64,000 nucleotides of DNA from an uncultured delta proteobacterium (lineage in GTDB: Bacteria > Desulfobacterota > Desulfobaccia > Desulfobaccales > 0-14-0-80-60-11). Positions within the stretch are counted from its first letter, which is position 1, and every line of letters begins with the position of its first letter. The stretch spans positions 800,001 to 864,000 of the forward strand of contig CAWETI010000003.1 in the NCBI GenBank assembly GCA_963812015.1, given 5' to 3'. Of the stretch, positions 1 through 64,000 are shown in pieces. Made by a program: the position numbers and the translations under genes. Under the pieces are notes generated by a model. It had not been told where the DNA came from. It did no database searches and saw only the letters and a list, made by a program, of their open reading frames with translations.

Positions 1-535
1 CCGTAGGCCAGGAGTAGCCATAGAGAAAATGGGCCAGCGGCGGCCCCAGGAAAGCGCCGACGTTGATCACCATGTAGAAAAAGCCCCAGCCCACCCCGGA
101 GGTCTTAGGCGTGAGGGTCTTGACAAAGGTCCCCTGAACGGGCGGCTTGAAGATTGCGGTGCCCGTGGCCAGCAACAGACAACCTGCGAGGAACGGCCAA
201 AAGGTGCGCTGGGTGGCCATCATCAGGTAGCCCAGGCTTTTTAAAATGATGGCCACCACGATCTGCCGCTTGTAGCCGTAGCGGTCGGCAAAGCCGCCCG
301 CGAGCACCGGCAGGGTCGACTGCACCAAGGCCCACCACAGGAAGATGAACCCCTTGTCGCTCTGGCTGAAATGGAGTCCGCCAATCTCGTCAGCCTGGGC
401 GATATAGATGGGGATGACGACGCGCACGCCATAATAAGCGAGCCGTTCGATGGTCTCCATGATGTTGGCCGCCCAGAAAGGCCAGGTCAGGCCTCTGGTC
501 TGTCCCCAAAATGATGAGGTGTTCTGTTCGCCCAT
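1..535 (-). CDS. MFS transporter (POT/PTR-like), 3' part runs off the window start
   Basis: Hand translation from ATG at 535: MGEQNTSSFWGQ...METIERLAYYG...GGFADRYGYKR...GFFYMVINVGAFLGP (ExxERxxYYG and MFS motif A). Confidence 0.85.
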   Translation of the reverse strand, partial: MGEQNTSSFWGQTRGLTWPFWAANIMETIERLAYYGVRVVIPIYIAQADEIGGLHFSQSDKGFIFLWWALVQSTLPVLAGGFADRYGYKRQIVVAIILKSLGYLMMATQRTFWPFLAGCLLLATGTAIFKPPVQGTFVKTLTPKTSGVGWGFFYMVINVGAFLGPPLAHFLYGYSWPT

Positions 536-1062
536 TTGGGTCCTTTCGAGGGCATCTTCGGTCTTAATAGGGTAAGTATAATGGAAAGGGAGAATGCCGC
601 TTCAGAAAAATCTATCTGGGATCTAATTCTTCATTACGATATGGAGACTATATTGATATCTGAAAATTTTTAAGAAGTTTCTAGTGGCAAGAGATACGGT
701 CGCTGAGGATTTGGTATGTGCAAACTCCGGGGGGAAATGCCTTCCACCCAAATTTGTGCTATCGTGCCCCCTACGAGAACAATTGGCTTTGGGAAGAGGA
801 TTGTTTGGGGGATTTTACTTGGCCAAAGAGGTTCAAAAACCTCGTTTGGACCTAAGCGCCTATGTATGGAGCGTAATCTCGGTTACTAGCAAAAAACTTT
901 CGACTTTACTACTTTGACATGCTAATAGTAAGAGCAAATCTATAAGGCAAGAGAAAGCCTTGACTCCCAAATCACTTAAACAAAAGCTTAAACAATAAAG
1001 AAGAATTCAGATTTAATCTAAAGCGTTACTGGGATCCGGTGGCTTGGGTGGGAACAAGAGAT

Positions 1063-1299
1063 ATGAGCGGGAGAAACTTTAATCGGCTTTGGGCCTTGAC
1101 GTTGGCCCTGTTGATTGGGGCAGGCTGCTCCGGCGTCTTGTATGAATCTAAATCTGAGGATGGCCGGGAGGACCGATTGCTGATTGACCAGGGCGAAAGC
1201 TGGAGCACCTATGACGATAAGCCCAGAAAACCCGACAGTAAGGCCAAAAAAGACCAGGATGACAGAAGTATCTTATTGAAAAAGGAGTTGACTTTTTAA
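1063..1299 (+). CDS. Small putative lipoprotein
   Basis: Signal peptide with lipobox-like GAGC followed by a charged tail. Confidence 0.6.
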   Translation: MSGRNFNRLWALTLALLIGAGCSGVLYESKSEDGREDRLLIDQGESWSTYDDKPRKPDSKAKKDQDDRSILLKKELTF

Positions 1300-1345
1300 C
1301 CGCCACTGCTTCGCAGCGCGCCCACCTCTGACTGGACCCCTGGTA

Positions 1346-1591
1346 ATCCTGACCATCCTGGCCACGTTGCGTATCCCCAATAAGGCGCTGTGGTGGGCGA
1401 TCGGTGGCGCAGTGGCCTTTCTATGGGCAGTTCTCTATATCCCCTTTTTGGGCGGTCTTTTCCAATTTGATGAGTTACACTGGGATGATCTGCTGGTCTG
1501 TCTGGTCGCAGGCATGATGAGCATCGTCTGGTTTGAGGTGTTGAAGATATTCCGCAATTGCAAGAGAGCGTTAAGCCATAAGATATCCTAA
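1346..1591 (+). pseudogene. C-terminal remnant of a cation-transporting P-type ATPase
   Basis: PNKALWWAIGG...VLYIPFL..LFQF...WFEVLKIF matches the ATPase C-terminal TM segments; no N-terminal part is present. Confidence 0.65.
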
Positions 1592-1618
1592 TAGTCTAAC
1601 GTAACGGAATTATTAGTT

Positions 1619-4054
1619 ATGTCGGAAATATTTACTGGTTTGACTTCTGGTGAAGTCGAAGACCGCTTTGCCAAGAAACAATATAACCGGTCATCCCGGG
1701 CCAAAACTAAGACCATTGGCGAGATTTTTATTGAAAACGTTTTATCCGTTTTCAATTTTATCATTGGTCTTATCGTTATCTTCTTTGTATTTTTTTATCT
1801 TAGAAGTTTTGATTCAAGGTTGTTGCTGGATGCTATCGGTATTTTCATGGTGGCTTTCATCAATACCATGATATCGATCTATCAAGAAATTAAAGCAAAA
1901 AGAGTACTCGATAAAGTAAACTTACTATTAAAGAGAAATGTCACTATTGTTAGAGATGGACAGCAATGTCTGGTTCCCCACAAAAAAATTGTCCTTGATG
2001 ATGTGATTTTTTTGCAGCGGGGCGACCAAGCCGTCGTCGATGGCTTGGTCTTACAAGCCAATCATCTCGAAATCGACGAATCCTTGCTGACAGGCGAATC
2101 CGTGCCGATTGCCAAAACCGTCGGTGGGCAGATCTTATCGGGAAGCTTCTGTTTATCCGGGAACGGCTATTACGTGGTGGAAAAGGTGGGTGATGACAAC
2201 TATGCTGCTCAAGTTACCAGGCTCGCCAGAAAATATAGATTCAACCTGACGCCACTCCAAAAAAGGATTAATTTTTTTGTCAAGGCGTTATTCGGCGCCG
2301 CCATCGTCATCGTGCTTCTCAAAATCCTGTTGACTCGGAGCAGCAGCCTCCTGGAAATCGATGCAGTCCGGGAAATGGGCACCATCCTGGAGTCCCTGGT
2401 GCCTCAGGGGCTGGTGTTGATGTCCTCCGTCACCTTTGCCATCGGGGTCTACCGCATTAGCAAGGTGGGGGCCATTATCCAGAAGCTAAACGCCGTGGAG
2501 TCATTCTCCAACGTCCAGGTCATCTGCATGGATAAGACGGGGACCCTGACTCAAAATAAACTCTCCGTGCAGCAGATTATTCCTTTGGCGGCTGGTATCT
2601 CTGAAGACGGGATTAACAGATTTTTGGGAACCTACGCCTGGCTCTCTTCGGATAAGAACGCCACCATCCGGGCCCTGGAAGCTTTCAGCTATGATGAAGA
2701 AGCGGTCGCCATGGACGAGATTCCCTTCAATTCCGAAAGGAAGATGAGTCTTTTAAGAATTGAGCACGGCGGCTCTTTGACAACATTTGTTTTAGGGGCT
2801 TACGATATCTTGATTGACAAAATGCCGGTAAATCTGCAGGCGGAGGCCGCGAGACTATTTGCGGCGCACAAGCTTGAGGTTTATCGCAACCTCCTGTTCG
2901 CCAGGGTGTTGGGCGGCCTATCCCTGGATGAGGCGGCGAGCGATGGCTCGCAGGTCGCCATGGAGCCCATTTGCATCGTGGCCATCGCCGACCGGATCAG
3001 GGAAGATGTGATGGAGGTGATAAGTCTATTTAGGCAAAAGGGCATAGGATTCAAAATCCTTTCTGGAGATGCCCCGCAGGCTATTCAGGCAGTTTGCCGG
3101 GAAATCGGCTGGGAGGTCGAGGGCGGAAGCATAATCTCCGGCAATGAATTGGACGGCCTGGCCGGCAACCAGTTTGCCGAGGTAGTGCGACACAAGATGG
3201 TTTTTGGGCGGCTCAAGCCCGAACACAAGCTCAAGATCGTCAAAGAACTGCGGGCCCAGAAAGTCTACACTGCCATGATCGGGGATGGGGTCAACGATTT
3301 GCCGGCCATCAAGGAAGCCGACATAGGTATTGCCATGGAAGAAGGGAGCATGGTCACCAAAGAAGTGGCAGACATCGTCTTGCTCAAGAACCAATTTGCC
3401 CTGTTGCCGAAAATATTCGATGAGGGAAACAAGGTTATTAATACAGTAGGGGCAATTGCCAAGTTATTTTTGACCAAGAACTTTTTGATAGTCTATTTGG
3501 GATTGATGACTATTTTTTTCTTCCTGGAGTTTCCTCTGACCCCGCGCCGGGTTTCATTAATGAATATCTTTGCCATCGGGCTCCCTTCCATGATCATAGC
3601 CTTTAAAAATAAAAATGTGGAACCTTATAAAAACTTTATGTTGGATCTTTTTACCTTTGTCGGATTAGCAGCTTTGGTTATTGTCACCGCCGGTTACATC
3701 GGGTTTTATCTTTCTCAATCCAACCCTCTCCTCAAGCATGTTGAGTCCGAAACGGTGATGATCGCCATTATGACTGTGGTCGCCGTTGCCAATTTTTTCG
3801 CTGTTGCGATTCATAAGCATGAGAAGCGCAGACTGCCATACATTATCTATGGCTTGCTGATGCTGAATGGGTATTTTCTGCTGCTCTACATGCATGGGAA
3901 TAACGTTCTCGTTAAGATCATCAAGGTATTTTATGAGATCCCGAATCTGCATGTGCAGTCCTGGTGGTTAATCCTCCTGGCAAGTGCGAGTGGTTCGCTT
4001 CTCCTTCTGGTTCTACAAAAAATCCGCGGGTGGTTAATAAAGGCAAATGGATAA
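1619..4054 (+). CDS. Cation-transporting P-type ATPase (HAD-IC, CtpE-like)
   Basis: DESLLTGES, DKTGTLT and GDGVND motifs; 811 aa. Confidence 0.95.
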   Translation: MSEIFTGLTSGEVEDRFAKKQYNRSSRAKTKTIGEIFIENVLSVFNFIIGLIVIFFVFFYLRSFDSRLLLDAIGIFMVAFINTMISIYQEIKAKRVLDKVNLLLKRNVTIVRDGQQCLVPHKKIVLDDVIFLQRGDQAVVDGLVLQANHLEIDESLLTGESVPIAKTVGGQILSGSFCLSGNGYYVVEKVGDDNYAAQVTRLARKYRFNLTPLQKRINFFVKALFGAAIVIVLLKILLTRSSSLLEIDAVREMGTILESLVPQGLVLMSSVTFAIGVYRISKVGAIIQKLNAVESFSNVQVICMDKTGTLTQNKLSVQQIIPLAAGISEDGINRFLGTYAWLSSDKNATIRALEAFSYDEEAVAMDEIPFNSERKMSLLRIEHGGSLTTFVLGAYDILIDKMPVNLQAEAARLFAAHKLEVYRNLLFARVLGGLSLDEAASDGSQVAMEPICIVAIADRIREDVMEVISLFRQKGIGFKILSGDAPQAIQAVCREIGWEVEGGSIISGNELDGLAGNQFAEVVRHKMVFGRLKPEHKLKIVKELRAQKVYTAMIGDGVNDLPAIKEADIGIAMEEGSMVTKEVADIVLLKNQFALLPKIFDEGNKVINTVGAIAKLFLTKNFLIVYLGLMTIFFFLEFPLTPRRVSLMNIFAIGLPSMIIAFKNKNVEPYKNFMLDLFTFVGLAALVIVTAGYIGFYLSQSNPLLKHVESETVMIAIMTVVAVANFFAVAIHKHEKRRLPYIIYGLLMLNGYFLLLYMHGNNVLVKIIKVFYEIPNLHVQSWWLILLASASGSLLLLVLQKIRGWLIKANG

Positions 4055-4399
4055 ACCTGCCTGAACAGATGGGAAGAAACTCTGGCCCTTGCTCTGATCA
4101 AACTATAGCGCAAATATGCCGTGACAGAAGTGTTGCTAACTGCTATGACTAGAAACTTATCAAGCGGCTGAAAATTCAACGTATCTTGATTATATCTGCA
4201 CTTTTTAGTCTGAAGATTTCTTTTGTCTACCCTGGAGATTCTGGCTTCCTTATCTCGCAGGCATTTGAAATCATCCTCCCCACAAATGCCCGCACAAGAT
4301 ATGCGGATCATATCCGCAACTATTTGGATTTTTTGATAAGTTTATGGTTTGGCAAGCTAGTGCGCATCGACCTCCAAAATGCCCCCGATTACTTACTTG

Positions 4400-4494
4400 C
4401 GGTCCCACCTGTGCGGGGAGCCACGAATAGGAAACTGGTTTAGATTCTATCTGGATACCTCGGCACCTTTGGAACTTGACTTTGCACATAGGAG
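4400..4494 (+). mobile_element. Transposase-less mini-element copy 1 (IS110-like right end)
   Basis: CGGTCCCA...CCACGAATA...GATTCT...CTTGACTTTGCACATAGGAG; homologous copies at 37931-38016 and 39846-39946. Confidence 0.55.
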
Positions 4495-4499
4495 TGATC

Positions 4500-4605
4500 T
4501 GGCATCCAGCGAAGATTCTTGAGGTTGGTCGAGGGGGCCTTTGAGCAAGAGGCTTACATAAGTCTTATGAGGGCGTGGGGGTGAAATTCCCCCACACTAC
4601 TCGAC
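4500..4605 (+). mobile_element. Group II intron 3'-end remnant (domain VI, degenerate domain V)
   Basis: GAGGGCGTGGGGGTGAAATTCCCCCACACTACTCGAC is a DVI hairpin with bulged A and AC terminus; no RT nearby. Confidence 0.65.
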
Positions 4606-4649
4606 TTTATTATAGCCCTTTCTGATCCTCATCGATGTTCGGTTATACA

Positions 4650-4940
4650 GCCATCTTATTTCCGCGGTCATCGGCGTTACCGCCTTCAAATTGCTGGCTC
4701 CTCACTTATGGCTAGCTGCGGCCCTGGCGGTGGCCACCAGCATTGCGGTAATGCACGCCACTAAAACCGCGCACCTGCCGGGCGAGGCCACGGCCCTCAT
4801 CGCGGTCATGGGCGGCAAGAATATCAATGAACGGGGGTATTGGTACGTGATGATGCCCGTGGGCGGTAATTCTGCTTACGGTCGCGCTACTCGTGAACAA
4901 CCTTTCTCTAAAGCGCCAATATCCTGAATTCTGGTGGTAG
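4650..4940 (+). pseudogene. HPP family membrane protein, truncated and frameshifted
   Basis: HLISAVIGV...AAALAVATSIAVMH.TK..HLPGEATALIAV, frameshift near 4865, then LLVNN...YPEFWW*. Confidence 0.8.
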
Positions 4941-5006
4941 AGCCCCCGGGGCGCGGCGCCCTTGCAGTTCTGGGACTTGCCGCTTACCGGGAGTTGGCGA
5001 AGGGCC

Positions 5007-6810
5007 CTATACCCCGCTCATCTCGTGATAATAGCTGATGATATCTCTCTTGGAGATCATCCCGATGATCTCATCCGGGGCTTCGGGCCGCACCACCGGC
5101 AACTCGTCCGTATTTATCCGGCGCATTTTGTCCAGGGCGTCTTCCAAAGTGTCATCCGGAAAGACCCGGAGAACTTCGGTGGTGGCCACATCTTTCGCCA
5201 GGATTAATTTAGAGACTCCCGACTCGAAAATTATCTCCCTAAGATCATTGATGGAGAGAATTCCCGTCAATTTGTCGTCCTGGTTCACCACCGGATAATA
5301 CATATCGCTGGAGTTGGTTAAGAGCTTGACCAGATCCGGGAATGGAAGGTGTTCGGGGATGGCCGTCACTGCCTTCATGGTCACCGCGTCTTTCACGCAG
5401 AGTTTTTCCAGCAAGCTCCGGGCAAAGTCAGAAATGTGTGCCGGTGAGGCGATGCGAGCCAACAGCTGCTCTTCATAGAGGCTGGTTTTGCCCAGGAGCA
5501 AGAAGGAGGTGGCGGCCACCAGCATTAGCGGCACCAGCAGGTTATAGCTGGAGCACATTTCGCAGGCCATGATGATGGAGGCAATGGGGACCTTGGCCAC
5601 GCTGGCGAAGAACCCACCAATACCCACCAGCACAAAAGAACTGGGGTTGATCACCCAGCCCGGCGCCAGACTGTGCCCCCAAAAGCCGAAGGCGCCTCCT
5701 AGCATGGCTCCAATAAAGACCGAGGGGCCGAAGACCCCGCCGCTACCCCCCGGAGCTGATGGTGCAAGAGGTAGCCAGGATCTTTAAAAACGCCAGGATC
5801 AACAAGGTCTGCCAGATGATCTTGCCTTCCATGGCCATCTGGACCCAACCATAGCCACTGGCCATTACCTGGGGATAAAAGTAGATGATCAGCCCCAGGA
5901 ATAATCCCCCCAGGGCCGGTTTGATGATATTGGGCAGGGGAAGACGGCGGAAGAAATAATCCCGCATGCCATAGAAGACCTTGATGTAGAAGAATCCCAC
6001 CGCGGCGCAGATGACTCCGAAAATCAGGTACGGGATCAGTTCCACCGGTTCAAAATTTACCGGTCCCGGAAAGAAGAGGGCCGTGCGATGGTTGATTTGC
6101 CAGAAGATGGAATCTGCCACAATGGCGGAGACAATACACGGCAAGATGGCTTCGTACTCCAGTTCGGCTTCCCGGTACAGCACTTCCGGGGCGAATAGGG
6201 CCGCACCCAGCGGCGCATGGAAAATGGCCCCGATACCCCCCGCAGCGCCGGCCAATAGCAGGATGCGCCGGATTTTGGGCTTCAGATGCAAAATATCGGC
6301 TAAAAATGACCCGAATCCGGAGCCGATCTGGGCGATGGGCCCCTCTTTGCCCCCGGAGCCGCCACTACCGATGGTGATGGCCGAAGCCACGATCTTTACC
6401 AAGGGCACCCGTTTGCGCACGTAACCGCCGCGATAATGGAAGGCTTCAATCATGGCATCGGTGCCGTGGCCTTCCGCTTCCGGAGCAATGAGATATATCA
6501 GCAGGCCCGCCACCAGCCCGCCCAAGGCGGGAATGACCAGTAGCACCCAACGATGGACGGGAAGATAGTGGGCCAGGGACAGGAGTTCCCCCGGGTTGGG
6601 TTCTCGGTAGCCACTGGTCAGGGTGATAAAAAAATGCAGCGTCAGATTTAGGAGTTTATCGAAAAACAACGCCCCCAGTCCGGAGATCACCCCCACGATG
6701 ATGCTTAGCAGGGGCAGACCCATGCGCCCGGAAACCCTGACATCTCTCAGGCGAGAAAGCCATTTTGCGGGTATCCAATTCCGGTCGTCGGAGTTTTTCA
6801 GGTCCATCAT
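5007..6810 (-). pseudogene. ClC chloride channel/antiporter with CBS pair, split by +1 frameshift in a G6 run (possible sequencing error)
   Basis: GHG, GKEGP and GSGGVFGP motifs plus CBS domains; removing one C from 5746-5751 joins the two ORFs. Confidence 0.9.
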
Positions 6811-7000
6811 CTTGATCCGCCTGGCTCAGGAGGGCAAATCCTTCCATGACTTCTAAATTCTCCCCTAAGCATGTTGGAGGCGATTGATCTCGATATCCCA
6901 GGTAAGAAAATTCTATCCTTCATATAACCCCACGCCTAAGATTATTTGGTTTACTCCTGCTCCCGGAGGCGCAAAATCTTTTTCAATTCTGCGCCAATAC

Positions 7001-7915
7001 TTAATTCTCTACTATGAACAGTTCGTTAGACCTTGCAAAGCTCAAAAGATACCGGCCCATGACTAACATCTGGGTATGGTACTCCAGGATGGCATTGCGT
7101 TTAGTTACGACCTCCTCGGGGGTAAGGGTAAGTGAGACCCATTGTATGCCTTTATCAGGAAAACCCTCAGGAGGATAGAGGCGTGACCCGGTTCCCGCAC
7201 CCTGACCAATCGGCCACTGGCCAAAATGGATCAGGAAGGTAAGCACTCGGGGTTTGAGGTTGGGATGTTTCTTGCGCAACTGTGTCAATGCCTTCTTAAC
7301 GAAAAAATAAGTGGCGCTATGGTCTGGATGCTCGTCCTGCCGCGGTGTGGTCGCCACCACGTTAGGTTGAAAATCAGCGATCACGTGTTCGATCTCCCTT
7401 GTGAGATCGTGGCCGGTATAGATGGTGTGCGGGATGATGGTTTCCAATCTCGGGGGACAGTTTTCCAGGGTAAAAGGAGACCTGTACGCCTGTCGGCCAG
7501 CGCAAAAATGCAGAAGAAGGGAGGATAGCCCGCCGTCCGGAAAGCCGAGGAAGATCACATCGCTCCCCTTCAATCCCAACCTGGTGATGGCCTTCAGGAC
7601 CTCTCCCCGGCGCTCATCACCATATTTGCGGTAATCTTCGGCGGTGGGATGGGAGATGCGATCCTCCTTTTCCACCCCTTCAGGAAAGCCGTCTCCGTTG
7701 GTCATAAAGACAACCTTTACCCTTCCACCTCTTTTGAGAACGCGCTAAATCAGCCCTGCTGCTCCCAGGCTTCCATCGTCCGGGTGTGGCGAGAAGATCA
7801 AAAGACGTGTGTCAGGGGAGATCAGAGATTCTATCGCCAGAGGTTCCTCTGCCTGGGCGTAAGGAGGCACTATTATGGCAAAAATGAATAGTACAATCCA
7901 GAATACTTTTAGCAC
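7001..7915 (-). pseudogene. PIG-L/LmbE family deacetylase with in-frame TAG at 7745-7747
   Basis: SPHPDD, MTNGD, FLGFPDG and HPDH motifs; the two ORFs are in the same frame; GGAGG precedes GTG at 7915. Confidence 0.85.
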
Positions 7916-8224
7916 GATGACCTCCGGGAAAGAAAATGACCAAAGGCATGGCGTGAACAATACCGTCCCACACTTACTCCTCTTTGATTATATACAAGAT
8001 TATGTGGCAGATTTGGCAAAGCGATTAAAAAATATTTTGAGGGAAGAATTCATAAAAAGTTTGGGAACCCGTGCCTTCCTTTCAAGGAACAGGGAAAATG
8101 GCACCTAAAGGCCGGGTATATGAAATTGGCCCATTGCGTCAGATGTGGTTGATGCATATTTTATAACTCATCTTACTTAATAGGCCTTTGGCATGGATCA
8201 TTCCAGTCTGGAACATGGTCAGCG

Positions 8225-9495
8225 GTGATCGGCCTCGATGACCGCCCTGGAGTCGCAGTGGCATCAAGAGTTAGCAACCGCCTGATAAGTTTGGACATAT
8301 TCCGCGGTTTGACCATCGCCGCGATGATCGTCGTCAACAACCTGGTGGCCTGGACCGATACCCCCCGCTTCCCGCGCCTGACCCATGCCGAGTGGCATGG
8401 GTGCACCCTAGCCGATCTTATCTTCCCCTTTTTTATTTTCATCGTTGGCGTTACCGCAGTATTTTCTTTGGACCAGCGGGCAAAAAGGGGGGCAAGTCCG
8501 GCGCAATTGTACTGGCGTATCCTCAGTCGTAGTGCCGCGCTTTTCGCTCTGGGTCTGGTTGCGTGCAGCTATTTCTTCTGGGGTTGGCTATTCCAGGTCG
8601 TCTGTCCACCCGGAGTAACACGGGAGAGCATTTGGGCGATTTTCCTGTCGGCGCCGGCCAATACCGAGGAGTTCTATTTTTCTCTCGACAATCTGAGAAT
8701 CATGGGCGTGCTCCAGCGCATCGCCCTGGTGTATCTGGTAGTCTCAATCCTATTGATCCATACCCGTTGGCGGGTCCAGGCCCTGATCGCCGGCACCTTG
8801 CTGTTGTTATATTGGGGCCTGATGAGCCTTCCCGGCTTCACATTGGAGCCGGGGGGGACCTGGGTTCTTATATCGACCGCGCCGTCCTGGGGGAAACGCA
8901 CTTGTGGCGGTATGGGCAAACCTGGGATCCCGAAGGTTTGCTGAGCACCCTGCCGGCCATCGCCACCGGCATATGTGGCGCCCTCACCGGCCAATGGCTG
9001 CGTACCCCGCAGGACCGGCGCAACACCCTTATCGGGCTTTTCTTGTTCGGTTTCTTCGGCATCTTGATCGGCACGCTGTGGGGATACGTGTTTCCCATCA
9101 ACAAGTACCTCTGGACGAGCTCCTTTGCGGTCTATACTGCGGGCTACGCCCTGATGTTTCTGGCATTCTGGTACTGGCTCATCGATCTCAAGCAGGCTCA
9201 GGCGGTGTGGGCCATGCCCTTCGTCTGGCTGGGCATGAACCCCCTATTGGCGTATTGCGGGGCCCAGATCGGGTCCTTAGCCTTGGGCGTCCTGTATATC
9301 GGCACGCCGACTCAGCATACCCATCTCATCACGCCCATACTGACCAGGATTTTCGGGGAAAATTGGGATGTCGTTAGCCTGACGCATTGGCGGGACCCGA
9401 GGTGGCCCTCACTCTGTTGGGCCATGATATACTTAAGTTTTTGGACTTTGGTAGCGGGCCTTTTGTACCGGAAGCGAATCTTCATCAAGATATGA
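8225..9495 (+). pseudogene. Heparan-alpha-glucosaminide N-acetyltransferase-like membrane acyltransferase, frameshifted in a G7 run (possible sequencing error)
   Basis: RLISLDIFRGLTI, ADLIFPFF, GVLQRIAL, DPEGLLSTLPAI and PINKYLWTSSF; one extra G at 8851-8857 restores the frame. Confidence 0.88.
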
Positions 9496-9700
9496 GAACC
9501 CACCCACCCCCCGCCAGGGGAAAAGCCCAGTCGGGGCTGCCAGCCTCCCGCATGGCTGGAGAATCGGCCCCGCCCTTTGAGGCGAGAACATTTCCCGATG
9601 AACAATTGCAAGAGGCCTGGGATTGAATTAAATTTGGCGATTATCCCCTTGACAATGTATTTTCGCTGTGCTATATTGATTGTCAAAGGAGTTAAGAGCC

Positions 9701-10582
9701 ATGGACAAACACCCTTCCATCTTTGAAATCCTCAAAAAATTCGATTCTGAGGAAAAGTGCATTCAGCATTTTGAACACATCCGCTGGCCCCATGGACTTA
9801 CCTGCATAAGATGCGGAAGCAAGCGGATATTCCAATACAACACCGTGGGCAAAACCAAGAAAATGCGCCACCTTTATCAATGTGTGGATTGTAAATACAA
9901 TTTTTCCGTAACTACCGGAACTGTCTTTCACGATTCTCATTTGCCCCTGACAAAGTGGTTTCTGGGGATATATCTGATCTGTTCCGCCAAAAAGGGAGTA
10001 TCGGCCAAACAGCTTCAACGCCAGCTTTCCGTATCCTATAAGACTGCGTGGTATATGGCTCATCGTATTCGCCTTGCTATGTCAGAGGATGAGGACTTTT
10101 GCCAGAAGTTCGCCGGAATTTGCGAAGTTGACGAGACTTATGTAGGTGGCAAAGGCAAAGGTCCACACGGGCGCGGAGCCGCCAATAAAATTCCCGTAGT
10201 CGCCATAAAAGAGCGGACATCAGGCAAAATCCGTATGAAAGCAGTTAATAATGTCAAAGCCAGCACCTTGCGGGGATCCATCCGCAATCATGTCTTGCCT
10301 GGGGCTGAGATTCATACCGATGAGTTTAAGTCCTATCTGTGGCTTGATAGCTCTGAGTTTGTCCATAATGCGGTCAACCATTCGGAAACTTATGTAAAAG
10401 CCGGGAATATCCATACTAACGGAATTGAAAATGTTTGGTCCCTGTTTAAACGCGCTATAACCAGCGTTTACCATAAGGTTTCCGCTAAGTATCTGCCTCT
10501 TTACCTGAATGAGTTTGCTTACCGTTTCAATCATCGTGACCAAGTGTGCCTCTTGGATAAAGTTTTAGAAACGAGTTTCTAA
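9701..10582 (+). CDS. IS1595 family transposase
   Basis: Zn ribbon CxxC...CxxC, EVDETY, HTDE, HTNGIE and YLNEF..RFN; TTGACA-17-TATATT promoter in the left end. Confidence 0.95.
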   Translation: MDKHPSIFEILKKFDSEEKCIQHFEHIRWPHGLTCIRCGSKRIFQYNTVGKTKKMRHLYQCVDCKYNFSVTTGTVFHDSHLPLTKWFLGIYLICSAKKGVSAKQLQRQLSVSYKTAWYMAHRIRLAMSEDEDFCQKFAGICEVDETYVGGKGKGPHGRGAANKIPVVAIKERTSGKIRMKAVNNVKASTLRGSIRNHVLPGAEIHTDEFKSYLWLDSSEFVHNAVNHSETYVKAGNIHTNGIENVWSLFKRAITSVYHKVSAKYLPLYLNEFAYRFNHRDQVCLLDKVLETSF

Positions 10583-10596
10583 ATCACACAAAAAAA

Positions 10597-11640
10597 TTAA
10601 GGACCATATTTGAGTTTCCAATTAATTGATTTCCTAGTTTTTTCTGTAATATGAATTGAAAGCCTTTCCATGAACCCCTTAATATGCTACATTGCTTTCC
10701 AAGCCTCATATTCATCGTAGTCATAACGGGGGTGCATGGTGGGGTGTCTATAAACAATTTTGAAAGCTCTCAATTTGCCAATAATACCACGATAAAAAGA
10801 TAGTGCTGCATCTTTTTCTGGGCCAGCATGGGCACTTTCCATTGGATCAACTTTCTTTTCAATATCTCTAATTATTATTCCCCATTCACCCCATTCCAAA
10901 GGTTTATTCTTTAGCGTAACCCCCCTCTCTCGCGCGAGTGCCCTTAATCCATATTCAGCAATTCTCATTAGATGAAATATTATAGCAGTATATAAATTTG
11001 CTGCGTAACAATTGCCAGCGTTTTTAATGTCATTAGCAGCATCTTTAAAAGCATTTTTGACATTTTCTCCGAATAAAGCCTCTTGTTCAAAATATTCCTG
11101 CTTCGCAACAGGTATATATGCAAATTTATGCCTATCTAATTCTATCAATATTGTTTGATTTAATCCTGTTATCTAAGTTGTAATTTCATCATAGCTAAAA
11201 CATGGTATATTAAACTTTCGACATTCATAAATCCATTTTTCTAATAAATTGATACGGTCAAGCGATGATGCTAATTCTGCTTTCTTCAATTCTGGTTTTG
11301 CAGATGCAATAATTTTCAAAATTATATCTTCCTCATAAGAAGATATTTTCGGTAAATTACCTAAATATCTTTCATGTACAGCAATATTTGCAATATATTT
11401 CATAGCCAATCCTTCAAGATCAGAAATTAATTGAGCAATATTGTTTACCCTTAATTCTATCAATTCCCGAAGGCTCCATAGGCGAGATGAATCACCATCC
11501 CACGGTAGAGCCTTTTTGTCAAGGCAGTCTTTGTTGTAAAGAACCCATGGCCCCGCCCCACCATTTATGCTATGGTGAGTTTGCCCGATTCCCATTTCCT
11601 GGAGGTTAGGAGCCATGGCTGGTAAGTTCTGTCCGTTCAC
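10597..11640 (-). pseudogene. AT-rich HEPN-like cargo protein interrupted by two in-frame TAG codons
   Basis: One continuous frame from 11640 to TAA at 10597 with TAG at 11173-75 and 10687-89; R-x4-H motif RHPTMH; FHLMRIAE segment. Start codon uncertain. Confidence 0.7.
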
Positions 11641-12219
11641 TAAAGTAGCCTGTAATGAAAATTGTCAGTTGTATGTTAAAAATACACTTTACGGAAATGG
11701 GTGTGTTTTCTCAATAACCTTGGGTCGTTTAATAAGTATAGACCACAGTATGGGGAAACTCCTTCAAAAGCCTTAGACATCATAGCGAATTGGTAATTGA
11801 TCAAGGGCGGTCGCCACTTCGCTATGTAACAAGGTCGGTCCAAACAAAACTTGGATATCATTTGGGTGTATTCCACCCTCTGTCTTGATAAACTCTTTGA
11901 CTAGGTCAACTACTTTTTCTTTCAGAATGTCTCTTTGGCTTGTAGTTTCCATAAGTTACCTAATTTCATGATTTTAGTGTACATTGTGAAGGGGATAATC
12001 GCCAAAAATTATTGGTCGCACATCCATTAAATATCGCCGCATAAGCTAAATGGATTGATATCTGCTCTATCTGCGCGAGTTCAATCAAAATAACAGGTAG
12101 TTGATATGGTTATCATAGTTGGATATAAGAACCTGGGGGAATTTTAAATTTTAGCATTCAATGCAGGGTTACCTTTGATCTTGGTCTGATGATTGTCAAT
12201 TTAAATCTCGGGCATTAGA

Positions 12220-12555
12220 TCTTCACCCCTCCGACCGCGCCCTCCCCATCAAGGGGGAGGAGGGATAAGGAATATTCTGGGCGATGCGCACCGATAGAGG
12301 GCGGACACGCAGGTCCGTCCCTACGCCCCCCTCACCCCAGCCCTCTCCCCCCGAAAGCGGATGGAGAGGGGGTTAGAGGAACACAGGCTGGAAAGCCTAT
12401 GCTACCAAAAATAGCTGTGCCCAAGCTGAGTTTGGGCGGAAAGTGGCGTTCCCATGTGCAACTTGGGAACGAGGGGAGGGCGCCCCAACGGGAGGTGCCC
12501 AAGCTCAGCTTGGGCTAAAATTTGCGTTCCCAAGCAGGAGCTTGGGAACGAGAAA
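12220..12555. repeat. Cluster of several REP-like palindromic units
   Basis: CCCCTCACCCCAGCCCTCTCCC...GGAGAGGG, GGGCGGAC..GTCCGTCC, and two GCCCAAGCT..TTGGGC / GTTCCCA..TTGGGAACGAG pairs. Confidence 0.8.
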
Positions 12556-12649
12556 CGAGGGCGGGAAAATATAGTTTGAAGGCTTCGGTCATACCGGCGG
12601 ATCCTCAGAAACCATGTTCCCCCTCACCCTAACCCTTGTATGTTAAAGG

Positions 12650-13806
<1,157 letters not shown>

Positions 13807-14034
13807 CATCTAACACAGTCGCTCTTCGGTTGCCCCTGCCTTTGATCCGGACTCATGGGTATCTCTTAAGCATCAAGGAGAATATATTCAATGCTAGTCT
13901 TACTATTCCCCCCTAAAAATGTTATCCGTAAAAGCATCCATTTTAGTTTGGAGAACTATGGGGAACTCCCTCGGTAACTCCTTCACCCGGACGAGGAGAG
14001 GTTATCTTTTTCGAAATGGCAGGAAAATCTGGTT

Positions 14035-15066
14035 ATGCCCGCATTGATCCCCGGTAATTTTCACACCACCGCCATGGCCATCCTGCCCCACGATCAGGCG
14101 GAGCCGGCCCTGGAACTGGCCCTCTCCCTGGACATCCCCTTTTGGCCTCAACTGCCCCATTTGAGCTATTATGAAGACATGTATGTCCAGGCTGCGGAGC
14201 ATTTCCCCGGCATCCTGCTCTTCCCGGAGGAAAACCGCCTCCGGTTCGATACGGAAAAGTTCTCTGAGGGCCTGCCCCAGCTCCTGGAACACTGGGAGGA
14301 TCTGGCGTATTTTGATATTTCGCCCCAATATTCCGTGGTCTATCATCGCTTTCTCGAGTTGGACCTCAGCGGCTATGTCGCCATCCGGGGGCAGCTGGAA
14401 GGCCCCATCAGCTTCGGCTTGAAGATCCTGGACGAAAACGACCGGCCGGTCATCTTCAATGATGACGTGCGGCCCACCCTGATGGACTTCATGGCCCGCC
14501 GGGTCCAATCCCAACTGAACCGCCTCAAGGCCAAGCACCCCCGGGCCTTTATGTTCATTGACGAGCCGGGGCTGCAGTTCATTTTCAGCTCCGTCTCCGG
14601 CTACCCGGACATGAGGGCCAAAGAAGACCTGGACCGGTTCCTGGCCCAAATCGAGCGGCCCCGGGGCATCCACCTCTGCGGCAATCCCGATTGGGAGTTT
14701 CTCCTCAACCGGGACCTGGACATCCTGTCCATGGACATTTACACCAACGCCGAGATCTTCCAGTGTTACGGCCAGGCCATCCGCCGGTTTCTGGAGCGGG
14801 GCGGAGTGCTGGCCTGGGGCCTGGTCCCCACCGGCTTTGAGGCCTTCACCCAGGAAAGTCAGGACCACCTCATCACCCACCTGGAAAACCTCTGGCTCAC
14901 CCTCCTCAAGGCCGGCATTGACCGGGACCAGCTCCTGGCCCAGAGCTTGCTCTCCCCGGCCACCTGCTGCCTCATCAACCCGGACCGGGAGAAAACCGTG
15001 GCCCAGGCCTATGCCTGGCTCCGGGAGGTGTCCCACCACCTCCGGGACAAGTATCATCTAGAATGA
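14035..15066 (+). CDS. Core (single-barrel, cobalamin-independent-type) methionine synthase-like protein
   Basis: PFWPQLP, FIDEP, Zn-ligand GIHLCG, WGLVPT and C-terminal PATCC. Confidence 0.7.
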   Translation: MPALIPGNFHTTAMAILPHDQAEPALELALSLDIPFWPQLPHLSYYEDMYVQAAEHFPGILLFPEENRLRFDTEKFSEGLPQLLEHWEDLAYFDISPQYSVVYHRFLELDLSGYVAIRGQLEGPISFGLKILDENDRPVIFNDDVRPTLMDFMARRVQSQLNRLKAKHPRAFMFIDEPGLQFIFSSVSGYPDMRAKEDLDRFLAQIERPRGIHLCGNPDWEFLLNRDLDILSMDIYTNAEIFQCYGQAIRRFLERGGVLAWGLVPTGFEAFTQESQDHLITHLENLWLTLLKAGIDRDQLLAQSLLSPATCCLINPDREKTVAQAYAWLREVSHHLRDKYHLE

Positions 15067-15072
15067 TCCGTC

Positions 15073-15834
15073 ATGACTGAGCGGCAGACCCCGGCCATTG
15101 TGCTGACCGTGCGGGATTACGGCGAGGCGGACCTCCTGGTGACCTTCCTCACCCCGGAACACGGCCCCCTCACCGGCATCGCCAAGCACGCCAAAAAAAG
15201 CCGCCGCCGCTTCGCCCACTGCCTGGAGCCCTTGAGCCGGGTGCGGTTTTTCCTGTCGCCCCGTGTCGGCCGGGACCTGGAGTTCCTGCAAAAAGGCGAG
15301 CTGGTCAGATCTTTTCCGGCCCTGCGCCGGGACCTGAAGCGGCTGGGGGCCGCGGCGCTCCTGGCCGAAGTGGCTGGCCTCCTGGCCGGCCCCCCGGAGG
15401 CCTACCAGGAGATTTTCACCGCCCTGGAGGAAGCCCTGGCCCTCCTGGAGCAGGGCTTACCTCCCGATTCCCTGCTGCCCGCCTTTCTGCTCCACCTCCT
15501 GGGCCTGGGGGGCTACCGGCCCCGTCTCCACCACTGCGGGCTCTGCGGCAATGAGCCCGCACCGCCCCTTAACTTCAGCCTCCCCCGGGGCGGCATATTC
15601 TGCGGCGCCTGCAGCCGTCAGGCCCCGGGGCCCTTGTTGCCTCTCTCCCCCGGGGCCTGGAAACTCTTGCGCCTGGCCCAGGACCTGCCCCGGGACAAAC
15701 TCACCCGCCTGCGCTTCCCCCCCCAGCAGCGGGACCAAAGCCTGTTAATCTTCAAGGCCTTTCTGCGCTACCACCTGGGCAAGGACCTGAAATCCTGGTC
15801 TTTTTGGGAAAAAGTCAACCGCTCCCCGGGGTGA
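15073..15834 (+). CDS. recO: DNA repair protein RecO
   Basis: DYGEAD.LVTFLT...AKHAKKSRRRF, Zn finger CxxC...CxxC. Confidence 0.93.
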   Translation: MTERQTPAIVLTVRDYGEADLLVTFLTPEHGPLTGIAKHAKKSRRRFAHCLEPLSRVRFFLSPRVGRDLEFLQKGELVRSFPALRRDLKRLGAAALLAEVAGLLAGPPEAYQEIFTALEEALALLEQGLPPDSLLPAFLLHLLGLGGYRPRLHHCGLCGNEPAPPLNFSLPRGGIFCGACSRQAPGPLLPLSPGAWKLLRLAQDLPRDKLTRLRFPPQQRDQSLLIFKAFLRYHLGKDLKSWSFWEKVNRSPG

Positions 15835-15892
15835 CGAATCACTGCTTCAGGGCGTTTTATCCTAAGTTGCGCTCATATAGGTAATAGTGTTT

Positions 15893-16192
15893 TGTCGGGG
15901 CGGACCTAGATGTCCCCCCTGATGGATGGCGCATACGCAGGTGCGCCCCTACAGGCAGACGCTTTCCTTACTTCTATAGAGAGCAACATGGTATAAAAAT
16001 ATCTCCCTCTCCACCCGTGGGCGGGGTGAGTGGGGCTGATTTTGCAGGAGAGCAATTGCCAAAAGTTTTTTCCGTTATGGCGCCTGCTCCAAGAACCTAA
16101 ATCCCCCCTATCCCCCCTTTTCCCAAGGGGGGAACTTAGCGGAATTCCTTTTAAAGTCCCCCTTTGACAAAGGGGGATTTAGGGGGATTTAA
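15893..16192. repeat. REP-like palindromes
   Basis: GGCGCATACGCAGGTGCGCCCCTACA; AAATCCCCCCT...; TCCCCCTTTGACAAAGGGGGATTTAGGGGGATTT. Confidence 0.75.
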
Positions 16193-16257
16193 AAACCATC
16201 CATGGGAAGGAATTTTTGGCAAACGCTCTACGAGAGGGTTCCCTCCGGCAGGTGCAT

Positions 16258-17139
16258 ATGATCGATACTGCGATAACTTCACATACCCTTTCGCCCTTCC
16301 TGGTGCCCGGCGTCTTCCTCCTGCTCCTGGCCCTGGAAGCCCTGCGCCCCCTGCGCCGCTTAAAACGCTCCCGGGGCCCACGCTATATCGTCAACGGCGC
16401 CCTCACCGGTCTGGGCTTCCTCGCGGGGGTGCTCGTGGTCAGGCCCGCGGCCCTGGGGGGCGCCCTCTGGGCCCAGCGCCACTCCTTCGGGCTCCTCAAC
16501 CTGGCGGCCCTGCCCCTCTGGATCAAGGTGGCCGCCGGGGTCCTCCTCATGGACCTCACCTTCTATTACTGGCACCGCCTCAACCACACCCGGCCCCTCC
16601 TCTGGCGTTTCCACAACGTTCACCACGCCGACCCGGACATGGACGTGACCACCTCGTTCCGCTTTCACTTCGGCGAGGTGCTCTATTCCACGGTCTTCCG
16701 CCTCCTCCAGGTGGGGCTGATCGGGGTTGCGCCCCTCACCTATGTGGTCTATGAGGCGGCGTTCAACTGCGCCACCCTGTTCCACCACAGCAATCTGCGC
16801 CTGCCCGTGGCCTGGGAGCGGCGTCTGAACCGGGTCTTCGTCACCCCCCGCATGCACGGGGTGCACCATTCCGCGGTGGGCCCTGAGACCAACTCCAATT
16901 ATTCGGTGATCTTTTCCTGGTGGGACCGGCTGAACCGGAGCCTGAAGCTCAACGTCGGCCAAAGGAACATCGTCATCGGGGTCCCCGGCTACCTGCGGCC
17001 GGGGGATAACCGCATCCTGCCCATGCTGGCCCTGCCCTTCCGCCAACAGCGCCCTTACTGGCGCTGGCCCAGCGGCAAGGCGTCGCTCCGGGTCAAACCG
17101 GTGGGGACGCCGGACCGACCGGAGATCATGGCGGCATAA
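16258..17139 (+). CDS. Sterol desaturase/fatty acid hydroxylase family protein
   Basis: His boxes HRLNH, HNVHH, FHHSN and HGVHH. Confidence 0.92.
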   Translation: MIDTAITSHTLSPFLVPGVFLLLLALEALRPLRRLKRSRGPRYIVNGALTGLGFLAGVLVVRPAALGGALWAQRHSFGLLNLAALPLWIKVAAGVLLMDLTFYYWHRLNHTRPLLWRFHNVHHADPDMDVTTSFRFHFGEVLYSTVFRLLQVGLIGVAPLTYVVYEAAFNCATLFHHSNLRLPVAWERRLNRVFVTPRMHGVHHSAVGPETNSNYSVIFSWWDRLNRSLKLNVGQRNIVIGVPGYLRPGDNRILPMLALPFRQQRPYWRWPSGKASLRVKPVGTPDRPEIMAA

Positions 17140-17463
17140 TATCTTGCCGATTTTCATCGAATGAACGAGGGGGTTTCCGTTGTTGCAGATGATAAGATAA
17201 TTCTATTTATGATAACGATATCAAATAAATCTGATGATGCTTTAAAAGGGGGATATATAGCAGATATTCAGGCCTCTGGTGCAGACCATGGTGTGATAAA
17301 GACGTTCAATTTACGAGGTTATCTCAGAGGCTCCCAAGATTAATTCCTTCTTCGATCCATTCATCAAATTTTAATATTTATCAAACAAAAATATAACATT
17401 CGAAAGTGACAATAGACCTGCAAAGAACCCAAAGATAGTGATTTGTCCATAGTCTCGGTAGAA

Positions 17464-17562
17464 GGACAGGGGAGGATCTTTGAGTCCGGTCCGACCCAGA
17501 AAATCTTTAGCAACCCCTCGCACCAGAAAACTCAAGATTATATTAACGGCCGTTTTGGTTGA
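17464..17562 (+). pseudogene. pstB: C-terminal remnant of phosphate ABC ATPase PstB
   Basis: Translates [30 protein letters not shown], the characteristic PstB terminus. Confidence 0.75.
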
Positions 17563-17623
17563 ATCCATCGAGATTCAAAAACTACAGGTGAGGGAGATCT
17601 ACAGACCCTCAGTGGGGCCTAAC

Positions 17624-17704
17624 ATGGAAGAAATCCTGGTTTGCGTAGCCATGATCATCATCATCTATGTGTTCATGGCCTTCGCATATAAGAAAGGGTG
17701 GTAG
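17624..17704 (+). CDS. Possible 26-aa single-TM small protein
   Basis: MEEILVCVAMIIIIYVFMAFAYKKGW with a purine-rich upstream site. Confidence 0.35.
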   Translation: MEEILVCVAMIIIIYVFMAFAYKKGW

Positions 17705-17815
17705 GCGCAGAAAGCGAATTTTTAATATTTCCGAAGCCAAAAGGAAACAATGGCGTGAGACAATATATATCAACGATTCAAGGTTAAGAAACTTAGTTTC
17801 CAAAAGGGAGATACC

Positions 17816-18043
17816 GTGTCCCATATAGACTATGTGGTCAAGGCGGCAGAGGCGTTGGATGCTCCCGGGGAGATTTGGCTCTTCCGCGACAAGATCTTTT
17901 ACGATCCCGCCAGCCGGGAATGGTGTTTTACCGGTTCTCCTTCGAAGGGATTGAAGTTTATCGGAGAAACAAGGTATTGGGTCCTTAAAATTTGCGGCTG
18001 GCTCCAATGCAAATACCCAGAAGGGCCTATCTGTTCCATCTGA
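17816..18043 (+). CDS. Hypothetical protein
   Basis: GGGAG RBS before GTG; 75 aa. Confidence 0.45.
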   Translation: MSHIDYVVKAAEALDAPGEIWLFRDKIFYDPASREWCFTGSPSKGLKFIGETRYWVLKICGWLQCKYPEGPICSI

Positions 18044-18096
18044 CAGTCATCCCCATCGGAGGACAAGTTATCTTTTGCGAAGGAAGGTAAAGGACC

Positions 18097-18222
18097 ATGG
18101 ATGCTGCCATAGATGAATCAACCTCCCGGGAAAAGCAGCAGGCCGTAGAGAATCTCCGGAATGAATTACACAAGATATATTGGGCCCTAGTTGGCAAAGA
18201 GCCTGACGCCGTAGTAGTATAA
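18097..18222 (+). CDS. Possible 41-aa small protein
   Basis: AAGGA RBS; MDAAIDESTSREKQQAVENLRNELHKIYWALVGKEPDAVVV. Confidence 0.4.
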   Translation: MDAAIDESTSREKQQAVENLRNELHKIYWALVGKEPDAVVV

Positions 18223-18301
18223 CCCGAGGCTGAATCTGTCATTATCTCCGGCGAGCAACGTAAAGCAGCGCCAGGTCATATAATAACCAGGCAATCATAT
18301 T

Positions 18302-18985
18302 ATGGATATTCTCTATCATCTCGTCATACAATATGGGTATCTGGGAATTTTTATCTTGCTTATGGTGGGCATTTTCGGCATTCCGCTCCCGGATGAATTC
18401 TTGGTGCTCTTCATCGGTTACCTGGTTTTTCGGGGGGACTTGCAGTTTATCCCCGCGGCCCTCGCCGTGATCTCCGGAAGCATCTGCGGTATCTCAGTAA
18501 ATTATGTGGTCGGGAGAATTATCGGTGACCGTATTTTCAAAACCTCGGCTTACTTTTTCCCTAAGGGGCCGCAAAAGCTCAGCCATCTGACGAATTGGTT
18601 AGCCCAGTCAGGGGGGAAAGTCTTGTTCATGGCGTATTTCTCGCCGGGGACCAGACATTGGGCCCCGGTAGGGGCCGGAATCGCTGGGATGTCCCCTAGG
18701 GTTGGCGCTCTCTTTGCTTTTCCGGCCGCGGCACTCTGGTCATTGGCCGTTATCTGGTTGGGCTATCATTTTGGCCAAGAAGAGGTTTGCCTGTCCCAAA
18801 GATTTTTATTCCCTTATCTTCAGGTCATGAGCGGGGGGATCATCCTCTCGGGGCTCCTGTGGTACTTTTTTATAAGAACCAGACGCCTGCAGCGATGGTG
18901 CTCCCTTAAGAAAATAAGAAAATCACTCCCTGACCCGGTAGCCAACCCCCCGCACGGTCTCGATGTATTTGGCCGCGGCGCCTAA
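18302..18985 (+). CDS. DedA family membrane protein
   Basis: YGYLGIF...GIPLPDE...G motif pattern. Confidence 0.9.
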   Translation: MDILYHLVIQYGYLGIFILLMVGIFGIPLPDEFLVLFIGYLVFRGDLQFIPAALAVISGSICGISVNYVVGRIIGDRIFKTSAYFFPKGPQKLSHLTNWLAQSGGKVLFMAYFSPGTRHWAPVGAGIAGMSPRVGALFAFPAAALWSLAVIWLGYHFGQEEVCLSQRFLFPYLQVMSGGIILSGLLWYFFIRTRRLQRWCSLKKIRKSLPDPVANPPHGLDVFGRGA

Positions 18986-19609
18986 TTTTTTGCGCAACGT
19001 CACAATCTGAACGTCCACGGCCCGGTCGGAGACGGCGTAATTGTCCCCATGCACGCCGGCCACAATTTGGGACCGGGTAAAAACCCAACCTGGCTTACGG
19101 GCCATCAGGTGCAGGAGGCGGAATTCCGACGCGGTTAAATCCACGGGGCAGGCCGCGACCAGCACTGCGTGGCAGCCGGGTTTGATCGTCATTTCGTGAA
19201 GGTTCACCACCGCGCCCTCTTCCGAAGGCTCAACCCGACGGGTGCGCAGCACCGCCCGCAAACGGGCCAATAACACCCGGGTGCTGAAGGGCTTAGTGAT
19301 ATAGTCATCGGCGCCCAACTCCAACCCGGTGACCACGTCCGCTTCTTCCCCTTTGGCCGTGAGCATGATGATCGGCACCTGCCGGGTCATGGCGCCCTGT
19401 TTGAGCAGGCGACAAACCTCCAACCCATCCATCCCGGGAAGCATGAGATCCAGTAAAATGAGGTCCGGCAGGCTGGACCGGGCAATTTGGACGCATTCTT
19501 CCCCGGAGGAGAGCGCGGTTACCCGATACCCTTCTCTGGCCAGATTGTAGGTGAGGAGTTCCAGGATGTCCTCCTCATCCTCCACTGCGATAATGTGTTC
19601 TTTAGCCAT
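18923..19609 (-). CDS. phoB: PhoB/OmpR family response regulator
   Basis: REC domain (LDLMLPG, GADDYITKPFS) plus wHTH (IETVRGVGY); PstB remnant nearby. Confidence 0.85.
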   Translation of the reverse strand: MAKEHIIAVEDEEDILELLTYNLAREGYRVTALSSGEECVQIARSSLPDLILLDLMLPGMDGLEVCRLLKQGAMTRQVPIIMLTAKGEEADVVTGLELGADDYITKPFSTRVLLARLRAVLRTRRVEPSEEGAVVNLHEMTIKPGCHAVLVAACPVDLTASEFRLLHLMARKPGWVFTRSQIVAGVHGDNYAVSDRAVDVQIVTLRKKLGAAAKYIETVRGVGYRVRE

Positions 19610-19726
19610 GGAGCCCCCTGTTTGCGCTGTCGAGCTTGCCGGTGATGGGTAACCACACCCTCTGCATCAAGCTTAAAAAGGCAGTGCCAGGAAAATCTCG
19701 GCCAGGTAAGCTCTGCTCTGCCGGCA

Positions 19727-20377
19727 TCAAAAGAAAATTTCGTAGACGCCGATGAAAATGAGAATCGAGCCAGAGATCACCCCGGATAACTTGCCCAGCC
19801 GGTGAAATCCGAAAATACCGCTTGATATGCCAATCCATATCGTAATGATGCTGAAAAAAAAGACAGAGATTGTCGTTAAAATGGGACTGAGGCCCAACAT
19901 CCCCGCCCCGACTCCATTGGGTATATTATTTAAAGTCAAGCCCAGGGCTAATGCGGTTGCTTCCTTCAAGTCGATATGCCCGGAGAGATCCCAGTCGGCT
20001 ATAATCGGGTTGTTAAGAATCGAGATTATTTGACGAAAACCAAATCTAGAATGAGCAGTTTCGGCAACAAGTTGTTTTTCTTCCTGGGGCTCTTTGCCCC
20101 GGCACATGACTTTCTCCTGGAATATTACCCAGATCCCGGCAGCTATTATGATGCTTCCCCCCAATAAACCAGCCATTTCAGGGCTTGTAAAAAGATAGAT
20201 GCTCTGCCCGAGGAGTATTGACAAAAGGGTGCCGCTTGAGGTAATCGAGGCAATAAGCAGGTTGGAGGTAAAGGGAATGTTAATCTTCCTAACGCCATAA
20301 GAAACGCCCACTCCGATATTATCAAGATTACTAGATAATGACAGTAACAAGATGGTCGCCAGATGTAGCGTTTGCAT
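19727..20377 (-). CDS. YtaF/MntP family membrane protein
   Basis: SNLDNIGVGVSYG, D.D.SG.I..KEA..L...LTLNN...G.GAG. Confidence 0.85.
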   Translation of the reverse strand: MQTLHLATILLLSLSSNLDNIGVGVSYGVRKINIPFTSNLLIASITSSGTLLSILLGQSIYLFTSPEMAGLLGGSIIIAAGIWVIFQEKVMCRGKEPQEEKQLVAETAHSRFGFRQIISILNNPIIADWDLSGHIDLKEATALALGLTLNNIPNGVGAGMLGLSPILTTISVFFFSIITIWIGISSGIFGFHRLGKLSGVISGSILIFIGVYEIFF

Positions 20378-20646
20378 TTACCGCTCTCTGAGAATATCAG
20401 GTTTATCGTTGGCTTCCCAAGGCAAGGGAAGCTCAATTCGCCCCTGATCCGACTCATTGCTTCGGTGCAATAACCAGGGAGGAAAAAATCCGCATACTCG
20501 ATATATACTCAATAAGTTAAGATTACACAATGATCAGGTTTCGATATATATCGCCGGATATTACTAAAGATTTACTGAGGAATAGCTTTGCAGAGCCTAC
20601 CGCATCCGGGATAAAGGTATGGTTGATATCTCGGATTTATACAAAA

Positions 20647-20685
20647 TTAACCTTATGCTAACCATAAAATAACTTAATAATAATC
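20647..20685. promoter_or_regulatory. Four 11-bp-periodic direct repeats, putative Pho boxes
   Basis: TTAACC (20647), CTAACC (20658), ATAACT (20669), ATAATC (20680). Confidence 0.6.
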
Positions 20686-21088
20686 TTTGAGATCAAGAAG
20701 AATTATCAGACGATCTTAGACAGAACGGGTTGATTACCGTAAAGGTGGCGGCCGGATGTCGGTTTCCCTTCACCCGGGTAGGCTTAAGACCCCTTCAAGC
20801 CGGCACGCAGCCCCGATTTAGGCCAAAAATCTCGGTTCAATGCAAACCCAGAAAGTTTATTCTTTAGGGAATTTCTTCCCACCCCATGCCCACCCCTTTT
20901 TACTCCTCATAAAAAATAACCAAAAATTAATAGAACTAACATACTATAAAAATATACTCCTTGTAATAATGCTCTAAACAAATTACTGGCAATTAATATA
21001 ATACTTGCTGACTTGCAGTGCGCACTTTCGTTGAAAGTGCAATATACTATTAGTGTTGTTAAAGAAATAAAAAAGGAGGTTAACCGGT

Positions 21089-21781
21089 GTGGAAGATTTC
21101 AGCCTGAGTGACGTTCTTCTGAAAGACATCTTACGATTCGCTAAACCTTTTGGGCACAATGAAAAAGTAAAGAATCTCAACTTGGGTTTTGGCTTCATCT
21201 ATTACGGGGTGGTCAGAGGGATCAGGCCCAAGCACACCGTGGTAATTGGCTCAGGCTATGGTTTCAGTGTGGTCTGTTTGGCTCTGGGTCTCAAAGATAA
21301 CGGCAGCGGTATTCTGACTTTTGTTGATCCGGCTTATTCGTTATTGAAGGACGGGCCCTTCAGCACCGTCGGCGGCCGCGGCGTGTGGAATGATGAATCT
21401 GCCGTAAAGGCCCATTTCCAACGCTTTGGCGTTGAAAACGTCATCACGCATTACAAAATGCGCAGCGACGAGTTCTTCCCGACCTATCAATCATCGAAGT
21501 TGCCTGCCGTTGATTTGGCTTTTATCGACGGTAGTCATGCTTATAAGGATGTCAAGTATGACTTTACCCAGGTGCTCGAGCGCTCGCATAAAAATACTTA
21601 TATATTTCTCCACGATACCAATATTTATATCCGAGAATTGATCAACCATGCCGGGGTGAAGAAATGGATGAAATTTATTAAGCGGCAGGAAGACGCCTTT
21701 GAGGTGATCAATTTCCCCTTCTCCTCGGGCGTGGCCCTGGTCCGGGTCATAGACCCCTCCGCCTGGAAGAAGCTCCATTGA
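21089..21781 (+). CDS. Class I SAM-dependent methyltransferase (Methyltransf_24-like)
   Basis: IGSGYGFS, FIDGSH.Y and FLHDT motifs; AGGAGG RBS. Confidence 0.85.
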   Translation: MEDFSLSDVLLKDILRFAKPFGHNEKVKNLNLGFGFIYYGVVRGIRPKHTVVIGSGYGFSVVCLALGLKDNGSGILTFVDPAYSLLKDGPFSTVGGRGVWNDESAVKAHFQRFGVENVITHYKMRSDEFFPTYQSSKLPAVDLAFIDGSHAYKDVKYDFTQVLERSHKNTYIFLHDTNIYIRELINHAGVKKWMKFIKRQEDAFEVINFPFSSGVALVRVIDPSAWKKLH

Positions 21782-22470
21782 CTGCCATAATCGTCTGCTG
21801 CTCGGTGCTTCTGGTTGCAGCGGCTGGTTACTTTTATTGGCGGTACGTCTGGTTCTTTCGCAACCCCCCCAGGGTGTCTCCGGGGGGGGACAACTTGGTG
21901 AGTCCGGCTGATGGTACAGTAGTTTATGTCAGTTTGGTGAAACCGCAGCAGGAAGTGGTCACGATCAAGCAGGGGTTGTCGGCGCGCCTCACCGATATTG
22001 TCCGGGAAGACCTGGATTCCGCCAAAATATTGATCGGCATCTTTATGAGCCCTTTCAGCGTCCACTATAATCGGGTGCCCCTTTCCGGACAGGTGGAATT
22101 TATCCGCCACCATCCGGCGATTCTGAAAAACCATTGCATGGCCCCGATGCATTGGCGCACCGTGTTGAAGCAGCCGCCCTTCTATAAGAATGCCGTCCAT
22201 ATCGTCAACAACGAAAGGACTGTAACCAAATTCACGGGGCTTTTCAAAGGCAAGCCCCTCTCTTACTATATCGTGCAAATCGCCGGGAAAAGTGTGCATG
22301 GCATTGATAGCTTTTTTGGCCCCCGGGACCAATTGAGCAAGGGGAATATCTTTGGCATGATCCGCATCGGTTCCCAGGTTGACTTGGTGGTCACGTATAA
22401 CCCTAAAATGGATATCAGGGTAAAGCCGGGTGATAAAGTAAGGGCAGGAGAGTCAATCCTCATTGCTTGA
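21778..22470 (+). CDS. psd: Phosphatidylserine decarboxylase family protein
   Basis: FFRNPPR, SPADG, IFMSPFSVHYNR.P and the IGSQVD self-cleavage site. Confidence 0.88.
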   Translation: MTAIIVCCSVLLVAAAGYFYWRYVWFFRNPPRVSPGGDNLVSPADGTVVYVSLVKPQQEVVTIKQGLSARLTDIVREDLDSAKILIGIFMSPFSVHYNRVPLSGQVEFIRHHPAILKNHCMAPMHWRTVLKQPPFYKNAVHIVNNERTVTKFTGLFKGKPLSYYIVQIAGKSVHGIDSFFGPRDQLSKGNIFGMIRIGSQVDLVVTYNPKMDIRVKPGDKVRAGESILIA

Positions 22471-22494
22471 GGATTTCACTGAAAGGGGGAAATT

Positions 22495-24888
22495 ATGAAG
22501 ATCGATTTGCATGTTCATTCCAGGTACTCCACCCGTCCATCCCAATGGGTTCTCCAAAAATTAGGTTGCCAGGAATGTTATACTCAACCACAAACCTTGT
22601 ACCGCATTGCCAAAAAGCGGGGCATGTCTTGGGTAACGATAACGGACCATAATAACATTCATGGCTGTATGGAAATTGCCACCTTACCCGACACGTTTCT
22701 CAGTGAAGAGGTAACTGCTTACTTTCCGGAGGATAGGTGCAAAGCCCATGTCTTGGTTTATGATATCAATGAATCACAACATAAAGATATTCAAAAAGCC
22801 CGGGATAATATCCATGACCTGGTGGCTTATCTGTGGGCCCACAATATCAGTCACAGCCTGGCTCATCCTCTCTGGGCGGTGAATAATCGCTTGAAGTTAG
22901 AACACTTCGAGCAGTTCGTCCTCCTGTTCAAGAACTTTGAACTCAATGGCGGGCGTGATACCCAGTTGAATGACTGGCTCAAAACCGTCTTATCCCTTCT
23001 GACCCCGCAAGACTTGGAGTTACTGCAAGAGAAACATCAGATAGTGCCGCTCTTCCCCAACCCCTGGCAGAAAAATTTTACCGGGGGCTCGGATGACCAT
23101 AGTTCTCTCAATATCGCCAGGATGTTCACCCAGGTCAAAGGCGCCTCCACCCTCAAACAGTTTCTGCAAGAGTTGGATCAAGGCAAGGCCCAAGCCAAGG
23201 GCAAGGCTTCCACGCCGTTAACCTTGGCTCACAACCTTTACAGCATCGCCTATCAATTTTATAAAGCTAAGTATGGATTAGAAAAATACACTAACTCGAA
23301 TGTTTTCATAAATTTCTTCGAAAAATATTTGCAGGTAAATTTGGAAGGAAGTAAGTCGTTACCCAAATATCATTATATCCGGAATAAGATTATCAATTTT
23401 TTCAAGAGTTCTTCGCAAAATGACACTATCTTATCTTTAATTAGAGACGAGGCCAGTAAGATTACCTATAGTGAATCCAATGGCAATCCTGAAAAAGAAT
23501 GGATGCAGGTACTTAACGATATCTCGCATAATATTCTCAAGCAATTTCATAAACATTTCCGCAAATCACTTATAGAGGCTAATTTCATTGATTTGGTCAA
23601 TTCCATCACCTCCAGCGGCTTAATTTACTTAGGATTGGCCCCGTATTTGGCAGCCTTCACCTCTTTTTCCAGCGACCGCGTTCTCGGAGAACAGATCATC
23701 AGCAACTTTCTTTCCAATGAACCCGTCAAGGGTGAAGAGATGAGTAGCATAAGGATGGCTCACTTCACGGACACTTTTTATGAGGTGAATGGGGTGGGCC
23801 TCACCATCAGACGGCAGGTGGAAGCCGCCAATCGGGCCAACAAAGATTATACGGTGATCACCTGTGATAAGACGCCCCGTCCCCATCAGAAAGGGGTGCG
23901 TAATTTCCCTCCCGTCGGGGTCTTCCATTTGCCGGAATATCCTGAACAGAAGCTGTTTCATCCGCCGGTATTGGAGATTCTGCAATATTGCTATGAGCAG
24001 AATATCACCCACATCAAGGCCGCGACTCCGGGCCCCATGGGCCTCACGGCCCTGGTCATCGCCAGGATGCTACGGCTGCCGTTATGGGGGACGTATCATA
24101 CGGCCTTGCCCCAGTATGCCCAATACCTAACGGAAGACAGCGCCATCTACCATTTTATGTGGAAGTATATCGTCTGGTTCTATAATCAACTGGATCTCAT
24201 CTTCGTGCCCTCTCATAGCACCGCGGAGGAATTGCAGCAACATGGGATTGAGGCTCAGAAGATGCGGGTTTTCCCCCGGGGAGTGGACCTGGACCTGTTC
24301 CATCCTTCCAGGCGTAACGGTTATCTGGAAAGCCGCTTCCAGGTCAAAGATGGGTGCAAGCTGCTCTATGTGGGCCGGGTGTCAAAAGAAAAGAACCTTG
24401 AACTGCTGGGCCAGGTATTCAAATCATTAATGCCAAGCCGGCGGGATCTCCAGCTCATCATCGTGGGGGACGGCCCCTATCTGGAGGAGATGCGGCGGGA
24501 GATGACCGGCACTCCTTGTGTATTCACCGGCTATCTGGAAGGCGAAGATCTCGCGGCGGTGTTTGCCTCGTGCGATCTGTTTGTCTTCCCCAGCACCACG
24601 GATACCTTTGGCAACGTGGTGCTGGAAGCCCAGGCCTCCGGAATCCCGGTAATCGTCAGCGATTCCGGGGGGCCGCAAGAGAATGTCATCCCCGGAGAAA
24701 CGGGGATTATCGTGCCCGGCAATGATGCGGAGAGTTTGGCGGTGGCCATAACCGCCTTGATTAACGAACCGGCCCGGCTGAAGCGCATGGGCCAGGCGGC
24801 GCGCCATTACATGCAGCAGCGCTCCTTTGAGACCGCCTTCCACGCCACCTGGGACATCTATGAGGAAAAGGCCGCGGCCATTGGCTGA
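22495..24888 (+). CDS. PHP phosphoesterase domain fused to GT4 glycosyltransferase
   Basis: DLHVHS, TDHN and GGSDDH (PHP); YVGRVSKEK and DTFGNVVLEAQASG (GT4). Confidence 0.92.
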   Translation: MKIDLHVHSRYSTRPSQWVLQKLGCQECYTQPQTLYRIAKKRGMSWVTITDHNNIHGCMEIATLPDTFLSEEVTAYFPEDRCKAHVLVYDINESQHKDIQKARDNIHDLVAYLWAHNISHSLAHPLWAVNNRLKLEHFEQFVLLFKNFELNGGRDTQLNDWLKTVLSLLTPQDLELLQEKHQIVPLFPNPWQKNFTGGSDDHSSLNIARMFTQVKGASTLKQFLQELDQGKAQAKGKASTPLTLAHNLYSIAYQFYKAKYGLEKYTNSNVFINFFEKYLQVNLEGSKSLPKYHYIRNKIINFFKSSSQNDTILSLIRDEASKITYSESNGNPEKEWMQVLNDISHNILKQFHKHFRKSLIEANFIDLVNSITSSGLIYLGLAPYLAAFTSFSSDRVLGEQIISNFLSNEPVKGEEMSSIRMAHFTDTFYEVNGVGLTIRRQVEAANRANKDYTVITCDKTPRPHQKGVRNFPPVGVFHLPEYPEQKLFHPPVLEILQYCYEQNITHIKAATPGPMGLTALVIARMLRLPLWGTYHTALPQYAQYLTEDSAIYHFMWKYIVWFYNQLDLIFVPSHSTAEELQQHGIEAQKMRVFPRGVDLDLFHPSRRNGYLESRFQVKDGCKLLYVGRVSKEKNLELLGQVFKSLMPSRRDLQLIIVGDGPYLEEMRREMTGTPCVFTGYLEGEDLAAVFASCDLFVFPSTTDTFGNVVLEAQASGIPVIVSDSGGPQENVIPGETGIIVPGNDAESLAVAITALINEPARLKRMGQAARHYMQQRSFETAFHATWDIYEEKAAAIG

Positions 24889-25088
24889 GTCACTAAAGCT
24901 GGGCAAGAGGTATTACCCTGGATCATTCGGCAGATAATGGGAAAATTACGGCCAACTTTCTGAGTTAAGGAGTTAAAGCTACATTGGGAGGAGGCCCTGA
25001 CCAGGGCTTATTGATGGACCGGAGCAATGACCTGCCCACAGTAGTTGTACCAAGTATTAAGTTAGGATGGTGGTCAATCGGACGTTGA

Positions 25089-25179
25089 GTCGAGTAGCGT
25101 GGGGGAATTTCCCCCCCAGGCCCTCCCAGAACCGAATGTGAACCTTTCGACCACCCTAAAGAAATTTCGTTGGATGCCA
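25089..25179 (-). mobile_element. Group II intron 3'-end remnant, homologous to 4500-4605
   Basis: Reverse strand CGGTTCTGGGAGGGCCTGGGGGGGAAATTCCCCCACGCTACTCGAC. Confidence 0.7.
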
Positions 25180-25181
25180 TA

Positions 25182-26027
25182 TAGCTTGCCATTATCCGCT
25201 CTTCTGCTAATCATTCCATATGATTCGTATATTGGAACCTTTGCAAATAGAGGCTGAATTGGGAATTCTCCCGAAAAATTGAAAAAATTCCGGGGAGATC
25301 GTATTGACTGAGGGGGAGTCCCTCCCGAGGTGTCCGGTTCCCGACATAGACCAAGGGCAGGGGTGCGGGACCGGGCGGTCCTGACGTCGGAAGCAGCAGA
25401 CATTAAGAAATCTGCACGGTGTTCCGTGGCTCTGCTCCTGGCCAAACCTGCCCGCCGAGAGCACGCTCACTCCTTACCCTTGCTTGACCCACCCCAAATC
25501 GTGGCTCAAAAATGCCCAGACGCATTTGTAATGGCATCCTGGAGACGTGCTTTGGGATGGCCAGGAGCGCGTCCGGCTGAAAATCGGTTAAAAATATTTA
25601 GGCATGGGTCCCATAAAAGGGGGGGTGCCACCACAGGGTGGATCATCGCAGATGAAAGAAATTCTCCACCACAACCGCACGAAATCGACCTGATCACCTT
25701 CACCCTTACCTAATAGAATTAACCAGCTATATTTTTGAAAAAATCTGCGTACCACCTTTTAAGCATCAGGGGGGGTAAAGATCGTCTCCGGGGGTTTGCC
25801 TTCTGGGGCCGAAAACTGGTGGGCCTGGGGGTGGGGCGGGGGGCTGCCTGGTGAGCGGTTGAGGGATGATAGGCATGGTGACTAGGGTGGGGCGACGGTG
25901 GCGGTGGTGGTGCCGGTGAACCCTGGGGGACCGGGGGGGGCCGAGGGGATGGGGCGGGGTAACCGAGCCGGCGCCGCGGCGGGGGTGCTGGTGCACCACA
26001 GGAGTAGGAGGTGGACGGCAACGCGGG
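25182..26027 (+). repeat. ~830-bp GC-rich module copy 1 (inverted homolog at 37108-37925)
   Basis: Collinear similarity throughout; 25511-25597 vs reverse complement of 37534-37620 has 86/87 identity. Confidence 0.9.
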
Positions 26028-26451
26028 CCCAGGCGAGGGACCCAACAGGCACCCTATCTCAATACCCCTCTCTTCTCCCTTTAGCTCTGACCGGCTCCCT
26101 TCCTCTCAAGCTGCCCTCTGAGAAGCCCTGCATTGGGGGGTGGGGGTAACCGTTGCCAGGGGGGAGAAGTCCCCAGGACGACCTAAAAATCCCAACTTAA
26201 GTTAGGACTTTTTACGAAAAAAGGTTGCACTTGAAGCCACCTGAGGGGGAGAGGCAGCGTTAGGCCCCGGTCCGAAAAACCGTCCGTATGAGAAACCCCA
26301 TGAAAGGCGATTAAGGGGGAGTGGAAGAGCAAGGCTAAGCATCCAAAAGGCTCGGGGCAAGACGTTGACATTCGGCATAGCGGACAGTCCATTTCCGGGC
26401 ACCCCGAAAGGTAATTTTCCGCACTCTGGTTATCCCTGGGTTATCCCTGAT

Positions 26452-26482
26452 AAAAAAAGGGTTAGCCAATTTGGCTAACCCC
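26452..26482 (-). terminator. Intrinsic terminator downstream of tRNA-Lys
   Basis: GGGTTAGCCAAATTGGCTAACCC followed by a T run on the minus strand. Confidence 0.8.
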
Positions 26483-26492
26483 TTGATTTCTC

Positions 26493-26568
26493 TGGTAGGC
26501 CGTCGGGGGCTCGAACCCCAAACCTAGTGATTAAGAGTCACTTGCTCTACCAATTGAGCTAACGGCCC
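26493..26568 (-). tRNA. tRNA-Lys (CTT)
   Basis: GGGCCGTTAGCTCAATTGGTAGAGC...CTCTTAA...GGTTCGAGCC...CCA; 76 nt. Confidence 0.97.
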
Positions 26569-26774
26569 GGATGCAGAACAGGCTTGAATATACTGGGGTT
26601 CGTAGATTTTGTCAAGGGGCGGTGACCATCCAAAATTGACCAAAATTAACCAATTTTGAACGCCATTTGCGGACGCATCGCGGACACCAAATTGGTGGAG
26701 GCGGTGAGGACATAAGGGTAGAGGTTTTTCAAGCAGCTGCACAGACGAGAAGCTCGTGCAAAACCGGTTTATTG

Positions 26775-26845
26775 TATCACCCTGAGCGCCCGCTAAGGGT
26801 ATAGCTTATTGAAAAGAATAGATTTTTCGCTTCGCTCAGAATGAC
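26775..26845. repeat. Degenerate REP-like unit
   Basis: ATCACCCTGAGCG...TTCGCTTCGCTCAGAATGAC inverted ends. Confidence 0.55.
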
Positions 26846-26950
26846 GAACTGCAAACTCCAAGATCACCTCCGGCTCAGACTTCCCCAGAGGTCAATAATC
26901 CTTGAGTTTTTAGCCCCTACCCGGCCGGGCCAGTTGGGGTAAGGGGGGTA

Positions 26951-27358
26951 TCAACTATTCTGCGCATGTAATTCCCGGGCCAGGGATTTCAACTGCCGTC
27001 GACGCAGTCTCGCCTTTTGATCCGGAAATTCCTCGGTGAGGAGGGTGAACTTCTCACAGCCCATTAAGTCCGGGCAGGCAGAGCAATGACTCTGCTGCCG
27101 CCGCAGGGCGCAGAGACGGATGGGACAGCGGTCCTGCCCTTTTCCGCTTTTACAGCCCGAACATTCGGGGTGGCCGAGAAACCAATCCAGGCCCTGGCGG
27201 AATTCTGTAAAAGAAAAGCCTTCCTCCCCAGGAAAACAATGCGCCCACCAATCCGTCCGGAACTGTTCCAGATACTCTTTCACCGTGGCTAAGGCTTGCA
27301 TGAACTCCGGGGCTCCCAACTGACAGTCGTCGCATACACCACAATAACTCTCTTTCAT
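26951..27358 (-). CDS. Cys-rich DUF3795-like protein
   Basis: YCGVCDDC, CSGCK, CPIRLCA and HCSACPD..C. Confidence 0.8.
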   Translation of the reverse strand: MKESYCGVCDDCQLGAPEFMQALATVKEYLEQFRTDWWAHCFPGEEGFSFTEFRQGLDWFLGHPECSGCKSGKGQDRCPIRLCALRRQQSHCSACPDLMGCEKFTLLTEEFPDQKARLRRRQLKSLARELHAQNS

Positions 27359-27637
27359 CAGCAGACTCTCAACCCGATAAATTTCCTCTTCGAAATGTTT
27401 AAAATATTGCAACGCCCATGCCAGAGAAAGGCGCGGCTCTCCCGGGGGTAACCCAAAAAAACTTATACCAATTTCGGGATCAACCAAAATCTCGACCAGG
27501 CCCGGGGAGGGCAGGGGTAGAAAAACTTTTGCTAGATTGTAAAGACACAATCGCCCAAGCTCCGGCCAGGGAACGCCCCCTGGGAAATCCCTTGACGTTC
27601 TCTTTAGTTATGGCATAACTAAGGAAACCTTGCCTGG

Positions 27638-28522
27638 ATGACGATGCTCATGGGCGCCACCGCCACGTTTGTAACCAGTTTGATCCCGCCGCTGCCCTTT
27701 TTGCTGGCCGGCTGTCTGCCCCTGTGGGTGGGGGCGCTCCTGGCGCGGGTGTCTGGATTGCCGCTGCGTCCGGGGGTTTTGGGGGCGGGGACCCTGGCGG
27801 TGGCCGCCCTGATCCTGGCGGCCTTTGCTGGCCGGGAAAGCTTTTGCCCCGGATCGGGCCGCTGTCCGGCCTGGAGGCTGACGTTCACCCGGAAGCCAGC
27901 CCTCGCGGCCTATGCGGCCCTGGGAGTGGCGGCGGGGTTGGGGCTGGGCTTGCAATACGGCTGGCATACCGGCGATTTCACCATCCCCCTGGGCGGACTG
28001 GGTGTCCTGGGGGGGTATTTCTCCTTTGCCCCGCCCCTGGCATGGCACCGCCGAGGCCTGGGGGAGGCGGTGGGGGGGCTCTGCTTCGGGCTGCTGCCGG
28101 TGGCCACGGGGCTGTACCTCCAATGCGGCCAGCTGCTGACCGAGGTCCTGCTCTATGGCCTGCCCCTGACCTTTACGGGATTCAACCTGTTCCTGGTGTA
28201 CGGCTTTCCCGGCCCCGGGGCCGCGCCGGGGTCCCGGAGCCTGGCGGCCCGGCTAAAACCGGTGACCGGGGCGCTGGTTTACACCATAGCCAACCTGCTC
28301 ACCATCATCGGGATCGTATTAATTTTGATCTTTCCGGCCGCGGTCCTCCCCTGGCGGTTGGGGTTGTGGCCCCTAGTGATCCTGGCGGTGGTCAACCAGG
28401 AACTCATCAAACGGAAGGCCTACCGGGATGAACGCCGGCTGAATCTGCTGGGCCGGCTGACGTTGACCCTCCACCTGGGTATGGGCCTGGTGTTTGTCTT
28501 GATGCTGTGGCAGCGGTTTTAA
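27638..28522 (+). CDS. UbiA/MenA prenyltransferase-like membrane protein (divergent)
   Basis: GYF...PPL...RGLGE...CFG.LPV...YLQ and G.RSLA.RL segments; Asp-rich motifs not visible. Confidence 0.6.
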   Translation: MTMLMGATATFVTSLIPPLPFLLAGCLPLWVGALLARVSGLPLRPGVLGAGTLAVAALILAAFAGRESFCPGSGRCPAWRLTFTRKPALAAYAALGVAAGLGLGLQYGWHTGDFTIPLGGLGVLGGYFSFAPPLAWHRRGLGEAVGGLCFGLLPVATGLYLQCGQLLTEVLLYGLPLTFTGFNLFLVYGFPGPGAAPGSRSLAARLKPVTGALVYTIANLLTIIGIVLILIFPAAVLPWRLGLWPLVILAVVNQELIKRKAYRDERRLNLLGRLTLTLHLGMGLVFVLMLWQRF

Positions 28523-28773
28523 TTGGGTTGTCGGTTTTCGGTTAAAAGAAAGGTTAAATAAAAAGGTAACTATTAGGTTTAGACCTTTTAACAGGGAATC
28601 TGGTATAACCGAGGGAGGCCGGGGCGACCCGAGGAGTTGGCGACAAGCCGGGGCTGGCGAAGCATTTCATCCCAGCCTCGACGGGTTTGGCGCATGGCGG
28701 GCGCGCCAGGATCATCGATCATGCATGGGCGGAAAGGGTTCAAGGGTTCCAGGTGGGGAATAAGGTTGGTGGC

Positions 28774-29011
28774 CATGTGCCTCATCCTGGCGCTGGCGCC
28801 GGGCTGCCAGGTCAGTGCGGCCCAGATTTATATCCCCCTGGCCTATGGCCTCACCGGCCTGTGCATCGCCTTAATCATGTCACCGACGCTGGTGGCGGCC
28901 GTGGTGGGGTTTGTGGCCGGCGGCCTGTTGGGGGCTGCGGTCTATAATAATTCCCTGAAACACCAGATATCGGAACCCCAGCGAGCCGAACCTCCCCATG
29001 ACCTCCAGTAA
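28774..29011 (+). CDS. Small hypothetical membrane protein
   Basis: Hydrophobic ORF overlapping the birA start; start uncertain. Confidence 0.45.
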
Positions 29012-30005
29012 GAGCCCGGGCCATGGATTGGAAGAGGTGTTACAGGTCCTGCGGGGGGCAAAGGACGCCATCTCCGGTGAGCGGCTGGCCGGCCAGCTGG
29101 GGCTGAGCCGGGCGGCGGTGTGGAAGCGGGTCCACCGCCTCAAGGCCCTGGGTTACATCATCGAGGGCTCGCCCCGGCGGGGGTATCGCCTCCTGGCGAT
29201 TCCCGACAAACTCCTGCCGGAAGAAGTGCTGCAGGGACTCAAGGCCCGCTCTCTGACGGGGCCGGTGCACCACTTCGAGACCCTCAACTCCACCAATGAT
29301 CTGGCCAAGGAATTGGCGGCCCGGGGAGCCCCGGAAGGCACCGTGGTGGTGGCGGAGACCCAGACCGGGGGTCGGGGCCGGCTGGGCCGGGAGTGGAATT
29401 CGCCCCCGGGGGTGGGGCTCTACGTTTCCCTGGTGCTGCGTCCGATGCTCCCGCCCTGGGAGCTGCCCCAGATCACCCTGATGACCGCGGTGGCGGTGGT
29501 CAGGGCGATCCGCCGGGTGGCGGGGGTGACGCCAGGGATCAAATGGCCCAACGACCTGCTCCTGAACGGCAAAAAGCTGGGGGGCATCCTGACCGAAATG
29601 GAGACGGAGAGCGACCGCATCCGCCATGTCGTGGTGGGTTTGGGATTGAATGTCAACAACCCGGGGTTTCCCCCGGAGTTGGCCGCCACGGCTACTTCCT
29701 TGACCCTGGCGGCTGGGGGGTCATTTCCCCGGGTGAAGCTTCTGCAGGTCTGGCTGGAGGAATTCGAGGCATTGTATGAGCGGTTTTTAAACCAGGAGTT
29801 TCCCGCCATCCTGGAGGAATGGAAGCGCTACACCGTGACCTTGGGGAGGGCGGTTACCGTGCGTCAGGGACCCCGGGAAATCTGCGGTCAGGCCCTGGAT
29901 GTGGCTGCCGATGGCGCCCTGCTGCTGCGCACTGCCGGCGGGGAGGTCGTGCGGGTGACATCAGGAGAGATAACCCCCGAACCCGCAGGGGATCCGGGGG
30001 TTTGA
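28998..30005 (+). CDS. birA: Bifunctional biotin ligase/repressor
   Basis: N-terminal HTH (SGE.LA..LG.SR.AVWK), GRGRLGR, KWPND and KLGGIL. Confidence 0.96.
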   Translation: MTSSKSPGHGLEEVLQVLRGAKDAISGERLAGQLGLSRAAVWKRVHRLKALGYIIEGSPRRGYRLLAIPDKLLPEEVLQGLKARSLTGPVHHFETLNSTNDLAKELAARGAPEGTVVVAETQTGGRGRLGREWNSPPGVGLYVSLVLRPMLPPWELPQITLMTAVAVVRAIRRVAGVTPGIKWPNDLLLNGKKLGGILTEMETESDRIRHVVVGLGLNVNNPGFPPELAATATSLTLAAGGSFPRVKLLQVWLEEFEALYERFLNQEFPAILEEWKRYTVTLGRAVTVRQGPREICGQALDVAADGALLLRTAGGEVVRVTSGEITPEPAGDPGV

Positions 30006-30026
30006 ACCGTAGAATGAGCGTCAGGA

Positions 30027-30311
30027 CTATTTTTTCAGGTCTTCGATTTCAGATTTCAGGCGATCGACTTCAGCCTTATATTTTTCCACATCGGCCTCAG
30101 CCATCTTGGGAGGCTCATAAGCCGGGGTCTCGGGTTTCTTAAAGAACTTATCTTTAGTTTCTTCGAAACCTAAATATACGGCCAGAGCACCGCCCAGAAG
30201 AAGTATTAAGGGAAGGCCCCCAGCCAGCAGGCCCAGGAACTGCTTCCACCACATGCCGAGCCCGATCAATCCCAGCGCCACTGCGACCAGTCCGCCTACC
30301 AAAGCTGTCAT
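30027..30311 (-). CDS. Hypothetical two-TM protein with charged tail
   Basis: AGGAGG RBS, two hydrophobic helices, coiled C-terminus. Confidence 0.75.
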   Translation of the reverse strand: MTALVGGLVAVALGLIGLGMWWKQFLGLLAGGLPLILLLGGALAVYLGFEETKDKFFKKPETPAYEPPKMAEADVEKYKAEVDRLKSEIEDLKK

Positions 30312-30492
30312 GCCCAAACCTCCTTACCCCACATAAGATCTCCAGCTGAACGCTGGGTTTGGTACCGCGCGCTCCCACATAAAGTTGATTTATTATCAGA
30401 AAGAATAAGATTAATCAAGGAGGAATTCAAGGGAGACGGGGTGGATTATAAGAATTATCTAATAAATTGCGAATGTTATAGGCTAAGATGCC

Positions 30493-30520
30493 TTGACAAA
30501 AAACGGACGCTCATTATAAT
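30493..30520 (+). promoter_or_regulatory. Sigma70-type promoter of the DnaJ-class gene
   Basis: TTGACA-16 bp-TATAAT. Confidence 0.7.
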
Positions 30521-30557
30521 TAAGAAAATTACCCCGAAGTAAACGGTGAGAAATATC

Positions 30558-31484
30558 ATGGCTGAGACAGATTACTATCAAATATTGGGAGTGAGCCGGG
30601 ATGCCACGGCCGACGATATCAAAAAGGCATATCGGAAACTGGCCATGAAGTACCATCCCGATAAAGCCAAGGGGGACAAGAAGCACGCCGAAGAGAAATT
30701 CAAGCAGATCAGCGAGGCTTACGCCGTGCTGAGTAATCCCGAGAAAAAGAAGGAATACGACGAATTCGGCTCCCAGGTCTTCAAAGACAAGTTCACCCAG
30801 GAAGACATCTTCCGGGGTTTCGATTTCAGCGATATCTTTACTGACGGCACCTCCGACAGTATCTTCAGCCGCATTTTTGGGGGGTTGGGGGGCGGCCATC
30901 CCAGGGGCCGGACCCGCATCTTTCGCCAAGGCGGGCCCGAAGGCTATCACGGCCAGGTCCAGGCCCCCAAGGGCCAGGATCTCCAGGTGGAAATGCCCAT
31001 CACCCTCCATGAGATGGCCTTTGGCACCGAGAAGCTGGTGAGCTTCAGCCACAACGGTCAGGTGGAAAAGATCTCGGTGAAGATCCCTCCCGGCACGGGG
31101 AAGAAGCTGCGCCTGACCGGCAAGGGCGGCCCCAGTCCCATGGGCGGCCCCCCCGGCGATCTCTTTGTCAAGCTGAAAGAGGTGGAACACCCGGTATTCA
31201 AACGGGAGGGGAACGATCTGTTGGTGGACCGGCGGATCAAGGTTACCGAAGCCACCCTGGGCACCAAGGTGACGGTCCCCACCCTGGACGGCAAAACCAT
31301 GAGCCTCAAGGTGCCGCCGGGCACCCAAAGCTACACCAAAATGCGCCTCAAAAACTACGGTCTCCCCGCGGCCAATGGCAAGAACCGGGGCGACCAGTTG
31401 GTCCGCATCATCGTGGAAACCCCCGCCAACCTTACCAAGAAGCAGAAAGCCCTCATGGAAGAACTGGCCAAAGAAGGGCTCTAA
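30558..31484 (+). CDS. DnaJ-class chaperone lacking the Zn finger (CbpA-like)
   Basis: J domain with HPD, G/F region, DnaJ C-terminal domain. Confidence 0.93.
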
Positions 31485-31550
31485 TGCTATTTCCGGTTTT
31501 CAGTTTTCGGTAAAAATAAAGAGATTAAGCGTATACCCCCGGAGGTTGAC

Positions 31551-32741
31551 ATGCCCCTTGAACTGGCCCCGAAAATTTACTGGGTGGGCGCCATTGATTG
31601 GACCATCAGGGATTTCCACGGGTATCTCACCGAAGATGGCTCCACCTATAACGCCTATCTGATCGTCGACGATCACATCACCCTCATTGACACGGTCAAA
31701 AAGGAATTCGTGCCCGAGATGCTGGCCCGGGTGGCCGAGATCGTGGACCCGGAAAAGATCGATTATATCGTTTCCAACCACGTGGAGATGGACCATTCCG
31801 GGGGGTTGCCCGAGGTCATCCATCGGGTGAAACCGGACAAGCTCTTCTGCTCCCCCCGGGGTAAGGATGGCTTGAGCCGCCATTACAAACAGGACTGGCC
31901 CTTTGTCGAGGTCAAAACCGGCAGCGAGCTGGCCACGGGGCGATATAACCTGGCCTTCCTGGAGACCCCCATGCTCCACTGGCCGGACTCCATGATGACC
32001 TACCTCAAGGAGGAACAGATTCTCTTCTCCAGCGACGCCTTTGGGGCCCACCTGGCCTCCAGTGAGCATTTTGACGACGGGTTGCCCGACTGCCCGTGTG
32101 ATTACGTCCGCCAGCTGAAAAAGTACTACGCCAACATCCTCATGCCCTTCGGGAGCCTCATCACCCAGCTCTTCGCCAAGATCGCCCAACTGGGGCTGGA
32201 GTTCAGAATCATCGCCCCGGACCACGGCCTGATCTACCGGAAGAACCCGGGCTGGGTGCTGGAGGCGTATCAGAGGTGGGCCGCGGGCGCCGTGGAACGC
32301 AAAGCCCTGGTGATTTACGACACCATGTGGCACAGCACCGAACTGCTGGCGGAGGCCTTCATCGAGGGCCTGATGGACGCCGGCGTCGCGGCCCAGTTGC
32401 ACCACCTGCGCCGGACCCATTACAGCGACATCGTGCCCGAGGTGCTGGACGCGGGCCTGCTCCTGTTCGGCTCCCCCACCCTCAACAACCAGATGTTCCC
32501 CAGCATGGGGGAGTTTCTCACCTATCTGAAGGGCCTAGCGCCCAAAAACAAGGCGGCCGCGGCCTTCGGCTCCTTCGGCTGGAGCGGCCAGGCCGTGGGC
32601 CTGATCAACCAGGAACTCCAGGCCATGAAACTCAACGTGGTCCACGAAGGCTTCAAGGTCAAATATATCCCCGACCCCGAGGAACTGGCCGCGGCCCGGG
32701 CGTTGGGGGAGAAACTGGCGAGGGAGAATTTGAAAGGTTGA
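31551..32741 (+). CDS. fprA: Flavodiiron protein (FprA/rubredoxin:oxygen oxidoreductase)
   Basis: HVEMDH, HWPD, SSDAFG and PDHG motifs plus flavodoxin domain. Confidence 0.95.
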   Translation: MPLELAPKIYWVGAIDWTIRDFHGYLTEDGSTYNAYLIVDDHITLIDTVKKEFVPEMLARVAEIVDPEKIDYIVSNHVEMDHSGGLPEVIHRVKPDKLFCSPRGKDGLSRHYKQDWPFVEVKTGSELATGRYNLAFLETPMLHWPDSMMTYLKEEQILFSSDAFGAHLASSEHFDDGLPDCPCDYVRQLKKYYANILMPFGSLITQLFAKIAQLGLEFRIIAPDHGLIYRKNPGWVLEAYQRWAAGAVERKALVIYDTMWHSTELLAEAFIEGLMDAGVAAQLHHLRRTHYSDIVPEVLDAGLLLFGSPTLNNQMFPSMGEFLTYLKGLAPKNKAAAAFGSFGWSGQAVGLINQELQAMKLNVVHEGFKVKYIPDPEELAAARALGEKLARENLKG

Positions 32742-32778
32742 TCTTTCAATTTCTGTCTGAAAATTAGGTGGGGCAAAT

Positions 32779-33040
32779 TATGAAAGATAAAGTAACAAAA
32801 ATTCCCATCAGCGAGTACCAGCGTATTCGAAATATCCAGGGGGAATTTGCCGTTCCATGTGAAGTTTCGGAAAGATGGCTTTTATTCGGTCGCACTTCAT
32901 CTAGGTTGCGAGAAGGCGAAGTTATAAGTGTAGACATTATGACAATGACTGAGAACAACAAGCCGAAAAAACTATGTGGGCTCTTTATAACAAGAGAGAA
33001 TATTATAGAGGTGCTATCAAAGATTAAAGTAAAAGAATAA
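32779..33040 (+). CDS. Hypothetical AT-rich protein
   Basis: Open frame with likely ATG at 32779-32781 region; no family recognised. Confidence 0.5.
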
Positions 33041-33184
33041 ACTATATTGTGAAGAATACAACGTCTTCTGGTTCCCGATCTCCCGCTTTGGAATGATTTG
33101 GGTGCGAAGGCCTGCTTTGCTTAAAAATCCTTCCTGGGGTCCCGGGGCCTCTTCACCCACTCCCCTCATTGACGCACCCAAAAC

Positions 33185-33219
33185 GACGTCTTGACGTCTT
33201 AGCGTTAAGAGGTTAAAAT
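33185..33219 (+). promoter_or_regulatory. TA operon promoter with GACGTC operator repeats
   Basis: TTGACG-17-TAAAAT, 6 nt before the ATG; GACGTCTT occurs twice across the -35. Confidence 0.65.
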
Positions 33220-33225
33220 GCCGAC

Positions 33226-33459
33226 ATGAAAACCTCGCAGAAAAGAGCCACGATTTACTTCGATCCGGACCTTCACCGGGCTTTGCGGCTTAAGGCCGCG
33301 GAGACGGACCAGTCGGTTTCCGATCTGGTCAATAACGCGGTAAAGCTCAGTCTGGCTGAGGATGTGGAAGACCTGGCCGCCTTCGAGGCGCGGACGCACG
33401 AACCCAACCTGCCTTTTGAGGAAGTCCTGAAAGACCTGAGGCAGCGTGGCAAGATATAG
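33226..33459 (+). CDS. CopG/RHH antitoxin
   Basis: RATIYFDPDLHRALRLKAA; overlaps the toxin gene. Confidence 0.88.
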   Translation: MKTSQKRATIYFDPDLHRALRLKAAETDQSVSDLVNNAVKLSLAEDVEDLAAFEARTHEPNLPFEEVLKDLRQRGKI

Positions 33460-33706
33460 GCTGCTGATCAAGCCTTCGGCGGTCAAAGAAATCGAAGCCA
33501 TCCCGTTGAAGCGGGATCGTCAGCGGGTGGTTGAACGTATCGGCAAGCTTGCAGAGGACCCTCGTCCATTCGGAGGCGAGAAAATATCAGGGCAGGATAA
33601 GTACCGGGTGAGACAAGGACGTTACCGAATTCTCTATGCCATCGAAGATCAGGACCTGATCGTGCAGGTAGTCAAGGTTGGCCATCGGAAGGATGTCTAC
33701 CGATAA
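33446..33706 (+). CDS. RelE/ParE family toxin
   Basis: YRVRQGRYRILY...VVKVGHRKDVYR. Confidence 0.92.
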   Translation: MARYRLLIKPSAVKEIEAIPLKRDRQRVVERIGKLAEDPRPFGGEKISGQDKYRVRQGRYRILYAIEDQDLIVQVVKVGHRKDVYR

Positions 33707-33808
33707 GCCTTACAAGGGTAGCCGTTGGCCAGGCCGACCATTATCTCGTTTCCCAGTTCCCGCCAGGCTGCGCCTCGCGGCTCGCACCGAGGTGCGGAAG
33801 GAACCACG

Positions 33809-34300
33809 ATGACCCAGGAAAGCGCTCCCATGAGTCCAGCGATCAAATGCATCACCGGGCTGGTTCTGGCGATGACCGTGGTGATCCTCATTGCTGCGGT
33901 AAAAGTCTGCGCTCTGCTGTTGGGGGGTGGGGTGCTGGCGGCGGTCACCTTGTTTTGCTATCTTTATGCCCCCATTGCCTATGAGCTCACGGGCGATCAG
34001 TTGACGGTCCAGTTTCGGGTGGGCCAGAAGGTTTTCCCTGGGGTAACCCGGTGCGAAACCCTCACCGCCCGCCCCGCCATGGGGTTGCGGCTCTGGGGCA
34101 ATGGCGGGCTGTTTGCCGCCACGGGGATTTTTTGGAACAAGGCGTACGGGGTGTACCGGGCCTATGTGACGAGCGCCCGATATCAGGATTATGTCCTGGT
34201 GGAGACGCGGGCCCAAAAAATCCTGATCAGCCCGGAAAACCCCGAGGCCTTTGTTAACGCCTGGGTGTCATCCGCCCCTGCTGCGCCGGCGCCAGGCTGA
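33809..34300 (+). CDS. Bacterial PH-domain membrane protein
   Basis: RLWGNGGLF..TG.F and K.LISP.NPE.F motifs. Confidence 0.75.
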   Translation: MTQESAPMSPAIKCITGLVLAMTVVILIAAVKVCALLLGGGVLAAVTLFCYLYAPIAYELTGDQLTVQFRVGQKVFPGVTRCETLTARPAMGLRLWGNGGLFAATGIFWNKAYGVYRAYVTSARYQDYVLVETRAQKILISPENPEAFVNAWVSSAPAAPAPG

Positions 34301-34356
34301 CCGCGTGCCTGCTGTCTCCGAATTCCTGGCGGGGAACCGGCAAAACCAAGCCGAGT

Positions 34357-35016
34357 ATGACTGAATTGTGGCTCAACCTCCCTGAAGCCGCGGCGGACTT
34401 CCGCTATCTCCTGGCCCGGGGCTATCCCCGGAAGAACGCCCTGGCCCTGGTGGGGAACCGCTACGGCCTGGATGAAACCGGTCGCCGGCTCCTGCACCGG
34501 GGAGTTTTCGCCCCGGTGGTGGCGGGGGCTCGCCGGGCCAGACTGCGGCGGCTCCGGGACCTGCTGGGCCAAGCCCTGGCCCTAGACGGCCACAACGTCC
34601 TCATCACCCTGGAATGCGCCGCCCGCCACCTTCCCCTGGTGGCGGCAGACGACGGTTTTATCCGGGACGTGGGCGAGATTTCCCGGGCCTTTAAGGTCTC
34701 GGAGGCCACCGACCGGGCCCTCACCCTTCTGGCCGATTACCTGGCCGGGAACGGGGCCGGGGCCATCCAGGTCTTCTACGACGCCCCCCTGAGCTTAAGC
34801 GGCGAACTGGCCCGGCGCACCCGGGAGATCTTCGCCTCCCGGGGCCTGACGGTTAAGGCCGCGGCGGTGCCGGTGCCGGAGCGGGAGCTGGCGGCCTTGC
34901 CGGGGCCCATCGCCACCAGCGACACCGCGTTAATCGACGCCCATCCGGTGATCGTGGACCTGGCGGGAGAAATCATTACGCCGGAGTTAACCGGCGAGAT
35001 AATTCACCTACTTTAA
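34357..35016 (+). CDS. DUF434 domain protein
   Basis: LL.RGYP...AL.LVGNRY.L, DG.NVLIT.E and DGFIRD. Confidence 0.85.
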   Translation: MTELWLNLPEAAADFRYLLARGYPRKNALALVGNRYGLDETGRRLLHRGVFAPVVAGARRARLRRLRDLLGQALALDGHNVLITLECAARHLPLVAADDGFIRDVGEISRAFKVSEATDRALTLLADYLAGNGAGAIQVFYDAPLSLSGELARRTREIFASRGLTVKAAAVPVPERELAALPGPIATSDTALIDAHPVIVDLAGEIITPELTGEIIHLL

Positions 35017-35273
35017 GGTTTAACATAAGGGGTAAAGTTCTCATCGAGGGACCGGAATTCAGGAGGTGCATTTCGCCAAGTCCAGCCTGGGCTGGAGCAC
35101 CTATCTGAACGGCCTGCAGTTCGACCTGGATCAATGCAAAGGAGAAGTCCGGCAGGTCTGCGATTAGGCGCATTCTTGGCGAGCCTCCCGACCTTAACCG
35201 CAAAGATGTTTTCTGATAAACTAAGAACTTGTCAAACAGCGTTTTTTTGATATAAGATAACCCTATCAAGCAC

Positions 35274-35348
35274 GGGCGGTTAACTCAGCGGTAGAGTGCC
35301 ATCCTCACACGGTGGAAGTCACTGGTTCAAATCCAGTACCGCCTACCA
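35274..35348 (+). tRNA. tRNA-Val (CAC)
   Basis: GGGCGGTTAACTCAGCGGTAGAGT...CTCACAC...GGTTCAAATCC...CCA; 75 nt. Confidence 0.97.
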
Positions 35349-35354
35349 GCAAAT

Positions 35355-36500
35355 TCAAGGGGTTACGGACTTTAATCGTAACCCCGTTTCCTTTTTGGTG
35401 CCTAAATGGTGCCCAACCGCTCCAAAAACCGCATTTTCCAGCCGGCAGGCAGCTTGGGGGTTCTGATCTTTCATTAGGTGGGCATAGACATTAAGGGTCA
35501 CCGTGGGGCTGGAATGTCCAAGCTGGCTTTGGATATATTTGATATTCTCGCCTTGCTCAAACAAGAGGCTCGCAAAGGTGTGGCGGAGATCGTGGAATCT
35601 GATCCGGGGCAAGTCCGCCGCTTTGAGGGCTGGAAGGAAATGACGTTGAACCATGTTGCTGCAGTTCATCGGCCTCCCGGCCTCATTCGGAAAAATCAGG
35701 TCCAGGTCGTTGGCGGTACAGGCAATCCGCCATTTTTTTAGCTCCCGGATAACGGTCGGAGCCAGGTCGATCTTACGCCGTGAACCCTTGGTCTTGGGGG
35801 TAAAGAACCTGCCTTTGTTGAAAGTTCGCTGAATGTAAACCTGCTTGATCTCCCAGTCGAGGTCTCCCCACTTCAAGCCCACAAGCTCCCCCTGCCGCGC
35901 CCCGGTCATAATCGCCGTCAAGAAAAAGGTATGATACTTCTGATCCTGGACCTGCTCCAACAAGGCCGTGATCTGGCCAGGAGTGAGGATGGCGAACTTA
36001 TTCTCTTCTTCATGCCCGTTGGCCTGCTCCCTGGGTCTCTCCGCTTCCCTCAAAGGATTGTGGTCGATGTATTTGTGCCGGACCGCATAACTCAATATCT
36101 GACCAAGGCTTACCAGGATTTTGCGAAGAGTACCGATGTTCATTCCCTGGACCTGCCTGCCGGTGATGAGTTTCTCCAACGTGGCGATGGTGATCCGGTT
36201 GATCTTGAGATCGTTGAGTTCATTGAAATGATTCCTGACATGACCATCATAGACCTCCCAGGTCGTCTCCCGAAGATTGAGCCTCTTATGCTCGACCCAC
36301 TCGCGGGCCACCTCTGCAAATTTGGGAACCTCCTTGGCCGGGAGAAAAGTTCCCTTGGATACCATTTCCTCGCAGGCACGAAGCTGATCTTTAGCCTGGG
36401 CCTTCGTTGCACCACTCGGCATGAGATGCCTCTGCCTTTGGCCATACTGGTCATAGAAATCCAGAAAATACCGGTCACCGCGTTTCCTTACTGTTCCCAT
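35355..36500 (-). CDS. Tyrosine integrase abutting the tRNA-Val 3' end
   Basis: TGARQGEL, HDLRHT and LGHS...T...YAH catalytic residues intact. Confidence 0.95.
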   Translation of the reverse strand: MGTVRKRGDRYFLDFYDQYGQRQRHLMPSGATKAQAKDQLRACEEMVSKGTFLPAKEVPKFAEVAREWVEHKRLNLRETTWEVYDGHVRNHFNELNDLKINRITIATLEKLITGRQVQGMNIGTLRKILVSLGQILSYAVRHKYIDHNPLREAERPREQANGHEEENKFAILTPGQITALLEQVQDQKYHTFFLTAIMTGARQGELVGLKWGDLDWEIKQVYIQRTFNKGRFFTPKTKGSRRKIDLAPTVIRELKKWRIACTANDLDLIFPNEAGRPMNCSNMVQRHFLPALKAADLPRIRFHDLRHTFASLLFEQGENIKYIQSQLGHSSPTVTLNVYAHLMKDQNPQAACRLENAVFGAVGHHLGTKKETGLRLKSVTP

Positions 36501-36701
36501 TTAGCCAACCTCCTTATCCTGCTTCGTAATTGTTAACCGATGCTCCAGGCCCTCTAAAGCCAAGGGTAGAAGGAAGGGTATCTTCCTGGTTCCCGTCTCC
36601 CACCTGGCAATGGTCACCTGGTAGGTGCCCAGCATCTTGGCCAGGTCCACTTGGGTAATCGACCATCTCTTCCGCCACATTTTTAAATCACTTCCGGTCA
36701 T
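36501..36701 (-). CDS. HTH-XRE regulator / excisionase-like protein
   Basis: ITQVDLAKMLG...TIARWETG; TTGACA...TATTAT promoter with an internal palindrome just upstream. Confidence 0.85.
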   Translation of the reverse strand: MTGSDLKMWRKRWSITQVDLAKMLGTYQVTIARWETGTRKIPFLLPLALEGLEHRLTITKQDKEVG

Positions 36702-37107
36702 GATTTTAATAATATTACCATTGGTTATATAATGTCAAGAAAAAAATTAGGGATTAATCCCTATCGATCGTTGCGAATAGGATGGTACCCCCCCCCGCTA
36801 AAGTCGCTAATCTCGCTAATTTTTCGGCCGCTTGGAGGCTTCCCCGGGGGTCATGGTGGGGGCTGGCCTATAGGCCGGGGGGGGTCTATGGTGCCCCCTT
36901 ATCGCCTCTCCTTGCGCTTCTCATGCGGCCGTTTTGGGTGGGGGGCCTAACCATCAGCGAAACCCGAGAGGGGGGTAACCCCCAGCTAGGGGGGAGAAGT
37001 CCTCGTGGCGGGAAGAAAAAGGCAACTTAAGTTGGTGTTTTTGAGAAAATAAACGGGGGCTATGACCTACTTTTTCTTGTCGCCGCTAAAAATGCTTCTC
37101 AGGTAAT

Positions 37108-37925
37108 CCCTGTAGCCGTCCACCACCTGCTCCTATGGTGCGCCGGCAACCTCGTCGCGGCGCCGACACGGTCACCCCAGCCCCCTCCCCTCGGCTCCCC
37201 CCGGTCCCCCCGGGTTCACCACCACCGCCACCGTCGCCCCACCCCTGGTCCACCATGCCTATCATCCCTCAATCGCTCACCAGGCAGCCCCCAGGCCCAC
37301 CCCAAGGCCCACCAGTTTTCGGCCCCAGAAGGCAATGTCGGGGACCAAAACCTTACCCCCCCTGTCATTTAAAGGGTGGTACGGAGATTTTTTCAAAAAT
37401 ATAGCTGCTTAATGGTGTTAAGTACGGGTGCAGGTGATCAGGTCGATTTCGTGAGGTTGTGTTGGAGAATTTTTTTCTATCTGCGATGATCCACCATGTG
37501 ATGGCCCCCCCCTTTTATGGGACCCATGCCAAGATATTTTTAACCGATTTTCAGCCGGACGCGCTCCTGGCCATCCCGAAGCACGTCTCCAGGATGCCAT
37601 TACAAATGCGTCTGGGCATTGGTGAGGCATGATTTGGGGTGGATCAAGGGGGGAAAGGAGGAGAGGTAAGCGGTGAGCGTGCCCCCGGCGGGCAGGTTTG
37701 GCCAGGAGCAGAGGCAAGAAACACCGTGCAGATTTCTTCCCGCCTGCTGCTTCCGGTGTCAGCACCTTCCAGTCCTGCGCCCCTGCCCTTGGTCTGAGTC
37801 AAAAACCGGAACACCTCGGGACAACCCTCCCCCCCGAAGTCAAGTGATCTCCAATCCCCTTTGCAAGGGTTCAAATATACGAACCATAACGATAAATTAG
37901 CGAAGGGGCGAATAATGGCAAGTTA
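37108..37925 (-). repeat. ~830-bp GC-rich module copy 2
   Basis: Reverse-complement homolog of 25182-26027. Confidence 0.9.
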
Positions 37926-37930
37926 TGCGG

Positions 37931-38016
37931 CGGTCCCACCTTCATGGGGAATCACGCATAGGAGACTTGTTTGGATTCTCATCGGACCCGCTCCATCTTG
38001 ACTTTGCCCATAGGAG
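37931..38016 (+). mobile_element. Transposase-less mini-element copy 2 (IS110-like right end)
   Basis: CGGTCCCACC...CACGCATAGGAG...GGATTCTC...CTTGACTTTGCCCATAGGAG. Confidence 0.55.
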
Positions 38017-38110
38017 ATAGCCGCGATTGCAAAAATATCGTCCAATATATACTGCTCCCCTTGGCGCTGAGACATGAAGCTAAGCGAGCATAATGTCTCA
38101 GGGGGTAAGG

Positions 38111-38996
38111 ATGAAACGCCGTAAGATTGATCCGGAGACCAAGGTAGTGGCGGTCCTGGAAGGGCCCAGAGGCGAGAGCTCCATTGGAGATATCTGCCAC
38201 AAATACCAGATCAGCGAGAGTCTGTACTATCGCTGGCGGGACAAGTTCTTGGCCGGCGGAAGCCAGGCCTTGAGTTCCCGGAATGGTTCGGGTCCCCAGG
38301 CTGCCGTGAAGGCCAGGATTTCTCAGTTGGAAAGGATTACCGGGAAGCAAATCGTCCAGATCAAGATTTTAAAAAAAATTTCTCAGTAAGGCCGGGAGTA
38401 GTCTCCTTGCCGGCTGGCTGAAGGACTCCGGTTATCCCGTCACCGCGCTTTGTACCACCTTGGGATGGCATCGAGCCACCTTTTATCGGCGGGCCCAGGC
38501 GGGGCAGGGGTCCGGCTCCCCAGCCCTCAAATTGCTGGGGAGCCGAGACCCCGTGGGTGATACCAAGATTTTAGCAAGCATCAAAGAGATCAAACAGGGC
38601 CATCCGTTTTGGGGCTATCGCCGGGTTCGGGCCCGGCTGAAATATCGGGAAGGTCTGCCGGTGGGGTACAAAAAAGTCTATCGGCTGATGAAAGAAAACG
38701 CACTTCTGGTGCCACAGAAAAGATACCGGGTTAACCGTCAGCCGACGTGCCGCAAGCCTCAAGCCAACTGGCCGAACCAGTTCTGGGGCATAGATATGAC
38801 CAAGTTTATCGTTCCGGGTCTGGGCTGGGTCTGCCTAGTAGTAGTCCTGGATTGGTTCAGCCGGAAGGTGGCAGACTGGCAGTTGTCCTTGAGATGCAGA
38901 ACCCAAGAGTGGCGAGAAGCCCTGGAAGGAGCCGAGTTACAGGAATTTCCCTACGGATTGTGGGAGAAGGGACTGAAGCTGAGAAGATTTGAATAA
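38111..38996 (+). pseudogene. IS3-family transposase orfA/orfB, truncated
   Basis: OrfA HTH (ICHKYQISESLYYRWRD), A8 slippery site at 38371, OrfB WGYRRV and WGIDMT; integrase core truncated. Confidence 0.85.
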
Positions 38997-39101
38997 TGCG
39001 GCTTGATACGACACAAAATGGCCTTTAAAATATATCGACTTTTGGGGAGCATTACAAATGCCATCTCCCAATCAGCCCGCATAGCGAAATTTTTTTGGTG
39101 C

Positions 39102-39140
39102 GTGATCAAAATGATCATATCAAAATGGTCATTCCGTTTA
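39102..39140. promoter_or_regulatory. Operator-like site copy 1
   Basis: TGATCAAAATGATCATATCAAAATGGTCATTCCG, near-identical to 44358-44396. Confidence 0.6.
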
Positions 39141-39845
39141 TTGCGAAATTAGGGATTTCCTAATTTATGTAATTTTGGTAACTGCTAAATTATTAAGCAA
39201 TAATTCAGGAATTTTCCGTTCGAGCCGAGGAACTTTGCTCAAGGCAATCCAAAATCGAACCGGACGATGACCAATTTCGCCAAGGACGGCCCATTGGTCC
39301 CAATCAGTGAGAAAAGGAAAATGATGAAAAGGATGATTTGGGCCGCAATGGCTAAGGGTGCCGCATAATATGCCATATAATAATTATAGCAACTGAAAAG
39401 GAGGACAGCATGGAGTAGGAAAGGGTATCTCCGGAATTAGCCAAAGTAATTATAAGAACAGTGATAGACACCGTTTAATAAGTAAAAGAACAAAGAAGGC
39501 AGGGCAACCATGGACTCTTGGCTATTAATACACGCATTTTGGGGACCTGTAAGGGATCTGATAACCTTTCATTCTCTCCTGATTAAGGGAATTATTGGAG
39601 GAACGCTGTTTTTTTGGGTTCTTAATAAAGCATAGCATCCCAACCTGTTTCAGACCATAGCGCTTCCTACTCATCTCCCTGCTCCTTTGGTCCACCACTC
39701 CAACATAAATTGTAGGTCACAGTTTTCGGGGGGCAGGTCACTATAACTCGGGAAATACCAGGAATCAAAAAACTTCCTATATCCAGACCATATCTTCAAT
39801 TTTCCTCACTCTAACGATAAGTCCCATTCGTGGCAAGTTATTTAA

Positions 39846-39946
39846 CGGTCCCAACTTGGCTGGGTAACCACGAATATGAAATTGGCTTGGATTCTCAATG
39901 AAAACGGATACTGGACCTCTTTTCAACTTGACTTTGCACATAGGAG
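39846..39946 (+). mobile_element. Transposase-less mini-element copy 3 (IS110-like right end)
   Basis: CGGTCCCA...CCACGAATA...GGATTCTC...CTTGACTTTGCACATAGGAG. Confidence 0.55.
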
Positions 39947-40119
39947 TTGGTTGCCTTTCTTAATATCCTGAGTAAATTTCCCCGCGTCCAGCCGTGCGCC
40001 GTGGCAAAGGCGCCTTTTGATGGGAGAGATGGAATATCAAGGCCTATTATGGTATAATAAAATTAAAGTCCCCCCAGGACCAAGCGCAGTAGTAGGGATT
40101 CTCTATCGGAGGGAATCAG

Positions 40120-40806
40120 ATGCGGCGAATACCCCAATACAAGGAATCTTTGAAAATTGTGCGGTCCGCCCTCGAGGCGGAGACCCGTGACGTTGTCCAG
40201 GTATCAAACCGCCTCAACGAAAATTTAGTGGAAGCCGACAGAAAAATTTGGCGACAGACTCTGTTCATTTGGGCTGTGGTCATCCTTTCAACCATTTTAT
40301 ATTTCTTATTTCTCCATAATACGATAACAACCACAAGTAAGAAGGAACAAATAGCTCCGCAAACTCTTAGCTCACCTCAGGTTATAACAAGCCCGTCACA
40401 ATCTTCCCTACCCCGTTCAGAGAATCAACCTTTGGCTCCACCAATTCCCGAAAAGGAAGATTTACTCAAGTTGATCAATCAAATTCGAGAGGCCCAATCA
40501 AAGAAAGATATCCGTTTGTTTATAGATGCTTATTCTCCCACCTTCCCCAATTTAGCCAAAAAAAGAAGGCTAACTTTAAATATTTGGCAGAGGTATGATT
40601 ATATTGAGTCTGAATTCCAGATTAACGACATCAAGCTAGAAAATACCTCTTTGATCTTTGGAAGAATCGATTGGAATATCAAAGCTCGAGATCGAAAGAC
40701 TCGTGTAATTAAAATATTTTCAAAATCTTACGATGTTAATTTTTCTAAACAATCGGGAAAATGGTTGATCCAAGGATTAGAGCCGGTTAAGGTCAATAAA
40801 GAATAA
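40120..40806 (+). CDS. Single-TM protein with Pro/Ser linker and NTF2-like C-terminal domain
   Basis: TM helix, then A..KKDI..F..AYS..F and F.K..GKW.I pattern. Confidence 0.7.
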   Translation: MRRIPQYKESLKIVRSALEAETRDVVQVSNRLNENLVEADRKIWRQTLFIWAVVILSTILYFLFLHNTITTTSKKEQIAPQTLSSPQVITSPSQSSLPRSENQPLAPPIPEKEDLLKLINQIREAQSKKDIRLFIDAYSPTFPNLAKKRRLTLNIWQRYDYIESEFQINDIKLENTSLIFGRIDWNIKARDRKTRVIKIFSKSYDVNFSKQSGKWLIQGLEPVKVNKE

Positions 40807-40880
40807 TATAATTCATCATATTGGCGCCGAGCAAGAGTCAAAAATTGCGTTATGGTTTATCATAACAAATTTATGGTGAT

Positions 40881-41753
40881 GTGTTAATGTGGCTACATAT
40901 TAAAAGTTATTATATTTGCATTCTACTGCTATCATTAATATTATTAAATTCGTGCGTAATTAATAATAAGGTAGATTCGTTTTATAGTATTCCAACTATT
41001 AGCTATATTCGGGAAAGCCCTAATTATGATTCTCGAGTGGTGACAGAGCTATATAATGCTGATAAGGTAAAGCTTCTGGAAATAAACGACAATGGCTGGT
41101 GGCAAGTTCAATCCTTACGCAACGAGCAAGTTGGTTGGACTCAACGTGATTTATTAAGTGAAACTCCCATAATTGCTAAAATCTATTATATAATGGCTGA
41201 CAGCCTGCCATTGCGAAATTCTCCCCGGCAAGACGTCATTTCTCGTAATCTGTTGGATTACGGCGATACGGTAAAGAAAATCGATGAAAACGAAAGCTGG
41301 TGGCGCGTATTAGTGGAAAAAGACAAGTCCATTGGGTGGATCCCGGCCAAGATGGTATCTGAAAATCCACTCGAGCAAGCTGAGGGGGAAAAACCTGAAA
41401 TTCTTGAGTCGGAGAAGACTGGCCAAGATTCTCTTACAACCCAGCCTGCCTCTAAAGTTGCTTATTACTTTGTTGCAGCCGGAAGTCTAAATTTGTACAT
41501 AATCCCCTCGATTCCCTCTCAAGTGGTTAAATTATTGAAATTAAACGATAAGGTTGAAAAAATATCTCAGTCAGGCCGCGATTGGTTCAAAGTAAGATAT
41601 CTCGATACTGGTGCTGAAGGATGGACACTCTCTCAATACCTTAGAAGTTCTCCGGTGACAGACAAAGCTCAGATTGTGACGCCCAAGAAGAAATCTCAGA
41701 AAAAGGTTACGATGCCAAAGAAACAGATAACCTTAGAACCCGAAGGGATGTGA
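40881..41753 (+). CDS. Lipoprotein with three SH3b domains
   Basis: Three repeats of R..P...V..L...WW.V...GW; lipobox LNSC. Confidence 0.85.
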   Translation: MLMWLHIKSYYICILLLSLILLNSCVINNKVDSFYSIPTISYIRESPNYDSRVVTELYNADKVKLLEINDNGWWQVQSLRNEQVGWTQRDLLSETPIIAKIYYIMADSLPLRNSPRQDVISRNLLDYGDTVKKIDENESWWRVLVEKDKSIGWIPAKMVSENPLEQAEGEKPEILESEKTGQDSLTTQPASKVAYYFVAAGSLNLYIIPSIPSQVVKLLKLNDKVEKISQSGRDWFKVRYLDTGAEGWTLSQYLRSSPVTDKAQIVTPKKKSQKKVTMPKKQITLEPEGM

Positions 41754-42047
41754 GAGCATTTCCTCAATCAGTAAGGAGGTTACTTCTGGGTTTTTCCGAT
41801 AAAGTTGTTTCATTAATTACTTTTCTAAAAGTAAAGGCATCGTTTTCTGCTTTTATGCATCCTCCGAAAGCCAGGTCCGGTAGGGTACCGGCCACACCGT
41901 CTGACTCCAAACGCGGCAACTTTCTCCGCTTCCTATCTGAAGTCACCCCAGAACCCTGGGCAGGGGGTACCCAATTCTTGCACCGAACCCCCGGGCGATC
42001 GCGGCGGCGACCGACTCGGATGTTATCGGGGAGAATGGGGAAAATAT

Positions 42048-43334
42048 ATGGATAACCCTCAAACCATCATTACTGTCGCGATCATGGTGATCTTTCTCAT
42101 CGCCACCTGGTGGTACGCGCATTCAACAAGTCGCATCCTGAGACAGTCACAAGATCAAGTTGCAGCCATACAGAGCCAGGCGATCAACAAAATCGAAGAG
42201 CTCCAATTGTCCTACACGCAAATTCTGAAGGAAATCGAAGAACGCCAGCAGGCGGAAGACAAGCTGCAGGAAAGCGAGGTGCGCTTCGCCGCCTTCATGC
42301 GGCATCTACCCGGCACTGCAACCATGCGGGATACTCATGGGCGCTACCTGTTTGTCAATGAAACCTGGGAAAAAGTTTTTAGGCGAAAGAGGGGTGATTG
42401 GTGGGGCAAATCTCTGCAAGAGGTATGGCCCCCAGACCTTGCCAGTCACTTTAGGGAGCTGGATCAGCAGGTGATAAAAGGGGGGCAACCCCTGGAAAGC
42501 ATTGAGACCCAGGACCAGAATGGCCCAACGAATTTCTGGCTGATTAACCGATTTCCCATCCTGAACCAAGATCACCAAGCCGTCATGGTGGGAGCCATCG
42601 GGATCGACATAACCGCGCGACGACAGGTTGAGGAGGCTTTGAGATACTCGGAGCAGAAACTCCGATCCCTAACGGCGCAACTTCTTACGGCCCAAGAAAT
42701 CGAGCGCAAGCGTCTGGCTATGGAGTTGCATGATGAGTTGGGTCATTCGCTATTGGTGCTCAAGCTTACCTTGGAATCTTTGGAGGAGCAGCTGCAGCCC
42801 CAACAAGTTTCTTTGCAAAACGAGGTAAAGAATATTCTCCGAATTATCAGTATGACCATCGGGGAGGTGCGTCGTCTTTATTTAGATTTAAGTCCTGGCG
42901 ATTTAGAAGATATTGGATTGACGGCCGCCTTACACTCTTTGATCGATAATTTTGTCGCTTTAAAAAAGAACATAAAATGGACCATTAAACTGGATAACCT
43001 CGATGGCCTTTTTCCCTTGCCGATCCAGACCGCTATCTATCGGGTCATACAGGAAGCCTTGACCAATATCGGCAAGCATGCTCACCCTAACCAGGTATCC
43101 CTGGAAATAAAAAAAGAAAATGAGTGTGTCGCTTTTACCGTCAACGACAATGGTAAGGGCTTTGATAGGAACAAAATTCTCACCGAGAAGAAAACCTTGG
43201 GCTTGCTTTCTATGGAGGAGCGCGTCAAGATGCTGGGGGGGGCTTTTGAACTCTGGAGCCAGAAAAACCGGGGCACCAGAATCTCTTTCACTATTCCACT
43301 TCCAAGAGAGGAAGCAACGGATGAGTCCTTATAA
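42048..43334 (+). CDS. PAS sensor histidine kinase (HisKA_3)
   Basis: PAS/PAC, ELHDELGH, QEALTNIGKHA and DNGKGF. Confidence 0.93.
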   Translation: MDNPQTIITVAIMVIFLIATWWYAHSTSRILRQSQDQVAAIQSQAINKIEELQLSYTQILKEIEERQQAEDKLQESEVRFAAFMRHLPGTATMRDTHGRYLFVNETWEKVFRRKRGDWWGKSLQEVWPPDLASHFRELDQQVIKGGQPLESIETQDQNGPTNFWLINRFPILNQDHQAVMVGAIGIDITARRQVEEALRYSEQKLRSLTAQLLTAQEIERKRLAMELHDELGHSLLVLKLTLESLEEQLQPQQVSLQNEVKNILRIISMTIGEVRRLYLDLSPGDLEDIGLTAALHSLIDNFVALKKNIKWTIKLDNLDGLFPLPIQTAIYRVIQEALTNIGKHAHPNQVSLEIKKENECVAFTVNDNGKGFDRNKILTEKKTLGLLSMEERVKMLGGAFELWSQKNRGTRISFTIPLPREEATDESL

Positions 43335-43956
43335 CATTGTCCTAGCCGATGATCATGCGATGTTCCGCGAAGGCATCCGAAGAATGATCGAGCGGATCGA
43401 GGATGTCGTAGTCAGCGGTGAAGTCAACGATGGTCTCGAATTGCTGGCCATGTTGAAAAGTTCTTGCCCCGATCTCGTTATCCTTGACATTTCCATGCCA
43501 AATCTGCGTGGTTTGGAGGCGATTAGAGAAATCAAAAAGCTTTATCCGCAAGTGAAAGTCCTGGTTTTGACCATGCACCGGAAAAAGGAGTTTATTCACA
43601 GGGCGCTGGCAGATGGCGCAGATGGATTTCTGCTTAAAGAAGACCCAAGCGATGAGCTGATTCGGGCGGTGCAAACGATTAAGAGAGGGGAGAAGTATCT
43701 CTCTCCGCTCATTTCTGATGCTTTGGTAAGCTTGACCCTGGCGCCAGACGAAACCGATCTCCTGAGTATGCGGGAAAGAGAGGTTCTGAAACTCCTGGCG
43801 GAGGGCAAGAAATCCCATGAGATCGCCGAGATGCTCTTTATCAGTGTCAATACCGTGCGCCGGCACCGTCACAATATCATGGAAAAGCTGCACGTCAATA
43901 ACCTGGCCGATTTAGTTAAGTATGCGATCTCCCGTCACTATATTCCCGACTTCTAG
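43321..43956 (+). CDS. NarL/LuxR family response regulator
   Basis: ADDH, LDISMP, LS.RE.EVL.LLAEG, LFIS..TV..HR.NIM.KL. Confidence 0.95.
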   Translation: MSPYNIVLADDHAMFREGIRRMIERIEDVVVSGEVNDGLELLAMLKSSCPDLVILDISMPNLRGLEAIREIKKLYPQVKVLVLTMHRKKEFIHRALADGADGFLLKEDPSDELIRAVQTIKRGEKYLSPLISDALVSLTLAPDETDLLSMREREVLKLLAEGKKSHEIAEMLFISVNTVRRHRHNIMEKLHVNNLADLVKYAISRHYIPDF

Positions 43957-44357
43957 TACCCCGATTTTCCTGTGATCACAATGGGTTGAATGATCAGCTC
44001 AGTTATAGGCCAGTGCCTTGCAGGGAATAACCAAGCTCCGAAACCCTCCCTCCGGTGATACATCCCTCTCCGAAAGGTGGAAAACAGGTTCTCTAAGGAC
44101 GGGGCAGAGCCAAGTCCTGCCGCACTTGCACCATTATTTTGCCATGCTTCCTGTAAATACCTTCCTCATTCAGGGTTTTTGCTTGAAAGGGAATTTATGC
44201 CTGCTTTGTAAAAAGATCTAACTGTCCAACATTATGAGTTGAAACGTGATTATAGGGTTTCTCTATTGTGCCCGGGTTCAACTATTGCCATGTCTGATCA
44301 GAGCCGGCCGTAGAATTTTGGAACTTTTTGAACTTATCAAAATCTTATCTGGTTCAA

Positions 44358-44396
44358 ATGGTCAAAATGACCATTTGAAAATGGTCATCCCGCTTA
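44358..44396. promoter_or_regulatory. Operator-like site copy 2
   Basis: Contains the inverted repeat ATGACCAT-TTGAA-A-ATGGTCAT region; upstream of a small ORF. Confidence 0.6.
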
Positions 44397-44537
44397 TCGA
44401 CTTCCACTCTTTTCCAACATATAAGAAAGGTACAGCTTGGAGGAAGTAGGGAATTATTGGAGATTAGCTTCGAGAATGCTTCATGGGCACTAATTTTACC
44501 GACTTTTGCTGGTCTAGTCGGTTAAGGAGATACGAAA

Positions 44538-44729
44538 ATGTTAAAGATTATTGACCTTGGATGCGACCAACATCATATCCGTGAACTAGCCATCAGCTCC
44601 GCTGAAGCCGGGTTGATGCAGGATCTGTTCTTCAATCTCCCGCGAGAGGGAGAGTTTCACACCTTCATCTGTGAGCACGGCCAAACGCATTACATTAATC
44701 TCCAGATGCGGGTACTGAAAGTCGCATGA
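44538..44729 (+). CDS. Small hypothetical protein
   Basis: TAAGGAG RBS; 63 aa. Confidence 0.55.
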   Translation: MLKIIDLGCDQHHIRELAISSAEAGLMQDLFFNLPREGEFHTFICEHGQTHYINLQMRVLKVA

Positions 44730-44901
44730 TTTTGGCGTGATACCAGGCTTAATAGCCGATGGTTGCTCTCGCAGAAGTTATTCCGACCATCGCGGATGGA
44801 AGAATTAACCTGGAAGACATCAAAATCATTCTTTAGGATGAGTTTGACCTGGAAGGAGATATTAAGCTTGAAATTGGGGCCATTCCTGTCTTCAGGCTCC
44901 A

Positions 44902-45090
44902 TAGCCTACCCCCAGTAATTGTGTCAAGTTGTAAGTTAGGATGGGGTCAAGTCAAGCCAAAGACCATGGTGGAGCACAGCGTAGCCAGGATGCCGGGGCA
45001 TCACCTGTATGGCCCCGGGTATGGGTGTCCTATAACCCGAAGCACGGTGAGGCCTGACTTGCCGTATTGTATTCTTGCCACCAGCACTCT
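44902..45090 (-). mobile_element. IS3-family right-end remnant
   Basis: Minus strand EYN...RPH...GYRTP fragment followed by a terminal repeat like those at 25028, 39740 and 47476. Confidence 0.55.
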
Positions 45091-45567
45091 ATCAGGATCT
45101 GGGCCTCCTTCATGCGAATAAAGGTACTTAACAACTAGATGGAATTGATTCTATCCAATGAAAAGGTAAGGTGAGATTGAAAATCACTGCCTGATTAGAC
45201 AATTATCAAGCGGCAGAAAATGTGCCGGCAGGTCTGCACTTGCTTTACCCGCCCTGGGGCTGGCCTGTCCTGTCAGTGTTGCAATAAACCGGGTGGGTCA
45301 ATTTTGAATGGCCATTACTGGTCCCATATTGCTTTTCCATTCACCCATACCCTAAAATTTTTTTGTTAAGTGGTTAACGGCTCTAATGCCGGATTATTTC
45401 AATCTTAACGATCCAAACTCGCCTCTATGATGTGCGGTACCCTCATCCCCCTCACCAAGGAAATTTCTTGACCATATTCCATAGCAAACTCCCGGCCAGA
45501 CCTACGGCCAGGGCCGCAGCCAATAAGATCAGGCAAAGTCTTAGGTTGCCCCGCTTGCGGGGCGTCG

Positions 45568-45846
45568 TCAAGGGACTGCTCGACCCTCCGAGGTGGTGGT
45601 GGAACCGGCAGCCGGAGAGGTTCTGGTAGGGGTTGCGACTTTGAACCCCATCAGCCCCAACGCCGCCTTCTCAGCATTGGTCAACTTTGCCAGGGCACCC
45701 TGACGCACCTTCTCCAGCTTGGCGTCGTTGAGCTCGGCCAAGTCCTCATAGCAATTGATCTGAATGGCCCTTGTCCCTGCCTCCTCGGCAGTATGAAAAC
45801 CCACCCACCCCAATTCCGGGTCTTCCACAGCAAAAATCATCTTCAT
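45568..45846 (-). CDS. Hypothetical protein
   Basis: GGGAGG upstream; ALAKLT.AEKAALGL tail. Confidence 0.5.
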   Translation of the reverse strand: MKMIFAVEDPELGWVGFHTAEEAGTRAIQINCYEDLAELNDAKLEKVRQGALAKLTNAEKAALGLMGFKVATPTRTSPAAGSTTTSEGRAVP

Positions 45847-46278
45847 TTTATTCTCTTAACCTCCCTTGGTTATGGGCCTGGACGGTAACTGCCAACCCCA
45901 CCTACATCAACTGCCCAGATTAGTTCCTGCGCGCCAATATTCGCCAAATATATTCGGCCTTTTCCAAGATTCCATAAAATTCAGAATTTCTTTCTCTGAC
46001 TTACCGGCCTCTCTCAACTCCCTGGCTTTTTAAAGGGCGCGCCCCAAATCATAGATTTTATCTGAGATTATGCGGCAGCCTGGGCTGCCGCGTTGAAAAT
46101 TGGTTTTGGAACCTGTCGTCCGGGGAGAATATCCCGAAGAAGTTCCCCTTTTTGTGGCCCATTGGTCCTCTTGAACGCAAGATAGCACAAATTTTCCTTA
46201 AACTAAATCCTTTCTGTAGATTTTGAAGATACCACTCCGCTGGTTTGCAGTCTCTTGCGGGGTGACGGTCTAAGAACC

Positions 46279-47475
46279 TCAAATTAGCACCGCCCGGTAA
46301 TGACGCGCTGGGGGGAAAGCCGAGGCTACATGCACATACCACCGCCGGGCGTGGTAAGAAACTCTGACCCCCATTTTGATCAGGCGTTTGATGAGCCAGT
46401 CCATGGAACGCTTAACCTCTTCGCCCCAGACATAGAACTGCCGGATTATATGCAGGAGGTTGTAAGCCAGAACCCCCATCTTCAGCCGCGCCTGATTGGC
46501 CTCGAAACGTTGGCAGCTGGTCTTGTCCGAGCGCAGGGGGTTTTTGCCCTCCTTGATCCGGTTTTCCACATTGCCTCTGCCAGTATAGACCTTGACCACT
46601 TTGCCGGCCGGGAGTCTGGAGTTGGTCACCACAAAACCGATGCGGGGGAAAAGCTCGCCCCGGTACCACTCGATTTTGGCTACCACCCGGCGGGGCTTAT
46701 GCCAGCTCTTCGCTTGGTACTGCAAGTGCATTACTTTTACCTGCATCCCACTCTTAGGCGGTAGGCCCACCGGACGACCGAGGTGAGGCGCTACCAGCTT
46801 ATCCAGGTTCTCGTTAGCCGGTAACCGGATGAAGTAGGTGACGCGTTGTTCCTCGCAATACCAGTAGATTTCAGGTTTGGCAAAGGCAGCGTCCCCACGA
46901 AACCAGAAAAGCTTGAACCAAGCCCGATAGCGCTCTACCATAGGCTTGATGAACTCAAGGGCGCCATAAGCGGAATGGACGTTACTCGGTCTCAGCTTGG
47001 CCCCCAGACAGTCGCCCTCGCTGGTGAAGCCAAAAAGCGGATGGAAGCAGTTCTTGGCAAAATGGCCATTGTAAGCAACTCCCTCCTGATTGCCGCGGGC
47101 CGGGTCCTCGGTGGAATCCAGATCAATGGTGAGTCGGTTTTTGTTCTTTCTTCTCAACAGGGTATCCGTGGACCGGGTCAGGGCGGCGTCCAAAGCGCTT
47201 AACCCCATGACATTACCCAGGACGTCATTCTCCAACCGGGAGAGCATGGACTGGCTGACGCCGGCCTCATGATCCTTATTGATGGCCAGCCTAAGCGCGG
47301 GGTCTATCCGCAGATAATCGGCGTCGTTGCAATCTTCATAGCCGGCGGCAATCTGATAGACTCGTTGACGAATCATCTGGACCAATGAGTGTTTCCTATG
47401 GGCAGGTGACCGTAAGTCTTCCAGGAAATCCTTCATGGGGTCAATTATCTTCAAACGGTCATCTATCTCTCGCCC
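46279..47475 (-). pseudogene. IS1380 family transposase, N-terminally truncated
   Basis: QIAAGYEDCND, DLDST, RGDAAF, RG..EN.IKEGK and F.AN.ARL; the 5' end is replaced by an IS3-like terminus at 47476. Confidence 0.88.
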
Positions 47476-48060
47476 TGACCTGCCCCCCAAAAACTGATCC
47501 ACATGTTAAGTTAGGGGGGTGGATCTGTGGACTTGCCGGTTGAGACTGAACATCACATCCCGCAGACTTTTACGGCTCTCCACTGGCCAAAGAGCATGAC
47601 TCCCAGGTGCAACCAATAGGTGAATTTCCTGGGGTTCGGCCCTCGCCAGGCAAGGGTGTCCGCCAGATGATCGAAAAAATTTCTCGGTATGAGTTTTTGC
47701 AATTAACCCATGAGTGTGCTACATTGCACCATAAGCCCCATAATTCCCTCCAATGCTTAGGTTTTCGGTGAACCCATTATAGCATTGATTGGCTACTATG
47801 TGGCTGTTATACTTGCGATCTCAAGTAAATTCTACCGGATATCAGTGATATTTTGAGGGAATATTGCGCTATCATTCATTCACCAAGCAATTTGGCCATA
47901 ATAAGACGAACTTCTCCGAGATAAAACCCCGGATTGAAGGTTAAAAAACCAATTGTCAATTGTGGGTGCTATGGCAGTGGCATAATATCAAATTATACTT
48001 GATATTTGCTCAAGCAATGGTTCTGACTAAATCATTAATTATGGAGATATTATTATAACT

Positions 48061-49794
48061 ATGCTTTTAACAAATTCATCAGAACATATTAAACCTAAAT
48101 CTAAAAAGAGATTATTGCATATTGGATTGTTGGTTGACAGTAAGTTAGTAAGTAAGTATGTTTATAATCTTGCTAAATGGGCAAATAAAAAAGACGATGT
48201 TTATATATCTTATTTAGTTATTCATGCCCCACAAAATGTTTCCAATATAAGCCAATTTTCTAAAATCCTTATACACTTTTGTGCGAATGGCTTGTATAAG
48301 ATATTTTGTTTAATTTGTTTTAAAATACTATATAGAGTCGAAAGTTATTTTTTATCACGCCATTTAATATTTAAAGATCATTTAAAAATGTTTGACCTTA
48401 GTGAATTTGTAAAGGATTCATTTCACATATCCCCGACAATTTCAAAATCAGGTTATGTATATTGTTTTGATCCAGATGACATCCGTAAAATACGAGAACA
48501 AGAGTTCGATATATTAATCCGGTGTGGCACTGGAATATTACGGGGAGATATCCTCAAAGCAGCACGATTCGGCGTTGTTTCTATTCATCACGCAGATAGT
48601 AGAATAAATCGCGGTGGACCACCTGGATTTTGGGAGGTTTATTATAAAAAAGATAAAACTGGTTTTATTATTCAACAATTAACTGAGGAATTGGACGGTG
48701 GGAACATTATCAGACGAGGCTGCTACCCAACTCAGCATTATTTTCTTTTAAATCAGGCTTTTCTTTATGAGAAATCAAATATTCAATTAATAAAATTAAT
48801 TGAATGGATTGCAGGGAATGACTCTTTGCCCTCTTTTGAAGTTCACGTTCCTTATTCTTTCCCATTATATAATTCTCCAACCCCATTTCAGGTTTTAAGA
48901 TATTGTTTTTATGTGTCAACTAAGTTAATTTTCTCAGGATTTCGAAGTATTCTTAATATCAGGGATGACTTTTGGGAGGTGTCATTTATTAATTCTGATT
49001 GGAAATCGGCGGAATTATGGCGGGGTATAACAATTAAGAATCCGGAAGGTCATTTTTTAGCCGATCCATTTGTAATATCTAAAAATAGTCGAACTTATTG
49101 CTTTGTTGAAGAATTTGTCTATAGCGTCAACAAAGGGCACATTAGCGTATATGAACTTATTAGCGGCAGAGCTAAACATTTGGGATCGGCCTTAATTGAG
49201 CCATTCCATTTATCTTTTCCTTTCCTATTTCAATACAATGGTGAAATATATATGTGTCCCGAGTCTTGTGAGAAGCGAGGTATAAGAATTTATAAGTGCA
49301 AGAATTTTCCGCTCGAATGGGAGCTATTTCAAATAATTTTGAGAGATGTAAATGCTGCCGATACCATGATCTTTGAAAAGAATGGGAAATGGTGGTTACT
49401 AACAACTATTGATCTCTCTGGCATTGGTGACTATAGCTCCGAGCTTTATCTTTATTATGCAGAATCACCTCTTAGTGAAATATGGGCTTCCCATACGAAC
49501 AATCCTGTCTATATTGATTCAGAATTTGCGCGTAATGGCGGATTGTTGCGCGATGGGAATAATATTTATAGAGTGGGGCAATCACAAGGATTTTGTTGTT
49601 ATGGTAATAAATCAAATATTCTCAAAATAGAAGAAATTTCTGATGATTTGTATAGCGAAAGATTAATTGCCCAAATACACCCCAAATTTTTTAAAGGAAT
49701 TAAAGGTACACACCATATACATAGTAACTCTTATGTGACAGTTTTCGACCATGTACGTCGATCGCGCTTAAAATTAACTTCAATGATATCCTGA
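48061..49794 (+). CDS. AT-rich protein: formyltransferase-like N-terminal region plus glycosidase-like beta-propeller (GINT1-N-like)
   Basis: SIHH...RGGPPGFWE and LDGG; FLADPF, HLSFPF, M.PES, ARNGG and GTHH. Confidence 0.75.
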   Translation: MLLTNSSEHIKPKSKKRLLHIGLLVDSKLVSKYVYNLAKWANKKDDVYISYLVIHAPQNVSNISQFSKILIHFCANGLYKIFCLICFKILYRVESYFLSRHLIFKDHLKMFDLSEFVKDSFHISPTISKSGYVYCFDPDDIRKIREQEFDILIRCGTGILRGDILKAARFGVVSIHHADSRINRGGPPGFWEVYYKKDKTGFIIQQLTEELDGGNIIRRGCYPTQHYFLLNQAFLYEKSNIQLIKLIEWIAGNDSLPSFEVHVPYSFPLYNSPTPFQVLRYCFYVSTKLIFSGFRSILNIRDDFWEVSFINSDWKSAELWRGITIKNPEGHFLADPFVISKNSRTYCFVEEFVYSVNKGHISVYELISGRAKHLGSALIEPFHLSFPFLFQYNGEIYMCPESCEKRGIRIYKCKNFPLEWELFQIILRDVNAADTMIFEKNGKWWLLTTIDLSGIGDYSSELYLYYAESPLSEIWASHTNNPVYIDSEFARNGGLLRDGNNIYRVGQSQGFCCYGNKSNILKIEEISDDLYSERLIAQIHPKFFKGIKGTHHIHSNSYVTVFDHVRRSRLKLTSMIS

Positions 49795-49911
49795 AGTATA
49801 ACAATATAAATAGATGCAGATATACAACGTTATATAGAAATATCTTTATTGTTTTAGCTCCGGTCAATTTGCTATGATTAACTATAATAAGTAGCAATTG
49901 TGAGTTAATTC

Positions 49912-50817
49912 ATGCAACAGAAACCTTGCAGTCTGCTGAAATTTCAAAAGAAGTTTGGTACCGAAAAGGCTTGTCAGAAACAATCGTTCCGGTTGCGTTG
50001 GCCCTAAGGCTTCAAGTGCCCTCGCTGTGGTCATGCTGAAGCCTATTTCCCCAGCAGGCGCCACCTATATCAGTGCAAATCCTGCGGTTACCAAGCTTCA
50101 TTGACCGCAGGCACAGTGTTTCACAAGACCAGGACCCCATTAACCAAATGGTTTTGGCTGATCTGGGTCATGGGACGCCAGAAAAGCGGCATTTCCATGC
50201 TGTCGCTGCAACGGATGTTGGAGATCAAGAGTTATAATACCTTGTGGACCATGGGCCACAAGATTCGCAAAGCCATGACCGACCGGGATGCTAATTATAA
50301 ACTCACTGGCATGATTGAGATGGACGACATTTACTTCGGGACCCCCAAACCTGGGAAGCGGGTCCGTGGTGCCGCCTGTAAAGCTAAAGTGTTTGTGGCA
50401 GTGGAAACTCCGGGAAATAAGCCCAGATTTGCCGCTATGCGCATGGTCCCCAGATTCAACGGCGAAGAGATTCAGGGCCTGGTACGTGAGCGTCTGGAGG
50501 GAGAAGTGGTGGTCAAAACCGCCGGTAGGCAAGGATATAGCTTCCTGGATGGTTCGCCCCGCCACCATGAATGGCTCGTTCCCGGTTCGGGAAAAGAGGC
50601 CGCGAAGGTCCTGCCTTGGGTCCATACCTTGACCGTCAATATCAAAGGCAATATTCGTGGCGTCCATCATGGCGTCAGCCCAAAGCACCTGCACCGTTAC
50701 CTGGCGGAATTCTGCTACCGTTTCAACCGACGTTTTTGGGAACCCCAAATGTTCAACCGGCTGCTTCATGCTTGCCTGAACTCTTCAACCATTACTTCCT
50801 CGGAACTAAGGGTATAA
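49912..50817 (+). pseudogene. IS1595 family transposase with premature TAA at 50005
   Basis: RWP*GFKCPRCG, IEMDD, HHGVSPKHL.RYL.EF.YRFNRR; catalytic positions degenerate. Confidence 0.88.
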
Positions 50818-50926
50818 TCGGTTTTATATAAATAAATTATAGAAATTTTTTGTTGATAATTTATCATCATTATGATTATTATAAAAATTCGAAGCCCAAA
50901 GTAACCTTCAGGGGGAGGGTGTAGGG

Positions 50927-51562
50927 TTGAAAAAGTTCCGAGCGCAGGGCAATTGGAAATGGGTGATGGGCAGCGTGGGGCTGGTGTTCTGCCTGGTGGT
51001 GATGTGCAGCTGTACCCCTTCGGTGAGTCATCTCACCGAGGCCCAGGGCGCGGCCGCAGCGGTGGCCACTGTCGATCAGGACAAGTATCCTTTGGGACCG
51101 GAAGATTCCATTGAAATTTCCGTCTGGAAAGAGCCCGAGCTGACCAAGCAACTGGTGGTGCGGCCAGACGGGAAGATTACCTACCCCTTAATCGGGGAGG
51201 TGCAGGCCTCCGGGCAGACTGTCAAGCAGCTCCAGGCAGAAATCTTACAACGTCTGGAGAAGTATGTGACGGACGCCCATGTCACCGTCATCCTGCTGAA
51301 GGCTCAGAATTATAAGATCTATGTCACCGGTAGGGTCAACAAGCCGGGCGAATTCGTCATCGGCAAACCCGTCAACGTGATGCAGGCCATCTCCATGGCC
51401 GGGGGCCTGACGCCTTTTGCCGCTCCTGGGTCCATCACGGTCTTGCGTAGTCTGGGGGGCAAAGAAGAGGTGTTTTCCTTCAATTACAAGGACGTGGCTA
51501 AAGGCCAATTCTTGGAGCAAAACCGGACGTTGTTACCGGGGGATGTGGTGGTAGTGCCTTAA
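50927..51562 (+). CDS. Polysaccharide biosynthesis/export protein (Wza-like)
   Basis: VRPDGKITYPLIGEV, G.V.KPG and L.PGDVVVVP. Confidence 0.92.
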   Translation: MKKFRAQGNWKWVMGSVGLVFCLVVMCSCTPSVSHLTEAQGAAAAVATVDQDKYPLGPEDSIEISVWKEPELTKQLVVRPDGKITYPLIGEVQASGQTVKQLQAEILQRLEKYVTDAHVTVILLKAQNYKIYVTGRVNKPGEFVIGKPVNVMQAISMAGGLTPFAAPGSITVLRSLGGKEEVFSFNYKDVAKGQFLEQNRTLLPGDVVVVP

Positions 51563-51586
51563 GGAAAAGGGGAAAGTCAGGGGGGT

Positions 51587-52792
51587 ATGGGCACGAGAAC
51601 CTGGGTAGCGGTTGTGGTATGTATGTGCTTAGGGGCGGTCAATCTGGCGGTGGCCGCGGACTGGTCTGTGGTGCCGTCGGTGACCCAGAGATCTGAGTTT
51701 AACAGCAACCTGAATTTAGCGTATACCCACCCGGTCAGCGACTACATTTTTTCCTTTCAGCCAACCGTGGATTTCAATTACACCTCGGAAATCAGTCAGT
51801 TGCAGGGGCATATGGGTTTGCTCGGTCTGCATTACATCACCAATAGCAATCTCGACCACATTGACCAGAATTACCAGATCAATGGGAAATACCAGATAGC
51901 TCCCCGGGTCAATCTTATCCTGAACTCAGCCTATACCAGCGATACCACCCTGGCCCAGGAATTGCTGGCTTCCGGATTGGTTGCCAGCCGCAGCCCCCGT
52001 CAATCCTTCCAGGTAGGACCAGGGGTCACCTACAATCTGACGGAGAAGCTTTTGGGCACGGTGAACTATAATTTTAATCGGGTGATCTACCAATCTCCCC
52101 AGTACACCGATTATACCAGTCAACAAGCGGGGTTGAACTTCACCTATTTACTCAAAAATGAGAAGACCTCCCTGGTTAGCAATAATATCGTCCGGGATAC
52201 CCTCTACGCCGGGGGGAACGATTTCAAATCCTTAGGGCTTTATGGGGGAGTGACCCATAAGTTCACCGAAAGATGGGATGCTAGCCTGATGTCAGGGGCG
52301 AATATCTCCTTTTTCAGTACTGATACCGAGGCGCTGGGTTCGTCCCAGTTTAACAACTTTACTTATGTTAAGACGAAGGAGAATAAAAGTTCCAATGTGA
52401 CCCCATATGTGAATATCTCCACCACCTACCGTTGGACCAATCTATTGCTCAATGGCGGTTATAGCCGCGATCTCTCTCCTGGAGAGAATGGGGTCATATA
52501 TGAGTTTAACCGCTTATACCTCACCTGTGGATATAATATTACTGAGAGATTAAGTGGCACCTTGAACGGCAGTTATTCCCTGAGTGATCAAACTAGTCAG
52601 AATATCTCCAGCAAATATAATTACTATAACGTCGGCCCCCAGCTCTCCTATAAGATTACGGAAAAATTTTCCGTGTCCACAGGCTATAGTTATTCCGGAT
52701 CAGGCAATTTGGTCGCCCCCGGCGGCTCCGGTCATGTCCATCAGGCCTGGGTAGAATTCGCCTATGCCTACCCCCTGCATTATCAGAAGTGA
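51587..52792 (+). CDS. Outer membrane beta-barrel protein of the EPS export system
   Basis: Signal peptide, alternating aromatic beta-strand pattern, position between wza and wzc. Confidence 0.8.
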   Translation: MGTRTWVAVVVCMCLGAVNLAVAADWSVVPSVTQRSEFNSNLNLAYTHPVSDYIFSFQPTVDFNYTSEISQLQGHMGLLGLHYITNSNLDHIDQNYQINGKYQIAPRVNLILNSAYTSDTTLAQELLASGLVASRSPRQSFQVGPGVTYNLTEKLLGTVNYNFNRVIYQSPQYTDYTSQQAGLNFTYLLKNEKTSLVSNNIVRDTLYAGGNDFKSLGLYGGVTHKFTERWDASLMSGANISFFSTDTEALGSSQFNNFTYVKTKENKSSNVTPYVNISTTYRWTNLLLNGGYSRDLSPGENGVIYEFNRLYLTCGYNITERLSGTLNGSYSLSDQTSQNISSKYNYYNVGPQLSYKITEKFSVSTGYSYSGSGNLVAPGGSGHVHQAWVEFAYAYPLHYQK

Positions 52793-52967
52793 CAGGTTTT
52801 GCCCTTTGGGAGGCTATGATAAACCTAATAACGATCGAGAGGCGGAACTTACGTGAGTCTTTAGTAGCTAAAATGCCTTCCTCGCAGTATCAATCGGAGT
52901 TAATCTAATCGGGGAATGAACGCAACGAACTCAAAGTGGATAATTCAATAGCCAAGAAGGCCAAGCT

Positions 52968-54677
52968 ATGATGCCCAATGAAACTGAAGATTTTAAATAC
53001 TATCTCACGGTTCTCAAAAGCCGTAAAAGTTACTTCATCGTTCCGGCCGTGGTGGTCATGGTGGTGGCTCTTTTGATCGCTCGGCTGCTACCGTCCATTT
53101 ATGAATCGACTTCCACCATCTTAATCGAGGAGCAGCAGATCCCCGAGGAATTTGTCAAATCTACGGTCACCGGCTTTGCGGATCAGCGTATCAAGACTTT
53201 AACTCAACTGATCCTCTCCCGGGTCAAGCTCGGGGAAATTATCCAGCAATTCAACCTCTACCCCGAACTCCAGGGAAAACTGACCCGGGAAGATATCGCC
53301 GAGATGATGCGGAAGGACATCAGGCTGGATACCATCAGCGCCGAGGTGACCCCGGAGCAACAGATAAAGCGCAAAAGTAGTGAGCCAGAGGTGACCATCG
53401 CCTTTTCCATCGCCTATCGCGGCAAAAATCCGGAGACGGTGCAGAAGGTGGCAGGCACCTTGGCCTCCCTTTATTTAGAACAGAATCTCAAGACCCGGGA
53501 AGCCCAGGCCCATTCCACCACTGTATTTTTGGAAGCGGAATTAAAGGAATTGCAGGACCGAGTTAAAGTCCTGGGAGATAAGATCACCGCCTTCAAAGAG
53601 ACGCATGAGGGGTTGCTCCCAGAACAACAGGAGTTTCACCGGCAGCAAACGGCCGGCCTGGAGATAGACCTCAAACAACTGGATGCGTCCATCCGGAGCG
53701 CGGCTGATCGCAAAAACTATATCGAGGGGCAACTGGCCAGTGTTAAGCCAGATAGCCCCCTCATTGGCACCACCGGCGAGCGGGTTATGGCACCGAGAGA
53801 CCGGCTCAAGGCCCTGGAAGTGCAACTGGCCGACCTCCAGTCCAAGTTTTCCGAAGAGCACCCGGATGTCCGCAAGGCCCGTCGGGAGATCGCCGAACTC
53901 AAGAAATTGGGGGGGCAAACTGGTGGCGACGCCGCCCTCCGCCGGCAAAAGCTCACCCAGCTTCAGGCGGAATTAGCCGAACAAAAGGGGAAATATTCCG
54001 ACCAGCACCCGGAAATTAAAAAGCTGAAAGCCGAGATCGTCCGCATGGAGGAAACCCCGGCAGCGGCAAGCCCCACTAGGCCGGTCACGGAACCGGAAAA
54101 TCCGGCGTACATCAGTCTCACCAGCCAAATCAAGGGCGCGGAGACGGAAATCGCCTCCCTCCGGACTCAGCAGGCCGGTTTGCGCGAGAAACTGCAGTTG
54201 TATAGAAAGCGCCTGGAAGAGGCTCCCAAGGTGGAGCAGGTTTACCTGGGGTTGATGCGGGATTATCAGAACGCCTCCACCAAGCAGCAGGAGGTCATGA
54301 ACAAGATCCTGGAGGCCCGCATCTCCGAAGGCATGGAAAAACATCAAAGAGGGGATAAGTTCACCCTCATCGAGCCCGCCAGTTTTCCCGAAAAACCGGT
54401 GTCCCCCAAACGGCGTTTAATCCTGCTGGCCGGGTTGATCATGAGCCTGGGGGCGGGTTTTGGGATGGTGGCTCTGGCGGAGCATTTGGACCACTCGGTG
54501 AAAACAAGTGACGAACTGGCCCGACTCACGGGCCTGCCGGTCCTGGGCTCCATCAGGCTAATTCAGACCAGGGAAGATATTCTCCAGGCCCAATGGAGAC
54601 GGCGCTTGCCCTGGGTGGTAATGGCCAAGTTCCTGGTCAGGTCCGATAAAACACCTGAGCCGCGAGTTAAGCCGTGA
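52968..54677 (+). CDS. Polysaccharide chain-length determinant (GumC/Wzc periplasmic part)
   Basis: Two TMs, coiled coil, two F/YS..HP repeats, P..PVSP motif. Confidence 0.9.
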   Translation: MMPNETEDFKYYLTVLKSRKSYFIVPAVVVMVVALLIARLLPSIYESTSTILIEEQQIPEEFVKSTVTGFADQRIKTLTQLILSRVKLGEIIQQFNLYPELQGKLTREDIAEMMRKDIRLDTISAEVTPEQQIKRKSSEPEVTIAFSIAYRGKNPETVQKVAGTLASLYLEQNLKTREAQAHSTTVFLEAELKELQDRVKVLGDKITAFKETHEGLLPEQQEFHRQQTAGLEIDLKQLDASIRSAADRKNYIEGQLASVKPDSPLIGTTGERVMAPRDRLKALEVQLADLQSKFSEEHPDVRKARREIAELKKLGGQTGGDAALRRQKLTQLQAELAEQKGKYSDQHPEIKKLKAEIVRMEETPAAASPTRPVTEPENPAYISLTSQIKGAETEIASLRTQQAGLREKLQLYRKRLEEAPKVEQVYLGLMRDYQNASTKQQEVMNKILEARISEGMEKHQRGDKFTLIEPASFPEKPVSPKRRLILLAGLIMSLGAGFGMVALAEHLDHSVKTSDELARLTGLPVLGSIRLIQTREDILQAQWRRRLPWVVMAKFLVRSDKTPEPRVKP

Positions 54678-54727
54678 ACCCGGCTGATGCTTGATTTAAC
54701 CAATTATCCCAAAAGGACGCCAACCTA

Positions 54728-55627
54728 TTGAGTTTCATCACTAAAGCCATAGCAAAAGCCAAAGCCGCGAGGCCGCCCAAGGTGCAGCCGGCCTCCTCTC
54801 CCCGTTCAACCCCATTCCAGGAGCCGGAGGTGGAGGTGACGACTGGCTTTGTGGAGACTCCCGGGGAGATCCACTACACCCACACTCGCACGGTGGCGGT
54901 AGATATGGAGAAGCTTCGTCGACAGCGCTTGATGGTGGCCGGCAGTGATGAGAGCCTGGGGGAAGCCTATAAGCTGCTCCGGACCCAAGTTTTGTCCCGC
55001 ACCAAGCCCGAGGGCCGGAACACCTTGATGGTTACCGGCCCCCTGCCCAACGAAGGCAAAACCCTCACCAGCATCAATCTGGCCATCGCCATTTCCAAGA
55101 AAATCGGTCAGACGGTGCTCTTGGTAGATGGGGACCTGCGCATCCCCTCCATCCACCGCTGCCTGGATCTGCCCGCGGGACCGGGGCTGGTGGATTATTT
55201 AACCTCGGGCTATCCAATTGCCGACTCCCTGGTGCACCCCGAGGGTCTGGCCAATCTGGTGGTGCTTCCCGCGGGCAACATCACCAGGCAATCCCACGAA
55301 CTCCTCAGTTCCCCAGTCATGGTGGATCTGGTGCGGGAATTGAAGCATTTTTATCCCGACCGTTACGTGCTCTTTGATTTGCCCCCCTTAGTCTATGCAG
55401 ACCCCCTGGCCTTTGCCCCCCTGATGGACGGCATTATTCTGGTAGCCGCGGCCGGCAGCACCCCTAAGGAGGAAATCACCCGGTCTTTAGCGATGCTCAA
55501 AGAGTTTCCGGTTCTGGGGTTTGTGCTGAATAAGGTAGACTCCACGGTATCGTCAAGATATTATTATGAGAAGTATTATCCGGAGCGAGACTCTGAGCGT
55601 AAATTTAAACTGCCCTGGCGCAAGTAA
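54728..55627 (+). CDS. CpsD/CapB family tyrosine-protein kinase
   Basis: EGKT, VDGDLR.P, FDLPP and C-terminal YYY cluster. Confidence 0.92.
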   Translation: MSFITKAIAKAKAARPPKVQPASSPRSTPFQEPEVEVTTGFVETPGEIHYTHTRTVAVDMEKLRRQRLMVAGSDESLGEAYKLLRTQVLSRTKPEGRNTLMVTGPLPNEGKTLTSINLAIAISKKIGQTVLLVDGDLRIPSIHRCLDLPAGPGLVDYLTSGYPIADSLVHPEGLANLVVLPAGNITRQSHELLSSPVMVDLVRELKHFYPDRYVLFDLPPLVYADPLAFAPLMDGIILVAAAGSTPKEEITRSLAMLKEFPVLGFVLNKVDSTVSSRYYYEKYYPERDSERKFKLPWRK

Positions 55628-55630
55628 GCT

Positions 55631-56770
55631 ATGTACGAAGATTTTTACGGGCTAAAAGAACGCCCCTTTACCCTGGTGCCAGACCCGGATTATTTGTTTC
55701 TGGCATCCCAGCACAAGTTGGCCCGGGCCTACCTGGAATACGGCATCAAAGAGCGGGTGGGGTTTGTGGTGCTCACCGGAGAGGTAGGTACCGGCAAGAC
55801 CACTTTGATAAAATGTCTCTTACGAGAAAAAGAAGCCACCCAGCGTCTGGGCGTCCTCTATCAGACTTCCGTGGAAGCTGAAGATCTCCTGGATCTGCTG
55901 CTCAAAGAATTTCAAATTCGTGGCCATTTTGGTGGCAGTCGGGCGGCCCGTCTCGGGGCGTTTAATCAGTTCCTGATATCGGCCTATGGCCGGGGCGAAC
56001 ACGTGGTGCTGGTGGTGGATGAGGCCCAGAACCTGGGCCCCAAAGCCTTGGAGGAATTGCGGTTGTTATCCAACCTCCAAACCGATAAGGAACCGCTCTT
56101 ACAGGTAATCTTGGTAGGGCAACCCGGACTGAGGGCGCGGTTGCGGCACCCGGCCCTCCGGCAATTGGCCCAGCGGGTAACTATACACTACCATTTAAGA
56201 CCCCTGGACCATGATGAAACCAAGGAATATATACGTTTCCGCCTGGCCCGGGCCGGCGGCAGCGGGATTTTTACCACCTCGGCTTTAGATAAACTCTATG
56301 AATATACCCAGGGGGTTCCCCGGCGGATAAATGCCTGGTGTGACTTGGCCCTGGTGGCTGGCTTCGCTGAGGGCCGGTATGAGATAGACGCAGAATTTAT
56401 CGATCTCGTCATTGCGGCCCAAGGGGGGAGCTTGGAAGGCGTCGAGGGTGAAGAGTCCTCAATTTCTGAAGACCAGGGGCCCTTGCCGGATTCCTTGGGC
56501 AGCCGCCTTCAAACCTCTGACAACGGCCTGGAGGTAGCGTTGCAAGAGTTGTCGGCTAGATTGACCCGGTTGGAGGGAATAGTGCTGGAAATGACCAGCC
56601 AATTGGTTCCAGTCCTGGCGAATTACCTATCAAAACAGTCAGTTGAATCAGCGAGCCCATCAGTATGCCTTCCTATCCCGGACACTTCCATTAGGGTAGA
56701 CTCACCCGACTTGGAGAATCCGCCACGCCCGCAGAAAAGTCGCTGGTCCAGATTTTGGAATCATGGCTAA
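55631..56770 (+). CDS. ExeA-like AAA ATPase (exosortase/PEP-CTERM associated)
   Basis: MY..FYGL..RPF...PDP, GEVGTGKTT, DEAQNL and G.PRRIN. Confidence 0.9.
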   Translation: MYEDFYGLKERPFTLVPDPDYLFLASQHKLARAYLEYGIKERVGFVVLTGEVGTGKTTLIKCLLREKEATQRLGVLYQTSVEAEDLLDLLLKEFQIRGHFGGSRAARLGAFNQFLISAYGRGEHVVLVVDEAQNLGPKALEELRLLSNLQTDKEPLLQVILVGQPGLRARLRHPALRQLAQRVTIHYHLRPLDHDETKEYIRFRLARAGGSGIFTTSALDKLYEYTQGVPRRINAWCDLALVAGFAEGRYEIDAEFIDLVIAAQGGSLEGVEGEESSISEDQGPLPDSLGSRLQTSDNGLEVALQELSARLTRLEGIVLEMTSQLVPVLANYLSKQSVESASPSVCLPIPDTSIRVDSPDLENPPRPQKSRWSRFWNHG

Positions 56771-56951
56771 CCTGTGGGACCGCATTCTAGGCCAAATGAA
56801 AGACTGTATTGATGAAATTTATGGTCGCCATGAATAAATTATAAGGTTATCCGGCTTCCTTCTATTATTATCGCCCTCTGGCAGCTTGGTGGGGCGCCTG
56901 CCAGCCAATATCGGATGATTAAGTCCAATAAAGAGGTGTTAATACCATGGT

Positions 56952-57358
56952 CTGAACTTCAAGAATAACTCACGACTGATAACGGTCATATTCAGCATCG
57001 CCCTGGTAGTCGCTCTATTTTGGGCCTACTGGCCGGTATTAAATAATTTGACAAGTGCGCTTCTAAGGGATGAGGATAACTCCTTCGGGCTGTTACTGCC
57101 TGTAGTGGGTGGCTACAGCGTCTATCTTAAATGGCCGCAAATTAATCGTACATCAGGGCAACCGACCTGGATGGGGTTATTTGTTATAACCATAGAAATG
57201 CTCCTTTATATTTTCGGTGAATTGTCCACCGATATTTATACCCCTGCCTAATCCTTTGTGGTGTCGCTCGGCGGCATAGTGTTTCTGTTAGGGGGCCGGA
57301 AACTCGTCCGTCTCTTAGGGTTTATAGTCCCCGTGCTCCCCCAGTTCATCAAAAAGTA
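56952..57358 (+). pseudogene. Exosortase N-terminal remnant
   Basis: WAYWPVL..L...DEDNSFGLLLP.V..Y; in-frame TAA at 57249; truncated. Confidence 0.65.
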
Positions 57359-57486
57359 ATTATAGATACCGTTAGCTTTAACGTTATGTAGGTGCGAGGT
57401 TTGCAGTATTTGTCAAATTCGGAAAAAGGAAGCAGAAATGCTAAGCACTCTATGAACTATTGGAAAATGTTGAGGGCCCTGACTAT

Positions 57487-59268
57487 ATGAAAGGTTTGGT
57501 GACATTACTACGGATTAAGCTATTATTGATAGTTGTCCTATGCTGTTTGGAGTGCACGGTTTATGGAAGTGAGCTACGCACGCAGGTCCTTTCTCCGATG
57601 CAGCGGGTTTTCTACTCTACGCCGGTGGTTGAAGAAAACGATCAGAAGATCGAACTGTGGGCCGCGCGGAATGAAGATGAATCTACCCAAGTAGCTTTAT
57701 TTTCAGAGCAAGCGATAACAGTCGAAAAAGTCGAAGCTACTGATTTACTCAATGGGGCAAGCGGCAAAGTTTTAGCAGCGAGCAATTTTTCTTACCGTTT
57801 CCCGGCATATGTTTTCGTGGAAAAACACACTGGGCAGACCCCTGATTCGGAGTTGGATGGGAAGGCACCTGGGTGGTTTCCGGATCCTTTCGAGGAAGGT
57901 CAGAGACTATCTTTTAGCGGTACCCGCTCCTTGTACGGCACCTGGTATGTGCCACCGGACACGCCACCAGGGAACTATAGGGGTGCACTGGTAATCTACC
58001 ACAGTTCCGGCAGGCGCCGATTGCCGGTGCTGTTGCAGGTGTGGAATTTCACCCTGCCCACAAGACCTTCTCTATATGTCACCAACTGGTTGTATATTTC
58101 AGCAATTGAATCTAATTATCAGGTTAAACGGGGAACCGGAGAGTTTTGGCGGGTTATTGAAAAGATTGCTCAGGACATGGCGGCGCACCGGCAGAGCGTC
58201 ATATATACGCAGCTTAATCTGATCCGTTCCACGCAAATGCCGGACGGCAGCTACAATTTTGATTTCCGCGATTATGAGCACTGGGTGAATATCTTTCTAA
58301 GCCAGGGCTTTCAGGCGTTTGAGGGGTCGCACCTTTTCCCTGGAATTGTGGATTCATTCAATATTCAGCGTTTCATTGGATCTGGAACAGTCGAATTCGG
58401 TGAAACACAACTCGCAACTCCGGAGGGCCAGCAGTATCTGATAAAACTATTGCAGGCTTTGCACCGCGAAAACCAGAAACTGGGCATACAAGACAAATAC
58501 TTGCAACACATTCGCGATGAGGCAGGTGCTAAAGATATACCGCTTTATCGCCAGATTGCCGCCATAGTCCGAACCACCATGCCGGGAATTCCCATTATTG
58601 ACGCCACGGAACTCCCGGCAGACAAACGTTCAGGCATGATGGATATTCCGGTCACAAAGCTGGGAAAGCCGCTCAGCAACCCAAACGAAGAGGGGATGGG
58701 AGGTGCAGATAGGAAGTGGGGCAAGTGGTGGTATACCTCGAATAACGTTACGGGTCGGTTTCTCAATCGTTTCATCGATTATCCTTTAGTGAAAATGCGC
58801 CTGATTCCCTGGTTATCGTGGCGCACCGGCATGTCCGGCTATTTGCATTATGGTTATAATTGTTGGGATGGCCCGGAAAAATCGCCTTGGGAGCATGTCG
58901 GTCGGGGCGGCAATAATCCGCCGGGGGACCCATTTGTGGTCTACCCGCCTCGCGCCAACCGAACCGGCGGCCCCGTCTCCTCGCTGCGCTGGGAAGCCTT
59001 CCGCGACGGGATGCAGGATTATGAGTATTTGAATTTGCTGGAGCGATGGGTGAAACAACTGCCACAGATTAAAGCGAAGGGTGATAATGCTTTATGCAAA
59101 GGGGTACGAGAACAGGCGGAAAAGGTACTTCAAGAAATCAGAACAGTCATGGCAAGTCCGGAAGAATATTTCAGAGACCCACGGGCAGTGGAAAGTCTGA
59201 GGAGACGCATAGGAGAAGTGCTCGATAAGATAGCCAGTTGCATGGGCGGCGACATGTCAAGGCCATGA
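57487..59268 (+). CDS. DUF4091 / glycoside-hydrolase-like exported protein
   Basis: ARNE.ES.Q, W.FTLP, DE, WWY, GYLH.GYN.W, PPGD..VVYP and S.RWE..RDG.QDYEYL. Confidence 0.82.
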   Translation: MKGLVTLLRIKLLLIVVLCCLECTVYGSELRTQVLSPMQRVFYSTPVVEENDQKIELWAARNEDESTQVALFSEQAITVEKVEATDLLNGASGKVLAASNFSYRFPAYVFVEKHTGQTPDSELDGKAPGWFPDPFEEGQRLSFSGTRSLYGTWYVPPDTPPGNYRGALVIYHSSGRRRLPVLLQVWNFTLPTRPSLYVTNWLYISAIESNYQVKRGTGEFWRVIEKIAQDMAAHRQSVIYTQLNLIRSTQMPDGSYNFDFRDYEHWVNIFLSQGFQAFEGSHLFPGIVDSFNIQRFIGSGTVEFGETQLATPEGQQYLIKLLQALHRENQKLGIQDKYLQHIRDEAGAKDIPLYRQIAAIVRTTMPGIPIIDATELPADKRSGMMDIPVTKLGKPLSNPNEEGMGGADRKWGKWWYTSNNVTGRFLNRFIDYPLVKMRLIPWLSWRTGMSGYLHYGYNCWDGPEKSPWEHVGRGGNNPPGDPFVVYPPRANRTGGPVSSLRWEAFRDGMQDYEYLNLLERWVKQLPQIKAKGDNALCKGVREQAEKVLQEIRTVMASPEEYFRDPRAVESLRRRIGEVLDKIASCMGGDMSRP

Positions 59269-60677
59269 GCGAAGCCCGACGTGTTGGCCTAAACACCATC
59301 TTCAATACCATCGGCGGGGTATCGGTCCAGTTATTAACTCTCGTCACCGGTGTTTTCGTGGCCCGCCATTTTGGCGCGGAGAGTTTCGGACAGCTCACCC
59401 TGGCGGCTACGATCACGGGGTATTTTACCCTGGTGACCGAATTTGGCCTGTCGACTATAGCCATCCAGGTGGTGGCGCGCACCGATGAGCCGGAGCGCTA
59501 CATCTGTTCTTATCTGGTTGCCAGACTTTGTCTGTCTCTGCTGGCACTGATCGTACTGGCCGGGATCATGCTCATGGTTCCATTTCCCCGTGATATCATC
59601 TGGCTCTTATTGGCTTATGCCGCCACGATTCCCTTGCAGATACTGAAACTGAACTGGGTGTTTTATGCCCGGCAGCAGATGGGTCAAGATAATGTGCTTC
59701 AGGTCACCGAAAAGGTGGCCTATGCGATCTGCCTGTTCGGCCTGGTGTTTGTGGTCAAATGGATAATTATAGTGCCGGTGGCCATGGTCCTCAGCACCTT
59801 ATTCGTGGGGGCCTTGGGCTGGGCCATGTTTCTACGCCAGGCTGAACAGCCAGTGGTCTGGAGACTGGACCGCGGTTTCATTCGGGAAATTATCACCCAA
59901 GGCTGGCCGGTGGGGGTGGGGGGGGCGGCGCTGCGAGTAAACACCAATGCGGATTCTCTGTTTGTCAACGCCTATCACGGCGACCTGCAAACGGGTCTCT
60001 ATGGTGCGGCCTACCGGCTGATCAACGCCATGATCACGGCAGGGACGTTTTTTACCAATGCAGTCTTCCCATTATGCTGCAAGCGCTACCATGAATCGGT
60101 CCCAGCGCTGGCTGATTTCATTGGCTATGCCTCGAAGCTGCTGCTGCTGGTCACGGTGCCGGGCGTCATGCTGTTGAGCGTGATGAGCGAGGAAATCATA
60201 GGACTGGTCTTCGGCCCAGGCTATGCCGAGGCGGCGCTGCCCTTTCGCCTGCTGGTCTGGGCCGCGGGCCTGGCCATCATTTGCCGGCTCTACCATAACA
60301 CCCTGGTGGCCTGCGACCGCCAGCAGAGCTACATGAAAATCATCCTGTCCTCGGCGGTCTTCAATATCATCTGTAATTTCCTGCTGATTCCCCCTTATGG
60401 CATGGTGGGGGCGGCCGTGGCCACTGTCCTGACAGAGCTGCTATTTCTGGTGCTGGCCTATGCTGTCCTGTCCCGAGTTTTCCATTTCCGGATATGGTCC
60501 ACCATCGGCTCTGTAGGCGGATGTGCCGGGTTAGCGTCAGCCGCTTTCCTACTACCCCTGCCCCTGTTCACCAAGCCGCCCCTGTTCCTGGCGGCGTACC
60601 TCCTCGCCATCTTCGTCTTCCGGGTGTGGGGAGCGCGGGAATGGCAGTTAGTACAGGTCATGTTGGGGAAGGCCTGA
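59265..60677 (+). CDS. Wzx-type flippase
   Basis: Many TMs, G.Y.AAYRL and N.LLIP.YG..GAA.AT..TE. Confidence 0.92.
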   Translation: MSEARRVGLNTIFNTIGGVSVQLLTLVTGVFVARHFGAESFGQLTLAATITGYFTLVTEFGLSTIAIQVVARTDEPERYICSYLVARLCLSLLALIVLAGIMLMVPFPRDIIWLLLAYAATIPLQILKLNWVFYARQQMGQDNVLQVTEKVAYAICLFGLVFVVKWIIIVPVAMVLSTLFVGALGWAMFLRQAEQPVVWRLDRGFIREIITQGWPVGVGGAALRVNTNADSLFVNAYHGDLQTGLYGAAYRLINAMITAGTFFTNAVFPLCCKRYHESVPALADFIGYASKLLLLVTVPGVMLLSVMSEEIIGLVFGPGYAEAALPFRLLVWAAGLAIICRLYHNTLVACDRQQSYMKIILSSAVFNIICNFLLIPPYGMVGAAVATVLTELLFLVLAYAVLSRVFHFRIWSTIGSVGGCAGLASAAFLLPLPLFTKPPLFLAAYLLAIFVFRVWGAREWQLVQVMLGKA

Positions 60678-60799
60678 TCAGGGTATAATCTTACAAGAAG
60701 AGAGATGGTTTAGAGGATTGGACTTGCAAAAAAGGTCACAAATACCATTATGGAACAATAGCAAAGTGAAACTGCCGCATAATCTCTCGGAGAAGAATA

Positions 60800-61651
60800 A
60801 TGAAAAAAGATTATAAGAATATTTATAGCAACAGACTTCTTTCTGCAGGCTATCCAGACTTAGAAAAGCTGGCGGTTGAGTACAAGACCGCAGAGGGGTC
60901 ACATTCTGGGGCCGCAGAGGAATCGCATGTTAATATTAACCAGCTAATGCGATGCCTCGAAAAATTGGTAGATATTTCCCAAGGTTTACGAACAGTTCTC
61001 GTCATCGGCTGCGGTCCGATTCCTTGGACAATTAAGACAATGCTTGATCGTGGTTATGAGGTAGTGGGCATAGAACCCGTGGCGATGAGTGCTGCCGCGG
61101 CCAGAGAGTTTCTCGGTGATCCATCCCGTATTTGTCAAGCCGGTGCGGAATCCCTACCCTTCGATTCCGGATCGCAAAGATTTGTCTTGATGGAAGGCGT
61201 ACTGGAACATGTTGATTCACCAATCCTGAGCCTATCAGAAGCATATCGAGTGTTGACGCCCGGGGGGGTGCTGTATGTGGGCACTACCAATAAGCTGCAA
61301 TTCTCCATAACCGGCAGAAGCTGGGAATATAACGTCAAGTTTTACAACTGGCTCCCCGATCTTGTTAAGGAATGTTATATACATCAACATTTACATTATG
61401 ATCCAACCCTGGCCAATTACTCCGTAAGGCCAGCAGTCCACTGGTTTACATTTGCCGGTTTGTGTAAACTTGGCAGACAGGTAGGATTTGCAAAATTCTA
61501 TTCTAGAATTGACCTAATTGATGCATCCAGTAGGAGCAAGAGCGCAATAAAACGATGGATCTTCGATAAGGCTAAATACAATCCATGGCTCAGGGCAATG
61601 GCTTTGACGCAAATCGAAGGCATCATATTCATGGTGAAGAGAGCGGAATAA
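60800..61651 (+). CDS. Class I SAM-dependent methyltransferase
   Basis: IGCGP, AESLPF, VLEHV and RVL.PGG. Confidence 0.88.
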   Translation: MKKDYKNIYSNRLLSAGYPDLEKLAVEYKTAEGSHSGAAEESHVNINQLMRCLEKLVDISQGLRTVLVIGCGPIPWTIKTMLDRGYEVVGIEPVAMSAAAAREFLGDPSRICQAGAESLPFDSGSQRFVLMEGVLEHVDSPILSLSEAYRVLTPGGVLYVGTTNKLQFSITGRSWEYNVKFYNWLPDLVKECYIHQHLHYDPTLANYSVRPAVHWFTFAGLCKLGRQVGFAKFYSRIDLIDASSRSKSAIKRWIFDKAKYNPWLRAMALTQIEGIIFMVKRAE

Positions 61652-61662
61652 TTTTTTCCCCC

Positions 61663-61727
61663 TCGTCTTCCAGGTGTGGGGAAGGCGCGAATGGCAATTA
61701 GTGCGGGTCATGAGAGGAAAGGCTTGC
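61663..61727 (+). repeat. Diverged duplicate of the flippase 3' end (60613-60677)
   Basis: Ungapped 52/65 identity by hand alignment. Confidence 0.85.
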
Positions 61728-61747
61728 TTTGCCATGATGAGTCAGCG

Positions 61748-62896
61748 ATGCAGGAAATAGCTAAAACCGTTATTCAAGTTTACGGGGGATCGCCGAAAAA
61801 GCGCGGCTCCCTGGAAGAGTATTTTTTTTGGCTGACCCGTCGTCTCCGTGACCGCGGCTGGCGGTCGTTGTTCTGCTATGATCTTCTGCCTACCGGGGAA
61901 CTGTTCAATGCTTTCACGGATAGTGGCGCAGAGTTTCAGGTCATACGCACCACCAGATCGCGCCTGGACTTTCCTTTAATCAGGGATTTTCTGGGCCTAT
62001 TTCGACGAGAGCGGCCGGCGGTAGTGAACGTACACTTCGGCGCCCCTGGCATTAACGCCCTGATTGCAGCCCGGCTGGCCGGAATCAAGAAACGGGTCTG
62101 GACCAAACATTCCTTAGACGCCGTTTCCTACCGGGGGGACCTGCCCGGGTACAAACGGCTGCTGCATACCATCAACTACGAGGCGCTCTGGGCCACCGAC
62201 ATCGTCGCGGTTTCCCGGGCCGTGCAAAATGAGCTTGCTAACCATTTTATCACCGCCAAGGTGCAGCAAGTCTACCTCGGCATCGATCGGCGGCGTTTTG
62301 CCTCGGGCCGGGATGATCCCGGCAAACGCCGGGATCTCGGAGTCCCGACAGGCCGGCCCGTGGTGGCCTGTATCAGCCAGGCCAGACCGGAAAAGGGGGT
62401 CGAGTTCCTGGTGCGAGCCCTGGCCAAGTTAAAGGATGAGCCTTACTGCCCTTATGTTTTGATCGTCGGCGGCGGCCCCCTCACCGGAGAACTGGAGAAG
62501 CTGGCTGAGGCTCTGGGGGTCTTATCCCTCCTTAATTTCTGCGGCGTGCGCAATGACGTGGAAGACCTCCTGGCCATGGCTAACTTCACGGTGCTCCCCT
62601 CCCTCGAAGAGGCGGCTGGGCTGGCACTCCTAGAGTCATTGGCAGCCGGCAGACCGGTCATCGCCTCCCGGGTCGGCGGCGTTCCGGAATTTATTCACGA
62701 CGGCGTAAACGGTGTCCTGGTTGAGCCGGGTGACGCGGCCGGATTGGCGGTGGCTATGGCCGGCCTGTGCACCAACCCGAAACGGCTGTCCCACCTGAGT
62801 GGCCGCGCCACCACCAGCGCGGCGCAATACGATATAACCCGGGGCGTGGAAAAAACTATGGCCCTCTATCTTGGAGAAAGCAATAGTGGTAATTAA
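61748..62896 (+). CDS. GT4 family glycosyltransferase
   Basis: EKG, PSLEEA.GL.LLES.A.G.PVIASRVGG.PE. Confidence 0.92.
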   Translation: MQEIAKTVIQVYGGSPKKRGSLEEYFFWLTRRLRDRGWRSLFCYDLLPTGELFNAFTDSGAEFQVIRTTRSRLDFPLIRDFLGLFRRERPAVVNVHFGAPGINALIAARLAGIKKRVWTKHSLDAVSYRGDLPGYKRLLHTINYEALWATDIVAVSRAVQNELANHFITAKVQQVYLGIDRRRFASGRDDPGKRRDLGVPTGRPVVACISQARPEKGVEFLVRALAKLKDEPYCPYVLIVGGGPLTGELEKLAEALGVLSLLNFCGVRNDVEDLLAMANFTVLPSLEEAAGLALLESLAAGRPVIASRVGGVPEFIHDGVNGVLVEPGDAAGLAVAMAGLCTNPKRLSHLSGRATTSAAQYDITRGVEKTMALYLGESNSGN

Positions 62897-63959
62897 GATT
62901 GAGGTAGTACAGACCTTGTCCGGCCTGGCGGCCGTCCGCCACGAATGGGACAGGCTATGGCAAGAACTGGGGCAGCCCTCCCCTTATACGAGCTGGACCT
63001 GGCTCTGTGCCTGGGGGGAGGCCAACCGGATAGAACGGCGCCTGTTTATCCTGCTGGCCCGGGACGATGGCGGCACCCTGGTGGGCATCGCTCCCCTGCA
63101 ACGGGTTCCCCTGCCTATCCCAGGTCTCGGCGTCCTCACCTTCATCGGCCAGGAAACTTCGCTGAGCCCAGATTTTCTGGTCCAGGTGGGACGGGAGCGG
63201 GAGTTCTGCGAAGCGGTTTTACGGTATGTCTCCGGCAGGCGAAGCATCACAGGGGTGGTGCTAAAGATGGCCCAGCCATTGGGCGGGGCCGTCCCTTTGC
63301 TGGAGCAGTCCTTTGCTGAAAGATTTGGAGATGCGCTCATCGAGCAGTATTCCGTGCGGTCCATCGTGAAACTGCCGGAGAGCTACGAAGCCTTTCTGCA
63401 GACGCTCAGCCACGACATGCGCTTTAAGCTGCGCAAAGCCCGGAGAAAGCTGGCAGAAAAACATGCCCTGGAATTTCAGCACGATGGCGGAGAAGGAGAT
63501 TTCAACAACCGCCTAAATGAACTCTTTACCCTAAATGACCTACGCTGGGCTCAAAGCGGCGGCCGCAGGATATATGAAAGCCTCTACCCGCGCCTCCATG
63601 ATGCCGGCCTGATGAAGGTATTCTCGCTGAACGCCGATGGACGCCCGGCGGCGGGGCTGGGTGCGTTGATAACAAATAATAGTGTGCATGCGGAACTGGC
63701 CGGATTCGACTATGAGGTGGATGCTCGTCACTTGGGTAAGTGCTTTTACGGTCTGGTCATCGAATGGGCCATCCTGAACAACTACCGGTTTTTCGATTTC
63801 TCCAGCGGCAGCGAAGCATACAAGCTCTATTATAAACCACAGATTTTCCCAAAGTACCGAGTTACCATTACCAGTTCGGCTCTCGGGGCGTTCTTACTGA
63901 AAAAATTTCGGAGTCTGGGAAGGCGGATCAGGTGGTGGCGGGAGCCGGCCCTTTTATGA
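62886..63959 (+). CDS. GNAT family (CelD/BcsL-like) acetyltransferase
   Basis: W..W...W, LVGIAPL, LP.SYE.FL..LS and FDF..G.E.YK. Confidence 0.85.
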   Translation: MVIKIEVVQTLSGLAAVRHEWDRLWQELGQPSPYTSWTWLCAWGEANRIERRLFILLARDDGGTLVGIAPLQRVPLPIPGLGVLTFIGQETSLSPDFLVQVGREREFCEAVLRYVSGRRSITGVVLKMAQPLGGAVPLLEQSFAERFGDALIEQYSVRSIVKLPESYEAFLQTLSHDMRFKLRKARRKLAEKHALEFQHDGGEGDFNNRLNELFTLNDLRWAQSGGRRIYESLYPRLHDAGLMKVFSLNADGRPAAGLGALITNNSVHAELAGFDYEVDARHLGKCFYGLVIEWAILNNYRFFDFSSGSEAYKLYYKPQIFPKYRVTITSSALGAFLLKKFRSLGRRIRWWREPALL

Positions 63960-64000
63960 CTTCACGAGTGAACCTCCTGCGCCCGGGAACCGCGACTTCC

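Follow-up and report, generated by a model that had tools for sequence, protein, structure and literature searches.

The window analyzed here, a stretch of 64,000 nucleotides from an uncultured delta proteobacterium, carries three short mini-elements (minis) without a transposase gene, each directly behind the heptamer TGGCAAG. By direct reading and alignment, all motifs that a sequence-only reading had reported were confirmed at their positions: CGGTCCC at 4400, 37931 and 39846, the terminus CTTGACTTTGC(A/C)CATAGGAG ending at 4494, 38016 and 39946, TGGCAAG(C/T)TA at 4350, 37916 and 39831 on the plus strand and at 25191 on the minus strand, and an internal CATAGGAGA at 37957 inside copy 2. The element bounds given there had to be moved, however, since this '10-mer' spans the element junction; the elements really start right after TGGCAAG, at 4357, 37923 and 39838, with lengths of 138, 94 and 109 bp. 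The features are as follows:

4287–4356, plus strand: target site, left part, a ~75-bp repeat ending in the TGGCA-AG core (nhmmer E 1.8e-14, with a profile of 51 sites of the genome that includes this site itself); the same sequence precedes the intact IS
4357–4494, plus strand: copy 1, long-class mini of 138 bp with a target-like leader, a complete but eroded donor-loop region and the IS right end
4393–4397, plus strand: putative right-donor guide remnant TTACT, by alignment position; not in copies 2 and 3
4426–4433, plus strand: left-donor guide remnant with the last base mutated, by alignment and guide analysis
4476–4494, plus strand: -35 box TTGACT, subterminal inverted repeat and left-donor sequence with the AG core
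4495–4606, plus strand: right flank of copy 1, of a flank family found elsewhere directly after the target core; its last part resembles the decayed 3' end of a group II intron
25177–25238, minus strand: empty member of the target family, core 25191–25185 (nhmmer E 0.01)
37679–37922, plus strand: repeat preceding copy 2, with the target core 37916–37922 as its last part; BLAST matches to C3:2127355, window 25478–25181, C2:1012287 and others
37923–38016, plus strand: copy 2, short-class mini of 94 bp with an internal deletion; 8-nt leader, 3' half of the donor loop (donor guide 37957–37964) and IS right end
39773–39837, plus strand: copy 3 target site, left part (nhmmer E 8.7e-11)
39838–39946, plus strand: copy 3, short-class mini of 109 bp; donor guide 39873–39880 with two changes

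A tRNA-Val with an adjacent phage-type integrase (35274–36500) and an IS3-family remnant just behind copy 2 (38093–38996) place copies 2 and 3 in a mobile region. The Rfam scan of the window returned two tRNAs and one weak chance match. On the minus strand, the long leader at 4357–4375 reads GGAGG-TCG-ATG facing into the target site, and the CAT and CCT positions are among the best conserved.

Chance similarity does not account for the copies, considering the excess of TGGCAAGNTA over shuffled sequence (five occurrences in the window versus 0.43 expected, with five reached in 0/100 shuffles), the BLAST matches to the right end of the intact IS (E 1e-27 to 2e-11) and the mutual identity of the copies. 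Given that they are 67–74% identical to each other and 75–81% to the intact right end, the copies are evidently old. The exact terminal 20-mer occurs six times in the genome, and eight times if up to two changes are allowed.

The sequence-only reading had traced the copies to IS110/IS1111 elements, had proposed a search for a full-length IS110 with the same terminus and had considered the idea lost if no transposase gene ever adjoined it. BLAST retrieved an intact element of 1,372 bp at C2:800056-801427, with 95 bp of non-coding DNA on the left and 218 bp on the right and the terminus about 220 bp behind the transposase gene (C2:800151-801209). A second terminus lies about 220 bp behind a broken transposase gene (C3:887121-887819), and in about 50 related loci the copies' terminus likewise follows an IS110 transposase gene. 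Both parent copies, the intact and the broken one, start at TGGCAAG|TAACTATG. The intact transposase scored 224.7 bits against NF033542 (cut-off 140), also matched PF01548 and PF02371, and contains the motifs GIDLH, YEAG, KTDRRD and QYSSA in alignment with IS621/ISCro4; it belongs to the DEDD (RuvC-like) transposases with a C-terminal serine, and the acidic and serine motifs are kept. The combination of a short left end and a long non-coding region downstream of tnp is that of the IS1111 group. The subterminal inverted repeats agree at 10/11 bp with a one-base indel, slightly short and imperfect compared with the about 11–13 bp of IS1111 elements, and the 10 nt between them at the junction correspond to 7+3 if the AG core is counted left. 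We regard the derivation of the three copies from an IS1111-type element as beyond reasonable doubt; judged by alignment, each is the 3' portion of the non-coding right end of such an IS110-family element.

The -35 hexamer that had been expected in the right end is present as TTGACT near the terminus. Joining the parent ends yields a predicted junction promoter, TTGACT-17-TATGAT, and the same promoter results from an in silico fusion of the copy 1 right end with the intact element's left end. In the window itself, no -10 box lies 17 nt downstream of the outward -35 of the three copies, hence no hybrid promoter was seen there. Right-end/left-end junctions, as in a circle or tandem IS, were absent from the DNA searched (genome, relatives and related loci). 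This collection comprised 70 contig loci, the relatives' genomes and at least 120 metagenome loci, 80 of those with full flanks. Right-end matches were obtained in 24/61 and 24/32 genomes, some of them only 20-base matches, and the parent transposase in 13/83 genomes of the order, a count affected by the frequent loss of IS copies from assemblies. Viral contigs gave 0 exact matches to the terminus. The IS110 located in the window at 12811–13806 was rejected as a helper, as it is 23% identical to the parent transposase and has no matching ends; it is a multi-copy element with at least 8 genome copies, unrelated to the minis. A second IS110 (402 aa, C3:449600-449800) is apparently inserted at a sequence resembling the opposite end of the tyrosine-recombinase element described below, GATAAGTGTCGGATCATAG.

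Guide segments were analyzed in 40 distinct autonomous right ends, with tandem and GAG-slipped rows (L041, L183, L206, L208, L212) left out beforehand. The right-target guide, a 5' segment that is the reverse complement of core and right flank, scored 6.95 of 8 versus 5.49 permuted (n=40), and the left-target guide, a later segment equal to left flank and core, 6.93 versus 5.71 (n=28). The internal copy of the terminus, which had already been linked to a donor loop, turned out to be the left-donor guide: this segment of the second hairpin equals the element's own terminus, perfectly so in 38/40 autonomous right ends, and covaries with it. For each of these three guides 0/2000 permutations were as good, a figure that is not a probability since the rows are related to each other; opposite-strand controls were much weaker (37 and 240 of 2000). 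Covariation of the right-donor guide was not significant (150 of 2000 permutations), and the label of the TTACT remnant in copy 1 is putative for this reason. In the parent family the top-strand complement comes first, and the guides match both target halves. On the evidence of these pairings, the parent right end encodes a predicted bridge RNA. Covariation, guide order and the spacing of the subterminal repeats together define the target as TGGCA-AG|NTAT and the junction as AG, and the fixed target that had been proposed is supported.

Two irregularities of the right ends were observed. An extra GAG between right end and usual flank recurs as a 3-base slip (L032, L175, L201, L206, L208, L212, L221, L375), and several of these rows also have a lengthened right end. 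Behind the broken parent (L014, C3:887030-888173) a 133-bp duplicate unit (C3:888040) starts exactly at the left-target-guide DNA and carries a different right-end haplotype from the IS before it; this suggests that DNA encoding the element's own target guide was hit by an insertion, and may show how a unit of this kind arises.

The target itself is part of a repeat. TGGCAAG is followed by NTA in 74/520 genome cases (14%), compared with 2–4% for seven control heptamers. The profile of the ~75-bp repeat gave 90 matches at E up to 1 in the genome, often in co-oriented clusters; about 65–90 copies are present, with clusters for example at C2:783203-812311, C3:722966-757289 and C3:1000555-1012273. 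In three cases (C2:302469, L030, L086) the site lies about 90–100 bp before a PF00589 gene, under a long mini in L030 and under a full IS in L086; L078 did not match the pattern applied. At least some copies of the repeat therefore form one end of a small tyrosine-recombinase element that is XerA-like (C2:302469-303530).

The minus-strand site at 25191 had been read as the empty counterpart of the filled site of copy 1. Its register matches that of copy 1, with 5 nt separating the core from TGGCATCC in both, and its right flank is homologous to that of copy 1. Its left flank, however, differs from that of copy 1 and is homologous to that of copy 2, which makes it an empty target-family member and not an orthologous empty site. 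In 4/7 loci examined, homologues of the copy 1 right flank adjoin the core at once, again at a spacing of 5 nt, and these joins support what would be a clean insertion at AG. No strict empty ortholog with both flanks in common was found for copies 1 and 3 in 83 genomes. In assembled contigs of four DNA runs, neither a joint that bypasses copy 2 or 3 nor a circle junction was present, although contigs cannot exclude either. In addition, flanks are exchanged at target cores while the mini stays in place: L050/L051 and L020/L292 each share mini and right flank but differ in the left flank. This exchange at or near the core means that the variety of flanks overstates the number of independent insertions.

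Decayed group II intron 3' ends also follow the same target cores or abut minis (window 4520–4606 and, on the minus strand, 25140–25088; C3:1009632-1009704, C2:792062-792158, L360, L372, L273), and one intact group II intron (C3:740025-741850, minus strand) adjoins a target site. The intron-like end of the copy 1 flank resembles the Rfam-confirmed intron end at C3:740025-740100. An intron origin of the copies was considered in view of the GTGCG in the copy 1 leader and of the intron-like 3' end behind it; it was rejected, as the common core corresponds to the right end of the IS, whereas the one intact intron does not match it.

Beyond what the sequence-only reading had recognized, the elements have no left end and do not form one lineage. 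Two classes exist family-wide, of about 141 bp (long; copy 1) and about 103 bp (short; copies 2 and 3). Both are devoid of the parent left end and target loop, and the short class also of the 5' half of the donor loop. Lengths of 103–104 bp were found in 21/30 short rows and of 139–142 bp in 34/41 long rows, the latter including 2 misclassified autonomous rows. The 185 distinct right-end rows, for which the class call needed a core or right end upstream, comprise 61 rows that are autonomous or have a target loop, 37 minis of the long and 28 of the short class at a target core, 7 rows behind another right end (2 misclassified, 2 from one locus), 3 of a third class, 2 two-ended minis, 5 others, 22 without a recognizable site and 20 truncated ones. 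The rarer third class (about 163 bp; L064, L197, L269) has a leader like the flank of the empty site C3:122366, and the two-ended minis (L203, L297) are true MITEs with left and right end. Because the class call presupposed an upstream core or right end, the long leader was also searched independently as a motif in all the DNA collected: 27 of the 35 matches follow a target core, 4 a right end and 1 is one base off, and the remaining 3 are unrelated and lack the donor loop.

The minis form precise core junctions in the parent's target without a transposase, and their two fixed left ends precede many unrelated right flanks. At least 15 bits on the target profile were reached upstream of 20/26 short and 25/36 long minis, compared with 0/40 autonomous internal sites. 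The leaders begin with NTAT or NTAG, like the sequence behind the core at 64 sites that match the target profile in the genome, a few of which are filled; the mini left end imitates the right target half, so that the target is regenerated on the left. Compared with the parent left end, the leader scored 8.8 of 24 versus 7.5 shuffled; neither class has a left end, and neither the long nor the short class carries both parent ends as a classical MITE does. The leader did not covary with its own right end. Candidate origins as a degenerate left end, an inverted right end or antisense to the transposase start were rejected, being barely above shuffles with scattered best matches.

Independent passive deletions of full elements, or truncation by a tyrosine-recombinase element whose end is the target, would be compatible with minis that are not monophyletic, with the group II intron 3' relics after the same cores and with an orphan parent left end that lies at a target core without transposase or right end (C3:121131-121195). 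Among 36 close autonomous right ends, however, none runs from an internal TGGCAAG into the long or short leader, so simple deletion of the elements seen does not account for the minis. Random loss cannot create one leader, missing from the autonomous copies examined, at dozens of loci, and leaders are also found behind IS right ends in exact register. We consider this explanation largely refuted and assign it a very low probability.

The sequence-only reading had further suggested that the copies keep a working donor-binding loop, which the decay pattern does not support. Copies 2 and 3 lack its 5' half, and the guide is mutated in copies 1 and 3. Decay was measured in rows not chosen by an exact terminus (41 long, including one misclassified autonomous row, L094; 22 short; 16 autonomous). 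The left-donor guide mismatches by 9% in long and 8% in short minis versus 1% in autonomous elements, the terminal donor sequence by 7% and 9% versus 1%, and the 5' donor-loop region of long minis by 23% versus 2%. The donor guide is intact in 22/41 long, 13/22 short and 15/16 autonomous rows, the 5' loop region in 1/41 long rows and the terminal LD in 28/41 long and 14/22 short rows. The terminal LD has decayed no less than the other parts, and many of the copies are therefore likely to be dead. In addition, guides that decay as fast as the terminus and a short class with half a loop argue against working guide cassettes, and a guide role for the minis appears unlikely from these alignments.

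Nevertheless, the donor-loop RNA might serve as a decoy or partial guide, or might regulate the transposase in an antisense manner. At 7–13% mismatch, the left-donor guide can still be recognized together with the stem beside it, copy 1 is predicted to be able to fold a donor-loop hairpin, and Ssr9 is an RNA from an IS110 MITE (PMC12288879). Against working RNA cassettes speak the guides, intact far less often than in autonomous elements, the missing 5' loop half of the short class and the lack of a target loop in any mini, with the donor loop halved or eroded. Joined mini ends have no -10 box (best 4 of 6, in 4/63), and an RNA consisting of the DBL only was inactive for CazIS110-1. Folding of the window copies was no better than shuffles (z -1.3, +0.9, +1.6); folding energy was dismissed as uninformative evidence, as the intact parent end (z -0.3) does no better. 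A function of this kind is in our view quite improbable.

The phylogenetic signal separates the classes poorly. In 96 common columns they are not clades (47 changes versus a shuffled mean of 49.8, with 43/200 shuffles as low), and the 5' part of these columns gave 41 changes versus 46.5 (10 of 200). The nearest neighbor of a mini is autonomous in 35/71 cases, and each common right-end haplotype is found in autonomous, long and short rows. Judged by these trees, the minis are evidently not a single lineage.

The main rival explanation builds on this mixing and considers the minis as conversion scars, i.e. full elements turned into minis by DNA of a resident mini, without transposition. A pair of crossovers, one within the target repeat or its core and the other within the donor-loop DNA, would replace left end, transposase and target loop; the leader would spread by recombination, and right end and right flank would stay from the replaced IS. 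The shared haplotypes fit this scenario, as do the short mini L270, 99% identical to the autonomous L224/L216 in the common part, the homology available on both sides (target repeat and donor-loop DNA) and the divergence of long minis, which drops from 24% in the leader and 23% in the 5' donor loop to 5–9% at the terminus. This gradient, however, is partly made by row filters that demanded a recognizable 3' part and so favor conserved 3' ends. Conversion alone gives no mixed-class mini|mini tandems in AG register, and no allele pair with full IS and mini at one site was seen. We therefore consider conversion as the sole process a serious but rather unlikely explanation.

Such tandems exist. 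Leaders lie directly behind a right end in AG register at 8–9 distinct loci: IS|long in L183 and L287, short|long in L305, long|short in L243, L384 and perhaps L367, short|short in L054, and further L202 and C3:883705 (12 tandem-junction rows were examined, of which two were false and one a duplicate). One old long mini, together with its right flank, is found behind a core in G008 but behind a right end in the source genome (79% over 324 bp), which indicates that the regenerated target was reused. An intact helper, the parent IS, is present in the same genome. Among the 30 closest mini pairs, no near-identical minis with two unrelated flanks were found, and the closest partner was often autonomous.

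Movement of the minis in trans is likely, and our favored reading, held with moderate confidence, is that they are one-ended passengers moved in trans by the transposase and refreshed by recombination. A mini locus would have the form LT|RT'...LD|RT, in which the left junction is again a target, and transposase and bridge RNA of an intact copy would move the minis. This could proceed by two routes. By hitchhiking, an IS would insert at the regenerated target beside a mini, a circle formed with the distal right end would bring the mini to a new site, and the IS would excise later. Alternatively, the LD|RT' junction would recombine directly with a new target, by half-match or by LD-RT strand transfer. 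A double-stranded circle of 100–140 bp is strained, which weakens this second route. Right ends would be swapped by recombination in the donor-loop DNA common to IS-mini composites, which could explain why a young right end carries an old leader; what remains of the donor loop would then be passenger DNA and no working guide.

A more far-reaching version, which we offer tentatively and consider possible rather than probable, regards the minis as self-spreading parasites that exploit bridge recombination and can do without a left end. The target-like half site would make insertion symmetric (LD|RT' x LT|RT -> LT|RT' and LD|RT), and each step would rebuild both the host element's recombination site and the mini's own landing pad. 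Any helper variant with a matching right-target guide would be recruited, and the right end would be renewed from the helper. If true, this would be a natural, family-wide use of a one-sided reaction so far seen as a side reaction.

If the minis move, one-sided (LD-only) bridge recombination supports stable natural parasites, beyond off-target noise, and IS110 cargo can travel without a left end; if they do not, what is left is common IS debris whose recombination history is unusual. As defined natural substrates of 100–140 bp, they lend themselves to telling apart models of hitchhiking, half-match and direct transfer. About 40 natural guide/flank pairs, with many variants of the right target, are available from the parent family, and its one apparent case of an insertion into DNA for an element's own target guide is relevant to self-targeting in bridge editors.

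Comparison with known systems places the parent among the IS1111 elements with bridge RNA/seekRNA (PMC11187229, PMC11208160), with which it shares the downstream non-coding region, the 7/3 repeat spacing, the guide order, the predicted junction promoter and the DEDD transposase. PMC11187229 describes subterminal inverted repeats of about 11–13 bp with extensions of 7 left and 3 right for this group, and the parent's guide order and repeat spacing fit that description; to the solved IS621/ISCro4 the parent is only distantly related (E about 1e-9). The window copies differ from these IS1111 elements (PMC11187229, PMC11208160) in having no transposase, left end or target loop. Separate steps of the routes proposed here have been described: IS excision and post-excision junctions were detected for IS621 (PMC13626964), hitchhiking on composites was shown for ISPpu9 modules (PMC12288879), and half-match recombination (10.64898/2026.08.31.748434) and LD-RT strand transfer onto another target (10.1101/2025.10.25.684509) were reported.

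Within the literature covered, with most subscription papers and ISfinder outside the search, no dispersed, fixed, target-regenerating one-ended family was found. A similar case is MITEPpu9/ssr9 of ISPpu9, likewise a gene-less module behind the IS, alone or in tandem, with an AG core, which is moved by the transposase as alternative circles; in contrast to the minis, which have the right end only and a target-like half-site start, it has copies of both IS ends (A', B') and an abundant sRNA (PMC12288879). Expanded IS110 loci with LD-only tandem units (n=468 loci), LD-only or partial circles and reintegrated partial fragments have been described as well (10.64898/2026.08.14.744561), so that one-sided IS110 pieces are already known. 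These LD-only units resemble the minis in their one-sided donor match, their non-coding nature and their tandem position beside an IS, but they are mostly presented as local expansion, and IS110 insertion is said there not to regenerate the target; the minis, in contrast, are two fixed units that are dispersed, mostly solo, spread across a bacterial family and regenerate the target. Finally, a repeated site of another mobile element serves as target here as it does for the IS1111 elements targeting attC, Tn21 ends and QMITE2 in PMC11187229 and PMC5896051; unlike those, the site targeted in this genome forms one end of a small tyrosine-recombinase element that is XerA-like.
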